A stretch of 64,000 nucleotides of DNA from Eledone cirrhosa (taxonomy: Eukaryota): positions 332,878,001-332,942,000 of the forward strand of contig OZ024741.1 in assembly GCA_964016885.1 (NCBI GenBank), in the 5' to 3' direction. Both the position numbers and the translations under genes were made by a program. Below are positions 1 through 64,000 of this stretch, piece by piece. Positions within the stretch are counted from its first letter, which is position 1. Each line of letters opens with the position of its first letter. Below the pieces are notes generated by a model. That model saw nothing but the letters and a program-made list of their open reading frames with translations. It ran no database searches and had not been told where the DNA came from.

Positions 1-289
1 CTTCCTTCATCTCCTCCACATCCTCAAAGCAGATACCCCTGAGCTTTTCCATCAGCTTCGGGAACATCCAGAAGTTGCATAGGGCTAAGTCTGGACTGTA
101 GGGAGGATGAGGGACAGTTGTGATCGCCATATTGGCCAAATAGTTGGTCATCAGGATGGATTTGTGGTAGGGGCATTGTCCTGGTGCAGGTGCCACTGAC
201 CAGACTTGAAGAGTTCTGATCTCTTGCAACAAAATCTCTATCTGAACTGTCTCAAAACCTCAACATAGTACTCTGTTAACTGTCTGGCC
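1..289 (-). mobile_element. Tc1/mariner (mariner-type) transposase fragment, decayed, runs off window start
   Basis: Minus-strand translation gives GQTVNREYYVEVL...WHLHQDNA / HKSILMTNYLANMAITTVPHPPYSPDLALCNFWMFPKLMEKLRGICFEDVEEMKE, including the mariner HPPYSPDLA motif; stop and frameshift present. Confidence 0.9.
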
Positions 290-589
290 CAAATCCTCAC
301 TGGTTGTGGTAAGGGAGACATTGAATTTATACCTAAAATGCTGCTAATACCAACAGATGTTCTCTTTCATTTCAAATGATTGCAATTTCCAGTGAGAGTC
401 AGTTACACAATGAAAATTAATGCATCCAAAGGTCAAACACTGCAGGTCGTCAGTCTCCATCTAGAAGAGGGATGTTTCTCACGTGGCCAATTGTATGTAG
501 GTTGTCCCAGACTAGGAAGACCTCACAAACTCTTCATATATACTCCAAAGAAAAAAGTTAAAAACAATGTATATACTGAAATTCTGTAA
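290..589 (+). mobile_element. Helitron PIF1-like helicase C-terminal fragment
   Basis: ILTGCGKGDIEFIPKMLLIP...QFPVRVSYTMKINASKGQTLQVVSLHLEEGCFSRGQLYVGCPRL...NNVYTEIL* matches the Helitron helicase end (QFP.R..AMTINKSQGQTL..VGL.L..VFSHGQLYVA.SR...NVVY.E.L). Confidence 0.88.
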
Positions 590-899
590 ATATTTTATAA
601 TTTTCATAGAATAAATTTTTCTATTATTATTTTTATTTCTCTGTATTGTGATATTCTAAATAAAACTTTAAAATTATGTTGGGCAATATTTAAATACCTT
701 TTAACATCTTTTATTCTAAGAAAAGTGGACACTACGACAGATGACAATAGGTGCCTTATGAATAGATTTGAGCACAGTACACACCAAGATGAAGGCTGGG
801 AAGCCACAATTATATACATATATATATATATACATGTATATATATATATGTGTGTGTGTGTGTGTATGTGCATGTGCGTGTATGTGTGTGTGTTTTATT

Positions 900-1222
900 C
901 ACAATCACATGGTATTTGGGCTTCCTCCCATTGCTCGGCATCTTGGTCAAGTGATTTCTACTATAGCCTCAGTATGACCAGTGCTTTGTGAGTGAAATTT
1001 GGAAGGCAACAACTGTGCGGCTGCCTCTCATGGATATGTGTTTGTTCATATCTGTGTTTATACCTACTATTTGTTTATGTCCTGCAACTTAGCAGTTTTA
1101 CAAACAGTGCTCAATAAAGTACGTACCTGACTTGAAATAAAAAACAGTACTTATGCCAATATAACTCTTGAAGGCCGTGCCCCAGCATGGCTGCAGTCTA
1201 ATGGCTGAAACCAATAAAAGAA
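900..1222 (+). mobile_element. Degenerate tRNA-derived SINE (octopus-type)
   Basis: Contains caagtgatttctactatagcctc...gctttgtgagtg and the tail gccccagcatggctgcagtctaatggctgaaaccaataaaaga, resembling octopus SINEs as I recall them. Confidence 0.6.
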
Positions 1223-1494
1223 TATATATATATATTAATATCAGGAAGAGTAATGTACCATTTGAGAATTCTGAAATAGATTTATTTACCGCTATACTTT
1301 TCTCTATAGTAGCTCTCAATCTCAAGATTCTCAATCTAAAATTGTCCAAGCAGTAAAGATTTTTAAATTAACACCATTAGCTTCAGCATGATAAGAACTG
1401 CACAAAGTCTCGATATAAAATTCTTCAATAATATTAACTTTGAATTTGTGTTTGATTTAGTAGATAGTTCCTGCTATTCTCACTCGAGAACTTA

Positions 1495-1772
1495 CAATAA
1501 TAATAATAATAATCTTAAGTCAAACAGCTAAAGAGGATGGGAAGTTTTCCGAGGCAAAATTGAAAATATTATTCCTCATGCAAAAATCAGTTCAATGACA
1601 AAGCCATTATCTTTGGACATTCCAGCATAATAGCTCCATAGCAATATCTATATATCACACGAGATTTATGATTTTTAAATCTCTTTCACTTATCCAAAGT
1701 TACACTGGCAAATTGCCATAAACACGCTTGCTACGAAACTGGCATTCTCGGCTTGCTTGTAAAAGGACATTA
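1495..1772 (-). mobile_element. Possible 3' end of a REL-endonuclease LINE (strongly decayed)
   Basis: (TTA)n tail on the minus strand and an IFCMRNNIF-like terminal peptide; otherwise weak. Confidence 0.3.
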
Positions 1773-1924
1773 CTTAAGCAAGGAATAGAAAAGCTTTTCT
1801 TCACTAGAATTCCCTGCAACTATTAGCAAGTTTATTTCAAGAAAAACACTGAATAAAATCGAAGTAAAGGAGATACAATAAATCAAAAGAAAGTTTAACT
1901 GCATCTTCTTTCCTGTTATATGTG

Positions 1925-2270
1925 ACACAGACACACTCATGCATACACACACATACACATGTATATAGACACATACACGCAAGTACACACACACACAGAT
2001 AGACAGACACACACACATATATAAGCATATATACACACACACACACACACATACATATCCACATACACATGTATATAAAAACATACACACAGACACACAT
2101 ACACAGACAGACAGACAGACAGACACACACACATACACATATAAGCATATGCAAACACACACACATATATAAGCACAAATATATACACACATATATAAGC
2201 ACATATATATACACACACACTCACATAGAAACACATGCTTACAAAATGTAAATGTATATACATATGTCAC
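1925..2270. repeat. (CA)/(TA)/(CAGA) compound microsatellite
   Basis: Seen directly; explains the VCVC/HTHT ORFs. Confidence 0.9.
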
Positions 2271-2379
2271 TAAAGATGTATATGTGGTTTGTGTATGTGT
2301 GTATATAAGGTCTATAGTTTAATGTCTGTGTATGTGGGCATATAAATGTGTGTGTAATGGTTATATATATATATATATA

Positions 2380-2822
2380 TCTAAAACAGAGAATGTCTGT
2401 CAGCCTGTCTGTTTGTCTCCCTAAAACTCGAGAACCACCCAACCGATCTTTTTCAAACTTCACACATGTAATACTTATGGTTGTGTGAGTGTTTTGAGCA
2501 AAATAAATATTTCAATGCCCTAGGGACCGCATTATGCGCCGGTTAGCGATCTCTCTCTTTCTTAGTCTGTCTTTTTAGATAGATACATAGCTATAACGTC
2601 GCACCCTTATAATATCTGTCTCTATGTCTGGCTCTCTGCATTACGAGATTATGAAAACATAAAACGCAGGAAAACAGGAAGACGATTCTTTGGTTTGTGA
2701 AGACGTTCCCTCGCAATGAATGGAAAAAAGCGAATATAATATGTCAGCAATGAGAACAATATTTGCTCTAGGGTTCTTATATATTTGATATATATTTATC
2801 CTTATCGAGCCCTCTTTGGTTT

Positions 2823-2892
<70 letters not shown>

Positions 2893-3346
2893 GCTATATA
2901 TTTATACACACTATATATATACATATATGCACACACACACACAGATAACGAAGTCAATGTTTTCATAATGTCGTAATGCAGATAGATACATAGCTATAAT
3001 GTCGCACCCCAGTTAAGACGGCACTCATGGCTTAGCAATTACATAGTCAACGGTTCGGAAATCACATGCATCACTGGCGAGTTTACTCCTTACTCTACCA
3101 GTTAGTCTTAATGTACTTCGTCCTGCTTTTAGGTCATGCCTCGACGGAAGAGATACTCCATTGGCCAAAATACTGCGAAAGCGGCAAGAAAAAGAACAAG
3201 GTGGGTAAACAAATCGTCAGTGGAATCTGCTATTAGACGGTCGCAAGGCCAACGTATTCCATACTTCTCTGTACTGTTTCAGAAAGGAGGGATAAACATG
3301 CCAATCTATGTTTAGAATCCCAAGCAACACCGAGCTATTCTGCTAG
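2380..3346 (+). mobile_element. Non-autonomous Helitron-like element
   Basis: 5' TC start (TCTAAAACAGAGAATGTCTGTC...CTGTCTGTTTG...AACTCGAGAACC..CCGATC), 3' decayed hairpin CCCAAGCAACACCGAG then CTAG at 3343-3346, A|T target. Internal ~30-bp direct repeat at ~2577-2607 and 2980-3009. Confidence 0.7.
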
Positions 3347-3403
3347 TGTATATATATCATCATCATCATCAATGTTTATATATATATATATCTATATATA
3401 ATT

Positions 3404-3484
<81 letters not shown>

Positions 3485-3643
3485 TAGATAGATAAATATA
3501 CACGGGTGTGTATGATTGTGTATAGAAGATTATATTAATAAAAGGAATTCCAACTTTGTCTGATTTACTCGTTTTATTTACAATCCTTTAAAAATTATAA
3601 TGGTATTAGAATGAAATAGTATGGTAGAATGTTAAGTGTTAAT

Positions 3644-3682
3644 TGAACAAGTACTTTCATGCTTTCGCAATCTTCAGGTTCA
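3644..3682 (-). ncRNA. Minimal type I hammerhead ribozyme (mirror copy)
   Basis: Exact reverse complement of 3747-3785 in the left arm. Confidence 0.78.
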
Positions 3683-3746
3683 TAATGTGTGGTGACAGTT
3701 AAGTTTGCAAGTTGAAAATTGCAAACTTGACTGTCACCACACATTA

Positions 3747-3785
3747 TGAACCTGAAGATTGCGAAAGCATGAAAGTACTTGTTCA
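3747..3785 (+). ncRNA. Minimal type I hammerhead ribozyme
   Basis: UGAAC-CUGAAGA-U-UGC-GAAA-GCA-U-GAAA-GUAC-UU^GUUCA: stem I UGAAC/GUUCA, GNRA-capped stem II, palindromic stem III AGUACU; predicted cut after 3780. Confidence 0.8.
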
Positions 3786-3890
3786 ATTAACACTTAACAT
3801 TCTACCATACTATTTCATTCTAATACCATTATAAATTTTAAAGGATTGTAAATAAAACGAGTAAATCAGACAAAGTTGGAATTCCTTTTA

Positions 3891-3941
<51 letters not shown>

Positions 3942-3945
<4 letters not shown>

Positions 3946-5950
3946 TTCTCGCTAATAGATACACCAGTAATCATGAACAAGGCCCTCATGAGTGCCATGG
4001 TCAAGTCCAACCTCACTAGGGAGGAAGCAAGCCTCATAATAGCAGCGACAAAGACGCTAATTAGCTTCGAAGATAAATTATGGGAGAGGAGGGACAGACC
4101 CAACAGTTTTGACATTACTATGGGGTTGAGTGACTCTGCGCAGTTGATGGACCTGGTGGGAATCTATCTCCTCCAAAGATTAGCGGAGGAGATTCCAGGA
4201 CTTGGTAGAGGAATATACAGGGACGACACACTATTTACCTTCTGTTCCCTAAACCCCAGTCAGCTGGAGTGTATGAGGAAGCGCATATCACATTTTTTTA
4301 AGCAACACGGCTTATCCGTGATGATAGATCCTAGCACTAAGACGGCGAATTTCCTGGGCGTTACGCTGGAAATGAATACGGGCATACACCGACCTTACCA
4401 CAAGCCCAATGAGAACCTGCAATATGTGAACAGGCAATCGAACCACCCCAAGTTCGTCATAGAAGCAATAGTTAAAGGGGTATCCAAACGCGTATCCACC
4501 CTGTCGGCCAACGCAGACGTGTTCAACCAGCACGCCGACTATCATAATAAGGCACTGCGCAGGGCCGGTTACACAGAAACCATAGTGTACACCACGGTCA
4601 GTGAAGTGCCTAGCGCCGAGGCATGCAGATACAAAAATAGCAGCAGTAGAAAGAACGACCCGGAACTAGCTTCCAGGAACACGAGAAGCAGCATAGGTCA
4701 CCACAAGGACACAAGACCAACACTAAGACAGACGAATACACAAACGGATGCCAGACCACTCAGTACAGATAGACAGAAGCCCGGCATGCACACCACATGC
4801 GTTGCGGAAACTAGAACTAGGGACAGGGTAAGGACAAGTATGACCATGGAACCTGGTAGAGGAAACACCTGGACCAGTAGCAATGATATAGCCCCGACAA
4901 CAGCACCGCATAGCATTAACGAGACTAACAGTAGAGTCGACAATACAAAACGGAATACCTCAGTAAGCGAACGGCGTAACCCAGACGTCCAGGGTAGACA
5001 TATAGATAGCGGCAACAAAGAAGACGAAATAACGGGCGGGCAAAACCCGAGACGCACAGTTGACCCAACACACATTCACACTACTACACACACACGAAAG
5101 AACAAGAGAAGGTCTAAGGCCGTTACATGGTTTAACGCGCCGTATTTTAAGCATCTATGCAGCAATGTACCAGGCCTCTTCTTCCGAGCATTAGATGAGT
5201 GCTTCCTGCCGTCGAGCAGATACCACAAGATCTTCAACTGCCACACGGTGAAGTTCTCCTTCTCTATCGCACCTAACATGGCAGACTACATGGCCAAAAC
5301 CAACGCAGTGAAGATGGCGAACCTCGACCGTCAACCGCGGCAGCTGAATGACCGTCCATCGGAGCCCAGAGGGCCCCTTGCAGACCGGTTTTCCAACTAT
5401 ACAATCTAATGCCGGGCGGAAATGAGTGGCGGTGGGGAGACCACCGTGTCAGCAGAACAACACCCAGAGAATCGGGAGAGGGCCATGGTAGATCAAGGGC
5501 CAGGCGTCCGAAATGAACAATACAATGACAGAACGTGCAACTGCAGAGCGGGCACACAGTGCCCTCTGCAGGGAAGATGCCTAATGAAGGGCCTGGTATA
5601 TAAATGTGTGGTTAACACGCACAACACAAAGCGCACCTACATCGGCGCAACATCCATGACCTTTAAATCGAGGATGTATAACTTTTTCAAGGACCAGAGC
5701 AAGAGGCACTCTACTAGGCTGGCAGACCTGGTGTGGGACTTGAAAGACAAAGGCACCCCATATGACCTCAACTGGAGTGTCATTCGGCATGCGAATGCAT
5801 ATTCGGCTGGAAATAGAAAGTGTAGGCTATGGAGATAGTCAGACTGAAGGATGATGTGGTCAACCTGAAATCGGAAATAATCATGACCTGCAGACACTAG
5901 AGTAGGTGCACACTCTCCGCATGGAATCCCCTGGGTAGCCCAAGCTAAAG
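3942..5950 (+). mobile_element. Penelope-like retroelement, Naiad-like (RT + GIY-YIG), 5'-truncated, inactivated
   Basis: FDITMG...DLVGIYLL, GIYRDD, NFLGVTL, YHKPN..LQYVNRQSNHP, WFNAPY, CNCRAGTQCPLQGRC (CxCx5Cx5C), GLVYKC...TYIGAT..FKSR. One in-frame TAA at 5407-5409 joins ORFs 3973-5409 and 5422-5838; a frameshift near 5830 precedes VVNLKSEIIMTCRH. Begins straight after (TA)n. Confidence 0.92.
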
Positions 5951-6559
5951 GCATGTGGAGGAGCGCATGCTGGCCAGAGCGGCAAAATGGGTTCGAGGGA
6001 TCAGACACCATACTCTGTTGACTATATATGCCCTGTGGTGTAAGCCGACATAACCCAGGATGTTTACCCGATTCTGTACGTCACCCTAGGCAACAACATC
6101 ACCTGAGCCGGGACAGGTTGACCCAAATTCTACTGATATTCAGTCCCGTGCCTTACACCGATAAGACACTATACCTCACTCACAGTGACATGCTCCAGTG
6201 TCGCCTGTCCACGCACCCCCTGCATGTGTATCTTTTCAGTAGAGAGTACATACTCTCCACGTATTCCATTTTGTAACACCTAATGTATTTTTCCGTATAC
6301 AGACCCACGTTTGTATCTCATACTTCTCTTGTGTACTATCTCATATGCATACACATTTCTTCTTTTTTATATATTTTCTGCACGCATTTTCTATGTACGG
6401 TCTGTGCATACTATTTACTTTAATACCATGAACGCCCATTATGTGGCTTTGCGTGAGGATTCCATACGTGGATTGATCCATGTTCGCAAGGTAACAACAT
6501 CTCTGTAGACACATATAACAAGGTGCATCCTTTCATGTATAGCCCACTGTGTATCTTTA

Positions 6560-7195
6560 TGTGCCGTTATATGTTTATTTTTTTTATATATATGTATATG
6601 TATTTTTTTATATATATGTATATGTATTTTTTTATATATATGTATATGTATTTTTTTATATATATCTATATATTTATAACAAGCTGCATCCTTTCATGTA
6701 TGGTCCATTGTGTATCTTTATATGACTTTGTGTGTAAATTCTTTTTATGTATATATATTTTTTTTTATGCGTGTGTGGGTGTGTATATGAATATGCTCAT
6801 AGTTGTAAGATTGTATATGCGCCAGTGTGTGTGTGTACAAGCACCTGTGTAGGAAAAGGGCTTGTTTGTGTGTATATATGTGTGTTTGCGCGCAAGTGTG
6901 TATGTTTGTGTATTATATATGTTTATGGGTGCGTGTATATGTGTTTGTGTGGGTGGAGGGGGTCTATGTATATGTCTGTACGTGTTTGTGTGTACGGGTA
7001 TATACGTGTGCATGTATATGCACGTGTATGTGTGTGTGTATGTTGATGTATATAGGCATGTGGGTATGTGTCTGTGTGTGTGCATGCCTCTCTGGATGCA
7101 TGTATGCGTATATTTATATGTTCTCCTTAAATGTGTGTGTATAGCGAGCGACTATGCGTATGACTGTCATTATCTCTGTGTGTGTGTGTGCATGC
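6560..7195. repeat. (TG)/(TA) low-complexity tract with a short 24-bp tandem at ~6575-6665
   Basis: Seen directly. Confidence 0.8.
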
Positions 7196-7534
7196 GTGGA
7201 TGTGTGAACAACCAAACACAGCAGCAATTTATTGAAGTGTAGCAGACATGGGAGAGCTAATGCCCGGATGGTCAGCAAACTGGTACCTGTGGTCAAAATT
7301 ATGATGACGTTGACTACCAGCGGCCAATCACAGGATGTGTGAAGAGGATGAAGTGTTTGATGGTACTGGCCCAGAGGGTCAGATACCCCAGTGAAATCAT
7401 TAGACGTACCCGTTGAACCTGCGGGCCCAGAATCAGACAGATCCGCACAATGATCGCGTCTTGAGCTGTCCGCCAGGGAAACAATTGTAACACAATAGAT
7501 TGAGTTCAGATACATCACTGATTTTTCATTTTCT

Positions 7535-7769
<235 letters not shown>

Positions 7770-8999
7770 TACAAAGGGTCAAATGTTGGAGTCTGTAGGG
7801 TAATCTGAGAGTCATCCACGGTAGGAGTAGAAGTCTGTGTAAGCATGGAGGTATAAGTCAAGAATACACAAAACAAACAAACAAGAAAATGCAATAACAT
7901 AAAGTATATTAGTTTCACACTTGGAGAAAGAAGAATGAGTTATATAGTCAAAGTATCAGGCATTTGCCCTTCATCAGGAATAGCACAAAAAGGAAATAGC
8001 AAAGAAAACAACGTCAAAGAATGAAAAATGCAAAAAAACAATAAAAATATATAAAATGTAGTTGAAATAATGTTAGGAAGAAATTATAAGAATAAAAAAT
8101 ATAAAGGAGGAGAGAGGGGAAATAGTCTGGCGTCCTTGTGGGTGTTTGTGTATAGGTTGGGTACACATTACAGTGAGTTTGCATGTGTGTAGGTGTTAAG
8201 TGTGTTGGTGGAGGTGTGTGTTCGTACATATGTTTGAGCATGTGTATGAGGGTATGTGTGGTTGTTAGTGTGTATTGTGTGGTTGCATATATAGGTATCT
8301 ACATGTGAGTGTGTGAATGTGAGCATGTGTGTGTGCATATGTTCATATGTATTATGTAGTTGCATGTATAGGTGCGTGTGTGTGAGCATGCCCGTAGGCT
8401 CCAACGTGGGCATAATCCAGGTAAAGGTGGTAAAGGATGGCGAAAGTCATGAAGGCCGAGGTAAATGGAAAAGATGGATGTATCCAGGTAGAAATACAAG
8501 GCTATAGTGAAATGGAACAGAGAAAGGAATTATGGGTAGTTGCGGGAAGTGTGCAGGTGCGCGTGGGGCAGGAGAGATGGTGGTGGCAGAGTTCTAAGGA
8601 AGAACTAGGGTGTGGGTGTTATATTTATTGGTCAGAAAAGGTGTAGGGGACAGATGTTAAAGGAGAAAGTCAGTGTGAACAAGTCAATGCCAAGCAGGGG
8701 GTCGACACTGGCGGTGGTGGTTAAAATGGAATAGAGAAACAAATGTGGTGATGTGGATGATGATGATGATGATTAGAAAAGACAGGAAATTGGCATATTG
8801 TATATTTTGTTGTGGTATTTTATATTTTGTGTCTGAATATTGAGGTCAACTTTGCATTTTTGTTTGTTTGTTATCGTCTGGGGCCCATAACTTCTGATGG
8901 AGTTGTAGGGGTGACATCTTGACACAGGAGGTGTCCTGGGGTTTTATAACCTGGCAGAGTCCATCCATCTCCAAGTCTGGTGATTTCTGTCAGTGAAGG

Positions 9000-9210
9000 A
9001 AAGAGAGAGTAAGAGGGAATGTTAATGAGAGATAGAATGAAAGTGAGAGAGTGATAAATGGAGATAGAGAGAATAAGAGAGTGTGATAATGAGAGACAGT
9101 GATAAGGAGAAAGAGAGATAGAGAGAGAATGATAATGAGAGATAGAAGAAGAGTGAGAGAGAGAGAGAGTAATATTGAGAGATAGAGAGAGTGAGAAAAA
9201 GTGATAATGA

Positions 9211-9271
<61 letters not shown>

Positions 9272-9315
9272 TAATGATAGATAGAGAGAGAATGAGTGGT
9301 AATGAGATATAGAAT
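9000..9315. repeat. (GA)n/(GATA) compound microsatellite
   Basis: Seen directly. Confidence 0.9.
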
Positions 9316-11234
9316 AAAAGTTGATCACAGTAATAACTACACTGGTACTTTATTTATCAACCATGAAAGGATGAAAGATAAGTTGACCTAGGTGGGATTT
9401 GAACAGCGAGCTTAGTGAGTTGGAACAAATGCTGAGATATTTAATATCTTTGAACATCCTAGCAACTCTGCAATTTCACTGCCTTATAGAATAAGTACTA
9501 GTCATGTACTGATGACAATTTATTTAACATTGCCTCACTGAATCAATTTCTGACATTGTACATCTGTCAGAAATGAATAGGATACATCTGAGGAAGGGTG
9601 GTGTATGGCAGTATCAGAAGAGTGTCAGACAAAATACTTTGCCAGGGGACTACATCTCACTTGCATATGTCCCTACGCTCTAAAGAGAACACCAAATGCA
9701 TTCAGTGACATATTTAGGGAGGTTGTCATATCGTTGACACAACTGAAGAGTCCTCTCAGCTTTTTCTTTGGTTGTTTTTTTTACAGCTGGCTTTCCCTCC
9801 TATCAACAATCACTTTACAGAATGTACTGAGTGCTTTTACTGTGACACCAACATTAGAGAGTCTGCCATGCCACCGACACAAATGAAGCATTTTCTTGAC
9901 ACTTTCTTTGGCAGGTTGTTCTTATAGCTGGATCTTCCTCCTATCATTAACCACTTCACTGAGTATGCAAGGTTCATTAATTGTGCCCCTGACACAACTG
10001 AAGAGACCGTTAACCCTTTCTTAGACAAGTGTTTTACATGTAGATTGGATGTCTCTCCTATCACCAACCACTTTACAGAATGTGTTGGTTACAATTATTT
10101 TACCCCTGATAAAATTGAAGACTCTTCTTGATCCTTTTTGGCACTGTTTCTCAAACAAGATGCTCTTCCTATCAACAACCACCTTTCTTATGAAGCTATG
10201 TTTCCTTAGCTAGAACATGCTATTTCGTTTTCTCTCTATTTTCCTTATAAATCCCCTTGGCTCTCACACTCCCTCACAATAAATCTGCTGCCACAAAAGC
10301 AGAAGAATATTTTGCCATCCTTAGTTCTCTGCACCAATTAGTATAATCACCTTCACATATCCCAGATCAATACACAGTTTTTAATTTGAGTAAGTTCTTT
10401 GATCTGTTTGTTTATCTTCTGACAGGAGACAATTTTTCCCATTAACTGTCCATCCCATTCATAGATTTACTGAAGCAGCAATGTTTTATAGCTGCGGGCC
10501 ATTTGAGTAGCCAGCTTCCTGAAAATGTGAGAAAGATGGTTAAAATATCTCTTATGTATACACGAAGCAGTCACTGAAAACAGTATTTTCATCAAGTTGT
10601 AAGCAAGAGAACTTCTACTTCAAACATCCTGTCAGCCTGTCTTTCTGTCAACAATAGTTGAGCCATAGCTTCTAATTTAGACACTCTGCTACTTATGTTA
10701 TCTGTAGCAAAGACATGTAACTACTAAAAGAAGCATAGCATATTAGTTGTTTGATTCTGCTGCCCACTTTCTATCCCAGCGTATCAAAGATGTCACTTCA
10801 TAACATAGTTACTTCATAGCAAATATAATGATTGCTATTTTAAGCACAAGGACACCAATTTTGGGGGGAGTTGCAGGGAAAAGTTGATTAAACAAACCCT
10901 ATTACTTGAATGAACTGGGTACATTTATTTTATTACTAACACTAGAGAGGTTTTTGTGCCCCTGAGACAACTGAAGTGTCCTCTCAACCCTTTTGGCATT
11001 GTTTCTGCAGCAGTATGTTCTGCCTGCACATTAGCAGCAATATCCTTTTGGGGAGAAAAGTTGATTAAACTAACCACAGTACTTGAATGCAGTGTGACAA
11101 TCTTGAAGAAACTTACATGCAGTTCTCAAGTGTCTTGTCTGTCTGTCTGTTAGTCTTCTCTCTTCCTTCTACCATTAATCTATAGCTGACCACCACTTAA
11201 ATAAAGCAATTCTAGAATCATATTATTGCTAATA

Positions 11235-11990
11235 ATAATTGTCTGATTTAGGGAAAAGGCCAAACATTTTGCAGAAGGGAAAGCTGATTATATCGACCCC
11301 AGTGTATTTCTGGTACTTTATTTTATCAACCTCATAAGGATGAAAGACAAAGCTAACCTCGATGGGATTTTAACTCTAAAAGTAAAGGGACGTAACTATA
11401 TACCACATCGCATATTGTCCGATTCTCTACTAATACTGCCAATCCATCAATAGCAATAATAATAATAATTGTTTCTACTTTTGGCACAAGGCCAGCAATT
11501 ACCCAGTACATTACTGGTACTTTATTTTATCGACCCCGTAAGGATGAAAGGCAAAATTAACCTAATAATATACTGGTATCTTTATTTTCGTGATTTATCA
11601 ATGAATGCAGTGAGTTTCTCTGCCCTAGGTGTTGGGAAGATATTCGGCAAGAAATGGAAACAAAACCGAAGGAAGAGGAAAAACGCAAACAATAATAATT
11701 ATAATAGTGATGATTATTTTTTTATTTTTGCACAAGATCAGCAATTTGTGGAAAGGGAAAAGTTGATTAAATTGATTCCAGTACTTGACTGGTATTTTAT
11801 TTTATTGACCCTGGAAGGATGAAAGGCAAAGCTAATCTTTGCAGGATTTGAACTCAGAACATAAAGATCTGTGATGAAATACAACAAGGATCATTATTTT
11901 GCCTTTCATCCTTACGGGGTCGATAAAATAAAGTACCAGTAATGCACTGGGTAATTGCTGGCCTTGTGCCTAAAGTAGAAACAATTATAA
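11235..11990. mobile_element. Cluster of tRNA-SINE copies with a Meta-like central domain (three minus, one plus)
   Basis: Repeated core TTTGCCTTTCATCCTTACGGGGTCGATAAAATAAAGTACCAG and tail GGCCTTGTGCCTAAAGTAGAAACAATTAT or their complements; other copies at ~9340, 30330, 50755, 51110 and 55065. Confidence 0.8.
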
Positions 11991-12015
11991 TTATTAGAAT
12001 TGCTGTAGTAGTTTG

Positions 12016-12750
12016 TTAGTTTTTTTTGTTTTTTTTTTGTGAGAGGAACAATGTAGCGGTGTGTGTGCGTGGATGTGTGAACAACCAAACACAGCAGTAA
12101 TTTATTGAAGTTGTTGTCTTCCTGTTTCTTCTACAACAACTACAACGGTACGCGATGGGGCCCACCCACAGCCCCGGCGGACAGAATGGAGAAGGCATTT
12201 CCCCGGAGGACGGCAAGGGAAACGCACTGGAAAAGCCACTCCAACTTGCTGGGCTCACACCTGCGGCTGGCCAGCTCAGCACCTATGGTGGTGAGTAAGG
12301 AGGTAGCCCTGGGGCCGAGGACACCAGAAGTCTCCACTGCCAGGGGTGCTACTGCAAACCTGTCGGAGAGTGACCGGTATTTGAGGAGTTTGGCCCCCCT
12401 CAGCCCGACGTGCAGCAGAACCTGGGTCAGTCACAGACTGCACCAGGTTGCAGCTGCAGAAAGTGTCGGTGCAAGTGGCATCCCAGATGAGGGGTTTGTC
12501 ACCGCGGAACGGGAAGATGGTCATACCATCTGGCCTTTTGCCGTCTTCTCGATCCAGCCCCACCAGCTCGAGCTGGGAAGGGAATCCTGCAGCGTCCAAG
12601 CCATGCTAGATGACCTCGTTGAGGGCAGCATGGCATGGAATGCGGGCGACACTGTGGCGGCAGGAAAGCAGGTGGAGGCCGAAAGAGTCCATGGTGGAAC
12701 CGCAGCGACATTCGTGTGGCTGGCAGATCCGGCGACTGAGCCTCAGGGAA
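12016..12750 (-). mobile_element. CRE-clade non-LTR retrotransposon 3' end (REL endonuclease)
   Basis: DGKRPDGMTIFPFRGDKPLIWDATCTD...AARRAE / VETSGVLGPRA...LFQCVSLAVLRGNAFSIL, then AATAAA and an A-rich tail (T-runs at 12020-12038 on +). Confidence 0.85.
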
Positions 12751-13579
12751 CTAAAATTGATTAAGGGTTCTGTTTCAGTTCACTTAATCACTAGGCCATC
12801 ATCACTCTCATCATCATTTAATGACTGCTTTCTCTGCTAACAAGGATTGGTCAGGTCTTCTCCAGACCAGGTCATTACTCAAGTGAAGCCCATAGCTTAG
12901 TAATATATTACTATTCATATATTTATTTATTTAATCAATTTAAACGTCCATATAGAACTAATAAGCCATGGCAGACAAAAGGAAATATCTAGTATATTTT
13001 ACAGTTGAGAAATGAAAACAAACAAACAAGATAGACAGAGATAAGTGAATATAAAAGAAAATTAAACAGGGAAGACCAACAGGAGGCAAAATACTTAATG
13101 TTGTGAGGGAATATGTTTAATGAATTCTAAATTACACACATAAAGAAAATAATTAAAAAAAATCATAAGTATTAATGATAATTCTTGTCAAGAAAGACAA
13201 GGAAGACAACTCTGAAATCGAAATAATTGATTAAAAATTGAGGAATGAGTTTTGAATTTTAGTAAGTAGTGTGGTAACTCTGGACATGTTTAAGGCATAT
13301 TAAACCTCCTTGTTGTATTGTCATAAACTTCAAACACTTCTTTTTAAAAACATATCTATAATTTGTTTTTCAAGGTTTTTGATATGAAATCGTGTGTTGA
13401 AACAATATATCAATATTTATAATTGCCTTTATCTTTTCCTCACATATTTTAAAATGAAATAATCTCAAATATAATTAAAACAAATGCAGCCTTTATTCAT
13501 GCACTTTTCTTTGGTCACCACTCATAGATTTGGAACTGCAAATTTAAAGAGTAGAGTTTGTATGGTGAGCTAAAACACA

Positions 13580-14640
13580 CAGTAAACTACTACTGTACAA
13601 CAACCAATATGCTAAACACCAGTTACTCTAAAGTACTTCACAATAAACTACTATTGTACCACAACTAAAATACCAAACACCAGATGCTGTAATATATCTC
13701 ACAATAAACTACTTCTGTGTCACAGTTAATATACCAAACACCAGATACTGTAATATACCTCACAATAAACTACTTCTGTATCACAACCAATATACCAAAC
13801 ACTGTAATATATCTCACAACATCCTACTTCTGTGTCACAGCCAATACACCAAACACCAGATGCTGTAATGTACCTCACAATAAACTACTACTGTACCACA
13901 ACCAATATACCAAACAACAGTTACTGTAATGTACCTCACAACAAACTACTTCTGTGTCACAACCAATATACCAAACAGTGTAATATATCTCACAACAAAC
14001 TACTTCTGTGTCACAACCAATATACCAAATAGTGTAATATATCTCACAACAAACTACTTCTGTGTCACAACCAATATACCAAATAGTGTAATATATCTCA
14101 CAACAAACTACTTCTGTGTCACAACCAATATACCAAATAGTGTAATATATCTCACAACAAACTACTTCTGTGTCACAACCAATATACCAAACAGTGTAAT
14201 ATATCTCACAACAAGCTACTTCTGTGTCACAACCAATATACCAAATAGTGTAATATTTCTCACAACAAACTACTTCTGTGTCACAACCAATATACCAAAC
14301 AGTGTAATATATCTCACAATAAACTACTTCTGTGTCAACCAATATACCAAACAGTGTAATATATCTCACAACAAACTACTTCTGTGTCACAACCAATATA
14401 CCAAACAGTGTAATATATCTCACAACAAATTACTTCTGTGTCACAACCAATATACCAAACAGTGTTATATATCTCACAACAAACTACTTCTCTATCACAG
14501 TTAATATACAAAACACCAGTTACTGTAATATACCTCATAACAAACTACTTCTATATCACATCTAATATACCAAACATAACCTATTGTAATGTACTTCAGA
14601 ATGTATCACAAGAATAAACTTCATTTGTGTCACAAGCAAT
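13580..14640. repeat. 54-bp minisatellite with diverged edges
   Basis: Unit TGTAATATATCTCACAACAAACTACTTCTGTGTCACAACCAATATACCAAACAG; produces the 18-aa repeating ORFs. Confidence 0.95.
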
Positions 14641-15169
14641 ATAGCAAAAGACCAGCTCTTGTCATATGCTGGGATCTGCGAATTGCTGAAATTGTTGGTG
14701 TTATCAAAAGATGACTGCAAACATCAGGGGCTTGATTAGATACATTCTACATTATAATACTTAGTCCCTTTCAAGACCCACCTCCCATTTCAGGAAGTCA
14801 CTTACTGATAACAAAGGGTAATGATGGACATTTTATTATTATTATTATTATTATTATTAATAATTTTTTTTTGGCTTCTTAGTGCAAGTGATTGTTCATA
14901 TTTCTGTCTTTTATTTTGTTATTTTACATGGTTGTTGTTATTTATTGCTAAAGGTGTTGACAGCGGTTGTGGTGGTGGTGGTGACGGTGGTTTGAGATTG
15001 TCAGTGTATGTAGAGACAGTAAAAATAAAACAAACACTAGTCAAATCATTGTTATGATTGATAAGTGCAGTCAATGATTTCATCATCGTGTTTCTGTGTT
15101 TCTTGCATCCTTGTTAGTTAAATCATTAGCTGTGAGAAATGTGGAAGGTGGTTGTTTGTGTGTTTATTG

Positions 15170-17067
<1,898 letters not shown>

Positions 17068-17667
17068 TTTGTTTACTCTGTTCTCTCTTTCTCTTGTCCC
17101 CACTCATCATTTTTATTTATTATCTCTATGTATTTTTTATCCTCATCCTTCTCATCATCCATTCAAGAATATAACTAATATTTGTTCAAATAAGCTCCAT
17201 TCACCATTTCACGACTGGAAAAGGCAGAAGAACTACACTGTGGACATCTGTGTGGACAGAGAGAGGGCATTCTGTATCATTAGAAGATATACCTTGCCTT
17301 TGATGTTATACCAATGACTGCAACTCTATAGTGATGATGGCATAAATGGTCGCTTCACATACTTCATCAGGTTGTTTGTTTAGAGAGATGGAAAAAGAGT
17401 ATATGTATGTAAGAGGGAGAGAGAGAGTGAGTATGTGTGTAAGAGGGAGAGAGAGAGTGAGTATGTGTGTATGAGAGAGAGAGGGAGAGTGTGTGTGTGT
17501 GTGTGTGTATGTAAGAGAGAAAGAGAAAATATAACATTTTAGAAATGTTTCCATACTAATTTTAACTTGGTTCTGTTTCTGTGAGTCAACCAGTCATTTT
17601 CTGAGGCCATATAATAACAAGTATTATTAATATTATCATTATCTATGGAAATATTATTATTATGGTG

Positions 17668-17850
17668 AATTGGCAGTATCGGTAGAGGGTCGGATGCCAT
17701 GCTTTGTAGTATACAGTTAAGTCCCTTTACGGTCTGAGTTTAAATCCCGTCGAGGTTAACTTTGCCTTTCATCCTTATGGGGTCGATAAAATAAAGTACC
17801 AGTAATGCACTGGGATAATTGCTGACCTTGTGCCAAAATAGAAACAATTA
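17668..17850 (+). mobile_element. tRNA-SINE (Meta-like domain), near full length
   Basis: TGGCAGTATCGGTAGAG A-box-like, GAGTTTAAATCCC B-box-like, core and tail as above. Confidence 0.85.
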
Positions 17851-18153
17851 TTATTATTGTATTTTTATTGCCCGTCATTACTGCTTTACCAAGCACAGCT
17901 CTGTATGCCTTGGGTATGAGCAGTGTAGTTTTTGCTGATGTTGTTTCTATTGTATTGAGAGTACTTTTCGTAATATGTGTGCAGTGTCTAGTAGTGCTAT
18001 CTTTTGTATGTTGTATATATTGGTAAGTCCTGGGGTTTTGGCTATGTATTTGTCTGTGTGTATTTTTATCATTCCTAGAGCACCTATTATTATAGGTATT
18101 GTTTCTGTTTTCATTTTCCACATTCGAGTTATTTCTATTTCTAGATCTTTATA
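17848..18153 (-). mobile_element. R4/Dong-clade LINE 3' end
   Basis: YKDLEIEITRMWKMKTETIPIIIGALGMIK...IQKIALLDTAHILRKVL*, followed by a (TAA)n tail. Confidence 0.85.
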
Positions 18154-21100
18154 CAGAGAATGGGAAGAGAGAACTGGTCAGGAATAGGCATGCAAATGCT
18201 AATACAGTCAGACCAGGCATGCATCGAGGCCATCCCAGACATCATAGACCTCGAAGAAGGGCTCCAACTCCCTATAAGCATGGAAGGAAGGCACCCAAAG
18301 TGCTATCTCTGCAGGCAGAAGGCTCTGAGGTGACCCTTCTGCCCGCAGAAGACAGCCAAGAAGAGGGCCCCCCTCCTTCCGACGCCTAATCCGCTACTAC
18401 CAAGAGCAGGGCAGGCAACAGGGGCAGAAAACCTTTCCGTGGTGAGTAGGAGGGCAACGTCCGTGGCACCCATACCAAGGCCACGGACAACTAAAGCAGC
18501 GGCAGCAGTGGCGGCAACACCAACAGTTGCAGTAGCCACACTGGCGGCAAAATCGCCGGAGCGGGCTCCACTATCACCACCAACAGCAGTGGAGCTCATA
18601 CCCCTCCCAGACGCAATGGAATCTGACATGAAGTATGAGGCGGGAGGGAAGTGAAAAACGATTTGCCACAAAAAACAAGAGGAAAAACCCTTTAACTTCA
18701 CCCTCCAAAAGTGAAGGCAGACAATGAGGGGTAAAGGCTGCAAGGAGACTTGCAGCAACATCACCACCATCACCATCACCACCACAAGCATCACTACCAA
18801 CAACAATCACACCACCACCAGCATCACCAAAAATACCAACATCGCAAACACAACAAAACACACACACCCAACAACAACAACAAGAAAACAGCAACAAAAT
18901 CACCCCTTCTCCAAAAAAGTATACAGCCAGAAACATGGCAAATAAAGAACTCATACAACATATAAAGCAGCACACAGACATCAGGGGAAAAAACTACTAC
19001 ACCCACCAACACCAAGAACTCTCCCGACAAACATAAGCATCATTGAAATCAAAATAGAACAGTATAAACTTTTAAAACAAAAATTACCCAACGCAGTTGG
19101 AGACTTCAGAGGGTCGGTTACCAAGAGGATATACACTGACATCCTCTTGGAAACACCCATGACCAGCCAAAGGGACGGTTCTACTGTACCTTCGCCACAC
19201 GATCAAGGTAAGTTACCCTTTCTCATCCAACATGGCCGTACTTAGAATAGGCAGTATAAATGCACGTGGCCTGGGGTCATCTTGGAAGCAGGGTCACCTG
19301 CTCAACGACCTCAGGTCTCTAAACATAGATATGGTGGCCATCAGCAAGACCAGAATCTCCAAAGCACGAGCCTTCGCACTGATCTTCGGCGGCTACGATG
19401 TATACGCATCTCCCAGCCGTCCAGGATCGGGAGGGAGGGGTGGCCGTGCTTTTTCGGAGAGGCTTGCATCTCGCCATACGGGCCATCTTCCTGGACCCAG
19501 AAGGTAAGTCGGTGATGCTGGACGTGATCGGCAGCGAAGGCAATGCTTTCAGGCTAGTAGCTGTCTACGCCCCAACTGGGGTAGGACGGCCAGATTTCTT
19601 CAGACGTCTAGAGACCTTTCTTGGAACGTCCCGCTCTTTAGTGTTAGTCGGCGACTAGAACGGTATCTTAGATGCACACTGGGATTGTGTAGGACTAGTA
19701 GACAGGACAGGAGGGTGTAAAAGCCTCAACAATCTGCTCAGACGTTTTGAACTGTCTGACAGGTATAGACTGGATTATCCGAATGTGTACCAATGTGGAC
19801 GTGAGCAAACCGCATCGGGTCAACCAGATCGTATTTAGATAAGGTATTCTGTAGGGAAACAAATAAGGCTAGTGTAGGTTGTCCACAATTTAAAGTAGTC
19901 GGACCACAAATTTGTGATCTGTGAAGTTGATTTAGATAGACTCCATAGGCAAGGGCCCGGCTACTGGAAGCTGAACGCTTTGTTCCCAGCGCGCAAAGCT
20001 TACAGAGACCGGATTAGCGAATTAGTTAAGCGTGCGTTGACGGGTGCGATCGTCAATAACAGGGTTATTAGAGTAGAATCGATAAGATTTAGCAAAGGAG
20101 TAGTGATAGAGGAAAATAGAGTAGAGGGAGAGTTAGTTAGAAAGCTAGAAGAGACGTTTAGGACAGGCATCGCACCGATGTGCTTGCGGCGAGATTGGCA
20201 CTCGACCAATTCTTCAACGCAAAGCATGAAGGCTGCGTTGTCAGAGTTAGAGCGCGTGCTCTAAGACACGAGGGGACGAAAGCTGTTCAATGGGCCTGGG
20301 TGGTGGAGGCGCAATGTGACAACAAGTCCACAATTAATCTTTGCCTGATCAAAACGGGCGCATGTTGCTCGAACCCGAACAGATGTGTGCGGCTTTTCAA
20401 CAGCACTTTGCTCGATTGTTTGAGAGCGGCGGGCCGGATCGGAATATGGAGTTCGGTGCATACCTCGACGGACTGCCGTGGCTCTTTCAACGACTGCAGC
20501 GCAGTGCAGCGAAAGGCCGATAACAGCCAATGAAATACGGAAAGCGATGTTTGACTTCACGAGGGGTAAATCGCCAGGTTTGAACGGTCTACCCTACGAG
20601 CTTTTTGCGTATATGCCAGACTTGTTCAGTGACCTCTTGGCAGATGTCTACTGCAACTGGCAGCAAAACAGGAGCATTCCCAGATTTGTGAGCTGGGGCG
20701 CGGTGGCGCTGCTGAGAAAAGACCCGAACAAGGGGGACGTTATAAACAACTTCAGGCCCATAACTCTGCTAAACACAGAGTTTAAGATTTTGGCCAAAGT
20801 GTTAGCAAAGAGATTGGCGCTTGTCGTCGGTGATCTGGTGGGAGAGGCGCAGACATGCGCCATTCTGGGCAGATCAATTCACGACAACCTCCATCTCATG
20901 CGATACATCATAGAGAGGGTGGTTAAGGAACCTGGCATGGGTGGGGCCCTGATCAACTTGGATCAATCTAAAGCATTTGATAGGGTCGACCATCGGTACC
21001 TGGCTGCGGTCCTTGAGGCGGCCGGCTTCAGGACCGTTTTTAGGGGCTGGATCGCTGCGATGCACAGCAACATCTGCTCGATTGTGAGGGTGAATGGTCA

Positions 21101-22876
21101 CCTGTCACAGCCTTTCAGCATCATGCGCTCGGTCCGCCATCGTTTACCCCTCTCGTCCCTCTTGTATGTACTGGCCCTTGAGCCGTTACTTCACGAATTG
21201 GAGATGATGAGGGAGATCCGACGCGAACTGGGATGCGGGAGATCCGTGTCAGCTCTCACCGACGACGTCACCGTGGTGGTGTCGAGCACCAAACACGTCC
21301 AGATGCTCGGCACCGCTCTCAAGGAATATGAAGCGGTGACAGGAGAAAAGATAAACTAGGAAAAGTCGGTGGGCTTGCAACTCGGCACCTGGAGAGCATC
21401 GTGCGGCGCTGGATGGAAGACCGGTTAAAATGCCCGGTGTCTGGTTCGGTCCGGACCTCCAGATGGAGAAAAACTGGAGCGAGGTGACGAGCAGGGTGGC
21501 CTCTCTCACCCAGAAATGGGCCGAGAGGAGGCGGTCTCTGAAAGGTCGGGCGGAGGTGGCGAATGCGTACATAGCGTTCGTCATCTAATACCGCCTGACT
21601 GTCGTACCTTGCCCTCGCCCAACTCTGAATAAAATGGAGCGCCTTCTCTTTCGCTTTTTATGGAAGGGACGTGCTCCTATGGTCAGACGATCCATTTGCT
21701 GTCAACACCCGTTGCGTGGAGGACTAGGCATGCCGTGGCTGATGATGCACAAAAATGCACTGAGGCTGCAACGTCTCTGGTGCTTCCTTGACGGTGAACA
21801 GGTGTGGTTGCCGTTTGCCAGACGCGCTTTTCCCCAGTTCGTCTCCTTGATGGAGCTGCAGTCCTGGATCAGGAAAAGACCGAGGGATAGCGCTTGGATG
21901 TTGGAATGTCTCTAAGCGTTAATGGCCCTCTACCAGCTGGGCACTAGTATCGGTGGAACATCCACCTCAGCGTTCTATAGAGGGCTAGTGGATGGAAAGA
22001 GCGACAACGTTCTCGGAGAGACCCTGGGCGTCGAAGACGATCAGCTGTTCGCTCTCTTCAAGAGAACTTTCAGACCGGGGCCTATGGACAACTTCCAGAA
22101 ATCCCTGGCCTAGCAGTGCTACCGGGGAGCGTTGCCAGTTTGGGATAAGCTCTACAGGCACGGAGGTGCTGCCAGCCAAGTCTGTCTGAGATGCGCGCAG
22201 AGTGATGAAACCGTGCTGCACACCCTCGTTCAGTGCCCGAGGATTGCTAACTTGTGGAGCTATGTCGAACAGTTGCTGTCGCATGTAGGACGGATCCGGT
22301 TATCGACTGAGTCCATTGTGCAGATAGCCCCGCCATCCTCCTTTAAAGAGGAGGAAGGGCAGGCAGTTTTCATCTGCCTGGTGGCCATGGCGAAAGAGAT
22401 TGTGTGGTGGACAAGGTTGAAAGGGATGAAGACGGACACTTTACTCTTCGGCCAATCCCTGATTAACTTTTTCAAGTTTCACTTGAAGAGGAAAATCAGG
22501 GTGGAGAGGCAAGTGTTGTCTTCTAGTAAGTTTGTTGAAAGGTGGGTGAAAGTGGCGAGTCTGGTCCGAGTGAACGAGCCCGCTCTGAATATGCGCCTGT
22601 AGACTGAGGAGTGGGAAAACTGAGAGAGGGCGCTTGCCCTGCTGGTCAGGGTGGCCATGGCCTTTTAGTGTGGTTTTTGCCACAAGTGACCCTCGGAGGT
22701 TTCTCCCTTTTTGGAGAATCTTTGTTTGAATTTTTTATTATTTATTTTTTTAATTTCTAGCCCAAATTTGTTACAACCTGTTTACATGACCGAAACCCAC
22801 TTTGTATCGTCCTGTACTGTTCTATGCCGTCTCTAATGTTTTTCTTCGTGTCAGCCCTTGTGGCCAATAAAGAAAC

Positions 22877-22913
<37 letters not shown>
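18154..22913 (+). mobile_element. Tx1/L1-clade LINE, near full length, decayed
   Basis: ORF1 remnant with CCHC knuckle (~18290-18345); ORF2 from 19232: APE endonuclease (SINARGL, VYAP, LVGD), RT (KSPGLNGLP, FRPITLLN, LDQSKAFDRV, TDDVT), zf CLRC...ETVLHTLVQCP; AATAAA and (ATT)n tail. Many stops and frameshifts. Confidence 0.93.
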
Positions 22914-22953
<40 letters not shown>

Positions 22954-23325
22954 ATAGTACTTTAGCACCATGATACCAACCCCTTTACAGGGTGTACAGG
23001 ATGCATTTTCCTGGCACCAGCATCAGAGAGGTTGTTAGTTATTATCCCAACTCTGGAAGATATATGATTTTATGGATGTATGGCAGGTGTGGTGGGATTT
23101 CGTAGTGTGATGAGTAGCATTGAAGGGGTGACCACTGATTGGATGGTGAGAAAAGTTAAAGAGTGGTAGTGGAGCAGGAATGGATGTAGGTGAATTCATA
23201 GTGATGAAGAGAATATGTTTATATATATATATATAAATGGAAAATAATGAAACAAAATTTCATTTCTCACTCTTAGTACGGCTGGTACTTATGGAACATA
23301 CTTACGTATATATATATATATATAA

Positions 23326-23487
23326 AACGAAGGAAGAGTGGTAAGGGACCAGGTGGACCATAATGCACTAGAGTACTCGATACTTTGGATAGTAGAGTGG
23401 GTAATAGAAAAAGAGGGACCCCGATGACAGAAATAGCCGTCGAAATGGCTTGAGCTCTGCCGTCGGGGTCCTGACTATTTTCCTATA
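23326..23487 (+). ncRNA. HHR-like element family B, copy 1 (core partly deleted)
   Basis: GACCCC...GACAG-AAAUAG-CCGUC-GAAA-UGGC-loop-GCCG-UC^GGGGUC; homologous to 42863-43015; preceded by (TA)n. Confidence 0.55.
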
Positions 23488-23574
23488 TATATTTTCCCAT
23501 ATCTTACGTTAATTATTTTCCATTTTGACGTTATATTATGAAATACTGTTAGCTTCTTGCTCACATTAATTTTC

Positions 23575-23630
<56 letters not shown>

Positions 23631-23634
<4 letters not shown>

Positions 23635-24855
23635 TCATCATCATCACCGTTTTACGCCCGTTCTTCCACGCTAGCATTGGTTAGACGGGTTGTCCTGTTG
23701 TGGGCAGTGTCCGGTCGCCTGACCATGCCTTGTTCATATGGGAACTGATTCTGGCTTGATTTCTACAGCTAGATGCTTTTCCTAACACCAACTTCATTTA
23801 CAGTTAGTGCTGGGTGCTTTTTTGCTGTGGCCCCTCCACGACCACTTTGCAGTGGGAGGGTGTGGGGGCATATTGTCTATATGCTTCAGCTTCAGCTTGT
23901 ACCCGTGGGGGTCAGGTCTTCTGTATTACTGCATGACGCCAGAGGTCACGGTCATGTGTCATCGCCTTTGAGAGGTGTAATTGGGTAAGAGCGGCTTTTA
24001 TCACCTCATCCCAGATCTTCTTGGGTCTCCCCATTCTGTGGTTTCCATCGACTTCTAGTGCTCTGCACCTTTTTATGCAGCTGTCATCCTTCATATGCAT
24101 CACATGTCCATACCAATGCAACCGCCTCTCATTCACACAGCATTTGATTCCTCTTATGCTCAGTCACGCTCTCAATTCATTTATGCTTTGCCGTTCGTGT
24201 ATATTACTATTACACATCCATCGGAGCATGCAGGCTTCGTTTCTTTCTAATTTACGCAAGTCTTCCACAGACAGCGCCCAGGTTTCGCTACCATGTAACA
24301 ATGCTGTTCGTATACACGCATCATACAGTTTGCCTTTCATTTTGAGGGAAAAACCTTTTGCAGCTAGCAGTGGCAGTAGCTCCCTGAACTTCTTCCATCC
24401 CGTTCTTACCCTAGTTATTGTACTTTCCAAACACCCACCTCCGCAGTTAATTCGGTCACCTAGGTAGCAGAAGCTGTCTACTGTTTCTACAGAGCCCTCC
24501 CAGAGTTTGGTGGCACTTGTTTCCTGTGGCTGTTTGCTGCTTGCTGTCCCAGCACAGCTGCTACATGTGAAGCCTATATTCTTAATTAAGCTTCCTGTGA
24601 TCCTGCTACATCTCTTGTGTACCCATTGTTTGCATTTGGGGCAGAGAATGGAGTTCCTACCTACATACTGAGCAAGGCCATTTCCCTGAGGGAATCTGGG
24701 TTCTGTTTTCTCGGCTACTTACAAGGACCTTAGTCTTTGTCATGTTGACTTTGAGACCCTTTCTTTCTAGTCCCTGCTTCCAAGTTTGGAATTTCTTCTC
24801 TAGTTCTACCATAGATTCAGCTGTAAGTGCGAGGTCATCTGCATACAGGAGTCCC
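23631..24855 (-). mobile_element. RTE-clade LINE 3' part
   Basis: LYADDL, PHD-like Cys cluster, RVRTGWKKFRELLPLL, LLHGSETW, RRLHWYGHV, GRPKKIW, (GAT)n tail. Confidence 0.9.
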
Positions 24856-25547
24856 CATATATATATATGTATATGTATATATATGTGTATGTATGTATAT
24901 ATGTATATGTATATATATGTATGTATATATGTGAGTGTGTATATTTATATATGCATGTATATATTTATAGAGAAAGATAGATGTGATTCATAATAGAGGA
25001 ATATATGAGTGCATATATGGCTCGCTATGGGTGTTTCAAACTGTGATAATGCCACAGCTACCTCAGTAACTGAGTGAAATAATGTGATGTTTACTCACTC
25101 AGTACTGAACTTATTCTTCTCACAATGCAGAATGATAAAATTCCAATTACGGGAAATTAAAAAATCTTGGAACACTAGTTAGTGTTTGACATTCTCAGAT
25201 AAGCATGACATATATACATTTATTATACATAAAGATATAATATATGCCTTCATTATACACACCAAATATATATATATACATTTAGGTTCACCACTGCATG
25301 GAACTGGTCATTCCGTATAGTCAATCTTGATGTAATATTAGGGAGAGCACTCGATGTAATGCAACTCACCTGTCTTCATTTGTGTTGTTGTTGGTGGAGC
25401 GAATACGGAGTTAATTATTATAAAATAACAGGAGGCTGGACAGGTGTAATTCCTTAAACATTTATTATATATGAACATTTCAATGAATCCGGTGACATCA
25501 TCAGGTATTCCGAAATTTATCCAACAAAGGAATATAATAATAGACAC

Positions 25548-27984
25548 AATCCAAGGGGCTGAAAGGCAGAGAGAAAGTCAATCAAGGCCAAAAAGCAGGC
25601 TTCGAAAGTATGGAAGGATGGGGGAAGTAGAGAAGACTATCAAGTGGCCAGGAGGGAAGCTAGGAGACAAGTGTACTTCGCAAGAAGGGAAGCAGAGGAA
25701 AGAAAGTTCAAGCATGTTCTACAACGCGAGAACCAAAAACGTGAGGTGTTCAGGATTGCTAGGCAATGTGTCAAGGAAAACCATGATATTGTCGGGGCGA
25801 AGTGTGTCCTTAATGATGATGGTGTACTTGCCATCACTGACTCTGATAAGAAAGTAGCTTGGAAGCGTCACTACGAAAGGCTACTAAATGAGGAGAATAA
25901 ATGGGAGAAAGACAGTCTCCCCCACATCGATCGAATAGAGGGATCACCAGTGCAAGTTAAAGGTAGTATAATAAGTAAGGCATTCAAAGATATGAAGACA
26001 GGCAAGGCGGCTGGGCCTTCGGAAATAGTTGCTAAAATGCTGAAAGCATCTGGAATGGTGGGACACACTGTGGTCACCCGGATAGTAAACCAAGTCATAC
26101 AGAATGGGGTTGTTCCGAAGGACTGGCGTAGCAGCATCATCATTAACTGCTACAAGGGTAAAAGAGATGCCCTAGATAGGGGAAACTATAGAGGCATTAA
26201 ATTAATTGACCAGGTCATGAAGGTCACAGAAAAAGTAATAGTGCAAATAATTAGAGAGCGAATTGATCTAGATGAAAGGCAGTTCAGGTTTGTGTCAGGT
26301 AAAAGTACCACAGACGCTCTTTTTATTGTATGACAACTACAGGAGAAGTACCTAGCTAAAAGTAAACCCCTATACTTAGCTTTTGTTGACTTGGAGAAAG
26401 CTTTTGACAGAGTCCCACGCCCCATTATCTGGTGGGCTCTCAGAAAACTAGGTGTTGATGAATGGCTTGTGAGAGCTATACAAGCCATGTATAAAGAAAC
26501 AGTTAGCAAGGTTAGAATATAGTGAAGAGTTTAGCGTAAAAGTTGGTGTTCATCAGGGCTCTGTCCTTAGCCCCCTCCTATTTATTATTGCCCTTCAAGC
26601 TATAATAGAGGAGTTCAAGACCGGCTGCCCATGGGAACTCCTATACGCAGATGATCTAACGCTCATAGCTGAATCAATGGCTGAACTAGAGAAGAAATTC
26701 CAAACATGGAAGCATGGCCTAGAATCAAAAGGCCTTAAAATTAACCTGTCTAAGACTAAAGTTCTAGTATGTAGGAAGGAAAATAGGGCACTGGTCCCAT
26801 CTTGGAAATGGCCATGCTCAGTGTGTAGGAAAGGAGTCAGCAGAAACTCCATTTTATGTCCCAAATGCAAAGTATGGGTGCATAAAAGATGTAGTGGGAT
26901 CACAGGTAAGCTAACTAAGAATATAGATTTTGTATGTGGCCGGTGCTCAGGTGCAGTAAGTAGCAGCAAGTGCCCACAGAATACTAGCTCATTCCATTGC
27001 ACAGATGGTTCTATAGAAATAGTGGACACCTTCCGTTACCTGGGTGACAAAATCAGCAGTGGGAGAGGGTGCTCTGAAAGTACATTAGCTAGAGTCAGAA
27101 CAGGATGGAAAAAGTTCAGAGAGCTTATACCACTATTCGCTGCTAACGGTTTCTCTCTAAGTATGAAAGGCAGGCTGTATGATGCCTGCATACGAACAGC
27201 AATGTTACATGGCAGTGAGACTTGGGCATTGTGTGCAGAGGATATACGCAGACTGGAGAGGAATAAAGCTTGCATGCTCCGCTGGATGTGTAATAGTAAT
27301 ATACGTGAACAGCAAAGCATAAATGAACTAAGTGAGAAATTAGGAATAAAAGGGATCAGATGCTGTTTACTCGGTTGGTATGGTCACGTGATGCGCATGA
27401 AAGATGACAACTGTATAAAAAAGTGCAGGGCGATCAAAATAGACGGTAGCCACAGAGTAGGCAGACCCAGAAAACCTGGGACGACTTGATAAATTCCGAC
27501 CTCACACACTTACACCTGTCCAAGACAATGTCACTGGACCGAAATCTTTGGCGCTACGCAGTAATACGGAAGACCCGTCTTGCCTAAGTACAAAGCGAAA
27601 CCTATAGTCAGTAGGCACCTCTTAAACAAAATACACCCCCATCCCATTACCCCCACCCCATCCGCACCACCCCTTTCGATGTAAAGTTATATTGGTACCA
27701 CAGTCCTAAATAAATGAGGTCGTGTAGGTGTCACAACAAAAAAAAAACACAGTCAACGCGGTAATGTGGCCGTGTAGGTAACACAGTAAAAATCTCCCAG
27801 TCCACACTGTAAATGTGGTTGGTGTTAGGAAGGGCATCCAGCCGTCGAAAACCCGCCAGACAGTCCTATACGAGCAACACAACCAATCTTTCCTCAAGTG
27901 GGAAAACTCCCATCTAAACCCATGTTAGCGTGGAAGATGGACGTTAAACAATGATGACGATGACGATGATGATGATGATGATGA
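25548..27984 (+). mobile_element. RTE-clade LINE (RT with PHD-like insert, long 3' UTR), 5'-truncated, decayed
   Basis: KTGKAAGPS, NYRGIKL, FVDLEKAFDRVP, VHQGSVLSP, LYADDL, CSVC...CPKC..WVHKRC...CGRC, MLHGSETW, WYGHV; (GAT)n tail. Confidence 0.93.
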
Positions 27985-28022
27985 TATATATATATGTGTA
28001 TGTATATATGTATATATATATT

Positions 28023-28094
<72 letters not shown>

Positions 28095-28465
28095 CATAAG
28101 TAGATAATAGAAGGTTGAGAAGATGTTACCTCAGACCTCTTTTAGTCACGTCTGTGTGGACTCAAATCCTTTGTCATATTATTCAGATAACCAGACTGAA
28201 CAAAACATTTTGTTTACATCTACAGCTTTTGTCTTCTCTCATGTTTTTACATAGTCTGTCTCTCTTTAGAAATATTTCATTAGAATCACTTTGATATATA
28301 CATGAATCATGACTGCTGCTGCTGTTGCTGTTGTTGCTGCTGTTGCTGCTGGTGTTGCTGTTCATCAGTGATGATCATAACAATTGTGAGAGTGTGTTTG
28401 AGACTCCAGTGAGTGTGTGTTGTGTAAAGATTATTATTTAAACACACACAAGGCAAAACGTGGAT

Positions 28466-28645
28466 TTGGCAGTATCGGTAGAGGGTCGGACGCCATGCTT
28501 TCCAGCATAGTTACGTCCCTTTACGATCTGAGTTCAAATCCCGCCGAGGTTAACTTTGCCTTTCATCCTTACGGGGTCGATAAAATAAAGTACCAGTAAT
28601 GCACTGGGCAATTGCTGGCCTTGTGCCTAAAGTAGAAACAATTAT
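28466..28645 (+). mobile_element. tRNA-SINE (Meta-like domain)
   Basis: Same family as 17668; B box GAGTTCAAATCCC. Confidence 0.85.
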
Positions 28646-28886
28646 TTAAACACACACACACACATTTATATATATGCATATAAATATGTACATAGATATG
28701 TACATATGTATATATGTGTGTGTATGTATATATGTGTGTGTATGTATATATGTGTATGTATATATATGCGTGTTTGTATATATGTGTATGTTATATATAT
28801 ATATATGTGTGTATGTATATATGTACTCTTGGATCTCGAATAATCCTCCTCCTCTTATTATCTAGCTATATACAGTATGTTTATGA

Positions 28887-29032
28887 ATAAACATTTGAAA
28901 GCCTTTAACTATGAATATTGGAAGCTGATGACTAGAGCTATCAGGCAGACACTGACAGTCCCATTTCTAACTCCAGTCATTATCAAGACATCAGCTTCCA
29001 AAATACATGGCTAAGCGCTTTCAAATATTTAT
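28887..29032. repeat. Degenerate fold-back (about 50-bp arms)
   Basis: AAACATTTGAAAGC...TTGGAAGCTGATG pairs with CATCAGCTTCCAA...GCTTTCAAATATTT. Confidence 0.7.
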
Positions 29033-29124
29033 ATGTAAACATACCGTCCATCGCTAAATATACAAATACACATACTTTATGTATACAGCTATGTTGGAAT
29101 GAATACCTTAATGTTATATATATA

Positions 29125-30016
29125 CAGGCTGTGGACGATATTCGTTCGCAATTTTTAACTGCTAATTTTATGCAAATTTTTTTTACTTCTGTTGTCACAC
29201 TTGTCTTCATAAAAACAGTGACTATATTTCCATTATTTATTTTCAGAATAATTGATTATGAATAATTTTGAACCTTCAAATTTGTGGAAGAGACACAGAG
29301 TTGTTCTTGGAATCTGCGCCGGGAGGACAAATAATGAAATTTCAGACTTTCTCAGCGTCAGCAGAGAATGGTGGAAAAGGTCAGAAAGGAATTGCAAGAT
29401 TCAGGATTCAACTACGAAGCAATATCAGAGAGGAAAATACATGATCGACGATCTGACGCCTTCAGAAAGCCCGAGTTCGTCGCTGAGGGCCTCAAGCTCA
29501 ACACCGATGGCTACATCCGCGTTCTTAGCGAGGTAGTAAATCCCTGGATCGACCAGGTCGCTGCAGGTAGGCTGTACGTGTGGCAGCAAGACTCAGTGCC
29601 CTGCCATACCAGCCAAAAGACCCAAGCCTGGCTGTCAGAGAACTTCGTCGATCACACTTCACTTGACATCTGGCCTCCCAGCTCGCCTGACTGCAACCCC
29701 CTCAACTTCTTTGTGTGAGGCGCAGTGGAACGAGACACCAACAGATCTAGCTGCAATACGAAAGACGATCTGAAGGCCATGATCACAAGTGCCTTTAGGG
29801 GCCTAAGTCGGGGGACAGTGGCGAAGGCCTGTAGCCGGTTCCGAGGCCGCCTTAAGGCCGTCATCAAAGCCAATGGTGGGTTTATCGAGTGAGATCGAAA
29901 GAACAAGTCATGAAGACAAACTGACCCAAGTTTGTTAAATAAATCTTAAAAAATAAAACTACTGTGTTATTTTCCCCTAGACAGTAATCTTGCGAACAAA
30001 TATCGTCCGCACCCTG
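29125..30016 (+). mobile_element. maT (DD37D) Tc1/mariner element, internally deleted, both TIRs present
   Basis: 27-bp imperfect TIRs CAGGCTGTGGACGATATTCGTTCGCAA / TTGCGAACAAATATCGTCCGCACCCTG, TA flanks; WQQDS...WPPSSPDCNPLN with 37 residues between the 2nd and 3rd catalytic positions. Confidence 0.92.
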
Positions 30017-31839
30017 TATATATATATATATGCACATAAAAAAGGATTCCATGCTGAACTAAAACACACCTGCAAACAAACACACATACACACATAGACA
30101 GACACATATAAACAGATAAATACATACACAGGCATCTTTAGATACACACATACACTCTCCTCTTATTTTCTTTTATCCCATATCTCCTGACTTATGATGT
30201 TTCTTAGGGCATATTTTAACCTGGCAGAGTCCATCTAATCTCCAGGTCTGAATACAAATGAATTCTTCCAGAGGAAAGAGATGGAGAGAACAGAAGTGAG
30301 AAAGGGATATAGATGAAAGATCGACTCTAGTACTAGACTGGTACTTTTTATATCGACTTTGAAGAGATAAAAGGCAAAGTTGACCTTGGTGGGATTTGAA
30401 CTCAGAACATAGAGTGCCAAAAAGAATACCACAAAACATTCTAACTGACGTTCTAATGACTCTGCTAATTCACCACCCTAGATACATACACACATATAAA
30501 TAAACATATCTATAGATAGGAGCATAAACTCACCCACATATACACAGGTAGAGACATATATAGACAGACAAACACAGATAGACACACACCTATAGACAGA
30601 CATACACATATACACAGACAGACATTCATACACAGAAACATACATACACAGGCAGACACACATATACAAACAGATACCTGCAGAGAGATAGATATACACA
30701 CAGATATATACACAGATTGATAGATAAACAGGCAGATACATACATACACAAGTAGACACATGTATACACATAGACATACACACATAAGCAGACACACGTA
30801 TACATACAGACATACATAAACAGGTAGTCACATGTATACACACTGCACAGACATACATACACAGACAGACATATGAATATGTGTATCAATTTTTGCTTAG
30901 AGTGTAAGCAATGAAGGAAGTTAAAATAAGCTATACAGCCATATAGCGACAGAGACATGAATATATAGTAAGAGAAATATGTATATATATATATATTCAA
31001 ATACTCTAGACTGTGACCAAGTTCTATTTGAAGCATGAGTAAACAAAACAAGATCAAACTAAGCCATAGTATTATATCTAAAATCAAAAGATGAGGAACC
31101 CAATAATTTGTGAGCTGTTACATTTACTAGGTTTGGCTTCGATTCACTGAAATTTGATGATTTTTATCTAAGGTATGATGAAGGACAAAACCCCCTTCCC
31201 ATGTCTAGCGAGAATTAATAATTTTCTTGACTTACTTGTAGAGTAGTTGATAATAGGAAGAGTATCCAGCCATAGAAAGCCTGCCAAATAAAGGGTCAGG
31301 ATGACTCTTCAGTTGTGTCAAATTTATGACAATATCATTAGTGTTGGTGATATATATGATAAACATGCCCAGTACACACTATAAAGTGGTTGGTGGTAGG
31401 AAGGACATCCAGCTATAGAAAACAAAGGTTGGAAGAACATTTCAGCAGTGTCAAAGACATGACACACCCAACAACCCCACTCACAATGTTGGTATCACAA
31501 TAAAATGCACTCAGTAGAGTGTGGAATCGTATGTAATCAAGATGTAGGCCCTTGGCCTGTTAGAGCATTCCATAGTGTGCAGGAACATGTGTTAGAGAGA
31601 TACAGGCCCCTGACCCAAGAGGTCAGTAGCTCTGTTTGACTCATCAAACACTTGACAGCAGGGAAAATGAATATCAAATATTGATAATTTTTTGATGAAT
31701 GTATTTCCAGTTTGGAATCTTAAGAATTATCTGAGAAGAGAGGAGACTCTATGAGTATTGAGCATCTGAGCTTGGAAACAAAATAAAGTAGAGAGGATTC
31801 TTTAGCTTGGTTGAAAATATAATAGCCTCCATCATGCTG

Positions 31840-32297
31840 GTATCATGATAAAATGCACCCACTACATGAAAATGATGCATCTACTATACTCTGTAAAATG
31901 GTAGTGCTGGTGCTATGAAAAAATGCACCTACTACATTCTGTAAAGTGGTAGTACTGGTGCTATGAAAAATGCACCCAATGCACTTTGTAAAGTGGTAAT
32001 GCTGGTGCCATGAAAAAATTGTACACAGTAAACTCTGTAAAGTGGTAGTGCTGGTGCAATGAAAAAATGTACTCAGTACACTTTGTAAAATGGTAGTGCT
32101 GGTACCACAATAAAAGAACCTGGTACAATCTGTAAAATGTTTGGTGATAGGAAGGAAATCCAATCATAGAAACCATTCTGAAATATAGAATAAGTGAGCA
32201 AGATGTGGTTCTCTGACCAGTCAAGTCTTGAATTGTGACAACCTGTCCAACCCATGCATGGAAAGTGGACATAAAACGATGATGATGATGATGATGT
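31840..32297 (+). mobile_element. RTE-tail SINE / RTE 3' UTR copy with ~50-bp tandem amplification
   Basis: About 5 copies of TGGTGCTATGAAAAAATGCACC..TACACTCTGTAAAGTGGTAGTGC, then the tail CCCATGCATGGAAAGTGGACATAAAACGATGATG. Confidence 0.7.
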
Positions 32298-32712
32298 TGA
32301 CAAATGTTTTGAAGCATGACAATCAAAGTATATGACATTATAGATTGCAAGATAGAATACACAGATCTTTTAGCTTTTATTTAGTTCTAATTGAGATTGA
32401 AGCTTTGAGCAAACTGTAATAATTCATTCAATATTAGTAGACATTTCACAAATGTTTCATGTGATTTTCACTTACAATAGATTTAAGTGTAACAAGAGAA
32501 TCAATTATTTGTTTTAAAAACTTCTTACAAGCAGATAGTTTATGGTTAGAGGGATGAATCTTATTTGGTGATGCAAGACTTTTGTTTAATGCACAAATGT
32601 AACTACAATTTAACCCTTTTCATACCGAACTGCTCAAAACTGCTCTGGATTTATGATACAAAACTAATCATTTAAAAATATATATATATACAAACAGGGA
32701 GACACAAAGCAG

Positions 32713-32959
32713 GCTTTGTTTAGAAATGGCTAACAAATTTGAAAATTAGGTAGTAACATGTGCTTATGCCGTATTTAACTAGTCTGTTTGTTCAGATTTA
32801 AAAAAAACCCCTCTAAATGGAAAAAGGATGAGTATTGATGTACATGGGACACAAACCCACATCTTTGGTTTGCCGGACCAATTCAGAGGGTTTTTTAAAA
32901 TCCCATCTAACAGATAATTCTATTTAGTTAAATATGGCAGAAGCACATGTTACTACCTA
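32713..32959 (-). mobile_element. tRNA-derived element with inverted duplication, copy 1
   Basis: Arms ~32747-32818 and ~32880-32959; minus-strand B-box-like GGGTTTGTGTCCCATG; homologous to 57538-58028. Confidence 0.65.
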
Positions 32960-33034
32960 TATGTATATACTTATATTAAACCCGTTCATTATAATTTTAT
33001 TTTAGAAATTTTGTTTACTTTTGAAAAACTTCTT

Positions 33035-33340
33035 CACCCACTTATTCCTGGGAGGATCATGGGAGATATAGTCCTCAAGTACTCCTTCCACCAGGTCCCG
33101 TCATCTCCTATTGATTTGGCTGGATCCCCAAGCAAGACCAACTAAACTCATGGATATTATCTCCTCCCGGGTCCCCTGCCAGTTGGTTTTGCCTGTAAAA
33201 TCTGTCTAACGATTCTTTCCTGAGACATTCTAACCACATGTCTATAATATCTGAGCTGTGAACTCTCAATTCAAAGAAGTAGTGGCTCTACTTGGAGTGA
33301 CTCTCTGATCTCTGAGTTACACACACTATCGAGTAAAATT
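33035..33340 (-). mobile_element. RTE-like LINE 3' fragment (different family)
   Basis: NSEIRESLQVEPLLL*IESSQLRYYRHVVRMSQERIVRQILQAKPTG. Confidence 0.75.
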
Positions 33341-34254
33341 ACTCTAAAAACTCTAAATACTTTCATCATAATTCTATTTTAGAAATGTTTAAGTAATGTT
33401 ATAAACATCTGTTTACTTATGAAAAACTTAGTTGCTTTATTAAACTCCTCCAAATGTTTGTTTATTTTCAAATTAACTGAAACACACAGGCAGTGTATTT
33501 CATTAGAAATATGGTAATGAGAGGGTTAATGGCATAGGCAGTGTATTTCATTACAAATATGGTAATGAAAGGGTTAAAAGAGAGGAGATAATAGCTCAAT
33601 AGCAGAGCTATTATCTCCTCTCTTAGAATTAGAGGTATGACAATAAAGATGTGGTTATTTGGATTCATGCAAACTTTGACCAGTTCAGCTTAACACTTTT
33701 GTGACCATATTTCTAATGAAATACATTCTATTTAAATTGATTCATTAACAATTTTGAGGGATTTACTAATTACTTTATTATTAAGATGGTAACTTAACAT
33801 ATGATTCTTATATAAATTATGTCAGAATGTTTTTTTAAAAAACTTTTGTAACTATATTTCTAATGAATTACACTACCTTAATTCATTATTGAAGAATTTT
33901 GATTGATTTACTAAAATTATTAATTATTTCATTACTAAGATATGAACTGAACATAATTCTTATATAAATTATGTTAAAATGTTTTAAATATAAAAACTTT
34001 AATACTTTTGTGATTATATTTCTAATGAAATACACTATTTCAATTGATTAATTAAGAATTTTGAGGGATTTACTAAAATGATTAATTATTATATAAATAA
34101 AATATTAGCATGTGGTTTTTAGATGAAAATATGTCAGATGAATACAATTTAAATAGGAACATTTTATAATGTGTGATTTTGTTAATAGAACCAGAGCCAG
34201 TTTTGGTCAGGTGACCATGTCTTGTTAATACGCACACACACATATATATATGTA

Positions 34255-34416
<162 letters not shown>

Positions 34417-35239
34417 TATTTATATATATATATATATTTATATATACTTATATATGTATACACATAGGTGTGGTATAAGATTAATCACTCAATCAGAATA
34501 CATAGAAAGAAATTGAATATCAAATAATATCAAATACCTTGTAGTGAACACTGAACAAGAAAACACGCATTAATCATTAATCATTAAATTTAAGCGAAAA
34601 TGAAGCCAGACTTAGCAAGAAATAATGGAAACTATATAGAACGCAGTTGTATGCCTTCAGCAGCACCTCACAATATAGTTGATATCATGCAATATCTCAT
34701 TTAGATAGACTGCTTTTGAAATGACAGTTGATATGATTTATATATACTACATGTCACTAATAATCAAATGATATAAGCAACAACCACAACAACAGCAACA
34801 ACAACAAAAAACAGAATAAATAAAAATTAAATATATAAATATATAAATAAATGAATGAAACCGTATATCAATAAATATATATATAAATGAATAAATATAA
34901 TATATCATCATCATCATTGTTGTTTTAACGTCGCTTTCCCCATATATACATATATATCTATATCTTCATCTATGTATATACATATATAAATATATAAACA
35001 TATATATATTTATATATGTATGTAAAAGGTAAACAGAAATAACAACACAATCGGTACTGATATATATATATGTGTGTATGTATAAATAAATAAAGCCATT
35101 TATTGTTCAATAGAGATTACAATTCATTTCTTTCACAGCCATAAATTTAATCTCCATCAGTTTTTTCCTTTGCATTTGTTTTTCTGGCGCCTTGCTAAAC
35201 TTTTGATCAATCTGCCTAATCATCAATGTATATATCGGT

Positions 35240-38200
35240 CTAGTCACAGCAAAGAATGCAGTTAACACAGCTGACTGTATACAGCAGTCTAGTCACAGTA
35301 AAGGATGTAGTTAACACAGCTGAATATATAGCAGTCCTGTCGCAGTAAAGTATGTAGTTAACACAGTTGAATATATAGCAGTCCAGTTACAGTAAAGTAT
35401 GTAGTTAACACAGCTGAATATATAGCAGTCCAGTTACAGTAAAGTATGTAGTTAACACAGCTGAATATATAGCAGTCCAGTCACAGTAAAGTATGTAGTT
35501 AGTTTTCACAGCTGAGTATATAGCAGTCCTGTCACAGTAAAGTATGTAGTTAACACAGCTGAATATATAGCAGTCCAGTCACAGTAAATGATGTAGTTAA
35601 CACAGCTGAATATATATAGCAGTCCAGTCACAGTAAAGTATGTAGTTAACACAGCTGAATATATAGCAGTCAAGTCACAGTAAAGTATGTAGTTAGTTAT
35701 CACAGTTGAGTATATAGCAGTCCTGTCACAGTAAAGTATGTAGTTAACACAGCTGAATATATAGCAGTCCAGTCACAGTAAAGTATGTAGTTAACACAGC
35801 TGAATATATATAGCAGTCCAGTCACAGTAAAGTATGTAGTTAGTTATCACAGCTAAATATATAGCAGTCTAGTCAGAGTAAAGTATGTAGTTAACACAGC
35901 TGAATATATAGCAGTCTAGTCACAGTAAAGTATGTAGTTAACACAGCTGAATATATAGCAGTCCAGTCACAGTAAAGTATGTAGTTAACACAGCTGAATA
36001 TATAGCAGTCTAGTCACAGTAAAGTATGTAGTTAACACAGCTGAATATATAGCAGTCTAGTCACAGTAAAGTATGTAGTTAACACAGCTAAATATATAGC
36101 AGTCTAGTCACAGTAAAGTATGTAGTTAACACAGCTGAATATATAGCAGTCCAGTCACAGTAAAGTATGTAGTTAGTTATCACAGCTGAGTATATAGCAG
36201 TCCAGTCACAGTAAAGTATGTAGTTAACACAGCTGAATATATAGCAGTCTAGTCACAGTAAAGTATGTAGTTAACACAGCTGAATATATAGCAGTCCAGT
36301 CACAGTAAAGTATGTAGTTAACACAGCTGAATATATAGCAGTCTAGTCACAGTAAAGTATGTAGTTAACACAGCTGAATATATAGCAGTCCAGTTACAGT
36401 AAAGTATGTAGTTAACACAGCTGAATATATAGCAGTCTAGTCACAGTAAAGTATGTAGTTAACACAGCTGAATATATAGCAGTCCAGTCACAGTAAAGTA
36501 TGTAGATAACACAGCTGAATATATAGCAGTCCAGTGACAGTAAAGTATGTAGTTAACACAGCTGAATATATAGCAGTCTAGTCACAGTAAAGTATGTAGT
36601 TAACACAGCTGAATATATAGCAGTCCAGTCATAGTAAAGTATGTAGTTAACACAGCTGAATACATAGCAGTCCAGTCACAGTAATGTATGTAGTTAACAC
36701 AGCTGAATATATAGCAGTCCAGTCACAGTAAAGTATGTAGTTAACACAGCTGAATATATAGCAGTCCAGTCACAGTAAAGTATGTAGTTAACACAGCTGA
36801 ATATATAGCAGTCTAGTCACTGTAAAGTATGTAGTTAACACAGCTGAATAAATAGCAGTCTAGTCACAGTAAAGTATGTAGTTAACACAGCTAAATATAT
36901 AGCAGTCTAGTCACAGTAAAGTATGTAGTTAACACAGCTGAATATATAGCAGTCCAGTCACAGTAAAGTATGTAGTTAGTTATCACAGCTGAGTATATAG
37001 CAGTCCAGTCACAGTAAAGTATGTAGTTAACACAGCTGAATATATAGCAGTCTAGTCACAGTAAAGTATGTAGTTAACACAGCTGAATATATAGCAGTCC
37101 AGTCACAGTAAAGTATGTAGTTAACACAGCTGAATATATAGCAGTCCAGTCACAGTAAAGTATGTAGTTAACACAGCTGAATATATAGCAGTCCAGTTAC
37201 AGTAAAGTATGTAGTTAACACAGCTGAATATATAGCAGTCTAGTCACAGTAAAGTATGTAGTTAACACAGCTGAATATATAGCAGTCCAATCACAGTAAA
37301 GTATGTAGATAACACAGCTGAATATATAGCAGTCTAGTCACAGTAAAGTATGTAGTTAACACAGCTGAATATATAGCAGTCTAGTCACAGTAAAGTATGT
37401 AGTTAACACAGCTGAATATATAGCAGTCGAGTCACAGTAAAGTATGTAGTTAACACAGCTGAATATATAGCAGTCTAGTCACAGTAAAGTATGTAGTTAA
37501 CACAGCTGAATATATAGCAGTTCAGTCACAGTAAAGTATGTAGTTAACACAGCTGAATATATAGCAGTCCAGTCACAGTAAAGTATGTAGTTAACACAGC
37601 TGAATATATAGCAGTCTAGTCACAGTAAAGTATGTAGTTAACACAGCTGAATATATAGCAGTCCAGTCATAGTAAAGTATGTAGTTAACACAGCTGAATA
37701 CATAGCAGTCCAGTCACAGTAATGTATGTAGTTAACACAGCTGAATATATAGCAGTCTAGTCACAGTATAGTATGTAGTTAACACAGCTGAATATATAGC
37801 AGTCCAGTCACAGTAAAGTATGTAGTTAACACAGCTGAATATATAGCAGTCCAGTCACAGTAAAGTATGTAGTTAACACAGCTGAATATATAGCAGTCTA
37901 GTCACTGTAAAGTATGTAGTTAACACAGCTGAATAAATAGCAGTCTAGTCACAGTAAAGTATGTAGTTAACACAGCTGAATATATAGCAGTCCAGTCACA
38001 GTAAAGTATGTAGTTAACACAGCTGAATATATAGCAGTCTAGTCACAGTAAAGTATGTAGTTAACACAGCTGAATATATAGCAGTCCAGTCACAGTAAAG
38101 TATGTAGTTAACACAGCTGAATATATAGCAGTCTAGTCACAGTAAAGTATGTAGTTAGTTAACACAGCTGAATATATAGCAGTCACAGTAAAGTATGTAG

Positions 38201-38880
38201 TTAACACAGCTGAATATATAGCAGTCTAGTCACAGTAAAGTATGTAGTTAGTTATCACAGCTGAATATATAGCAGTCAAGTCACAGTAAATTATGTAGTT
38301 AGCACAGCTGAATATATAGCAGTCTAGTCACAGTAAAGTATGTAGTTAGTTAACACAGCTGAATATATAGCAGTCCAGTCACAGCAAAGTATGTAGTTAA
38401 CACAGCTGAATATATAGCAGTCGCGTCACAGTAAATTATGTAGTTAACACAGCTGAATATATAGCAGTCTAGTCACAGTAAATTATGTAGTTAGCACAGT
38501 TGAATATATAGCAGTCTAGTCACAGTAAAGGATCCAGTTAACACAGCTGAATATATAGCAGTCCAGTCACAGTAAAGTATGTAGTTAGTTAACAGATGAA
38601 TATATAGCAGTCCTGTCACAGTAAAGTATGTAGTTAACACAGCTGAATATATAGCAGTCCAGTCACAGTAAATTATGTAGTTAACACAGCTGAATATATA
38701 GCAGTCCAGTGACAGTAAAGTATGAAGTTAGTTAATACAGCTAAATATATAGCAGGCCAGTCAGAGTAAAATATGTTGTTAACACAGCTGAATATATAGC
38801 AGTCCAGTCACATTAAGGTAAGTAGTTAGTTAGCACAGCTGAACATATAGCAGGGCAATTAGAGTAAAGGATGTAGTTAG
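35240..38880. repeat. 47-bp minisatellite, about 77 units
   Basis: Unit AGTCACAGTAAAGTATGTAGTTAACACAGCTGAATATATAGCAGTC(C/T); homogeneous centre, diverged edges, no unique spacers. Confidence 0.97.
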
Positions 38881-39464
38881 CATGGCTCAAAGAGTTTGTT
38901 TCACAATTATTTTGTCCCTGAGTTTTATGCAGATGTGTGACAGCTTAAGCAAGTGTCATTAAAGAGGCAGATTGGACTATCTGGGGTCAAAATTTCTTGT
39001 ACATACATATATATTCACCGCTCTGACCTAACTGTAGAATCTGTGACCCCCTCCCCTCCCCTTTTCTTTCTTCCTTTGTCTAATAGTCATTGCTCTTGCC
39101 TTTCTTTACATCTCATTTATGGCATTTATAATCCTTTTCAAAGCTGATCTCTTTTTCTGTATGTTTATATAACTTTACTACAAAATAAAATTGTTTGCTT
39201 TTTTTTTTATTTCAAAGCTAAAAGATCAAAGCCTTGAGCATTAAATTGGATTGACAGAAACAGTTTAGAAGATCATCAGATGGACTCTACCTTTAATATT
39301 AAAAAAGTCAGCCTTGTTCAGTATGTAGAATCTAAATGTAGTGAATTTTACCAACCTTTTGTTTAAGTTGTGTGCATGGCTAGAACAGCTGACCACATAG
39401 GTCAGAACTGCCTGGCCAGCTTGAAAGCCAGCAAATGTCTGTGGCAGAGCAATGATGCAGTCTG

Positions 39465-41186
39465 TATGAGAGGTGGCTCCATCCTGTTGGAAGTTCGACA
39501 GATAATCATTGCCAAAATAATTAGTTGCAAAAGCAAGTATAGGCTCCAGAATACTGTTTATGTAAAATTGGGAGCTGATTTTTGTCCTATGAAAATGAGA
39601 GTAAACCTCCAAGATGATTAAACAACCCCAGACTATAATAGAAGCTGGTTTCATTGTATGGAATACAGATTTTGAGTCAACACAGATTGCTGATGCGTTT
39701 TTTTTCCAATGACAACCATTTCTTTGGTTGTCTGTCTGCTCAACAGTAAAAATCATTTCATCTGACCAGACAACCTCGCCCGCCATGCAATGTTTCATTT
39801 CTTTAAGCAAATTCTTACTTCTCTGTAGCCTTTTTTGTTTTGTCTTTTCAGAAAGGGATTGTCTTTTCTGAAGGGCGAAGGAAGACATTCCCAAGTCATC
39901 ATTGATAATCCTTCTCCATTGTCCTAGGGCTTACGCGGACTTCTTTTGCCATTTTTCTCATGCAACTTTTCGGATTTTTTTAATCCTTTTTTGAACAGCT
40001 TTAATGAGAGTAGGAATCCTTTTAGTTCACAGTCTTCCACTTCTGGGTCTATCCGACAAATCTCCTAGCACTTTAAAATGCTTCACAGTTTTCCAAACAG
40101 TAGATATAGCAACTGAAAGTAACTTTGCAATATTCGAATCTGACAGTAGAGGAGCTAGAGAATAAATTCTGGCTATGGAAACAGCAGTTGGAAGCAAGAG
40201 GACTGAGAGTGAATCTAGCTAAGACAAAAGTGTTGATGAGTAGAAAAGAGGACAAAACTCTGATTCCGTCAGGGAAATGGCCATGTTCGATATGCAGAAA
40301 AGGAACTGGCATAAATTCTATAAAATGCACACAATCCTGGGTACACAAGAGATGTAGCGGGATAGCAGGCAAACTAACAGGTAGGGAGAAATTTGTATGC
40401 AGTAGATGTACAGGGAAATTAAACAGTAGAAGTCGCATTGATAGACACATTTTTCAAATGCAGGAGGGCGCTATAGAAGTGGTGGATAGCTTCCGGTACC
40501 TAGGAGATCAGATTAGCATGGGAGGAGGGTGTTCCGAGGCCATAGTATCTAGAATAAGGACGGGTTAGAAGAAGTTTAGGGAGCTGCTTCCTCTGTTGAC
40601 GAAGAAGGGTTTCTCGCTGCGTACGAAAGGCCGGTTGTATGATGCCTGTGTGAGGCGCGCGATGCTGCATGGTAGTGAGACATGGGCAGCAACTGCAGAG
40701 GGATAGAATGTAGTGTGCGAGAGAGGAGACTGAGGTGGTATGGACATGTGATGTGCATGGAGGATGACCGATGGGTGAAGAAGTACCAGGAATTGCCAGT
40801 TGAAGGAAGATGTGGTATAGGTAGACCACGAAAAACATGGGCGGAGGTGGTGAGAACAGACCTCAGATCATTGAAGCACACGGTGGAGATAACGAGGGAC
40901 CGTGACGAGTGGAGAGATGCTGTGCTGAATAAGACCCATCCCACCCTTGCAAGCAGAGAAAAGCGGACGTAAAATGATGATGATGATGATGATGATGACC
41001 TCCTGCATGATGATCTTTGAGTAGCATTTCTCTATTGGAAGACATTTTCAAATACTTTAAGAAATTCAAACAAAGTCCAATATGTTTAATGTTTTAACCT
41101 GATAATAGAAGAAGATTAATGATGTACTTACAACATTTTAGAAAACAAATTTCAAAAATTTGCTTCCAAACTAATGCCCCACACTG
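39465..41186 (-). mobile_element. maT-like Tc1/mariner transposon, split by an RTE insertion
   Basis: TA+CAGTGTGGGGC TIR at 41186; MSSNREMLLKDHHAG | DSNIAKLL...DRPRSGR...KRLQRSK...VWSDE...IVWG...FQQDGATSHT. Confidence 0.85.
40140..40998 (+). mobile_element. RTE LINE 3' fragment nested in the maT transposase
   Basis: GLRVNLAKTKV, KWPCSIC, MLHGSETW, RLRWYGHV, GRPRKTW, (GAT)n tail; internal deletion near 40700. Confidence 0.9.
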
Positions 41187-41319
41187 TACATGTAAGGATA
41201 CACATATATATGCATAAACACATACATATATAAACACATATATATATTTACATGCCTACATATTAAATATATGTAAATGTGTATATATTTACACACATTA
41301 ATGCAGTCCTGGTTAAACA

Positions 41320-41389
<70 letters not shown>

Positions 41390-41435
41390 ATTATATATAT
41401 ATATAGATGATGATTATATATATATTTATATTTAT

Positions 41436-41552
41436 ATAAATTGAAACAAAATGAAAACGAAATTTCATTTCTCACTCTTAGTATGGCACTTACTTAAATG
41501 TAAGTATGCATGTATACGTACATACATATATGTATACAGACGTACAGTAGCA

Positions 41553-41598
<46 letters not shown>

Positions 41599-42192
41599 TA
41601 CATACATATGCATACAGGTACACATACATATATGCACGTATCAGTTTAGCGGCGCTTATTGTAACGTCGCTTTGTTCGTTTGTAAACAAACTGAACAGCC
41701 TGAATTTATGCCATACGGTGTTAAGGCAACCACGTCACCTTTTTGTTCAACACTGACACAGGAACGATGTACTAGTTTCAGCACCGTTTACCCATCTGCC
41801 AGATAGTTGAACGTTCGAAAGTATATACTTTCCTTATGAAAATTAACGGCTGAGCAGCCTAATTTGCATATTGAGTGAGTTAAATCGGTCAGGCATACCG
41901 AAAACGATAAATTGAAACAAAATGATTCCTCGACTACGTAGTTTCGTGGCATAAACAAAAACAATACATCATAAAGATACAGAGTCCTTGCGAGGTCTGC
42001 CGACTTATCAAGAGGATACCTCATATATCCTGTGTCAGTGTTGAACAAAAAGGTGACGTGGTTGCCTTAACACCGTATGGCATAAATTCAGGCTGTTCAG
42101 TTTGTTTACAAACGAACAAAGCGACGTTACAATAAGCGCCGCTAAACTGATACGTGCATATATGTATGTGTACCTGTATGCATATGTATGTA

Positions 42193-42236
<44 letters not shown>

Positions 42237-42280
42237 TGCTACTGTACGTCTGTATACATATATGTATGTACGTATACATG
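41436..42280. mobile_element. Non-coding fold-back element with embedded HHR module
   Basis: Inverted arms 41509-41763 / 42028-42280; 19-bp direct repeat at 41436 and 41907; (TA)n on both sides. Confidence 0.8.
41927..42016 (-). ncRNA. Type I hammerhead ribozyme, U3-A8 core variant
   Basis: UCCUC-UUGAUAA-[GUCGGCA...UGCCAC]-GAAA-CUACGUAG-UC^GAGGA; predicted cut between 41932 and 41931. Confidence 0.8.
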
Positions 42281-42286
42281 TATATT

Positions 42287-42319
<33 letters not shown>

Positions 42320-42322
42320 ATA

Positions 42323-42354
<32 letters not shown>

Positions 42355-42490
42355 AATATAAATATATATATAATCATCATTGTCATCATCATCATCATCA
42401 TCACCATTTAAAGTCCAGTTTTCCTTGTCTAACACATGCTAGCACAGAAAAATGGACTTTAAATGGTAATGATGATATATACACACACAC

Positions 42491-42522
<32 letters not shown>

Positions 42523-42862
42523 CTGTGTCTGTGTGTATCCCAGGTTCAATCAGGGGTAACCACAGCAAGTAAGGTTCTGAATACATAGTAGAGTATATAA
42601 TGTTTAATATTGAAATGGCTTCTACAGGACTAGAACTGTTTCATTCGAAGGTTCCTTTGAACAGTTATATATATATCCATATATATCATCATTTTATGTC
42701 CGCTTTTCCCTGCTTGCATATGATAAAGTTATATCTGTAAAAATATAGAGTGTATAACTGAGACTACACCACCGTATATACATATATCTAATATGTAGGT
42801 ATATAAACATGCAAGAAAATACAAATTTCCTTATGAATTGAAATTTATATATATATATATAT

Positions 42863-43015
42863 AACGAAGGAAATGTGGTAAGGAACCAGGTGGACCATAA
42901 CGCACCAAAGTACTCAATACTTAGGGTAGTAGAGTGGGTAATAGGAACAAGTAAGACCCAGAATTAGCCGTCGAAACGGCTTGAGCTCAGCCATCGGGGT
43001 CTTACTTGTTCCTAT
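42863..43015 (+). ncRNA. HHR-like element family B, copy 2 (core deleted)
   Basis: 19-bp perfect stem 42941-42959 / 42997-43015 enclosing CCGUC-GAAA-CGGC-loop-GCCA-UC; (TA)n flanks. Confidence 0.55.
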
Positions 43016-43106
43016 ATATATATATATATATATACATTATGAAGAGAGAAGAAACATTTAGATATAATTAGTAATAAAATGTATCATACCTAAACTGCTC
43101 CTAGAT

Positions 43107-43196
43107 TCCTCGACTACGTAGTTTCGTGGCATAAACAAAAACAATACATCATAAAGATATAGAGTCCTTGCGAGGTCTGCCGACTTATCAAGAGGA
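43107..43196 (-). ncRNA. Type I hammerhead ribozyme, U3-A8 core variant (intact)
   Basis: Stem I UCCUC/GAGGA, core UUGAUAA (43191-43185), GAAA (43125-43122), palindromic stem III ACUACGUAGU, GUC triplet; cut 43112/43111. Confidence 0.82.
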
Positions 43197-43699
43197 TACC
43201 TCATTTTACTAGTCTCAAGAACGCGTCTACACGACGTGAGAAAGAATCCCAAAAGGCGGAGGGGGAGATAGTCACGCGATATAACGGTCGAGAAACAGAG
43301 CTAAGCCTCTTATAACCCTGAAGAAAATACCACGGAGGCGGAGGGGGTATTTATATCGAAGCCGTAGAAGAGGTGGTGAAGGAGGCGAGAAGTATGAGTA
43401 ATGGAAGCTTTCCAGCAGTCCCCACACTTCAAAGATTGCTCGACCAGAGGGAGTTATTAACAATATATTTAGAAACACACAGATACATGAGGACACACAC
43501 ATATACATGAATGCATCCGCACCCAACCGTGAGTTAAGGGTGCCAACTTCACCGATGTTGCTCAATGAATGACTGGGACAGACCAATCCGGTTGAACTAG
43601 ACTGAACCAGTATCAGAGTTAAAAATACATTATGAAGAGAGAAGAAACATTTAGATATAATTAGTAATAAAATGTATCATACCTAAACTGCTCCTAGAT

Positions 43700-43789
43700 T
43701 CCTCGACTACGTAGTTTTGTGGCATAAACAAAAACAATACATCATAAAGATATAGAGTCCTTGCGAGGTCTGCCGACTTATCAAGAGGA
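43700..43789 (-). ncRNA. Same HHR with G12A (predicted inactive)
   Basis: Identical to 43107-43196 except C>T at 43718, which turns GAAA into AAAA. Confidence 0.75.
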
Positions 43790-43936
43790 TACCTCATTTT
43801 ACTAGTCTCAAGAACGTGTCTTCACGACGTGAGAAAGAATCCCAAAAGGCGGAGGGGGAGATAGTCACGCGATATAACGGTCGAGAAACAGAGCTAAGCC
43901 TCTTATAACCCCGAAGAAAATACCACGGAGTATATA

Positions 43937-43991
<55 letters not shown>

Positions 43992-44920
43992 GAATGGGCG
44001 AAGGATTCAAGAACACGCGCTTTGCCCGTTCCCTTGTTTCAATTTGGATTGTCTTGGGAACGTAACCTTATTGTGTGGCCACAGTCGTTATTGAAATATG
44101 TATCAGCCTTATCAATAAAGGACTTTAACATCTGAAACTACTTCGCATTTTCTTATTCTCTCTCTCTCTCTATATATATGTAGCAATATCCATTCTGTGT
44201 AAGAACATAAATAAATAATATAATAAATATATACATATATACACACATATATATGCATTTAGTTATTTATATATTTGTGTGAGTGTGTGTTTGTGTGGAA
44301 GGAAACCACCGTCACATGGTTGAGAAAACATCTTATTATCATTTGAAATTTCGATCCAGTGACTCGATAACAAGTTAAATAAATGAAGGAATGGAAAATT
44401 AAATCTTCTAAAATGCTATAAAAGTAGCCAAGAGCAGAGGTGATTAGTTTCGCTGCAGATGATTACAGTTCTCAATAATCTAATTTCAGAGATTTACTAT
44501 TATTCAGGTAGTCAACATAGTCTGCAGACATAAACTATATAGATAAGAATCAATTCTAGATTCAGCTCATCCATTGATAATTAGCTTAGACTACACTGTA
44601 AGAAATAATTCACACATTCACAGGTCAATTTTATTGTCCAGACATACAGGAAGACAGCATAGCTTGAATGAACACATGTTTGTAGTATATGATAAATACA
44701 CACATGATACGTATGCACATACACGCATTTTATATGCGTATATTATATTGTATTATATTATATATTATTTGCCAAGCTACAAGCAGCCATGCATGTGTTT
44801 ATGCAGACATATATACCACATGTACATATAACTGTATGTGTGTATAGGCAAGGCACTTAAATTTTTAAAGACGCTTATATATGTGGTATATATATGTGAG
44901 TGTGTGTGTGTATATATATA

Positions 44921-45009
<89 letters not shown>

Positions 45010-45048
45010 TATGTATGCATACACACGCACACACATATATATATATAT

Positions 45049-45083
<35 letters not shown>

Positions 45084-46021
45084 CACAAATATACATACAA
45101 TCATATGTTTATATATACACACACTTACACACATATTTATATTCATACAAACCCGTCTAAGCCATGCCAGCATGGAAGATGGACGTTAAACGATGATGAT
45201 GACGATGATGATATATGTATATATATATATCATCATTATCATCATCATCAATCATCATTAACATCTGCTTTCCCTGCTAGCAAGGGTTGGTTGGGTCTAC
45301 ATAGACCAAGTCACTACTGAGGCTGTGCTACTGACCTTCCTGGCAGGCCAGGGAGTCTGTGCCTTGCTTACATTTTACTGAGTGCACAAGAGAGTTTTCA
45401 TGTCTTTTAACACTAAAGATTTTGTTTGGCAAGCATTCTATGACTGGATGCCCTCCTCTCACCAACCACTTTTCAGTATGTACTGAGTGCATTTTTTGTG
45501 TAGTCACCAACACTAGAGAGGTTGTTATGCATTTAACAATTATCAACATCATCATCATTTAATGTCTAGGATGCACCTCTCTTTAGAAAGAAGAACCTTA
45601 GAAGAATTCCTGATAGCAGGTGTGGAAAGGGATTTCTTATTTTGAAGTCAGCAGATGGTCTGCCAGAATACTATACTTGCTGATTATGATAGGCTTACCA
45701 ATGCTTTATGAGTGAAATTGGTAGATGAGTACTCCCAATAATAAGAAGCTGGTAAGTCGTTTGCCATAATACTTTATTTGCTGATCTAAAGTCAGATTCT
45801 AGCTTAACCCCAAATCCTCTCATGTCTTAACCTTGGAAGCCTTTAACTATCCTTGCTGTGACTTTTCCTGACTGCTTGTACTATGAGTACAAAAAGGAAC
45901 ATTTATGACCAAGCCAAACTTGTAAGATGGTATAATATATTGTTGCATGGGTTTTTGGTTTTGTCTGCACAGACAAAACCATGTTAACTGTTTGTTAACA
46001 TGGATTTGATATATTGTTAAA

Positions 46022-46598
46022 TGAGCAGGGTGCTCCGAGGCCATAGTATCTAGAATAAGGATAGGTTGGAAGAAGTTTAGAGGGCTGCTTCCTCTGTTGA
46101 CAAAGAAGGGTTTCTCCCTACAAACGAAAGGCTGGTTATATGATGCCTGTGTGAGATGTGCAATGCTGCATGGTAGTGAGACATGGGCAGCAACAGCGGA
46201 GAATATGCGGCGGCTGGAGAGAAATGAAGCAAGCATGCTTCGTTGGCTGTGCAATGTCAATGTGCATGAACGACCAGGCATAGATGAGGTGGGAGAGAAA
46301 CTGTGTATAAGAGGGATAAGCTGTAGTGTGCGGAAGAGAAGACTACGTTGGTATGGACATGTGATGCACATGGAGGATGATCTCTGGGTAAAGAAGTGCC
46401 AAGAAATCCCAGTAGAAGGAAGACACAGTAGAGGTAGACCACGAAAAACATGGGCAGAGGTGGTGAGAGCTGATCTCAGATTGCTGAAGCTCACGGAGGA
46501 GATGACGAGGGACCATGACAAATAGAGAAATGCTGTGCTGAATAGGACCTGTCCAACCCTTGCAAGCAGGGAAAAGCAGACATAAAATGATGATGATC
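46022..46598 (+). mobile_element. RTE LINE 3' fragment (same subfamily as 40140)
   Basis: MLHGSETW...RRLERNEASMLRW...RLRWYGHV...GRPRKTW, tail CCCTTGCAAGCAGGGAAAAGCAGACATAAAATGATGATG. Confidence 0.9.
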
Positions 46599-46704
46599 AA
46601 AGATTAGTTATTAACAGTATTAACCCTGGTATCTGTAGATGAGTAATTGTATATAAGCAATAGATCTTAGTGCCTGTTTTCACAGTTATATATCCTCACA
46701 CACC

Positions 46705-46915
46705 TCCTCATCATCAAGGTTATCATCATCATCCTTATTGGCATCATTACTGTCATCGTCTTCATTATCTCCATTGCTAAACATCATCATCACTGTCATC
46801 ATCATTGTTATTATCACCATCATCATCATCACCACCATCATTGTCATTATTCTAATCATCATCATCATCATCATCATTGTCATTATCATTGTCATTATCA
46901 CCATCATCATCACCG

Positions 46916-46960
<45 letters not shown>

Positions 46961-47320
46961 GCGTCATCATCATCATTATCATCATTATCATCATCATCAT
47001 CATCGTCATTATCATCACCACCATCATCATCATTAGCATCACAATCATCATTATCATCATCATCATCATCATCGTTGTTGTCAAGCATCATCACTATCGT
47101 TGGTGTGATCATCCTTAGTGTTATTGTCATGATCAACATCATCATCATCATCATCATCGTCGCATCATCATCATCATCATAATCATCATCAGTTTCCTTT
47201 TCAGACATCATGAACACCATCACCATCACCCTTGTTGTCATGATTGTCATGATTGTCATTATGATCATCACCATCATCATCAACACCATCAATGTTGTAC
47301 ATATCACAATCATCATCATA
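46705..47320. repeat. Degenerate (CAT)n microsatellite
   Basis: Seen directly; source of the poly-M/D/I/S ORFs. Confidence 0.95.
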
Positions 47321-47399
47321 CACACAATTGAATATGACTGTCCAAATCCTGCTGATGTTCACTTTGCCTTTTCTCTTCCCAATGTTAATAAAATACCAG

Positions 47400-47600
47400 T
47401 CATACACTGTACTAAGTGCTACACCCGGTCCTTCCTTTCCAGAATGGCTTCCCTTTGGAATCTTCTCCCAGCACATGTATTTCCTACAGCCACCAACAAA
47501 CAGCTCAAGGGAAACATTGACAACTTTGGTTTCTCACAGGTGCCATTGATGAACCTGTGTAAGCCATGGATTTAGGCCTTTCCTTAAGTTTATATAAAAC
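47400..47600 (+). mobile_element. CR1/Jockey-like LINE 3' fragment
   Basis: YTRSFLSRMASLWNLLPAHVFP resembles the SFF.R...LWN.LP..VFP terminus. Confidence 0.6.
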
Positions 47601-48063
47601 AAAGCATTTGCATGTGTGTACATTTGTGTGTCTTTGTGTCGATGAATGTGTGTGTGTGTATTCATTTGTGTGCATTTGTATGTGCGTGTGTGTGTGTGTG
47701 TGTATTTGTGTGCGTGTGTATGTGTGCATGCGTGTGTGCGTATGTAGCAAGGCCATATGGTTAAGTTCAATTCCTAATGATTAGGTCCAAGGATCTTTCG
47801 TGGCCATAAATTTAATCTCTATCAGATTTTGCATTTGTTTTCAACTGTGTTGCTAAACTTTTGACCAATCTACCTGAACGTCAATTTATATGACAGTCAG
47901 GGATGCTGTAAATCCAAATAGTTAAAAAGTTCACTATGCAATCATTAAGTCCCAGGTTTGATCCCACTGCATGGCATTTCAGACCAGTATAATATATTAC
48001 AGCCTTGGATCAACTCATACCTAAAACAAAACGCACTATTTAAGGGAACAAAAAAGAAGAAAA

Positions 48064-48200
48064 AGTGGCCTAATGGGAGTGATTAGAGACAGTTGAGATC
48101 TTGGTCTGTGGTTCAATCCTGGTCAGGGGATACATGAACAGTGTCCTATTAATCTTTTATGAGTTGTAGTGCACCTGAGCACTATAGACAATAATTTCAA
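48064..48200 (+). mobile_element. Short tRNA-SINE with CR1-derived tail
   Basis: A-box-like TGGCCTAATGG, B box GGTTCAATCC, tail GAGTTGTAGTGCACCTGAGCA...ACAATAATTTCA shared with the CR1 at 53254. Confidence 0.7.
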
Positions 48201-48487
48201 CATCCTCATCACCATCATCATTTTACGTATGTGTATATATGTGTGTATATATGTGTGTACATTATCATTATTATCAAAAAAATAATCAAGCAACGAAAGA
48301 AAGGGAGAGAGGGAGGGACAGGCACCCATCCCGGTCTGAGCAGTGTTTCAGCCGCACTCCACGGACAAAATAGCAAAGGCATTACTGCAGGGAATGGCAG
48401 GGAATGGCAGCCCACCTTAAAGGGCTCTGTTCCCAAGCAGGTCACTATCTTTCTGATTTTACGGAGGAAATCAGCATTATATGTAAA

Positions 48488-49425
48488 ATTGGGTAGACAG
48501 CAATTGTTTGGAAGCCTATTGGATGGAGTCTACTTGTAATTCAAAGGGCCAGCTTTGTTGCACAGTGTCATGCTGAATCTCCCTGAGAATTACGTTATGG
48601 GTACACTTGTATGTAGAATGCTCAGTCACTTACATGTTTATTTCATGAACAGCCTGTCCAAATGACTGCACAACTGGAACACCTGTTGAAACTGATGGAC
48701 ATGCATTCCATGCATGTGAATGTGTATATATACATGCATGCACGTATGTATGTATATATATACATGTATGCACATATATGTGTGTGTATATATATATACA
48801 TCCATGTACATATGTGTGTGTGTATATACATGCATGCACATATGTGTGTGTATATATGTACATATATGCACATATATCTGAGTGTATATATACATGCATG
48901 CACATATATGTGTGTGTATATACATGCATGCACATATGTGTGTGTATATATATATACATGTATGCACATATATATGTGTATATATACATGTATGCACATA
49001 TATATGTATATATATACATGTATGCACATATATGTGTGTGTATATATACATGTATGCACATATATATGTGTATATATACATGTATGCACATATATGTGTG
49101 TACATGCATGTGCATGTACATATGTGTGTATATGTCTTGTGAATGCAATTGGGTAGGCAGGAACTGTTTGGAAGCCTTTTGGATGAACTACTGTACCTGT
49201 AATTCAAAGGGCCAGCTTTGTTGCACACTATCTCATGCTGAATCTCCCTGAGAATTACTTTAAAGGTAGACATGTCTGTGGAATACTCAGCCACTTACAC
49301 TATAATACAAGACAGACTGTAATTCAATGAGTAAGCCTTGCCACACACGTCTCTATGGAATGCTCAGTCACTTACAGGTTAATTTCATGAATCAGCTATA
49401 CCAATGATTGGGCAACTGGAATGCT
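48488..49425. repeat. Two diverged copies of a ~200-bp repeat flanking a ~30-bp TA/CATG minisatellite
   Basis: TTGGGTAG..TGTTTGGAAGCC..GTAATTCAAAGGGCCAGCTTTGTTGCACA..CATGCTGAATCTCCCTGAGAATTAC at ~48489 and ~49149; minisatellite at 48715-49135. Confidence 0.75.
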
Positions 49426-49476
49426 TAATGTTGAATTTAACAGAGGTCCATTATTTTATGTGTATGGGTGTTAGAT

Positions 49477-49660
49477 TGGCAGTATCGGTAAAGTGTCAAA
49501 CACCATGCTTTGCAGCATAGAGTTATGGCCCTTTACAGTCAGAGTTCAAATCCCGCCAAGGTTAACTTTGCCTTTCGTCCTTACGGGGGTCGATAAAATA
49601 AAACACCAGTAATGCACTGGGGTAATTGCTGGCCTTGTGCCAAAAGTAGAAACAATTATT
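49477..49660 (+). mobile_element. tRNA-SINE (Meta-like domain)
   Basis: Same family as 17668 and 28466. Confidence 0.85.
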
Positions 49661-51530
49661 TTGTGTGTGTGTGTGCGCGCACATGAATGTATGCATGTGT
49701 ATATGTATGTATGTGTATATGTATGTATGTGTATATGCATGTATATATATGTGTGTATGTGCATGTATGAGAGTGTGTGTATATACTTGTATGTGTGTGT
49801 GAGTGCATGTATGTGTGTGTGTATGTGTGAATGCATGTATGTGTGTGCCTACACTTTCTGGTTTGCAAATTCAAATAGTAAAGTATACTCAGCAATTTCA
49901 ATGGAGTGGTAATTTTTCATTCCATATATTTATTTATTTTATCATTTTTTTTCAAGACATATTTTTCAAATAATGGAATTTAGAAAATTCTAGAAGAACA
50001 ACAACCGAAATTGTGGTGCAACTAAATAGAACATCTATCAAAATATTCTCCTAGTTTCTATTCTATATATTTTATTTCTTTTCTTCTTCTATTTTATTAC
50101 GATTTAAGTTCATGGCACCATCTATTAATCAGTTCATTTTGAGAAAATTGCCATATAGCCTCGATGCCAAAATGATAGAAGACTTTTTAAAAGGGAACAA
50201 AAAATGTTCTAATATAATAAGATTTCAAATAATTAATTTGATTTTTTTAATTTCATTTTATTTATTATTTTTTTTTTTGTTCTATATCTAGCTCAATGCT
50301 AAAACTGAAGCAGAAATAGGATTCTTTTGTCTTTTTTGTCTAATTTTTTTTATTTTCCATTTTTTTAAAAATTTCTCAGAGCGACATAGACAGAGAATAC
50401 ACCTCTTTAAGATAATATCATTTTCTAAACCAAAATGGAGTTTTGCAATGTTTTATTTATCAATCATTGTCCAGATAATAGTGCAGGAGTCTGTTTATTT
50501 TTTTCCTTTCTGAAATGATGGTATTAGATTTTCTAAATAGAAGGAATGAAACTGAGAGACAGCACTTTCAATGCTCGTGAGTCAACATAGTAATTTTGGG
50601 GTTTTGTGTGGGGATTTTCCTTGGAATTAACCTCCTTATTGAGAAACTGGTCCTAGTCGAGATTAGTTGTCGTGTAAACATATACAATATATATATGTAA
50701 ACAAATCTATTTTCCCAACAGGAAAATGAAAAATTTGATGCAAATCACCATAATAATGGTTTCTGATTTAGGCACAAGGCCAACAATTTTGAGGGAGGGG
50801 AAAGTTGATTAAATCAACCCCAGTGCATTACTGGTACTTAATTTTATCAAGAACCCTTTAAAATGGATGGTTTTGTTTCATAGAATCAGAGCAGTTTTGT
50901 CTGGATTGTTAGGAAAAGGGTTAAACATAGTAATATATAATTATCTGTACTCTACTGTCCAATAAAAGGAAATAAAACAGAATGGGATCCATTCCTTATT
51001 TTATGAAAGACATAAAACAATTTATTGTAATCATTGAAGAATTTGTCTGGAGATAAAACGAAAATCAATAAACTATAATATTTACCTGCAAGAGCAGCTG
51101 ATTGAAAATAATTGTTAGTGTGTCAGATAAAATGCCTCGCAGTATTTATTCCTCCATTTTGCATTTTTGTTCAAATCCCACAGAGGTCAAGTTTGCCTTT
51201 CATCCTTCCAGGGTTGATATGATAAAGTCTCATCAAGTACTGGAGCCAGTCCCCTGCTTCTTTCTCTTTCTCTCACAGAATCTGCTGTGAGAATTGTAGC
51301 AGACCACTTATAATATTCTTTTCCTCCAAGACAACCACTTCTACTCAGTTGTAATGGAAAGAATTTTGTCGCTGAGGCAAAGGATGATAATAATTGATCT
51401 GTAAGAACTTATAACATTCTCAAACCCTTTTGTTACCAACTTCCTTAGACTACTTCTTGTTCTATAATGCAAAACCTCTTGTTTTAAAGAGTCCTCCTCA
51501 TTCCTCTTCACCCGCGTCTTCTCCTCCCTA

Positions 51531-51590
51531 TTCTTCTTCTTCTTCTTCTTCTTCTTCTTCTTCTTCTTCTTCTTCTTCTTCTTCTTCTTC
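51531..51590. repeat. (TTC)n microsatellite
   Basis: Seen directly. Confidence 0.95.
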
Positions 51591-52272
51591 CTTATGTAGC
51601 TTTCTTATCACAAATCACCTGAAACTGTTAGTTTTAGAGTGTTTGGTATAGTATGGTCCCGTAACTCCTGATGGAATCATAGGGGTGCTGTAGTTGCATA
51701 CAGTATTTCTTGGGCATTTTAAGCCTGGCAACGTCCATCCATCTCCAGGTCTGAACACAGCAGATTTCTTCCAGAGAAGGATACAAATTGAGAGAGAAGG
51801 TGTACGAAAGAGATATAGAGAAAGTGTTTATATTTATTTCAAAACTTCCATTATAATTTTATATAAGAACCTTTGTGAAGTTATATTTCAAACAACAACT
51901 TAATAACAAAGTGAAAGTTAGGTATATTACTAACTAAATCCGTTCAAATTCTTGATTATTTTCTAAATTATTTGAAAATTATAGGCAGTACATTTTATTA
52001 GAAATATGGTAATGAAAAGAGTTAAAGAGATTAGAGATAAGCAGTGACAAAATGACATAAGAAAAAAGGATGTAAAGGTAGATAAGGAGATTTAAAAGGA
52101 ATGTGGCTTCTAGGAAGAGTTTGGTTTGAAAGTTATTTATACATTGTTCGATTTTATTAGTTATAGTGACATGTAGCAATCTTGAAATGGAAATGTGATT
52201 GTAAATGCCAATATTTATTTCATATAAGATAGCGAATTATATTTATTATTTAACCCTTTGAGAGGGCAGTGG

Positions 52273-52490
52273 ACTGGCAGTATTGGTAGATTGTGGTACA
52301 ATATGCTTTGCAGCTTAGAGTTATGGACCTTTATGTTCTGGGTTCAAATCCTGCTGTGGTTAGCATTGCCTTTGATCCTAACAGGGTGAATAAAATAAAG
52401 TAACAGTAATGCACTGGTGTCGATTGATTTAATTAATTTTCACCTCCCCCAAAATTGTCTGCTTTGTGCCTAAATTAGAAACTGCTATTG
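52273..52490 (+). mobile_element. tRNA-SINE (Meta-like domain), longer variant
   Basis: TGGCAGTATTGGTAGA, GGGTTCAAATCC, core and tail. Confidence 0.75.
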
Positions 52491-53215
52491 AACCCTTTTG
52501 ATACCAACACACCAAAAACTGCCGCTGTTTCTCTGAAACAAAACACCCCATTTTAAAGGGTTCCTATTTAAATTAAATCCATCCAACATAATTTGATATA
52601 AGAACTTTTTGTTATGTTAGAAATATCATTTTAATTAAGATATAATTAATAATTTTAGTAAATCCCTCCTATTATGATCTTTTCTGTAATATTCTAAGAT
52701 TTGCTTCTGTATAGTGGCCAAGACCTATTTGTGTTATTCCCTATGATGGTTTCTTTGTTCACCTATCTCTCTGGGTCTATCCAGAGAACTGCAGGTGGTG
52801 GATGAAGTGCTCTCTAATTCTATTGAGTTGCTCATGCAGGACACATTTTTCCTGGTTTAGCAGAAAATATCTAAAAACGGAGGTTTGTTAATTCAAATAT
52901 TTATAAAATCTTTATTTATTGACAGTAAAAGATTAAAGAGGGTGAATCTCACTAGAAAGTAATTATATTGTGAAGTACAAAAAAAAAAAAAAAGAAAATA
53001 TTAAGTCTAGCTATTGATTAATATTATTTTGAGTTTTTTTGGCATTTATGGAAGATAACTCAACTAGTTTCAGTATTATAGATTTCCCTGAAAATATTGA
53101 TTTGAAACATAGTCACAGGGTGTTGGTCAAACCAAAGCTATGATAAAAGATACAGGCATAAAGTGGTTTACGTTGTTGTATTTAAATAGATCTATAGGTT
53201 AAACCATGGTTATAA

Positions 53216-53216
<1 letters not shown>

Positions 53217-53256
<40 letters not shown>

Positions 53257-54880
53257 AATTATTGTGTAAACTGCTCAGGTGCACTACAACTCGTCAAAGG
53301 TGCATGTATAGTACATAGAATAATATACAAATGTCAGGGAAATGAATAGTGTATGAGTCATGATATACATGTGTGTATGTGTATGGAGAGGGAATATTAG
53401 GTGTAGTGTTGGCGAATCTCAGGAAGCATGGAGGTTTTAAAGGATGCAGTGTCTTGACAGCTAATAAATAACTGATGCAGGTAGTTTGTTCCATGCTTCA
53501 GCAACTCTGAGCGTGAAAAAATGTTTCCGAAAATCATGGGAGCTGTGCTGTTTTCTGACTTTGTGGGCATGCCCATGTGTGTTAGACACATGGAAATCAA
53601 AAAGGTACTCAGGGTTGTTGTTGGCAAGATGGTAACAATTTTGTGGTTGTTTACCAAGTCAGTTGCCAGACGTTGGAGCTTGAATGTATCCATGCCCAGG
53701 GAAGCAAGGCGTTCTGAGTATGGTAGATGCCTGATGGAGGGTATTCGCTTGGTTGCACGTCTCTGAACAGTTTCCAGGTGGTCAATGTTCTGAGCAAGAT
53801 AGGGGTTCCAGACTGGTGATGCAAATTCTAAGTGTGGCCACACCATAGCTTTGTACAGCTTTAAATAGATAGCTGGAGAACAGCTGACAAAGGTCTTGCT
53901 GAGTGATGCTAAGACACCCTCGGCCTTCTTAACAATTTTAGAGACAGGTGATGTCTTCAAGAAACTTGATAAGTTGATCACAGCAGCTGGTGTTGGGGAT
54001 GAATCCAAATTGCGAGGGCCGGATAAGACTGTGAGAGTTCCAGAAGTTTCAAAGTGTTTCTCTGACACAGGATTCCATCAGTTTGGCAATGCAGCTAATA
54101 AGACTGACTGGACGATATTTCACAGGTGATGTGCGGTCACTCTTTTTAAACAGAGGAATGACACTGGCAGTTTTCCACTTTCTGGAGTAGCACCGTTGTT
54201 CAGACAGAATTGGAAGAAGTGTGATAGCTGGTGCAGAAGGAAGTACCTACCACGTTTGAGAAGCGGGTACGTAACACCATCAAGACCAGGAGAGGCATGG
54301 TTGTGTTTATTTTTAAGGTGATGTCACAGTATTGCAGGTGTAAATTCCAAGGTTGTAATAGAATCCGGTGTCATAGGTGGTGGAGACTCAATAGTTAAAA
54401 TGCCTGCATAGCATTCAGCAATGAGCTCTGCATATACCTTGGGGTCGTCAGTAACCTGGCTTGTGTGGGGATTGCGAAAAGGACCAACCGGAGAGTGAGG
54501 CCTCTGCTTTGAGTGAACATACTTCCAGAACACCTTACTGTCAGGGCTGGTTGCTATGCGCTGCTCAAATTGAAGCACTGCCTTTTTTGTCACCTGTTTG
54601 AGATGGTTGGATGATTTATTTTGCCTCTTCCTATTGATATCTGATTTATGCAGTTTCTACTCATGTTCAGCATTACAATGTTCTTTTCTGGCAAGACGGA
54701 CTGCTGCAGTCTCCCAAATTGCACTTTTTGGATGTCTTTTCTGCTTACGTGGCACCGATGCTGCACATACTGTCCATATTGAGCTCAGGATGTTCTAGAG
54801 TACAGTGTTGACATCTCCAGAGTCGTAGAACTCAAGCCAGTTTGGACGTTGCAACTCAGTGCATTAACAGTTCCAGATGA
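53217..54880 (-). mobile_element. CR1-clade LINE, RT core deleted at ~53940
   Basis: KVFWKYV, PLFKKSDRTSPVKYRPVSL..QFGF joined directly to KIVKKA..LYKAMVWPHLEFASPVWNP..LETVQRRATK..YSERL; (TTA)n tail. Confidence 0.9.
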
Positions 54881-57060
54881 TAGATATTATTTGCCTAATG
54901 TGATAAAACCAAGGATATGATAAAAGATACTTGACCAAGGTGCCAAGGTTTTATATCAAAATATATCTATTGGTATTGGTCAAACAAAGGCATTTATAGA
55001 AGATACTTGCTTAAGATTTCACATATTTGTCTATTTAAATACAAGGGTCTGTCTTTAAAACTGATAATAATTTCTAGTTTATGCACAAGGCAAGCAATTT
55101 GGGTGTGGGGGAATGTTGATTAAATCAACTTACCACTAGGTTATGTGCCCCCTCTTGGCTGCTACTTTATTTTATTGAACATGGAAGGATAAAAGGCAAC
55201 GTAGACCTCAATAGAATTTGATCTCACAACCTAAAGGGCCATAAACCAAATGCTGCAAAGCATTTTGTCCGATGCTCTAAGGATTCTGTCAATCCAACAG
55301 TCTTGTACGACTGCTAACAAATGTCTATGAGAATGTAAAAAAAAAGAAAAATAAAGAAAACCAAAACCACAATGAATTTATTTGCAATTAATGCACACTT
55401 GTACAGCTAATAAGTGCAATCCATTATAATTAATAATTAATGTTTCGATATTTGGCGATAAGTATAGATTTAAATATCTAATAATATAGTAATAATATTG
55501 ATGGTGATGTTGATTTAGGTGTTCTATTATTTGGTAAGTTACAGTATTATACTTTATAGAATATAATTTCATTTGGAAAACTACCAAGTCTGGTAATTCC
55601 ACTACTTTTCTATTGTTGTAAGTACAATGGTAAATATAAACACTGCACACTACATATACATACATGTTAGGAAGGTATTTAGATCTATCTATCTATCTAC
55701 ATATCTTTCTCTTTATATATAGCAGAGAAAACGAACGTTAAATGATGAGGATATATATATATATGTGTGTGTGTGTGTAATCATTATCATCATCATCATT
55801 TACATCCGTTTTGATTTGCTGAGAATAATACAGGAATTACTGAAGAGCCTAGAATTTTATGCCTAGCTACTAATCACACACACCTACATACATGCATGTA
55901 CACATACATACATACATACATACATACAAATATACATACACACAACCATCCAAACATACATGCATGTGTATGTGAGTGTAAATGCTTACATCCATTATGT
56001 TAAGTTGCTAAGGATTATACTATATTAACTCTGAAAAGAATGTGTAAATTTTAAACCTGTATTGTTCACTAATGCATTTGTATATCAAATTTTTATTTTA
56101 TTTTATTATATTATCATTTATTTTTATTTTTTATATTTGTCCTTCTTCATGACAATCTGGTGAATATGTAATGAAAGACTGCTAATGTCAAAGCCCGGAA
56201 GCTTCCTCTGTTCTTCACTTCCATAATGTTATTAACAGCTATAGAAATACAGCACTATCAGGGTTCCTGTACAGGGTTAACCCTAGCTTTTGTTTCTAAA
56301 CATCAGAACAGCTTACCAAATACATTATGTCAAACAACACCCCTCACAGATGAATAGTCTGCTCCAAAAATTCTCTTTAACCCTATTGGAATAGCTTACC
56401 AAATATATCAGGCCAACACCCCTGACATAGAAATATCCAGCTTTAAAGATTTTTATTATTTATTACCCTTTTGTTAACATATTTCTAATGAAAGCATGGG
56501 CTATGATATTCAGATAATTTTGAAAATAATCAAGAATTTGGAAGTATTTAGAAATATAATTAACCTCTTTATTATTAAGTTCTTGTTTGGAATATAACTT
56601 CTTACATAAAATTATGATGTAATTTGGTTTCAAGTAGGTTGATATTAAAACATATTAATAGTGGAGCAGGAAGCAAGTTTCTGTTTAACCCTTTTAATGC
56701 TAAACTGTCTGGAATTGCATTTGGTTCTATGATACAAAACTGTTTTATTTTTATGTGAAAAAGACCATCCTTCATAATTTTATGTAAGAAAATTAAGTTA
56801 TACACCAGTCACAGGTACAATCATGAGAAAGTAAGTTATTTGATTACAAAATCCCACCAAATTCTTGATTATTTTCAAAATTCATTGGAAATTATTGGCA
56901 GTATATTTCACTAGAATTATGTTAATGAAATGATCTCACTATTTATATTTCTCTAAACACTTTCCATCAAATTTTATGTAAGAAATTATCTTAAGTTCTC
57001 CAACATCAACTTAATAATGAGAAATTTAGTCATATTCCCATAAAATTCTTGATTGTTTTG

Positions 57061-57392
57061 AAAGTGCATAGATAATTGTTTCTACTTTTGGCACAAGGCC
57101 AGCAATTATCCCAGTGTATTACTGGTACTTTATTTTATCAACCCTGTAAGGATGAAAGACAAAGTTAACCTCGACGGGATTTGAACTCAGAATGGAAAGT
57201 GCATAGATAATTGTTTCTACTTTTGGCACAAGGCCAGCAATTAACCAGTGTATTACTGGTACTATATTTTATCGACCCCGTAAGGATGAAAGGCAAAGTT
57301 AACCTCGGCGAGATTTGAACTCAGAATGGAAAGGGCCATAACTCTTTGCGTCAAAGCATGGTGTCCGGCCCTCTACTGATACTGCCGATCCA
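57061..57392 (-). mobile_element. tRNA-SINE (Meta-like) with a 135-bp tandem duplication of its 3' part
   Basis: AAAGTGCATAGATAATTG recurs at 57061 and 57196. Confidence 0.85.
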
Positions 57393-57537
57393 AATGATAG
57401 GCAGTGTGTTTCATTAGAAATACGGTAAGGAAAGAGTTAAAAGAAATAGGAAACATGTCTTTGTTTAATCCTTTTGATACCAAACTGCCTGAAATCACCT
57501 CTAGTTCTATAAAACAACACTGTTTTAAAGTGTTTAT

Positions 57538-58028
57538 ATTTGAAAATTAGATAGTGAAATAAAACTTTCGCCGTATATTTTTGACTAAGTAAATTAGCCT
57601 AATAGTTGGAGTTATAAAAACGCACAGATTGGAAAAAGGATGATCATTGACGTACATGGGACACAAATCAATATCTTTGTAAACAAAGCTAATTTTCAAA
57701 ACAATGCTAAGCTCTGTACCTTATATATATATATATATGTATTCATACGCTATGACTATAAAGCTTCAAATTGAGTGGAAAATTGATGGGTGATGTATTG
57801 GTGTAATGGTTAACACAGTGGTCATGATAGTCAAAGATGTGAGTTCGTGTCCCATGAATGCTCACCCTTTTCCCAATCTGTAGGTTTTTATAACTCCAAC
57901 TATTAGGCTAATTTACGTAGTTAAAAAAATACAGCGGAAGTTCTATTTCACTATTTAATTTTCAAATTCTCTACTGTTTGTAAACAAAGCTAATTTTCAA
58001 AACAACGCTAAGCTCTGTATCTTATATA
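57538..58028 (+). mobile_element. tRNA-derived element with inverted plus direct partial duplication, copy 2
   Basis: A box TGGTGTAATGG and B box GAGTTCGTGTCC (~57790-57865); inverted arms 57538-57679 / 57832-57967; direct repeat 57676-57727 / 57977-58028. Confidence 0.75.
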
Positions 58029-59419
58029 CATATGATTATATTTGTCTAAAAACCTTCCATCGTAATTTTATGTAAGAACATTTGTCAAGTTATGTTCCAA
58101 ACACCAGTGTGATAATGAGAATGTTAGTTGCATTACTAAATCCTTCAATTTTCTTTATTATTTTCAAAAACGATTTGAAAATGATAGGTACTATCTTTTA
58201 TTAGAAATATAGTCTTGAAAGAGTTAAGATGTTACTAAGAAACAAGAAGATTTTCCATTAGACCAGAATCTTATAATTTATATCCATTGAATATAATCTG
58301 AAATTCTTGCCCAGGTAAAGAGATGCTGAGTATGTTCATGTGCATAATATAGTTATTAGTGTGAATTAAATAAGATTTAACATTGCCATAGATGACATCA
58401 AAACGTAGAAAAATTACTGACGAATAATATTTTACTTGGTTATCATTCAGGAACTTGAAATAGATAGAGAGATGAAATACAAAAAAAGGACATATTTACT
58501 TCAGAAGATATTTTCAGAAATAAAACTCATTTACAATTATTATTAATTTTTAAATCATTTTGTTTGTTTTTGGCAGTGTTTTTATTTGGTTTTGTTTTGT
58601 TTTTGTTCTTCTTTGGCCATTGTTTATTATAGGAAGAATTGAAATAAAAAAAATATATTTTCTGGTTATAATTTTGCATTTGTCAGAAACGAGGGGGAAA
58701 ACTCATAAAATGCCAGTCTGTCTTAGAAACTGAAATGCTTCACTGCAGGCATATATATTTATATATTTATATATTTATATAATTTATTTTTGTGTGTTTG
58801 TGTTGTTGGTAATTTTTTTATTTTTAAAGATTTTTCAGGATAAAATCTCAAAGTAATTTGATTTTTAAGATTATGTTTATTGCTTTATATCTTTGTTCTT
58901 GTCTTAAAGAGTATTTCATTTGTGTTTATATATGTGAGTATACACACATGTGTAATATATATGTGTGTGTGTGTATGTGCGTATGTATGTTTATATATAT
59001 GTGTGTATGTATATGTATGTATATATATATATGTGTGTGTATATATATGTATATATGTATGTATATATGCACTATATATATATAATATATATATATACAT
59101 AGTTCTTTTATCATGCACATAAGTCTGTTTAATTTCTTATCTCACAAAGGGCTGTTTGAACCAATGAGAAAATAAGTATTATTGCATTACAATAAGTATT
59201 ATTGCATTAAAGCAAATCAAAACCATTTTATTTATGTTTTTTTCTCTCTCTAAAAGACCAAAATATTATGGAAAGAATAGAATGATGAGAATGTGTAAAA
59301 CTTCCAAGATTTTTTTATTTTTAATCAATGAAATCTTTGTTTTGCTTCAAAACAAATCAATCATATTTTGAGAATATGCAAACACTTCTGTATAATACAC
59401 TTGAATACTCAGTTAGTGG

Positions 59420-59683
59420 GTGTTGTTGATGTTGTGGCTATAGTTGTTCTATTGCTATTCTACTAGTTGTACCAGTTATTGTGGCTGTTGTACCAGTTGT
59501 TGTGGTTATAGTTATTTTGGTTGCTATTCTACTAGTTGTTGCTGTTGTGGCTGTTGTTGTAGCAGTTGTTGTGGCTGTTGTTGTACCAGTTGATATGGCT
59601 GTTGTTGTACCAGTTGTTGTGGCTGTTGTTGTACCAGTTGTTGTGGCTGTTGTACCAGTTGTTGTGGCTATAGTTGCACTGGT
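59420..59683. repeat. GTT/GCT-rich degenerate repeat, left half
   Basis: Seen directly; continues at 61306. Confidence 0.85.
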
Positions 59684-61305
59684 CAAACATCACAATGAGT
59701 AAAACACAATTTAACTAAACTCATGTATTTTGTATCAGCTCCCTAACGTAGACGGTAGGTGGTTGCCAATCTTCCCTTACCTCAATGGTAACACTTAAAA
59801 ATGTAATGCTTTAAATATATGGAACAGCATGGATCATCTGACTGATAAAATGACAAGTTAGTCAATCATATTAGTGGCCTACCCACAGCCCCGGCGGACA
59901 GAATAGAGAAGGCGTTTTTCCAGAGGATGGCAAGGGATACACGCTGGAAAAGCCATTGCAACTCGCGAGGCTCACACCTGTGGCTGGTCAGCTCAGCGCC
60001 TATGGTGGCGAGTAGGGAGGTAGCTCTAGGGCCGAGGACACCAGAAGTCTCCACTGCCAAGGGTACAACCGCAAACCTGTTGGAGAGCGACCGGTATTTG
60101 AGGAGTTTGGCCTCCTCAGCCCGACGTGCAGCAGAACCTGGGTTAATCACAGAGTGCACCAGGTTGTGGCTGCAGAAATTGTCGGTGCAAGTGGCATCCC
60201 AGACGAAGGGTTTGCCACCGCGTAACGGAAAGATGGTCATGCCATCTGGCCTTTTGCCATCCCCCGATCCAGCCCCACTGGCTCGAGCTGGGAAGGGAAG
60301 CCTGCAGCGTCCAAGCCATGCTTTATGACCTTGTTGAGGGCAGCATGGCATGGAAGGCGGCAGGAAAGCGGGTGGAGGCCGAAAGAGTCCATGGTGGAAC
60401 CACAGCGACATTGGTGTGGCTCGCAGATCTGGAGGCCAAGCCTCAAGGAAATGCCGATGTGCAGGCTATTGTTATCTAGCTGCATGCCAGTGGAGAATGA
60501 GGGCATGGCATGGAGCCAGGCACCACTGTGGGGTTTGGAAGCCGCACAAAAACAGGCAAGGCGATGAGCTGGCTCGTGAGCCTGTCTGAAGCCAGGCTGC
60601 ACTGGATGGCATCCCAAATTCTTTGGGGGACTTGATGTCAGCAGGGGAGAAGGACGAGGGAGGTCTACTGAGCTAAGCGCCAGCCAGTCCCATGTCTCAC
60701 AGGTGGCCTCACGTTCCCTGAATATAGAGGGTTCTATTGTGCTTTGGAGAACCCTGCTGATGAGGACGTGGCATGAGGTTACCGACGAAAGAAACGCTGG
60801 CAAAGCCAGTGAGATCGGGGACCGGAGGCCAAGGCTGCCATACCTGATAGGTAAAGTGGCCTGTTGCCATCCAATGTTGTCAAACCTGACGTTGCATATC
60901 TCCTCGGCTGTTGCTTAGATACAAGAATCGAGGTCAGCGAGGAGAGATGCTTGGGTGTAGCACGGAGCGCTGCGAAGTGTATAGAGGAGCTTCGGCATGG
61001 CAAATCAGTTCCTCAACAGAAAGAGAGCTGAGTGGTCATCGATCAAGCCCAGTCAGCTCGTGAGGGTCTGGAGTTGTTGGAGCCTGGACCTGATAGTGGA
61101 GCAGATGGCCGGCTGGTCGATCGGTGACCTGAGGATGAGGACATCCTCTTTGGGGGGGGGGGGGGGTCACCTGTACCTGGTGAAGAATAGACCGCATGTC
61201 CGAGACAGAGGCTACAAAGCTCTCAGCATTGTGGCTGACATTCACCACCTCCGATTTGGACGAGTTGACCTGGAGGCTGATTACCGCCAGGGCAGGAACC
61301 ACCGA
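59684..61305 (-). mobile_element. CRE-clade non-LTR retrotransposon, 5'-truncated
   Basis: LQVNSSKSEV, SGAWLHAMP...LRLGLQICEPHQCRCG...GLHPLSC, GKRPDGMT...WDATCTD...AEEAKLLKY...PLAVETSG...LFQRVSLAI. Confidence 0.9.
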
Positions 61306-61840
61306 TTGCTATTCTATTAGTTGTTGCTGTTGTGGCTGTTATTGTACCAGTTGTTGTGGCTGTTGTTGTACTAGTCGTGGCTATAGTTGTTCTAGTTGCT
61401 ATTTTACTAGTTGTTGCCGTTGTTGCTATTGTTGTACTAGTTGTGGCTATAGTGGTACTGGTTGCTATTCTACTAGTTGTTATTGCTGTTGTGGCTGTTG
61501 TTGCTGTTGTTGTGCTAATTGGTGTGGCTGTTGCACTGGTTGCTATTCTTGTCATATTAGCTGCTATTCTACTAGCTGTTGTTGCCTTTGTGGTTGTTAT
61601 TGTGGCTGTTGTTGTACCAGTTGTAGCTATAGTTGTACTGGTTGCTATTCTACTAGTTGTTGTTGCTTTTGTGGCTGTTGTACTAGTTGATATGGCTGTT
61701 GTATTACTTGATATTCTTGTCATATTAGCTTCTATTCTGCTGGTTGTTGTTGCTGATGTTGTTATTATTGATATTGCAATAGTTGTTCTTGTTGATATTA
61801 TTGCTGTTGTTACTGATGTTGCTGTTGTATTAGTTGCTAT
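61306..61840. repeat. GTT/GCT-rich degenerate repeat, right half
   Basis: Same motifs (CTATTCTACTAGTTGTT, GTGGCTATAGTTG) as 59420-59683. Confidence 0.85.
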
Positions 61841-61841
61841 A

Positions 61842-63170
61842 TATGTAAGTGTGGTTGGTGTTAGGAAGGGCATTCAGCTTTAGAAACCAAGCCAGCAACA
61901 CTATGAGTAAGTCACAGTTACCTGATCTGACTTGTTTCACAATGGGACAACACAGGAAACATAGACGTTAAACAATGATGTTGACTATATATATGTATGT
62001 TGTGTGTGTCTGTGTGTGCACGTGTATGTGCACGTGTATGTATGTATATCTTTCATATGTTAGGAGATTTAGAAGTGAGTTTTTTCTGTTAGATAGAGTC
62101 ATAGAAAGTTATCTGTGGTCAGCTTGAACATAGCTGAGATATATGATGTAGAAGAAATTATAAAAACTTTCCTTACTCGAGTTCTTAATTCAAACTCATT
62201 TGCTGTGGAAATCTGTAGATTCAGCTTTCAAGTTGTCATATAAAAGCTGCATGGTGTGTTGAATATTTGTGGGTGGCCCAGGTTTGGCCAATAAATTCTA
62301 CATAAAAGAGAGAGAGAATTGGTCTCCCTTAGCAAACTCTGTGCCAGAATAAAGGGTATAACAACATCACTTAATGAACATCAGTACACAGATAAGGTGA
62401 CAGTTAGTGTAATGGTAACAGATAATTATCAATTCATCATCACACTGTAAAGTGGTCATTTTGGTACCACAGCTAAAGCACACAGCCTACAGCAAAAAGT
62501 GATCATTTTGGAGTCATGACAAAAAGCTCCCAGTCCACACTGTAAAGTGATCGTGTTGGTGACATGACAAAAAGTGCCAAGTTTTATGATGTAAAGTTGT
62601 TGATTTGGTGTCACAGCAAAGGGTGTCTAGTCCACACTGTAAATGTTGTTGGCATTAGGAAGTGCATCAGGCCAGAGAAACCAAACCAGAAACAATTCTG
62701 TATGAGCAAGACATGGTCATCTGATCTGGGTTTGTCTCACAATGGGACAACTCGTCTAACCCATGCTAGCATGGGAAAATGGATGTTAAACCATGATGAG
62801 GATGTATATGAAAGAATGGATGAAACTATCACTCTATATAAAACAAAGATCTTTAATCGGCCAGCATGCAACACACAGAAACTTTGTCCAGCAATGTCAG
62901 TATATGAATAGTTGTTGAAAAATGTAAATCCCTTCTAATATCTGGATAGCCATTTATCACCATCCTTTCTCCCCCACCCACATATACACACATGTGAACG
63001 CACACAGACACACACATATAACATAGTTGGCATTCTGAACGACATCCAGCTGTAGAAACCAAGCCAAAATACAGATCCTCATGAGCAAGATGTGGTCACC
63101 TGGCCTGAATTTTTTCATAACATGACAACCTGTCTGACACATGCAAGCATGAAAAGTGGGCATTGGTTAA
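61842..63170. mobile_element. Several RTE-tail SINE / 3' UTR fragments
   Basis: GTGGTTGGTGTTAGGAAGGGCA...ACGTTAAACAATGATG at ~61845-61980; similar at ~62440-62800 and ~63020-63170. Confidence 0.65.
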
Positions 63171-63248
63171 ATAGCCTCGTCTCTCTCAATCCATATTTTT
63201 GTGTGTATATATATATACACACAATTCAAATTATAAGATATATGTATA

Positions 63249-63321
<73 letters not shown>

Positions 63322-63488
63322 CAAAGAGATATTTAATTTGTTGGTAATTCAACAAATTTATTTATAACAGATTCGAAGACCTCAACACTTTCCTGGAGTA
63401 TAATATCAATGATATTAATAAATGGAAAACTATATTTATAAAACCATATTTATTTTATTATATATATTTCAAGGGTACCAAAAATCAT

Positions 63489-63554
<66 letters not shown>

Positions 63555-63556
<2 letters not shown>

Positions 63557-64000
63557 CTAGAGGCGACGGATGAGTTCTGTGGCTGGAGTAAGATCATAAG
63601 CAGGAGGAGAATGACTTGGTGGTGGAACAATAAGGTAGAAGAGGCAGTTAAGGTCAAGAGACAGGCATGGAAAGAATGAAAGAACGGGGGAAGCAGGGTA
63701 CATTACATAGAGACCAAGAGGGAAGCTAGGCGACAAGTATACTTAGCTAGGAGGGAAGCAGAGGATAGAAAATCCAAGCATGTTCTGCTACGTGAGGACC
63801 AGAAACAGGAGGTGTTCAAGATTGCGAGGCAGTGTGTTAGAGAGAATTGTGATGTTATTGGAGAGAAGTGTATCCAGAATGATAAAGGTGAGCTTGCCCT
63901 CACAAGTGCTGAGCAGAAAGATGCATGGAAAAGCCATTATGATAGATTACTAAATGAAGAGAATGCATGGGAAGAAGAGACCCTACCCCAAATTAGACCC
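63555..64000 (+). mobile_element. RTE LINE pre-RT region, runs off window end
   Basis: LEATDEFCGW...TWWWNNKVEEAVKVKRQAWKE...AKREARRQVY..., homologous to 25548-25930. Confidence 0.88.

What the first reader, a model, noticed from the sequence alone, without database searches (positions are those of the whole stretch)
41436..42280. Chimeric fold-back: a 471-nt unit that restarts, switches to the HHR module of another element, then inverts
Seen: the unit starts ATAAATTGAAACAAAATGA (41436), and the same 19-mer recurs at 41907 (period 471). A 101-bp block follows (41924-42024) that is near-identical to 43104-43204 and is almost exactly the ribozyme. Then comes a ~255-bp inverted copy of 41509-41763. 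Inference: terminal redundancy suggests a tandem or circular RNA template, and the junctions suggest RT template jumps between two different small RNAs, i.e. ribozyme module swapping. Inverted partial copies are typical of Penelope insertions.
Basis: partly seen in the sequence, partly recalled or inferred. Interest (0 to 1): 0.75.

Follow-up and report, generated by a model that had tools for sequence, protein, structure and literature searches.

The report
One-off retrozyme insertion scar, borrowed hammerhead
This is one copy of a very common non-coding jumping repeat, inserted as two back-to-back arms in the Penelope manner, with a 101-base piece of a second repeat's predicted self-cutting RNA at the joint; the piece was likely copied from the neighbouring DNA during that one insertion, and the join occurs only once in this genome.

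Summary
All the stated sequence features are real. The 471-nt unit belongs to a hammerhead-bearing tandem repeat family (A, 8,500 exact motif matches); the 101-bp module belongs to a second family (B, about 800). Longer-than-unit arms and fold-backs are routine in both: two-armed insertions start at two fixed sites, as Penelope-like elements do. What is special is confined to this locus. The A|B join occurs once in the genome, none of 90 other head-to-head joints holds a foreign piece, and this A copy alone has lost its own ribozyme core. The left junction also carries a perfect 32-nt inverted copy of right-flank DNA, so local DNA was used as a template here, and a B copy lies 0.8 kb along that same flank. 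Best reading: a one-off, error-prone insertion with a locally templated filler (0.58). A reverse-transcriptase jump onto B RNA from elsewhere remains possible (0.28), helped by the piece's ends sitting at the ribozyme's stem base. No propagated module swap was found; the assembly could not be checked with reads. The scan had already described family B and similar one-off captures on other DNA.

The parts
41320..41384 (.). (TA)n target run, left side
   Evidence: sequence; both families sit in (TA)n at most loci shown
41385..41400 (+). shorter, partial inverted copy of the same right-flank motif
41407..41438 (+). perfect 32-nt inverted copy of right-flank DNA 42349-42380 (last 3 nt shared with the arm start)
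   Evidence: 32/32 match; motif absent from the rest of the window and from 258 other loci, 1.09 Mb
41436..41925 (-). left arm: family A retrozyme-type unit, 471 nt plus 19 nt of the next unit; cDNA starts at family start site 1; inferred RNA sense is the minus strand
41763..41788 (-). remnant of family A's own type I hammerhead: stems I and III kept, core CUGAUGA and stem II lost by a 19-bp deletion at 41780/41781 between short TCA repeats
   Evidence: 1 match with the deletion against 8,500 in all
41924..42024 (-). 101-bp filler: predicted hammerhead domain of family B (U3-A8 core, long stem II, palindromic stem III), spanning its cut site; 2-nt microhomology (GA) with the left arm
42025..42027 (.). 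3 extra bases (ATA) at the B|A joint
42028..42280 (+). right arm: inverted, 5'-truncated family A copy; outer end at unit position 74, near start site 2 (about 56-79 in other copies); inner end 6 nt short of A's cut site
42349..42380 (+). right-flank source of the inverted piece at the left junction; continues into a (CAT)n run
43032..43930 (-). neighbouring one-armed family B insertion, 1.5 units of 593 nt; its first hammerhead (43104-43204) is the likely template of the filler

Best explanation
The stretch is a single two-armed insertion of a non-coding hammerhead repeat (family A), likely written from both sides of a break in a TA run by a Penelope-type reverse transcriptase, and its 101-bp middle piece was likely copied from the family B element 0.8 kb along the right flank before the two arms were joined. 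Shown: the piece map, both families' copy numbers, the two fixed start sites, the uniqueness of the join and of the deletion, and the inverted copy of right-flank DNA at the left junction. Inferred steps: (1) a GIY-YIG endonuclease cuts both strands in (TA)n; (2) the left end copies about 30 nt of right-flank DNA twice, then primes A RNA at site 1; (3) synthesis skips the stem II hairpin across a 3-nt repeat (the deletion) and runs 19 nt into the next unit; (4) the cDNA end pairs by 2 nt with the exposed minus strand of the neighbouring B copy (or with its nascent transcript) and copies 100 nt; (5) it is end-joined, with 3 extra bases, to the second cDNA primed near site 2. The polymerase in steps 2 and 4 (the RT itself or Pol theta) is not identified. 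The product is probably a dead end.
For: Two-armed insertions pair start site 1 with start site 2 in 22 of 29 A and 46 of 53 B cases; this locus fits. Published Penelope features match: partial tandems with an inverted 5'-truncated copy and microsatellite bias (PMC8557442, passages); both strands cut and extended, two internal start sites, AT-rich targets (PMC11167929). The genome holds RT plus GIY-YIG ORFs. The A|B join has 1 match genome-wide at up to 1 mismatch. Local templating in this event: 32/32 inverted flank copy, motif in 0 of 258 other loci. Inverted flank copies also occur at 3 of 153 other insertion blocks (L125, L129, L159), whereas foreign-family fillers occur at 0 of 90 other joints and at none of 16 other A-near-B matches from six genome-wide patterns. 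A young B copy beside an A locus is rare (0 of 48 A loci; young A beside 1 of 96 B loci), yet the one filler found has one. The neighbour looks slightly older than the arms: 5 differences from the family majority in 899 nt against 0 private ones in 474 nt (weak). L1 insertions with pieces templated from DNA near the site are published (PMC11702581, passages).
Against: No private marker ties the filler to the neighbour: 43104-43204 equals the family majority, and the filler differs from it at one base. That base (C) is in 3 of 800 exact matches, the filler included, and is mixed within single tandem arrays, so it looks like recurrent mutation and settles nothing. Both filler ends lie within 3 nt of the stem I base, chance about 0.0003 under a uniform model chosen after the fact; a trimmed, folded RNA explains this more naturally. 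The flank copies seen elsewhere come from within about 200 nt of the break, not 0.8 kb, and Pol theta inserts are generally under 25 bp (PMC12426944, passages). One direct head-to-head join of an A-relative arm and a B arm exists (L255), which may show two RNAs at one break. The 32-nt inverted match could predate the insertion. The autonomous partner was not identified.
Confidence: 0.58

Rival explanations
1. The reverse transcriptase jumped from A RNA onto a B RNA made elsewhere, perhaps a nuclease-trimmed folded hammerhead domain or a circle, copied it to its end, added 3 bases and was joined to the second arm. The B neighbour is coincidence or a product of the same burst.
For: Filler ends at the stem I base. 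The filler is co-directional with the left arm, as L1 template-switch chimeras are (PMC13174262, passages). About 10 of roughly 105 B loci have a piece starting at an internal position, so the enzyme can enter B RNA internally (read by eye). L255 joins two families head to head.
Against: No second B filler in 90 joints or in six genome-wide patterns. No other B fragment starting beside stem I (1 hit, a false positive; I estimate the pattern sees about a quarter of such cases, and it misses this one). Orientation cannot discriminate, because a two-armed insertion is co-directional with either strand. It needs a neighbour coincidence of about 1% or less (my estimate). Arm ends do not cluster at cut sites.
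Confidence: 0.28
2. Assembly or library artefact: a fold-back read chimera or a mis-join between the A locus and the B copy 1.1 kb away.
For: No public run tested bridges the join, but none is known to be the same individual. The pieces are all local.
Against: The arms differ by a substitution and a TA unit, and the filler differs from both neighbours. The arms start at the family's own sites. Fold-backs with the same geometry occur at 90 other joints. The junctions show microhomology and a 3-nt filler, as 14 of the 90 other joints have 1-9 nt fillers.
Confidence: 0.07
3. A composite RNA (ribozyme-less A unit plus B hammerhead) existed as a template and was retrotransposed, i.e. a true ribozyme replacement.
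For: The one A copy among 8,500 matches that lost its core is also the one that gained a foreign hammerhead, on the same strand. Other deletions of 8 nt or more were seen in 0 of 123 other A units and 1 of 95 B units.
Against: No source copy with the deletion or the join. After the module the sequence inverts and does not resume A in register. One hammerhead cannot release a monomer, and such palindromic-stem-III motifs are thought to need a second copy (PMC4209133, passages). Neither joint is at a cut site, so ligation of cleaved RNAs is unlikely.
Confidence: 0.04

Closest known systems
Metazoan non-LTR retrozymes (PMC7229834, passages; bioRxiv 10.64898/2026.07.22.740005, parts 1-3 of 5)
   Same: Non-coding tandem units of a few hundred bases, one type I hammerhead per unit, thousands of copies, in a genome with Penelope-like elements.
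   Different: Expression, self-cleavage and circles were not tested here. This copy lacks its own core and is a chimera; the parts read do not describe insertion junctions.
EN+ Penelope-like element insertions (PMC8557442, passages; PAc in vitro, PMC11167929, parts 1-2 of 4)
   Same: Partial tandem, inverted 5'-truncated second arm, two start sites giving a one-sided tail, AT-rich microsatellite targets, ends not at the ribozyme cut site.
   Different: No ORF; the two start sites are about 60 nt (A) and 162 nt (B) apart against a 30-40 bp tail; a foreign piece sits at the joint.
Non-canonical L1 insertions with a third piece or locally templated DNA (PMC11702581, passages) and RNA/L1 chimeras (PMC13174262, passages)
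   Same: A third segment between two inverted cDNAs; pieces copied from DNA near the site; 2-nt microhomology.
   Different: A different enzyme class; no poly(A) or target-site duplication identified here; the captured piece is a whole ribozyme domain.
Pol theta templated insertions (PMC12426944, passages)
   Same: Iterated copies of break-flanking DNA, minimal microhomology, patchwork of pieces.
   Different: The filler (101 bp, source 0.8 kb away) is longer and farther than typical.

Membership tests
Non-LTR retrozyme (families A and B) | Type I hammerhead in each tandem unit | tested here: met
   A: 191 of 308 aligned motifs share one sequence, with a two-sided change in stem I among the variants. 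B: descriptor hit, U3-A8 core, a known natural covariation (PMC3088659, passages).
Non-LTR retrozyme (families A and B) | Tandem, dispersed, non-coding units of a few hundred bases | tested here: met
   Periods of about 470 and 593 nt, arrays up to 17 A units. No ORF recognised in the units by reading; no protein search was run on them.
Non-LTR retrozyme (families A and B) | Transcription, self-cleavage and circular RNA | not testable with these tools
   No RNA holder was listed. Predicted stem I pairing is low in both native and chimeric contexts, so folding says nothing.
Active retrozyme (this locus) | [quoted passage not shown] | tested here: not met
   Own core deleted; one foreign motif only.
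Penelope-type insertion | Partial tandem with an inverted 5'-truncated copy | tested here: met
   This locus and 90 other joints.
Penelope-type insertion | Two fixed start sites (tail at one end) | tested here: met
   Outer ends cluster at A 1 and about 60, B 1 and 424-432; paired one each in 68 of 82 two-armed insertions.
Penelope-type insertion | An RT-GIY-YIG partner sharing the terminal repeat | tested here: inconclusive
   Such ORFs exist, but none of 50 loci checked (of 150 scored, 10,597 candidates) has A or B as its terminal repeat.
RT template-switch chimera between two RNAs | Captured piece traceable to an RNA source rather than to local DNA | tested here: inconclusive
   No diagnostic variant; local templating visible at the same site.
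Propagated chimeric element | The join recurs at other loci | tested here: not met
   1 match genome-wide; deletion also single.

The most novel reading that the evidence does not exclude
The Penelope enzyme jumps between the RNAs of unrelated retrozyme families and picks up the folded hammerhead domain as a unit, so ribozymes can move between families; here a copy that had just lost its own ribozyme gained another, and L255 records two families written into one break.
Probability: 0.2. Interest if true: 0.55.

Novelty: new member of a known kind. Interest (0 to 1): 0.27.

Why it matters
How Penelope-like elements build their tandem and inverted ends is still described as undefined (PMC8557442). 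This locus and its relatives show that the two arms start at two different fixed sites and that the ends copy local DNA before they are joined, which can be tested with the existing in vitro system. As a single dead copy the chimera itself matters little. It would matter more if such captures proved to come from RNA and to move whole ribozymes between families.

Tried and rejected
Rfam at gathering score: no match. The one-base difference as a marker of a remote source: rejected as recurrent mutation. Ligation of self-cleaved RNAs: joints are 6-8 nt off the cut sites. Templates ending at the cut site: 0 of 70 A ends at unit 316-325, 3 of 157 B ends at 80-82, no clear peak (the A cluster at 335-341 is partly an ascertainment effect). 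A hot spot of B fragments beginning at stem I: none found, at low sensitivity. Public runs: no RNA holder listed; contigs of X1-X3, X13 and X7 show the families in their ordinary context and none of the listed pieces bridges the join; X4 and X24 laid nothing; this is no test of the assembly. Folding as a test of filler activity: uninformative. Partner search: not found. One search was mis-stranded and is not used. Seven literature searches ran; their listings showed no paper on chimeras between animal retrozyme families. Most listed papers were not opened and no supplements were read, so this is not proof of absence.

Full report
Observation. Every coordinate holds. The 19-mer is at 41436 and 41907 only; the module matches 43104-43204 at 99.0% and 43697-43797 at 98.0%; the inverted arm matches 41509-41763 with one mismatch and one missing TA. 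The left joint shares 2 nt (GA) and the right joint has 3 extra bases.

The two families. The 471-nt unit (A) is a dispersed tandem repeat: 49 matches in a capped DNA search and 8,500 exact matches to a motif pair flanking its ribozyme. It carries a minimal type I hammerhead on the minus strand with a 7-bp stem I, a CUGAUGA core and a palindromic stem III; stem I shows a two-sided change among variants. The 593-nt unit (B) has 797 exact matches to a 30-mer, and its best-scoring copies are 98-100% identical. Its hammerhead has a U3-A8 core, a covariation already reported in nature (PMC3088659, passages). Both fit the description of non-LTR retrozymes (PMC7229834, passages; bioRxiv 10.64898/2026.07.22.740005, parts 1-3 of 5). 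Expression and cleavage were not testable. Earlier scan notes on this genome describe a 591-nt U3-A8 family with two fixed start sites; I had the two-armed reading before that look-up and tested the start sites myself.

Restart and fold-back are ordinary. I mapped the 196 loci then held, many overlapping. Outer ends cluster at two positions per family, and two-armed insertions use one of each in 22 of 29 A and 46 of 53 B cases. Inner ends are spread along the unit with no clear peak at the cut sites. This matches Penelope-like elements: partial tandems with an inverted truncated copy and microsatellite bias (PMC8557442, passages), and in vitro cutting and extension of both strands from two internal start sites on mostly uncleaved RNA (PMC11167929, parts 1-2 of 4). 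The genome holds ORFs of 844-1096 aa with RT and GIY-YIG matches. None of the 50 loci checked has A or B as its terminal repeat, so the partner is inferred. Arms longer than one unit fit a tandem or a circular template; I did not separate the two.

What is special here. The A|B join is single in 3.0 Gb. Of 90 other head-to-head joints (34 A-A, 56 B-B), 60 overlap, 11 are blunt, 14 have 1-9 extra bases and 5 have 10-30; none holds another family. Six genome-wide patterns for an A motif within 400-450 nt of a B motif gave 16 other matches. Fifteen are separate B insertions in or near TA runs at A copies; two of these are ends of one insertion and two look like a duplicated locus. One, L255, is a direct head-to-head join of an A-relative arm and a B arm, both from site 1; it may be one event with two RNAs or a later B insertion. 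These patterns see only fillers that contain the chosen 15-mers, perhaps a fifth by my estimate. This A copy is also the only one of the 8,500 matches lacking the ribozyme core; other deletions of 8 nt or more were rare.

Where the filler came from. The single base by which it differs from its neighbours first suggested a remote source, since two distant copies match it fully. But that allele is 3 of 800 and is mixed within arrays, so it carries no information. For a local source: young B lies beside 0 of 48 A loci and young A beside 1 of 96 B loci, yet the only filler found has a B copy 0.8 kb beyond the right arm. The left junction holds a 32/32 inverted copy of right-flank DNA plus a partial second copy, a motif found in none of 258 other loci. 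Similar inverted flank copies occur at 3 of 153 other insertion blocks. L1 insertions with locally templated DNA and with a third piece between inverted arms are published (PMC11702581, passages). For an RNA source: both ends of the filler sit within 3 nt of the stem I base (about 0.0003 by a post hoc uniform model), and the source is farther away than in the other flank copies. A nascent transcript of the neighbour would satisfy both lines and is counted under the local reading.

Function. The locus has one intact hammerhead motif inside the 264-nt loop of a roughly 255-bp inverted repeat. It cannot release a unit-length RNA, and the filler is not followed by A in register, so it is not the footprint of a chimeric circle. 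The loss of one ribozyme and gain of another is most simply two outcomes of one error-prone synthesis; that is inference.

Assembly. No run known to be the same individual was available. Contigs from other samples show the families only in their normal context, which is no test. Differences between the arms and the family-typical ends argue against an artefact.

Verdict. A real, single-copy insertion scar in a known kind of element. Local templating 0.58, jump to remote B RNA 0.28, artefact 0.07, propagated swap 0.04. Earlier scan notes report other one-off captures at such joints in this genome; I did not check them. Interest 0.27.

Noticed in passing
L255 (G000:C4:217748854-217752127), joint near locus 1670-1674: An arm of an A-related subfamily and a B arm meet head to head with a few shared bases and no TA run, both starting at site 1; a candidate for two different RNAs copied at one break.
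   Followed up: partly
L125:2732-2844, L129 and L159 flanks: Inverted copies of 40-113 nt of flanking DNA beside A or B insertions; 113 nt at 100% in L125.
   Followed up: partly
window 42846-43021 and 23203-23492: A third repeat family with a strong hairpin (z about -6 to -8); the 23.2-kb copy starts with a tail 77% similar to family A's. It often lies near A and B copies.
   Followed up: partly
window about 3649 and 3780: Two head-to-head hammerhead-like motifs, the same as those beside RT-GIY-YIG ORFs in L231, L232 and L241: a probable two-armed Penelope-type end.
   Followed up: no
window 40110-41000 and 46023-46597: Two related, broken LINE-like coding fragments, 84-89% alike, the first ending in a (GAT)n run; the RTE-type label is recalled, not searched.
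   Followed up: no
window 39265-39930 (minus): A 221-aa open frame that reads like a Tc1/mariner-type transposase fragment (label recalled, not searched).
   Followed up: no
window 38000-38890: A 47-nt minisatellite array.
   Followed up: no
L229:6510-7419: A 459-nt tandem unit with a long-stem-II hammerhead downstream of an 844-aa RT ORF; another retrozyme-like family or a terminal repeat.
   Followed up: no
runs X4-X20: Runs under many different organism codes hold 0.2-0.5 of the stretch's words; X7 has one contig matching 36 nt of family A exactly, X4 laid nothing. A wide spread of family A is possible but untested.
   Followed up: partly
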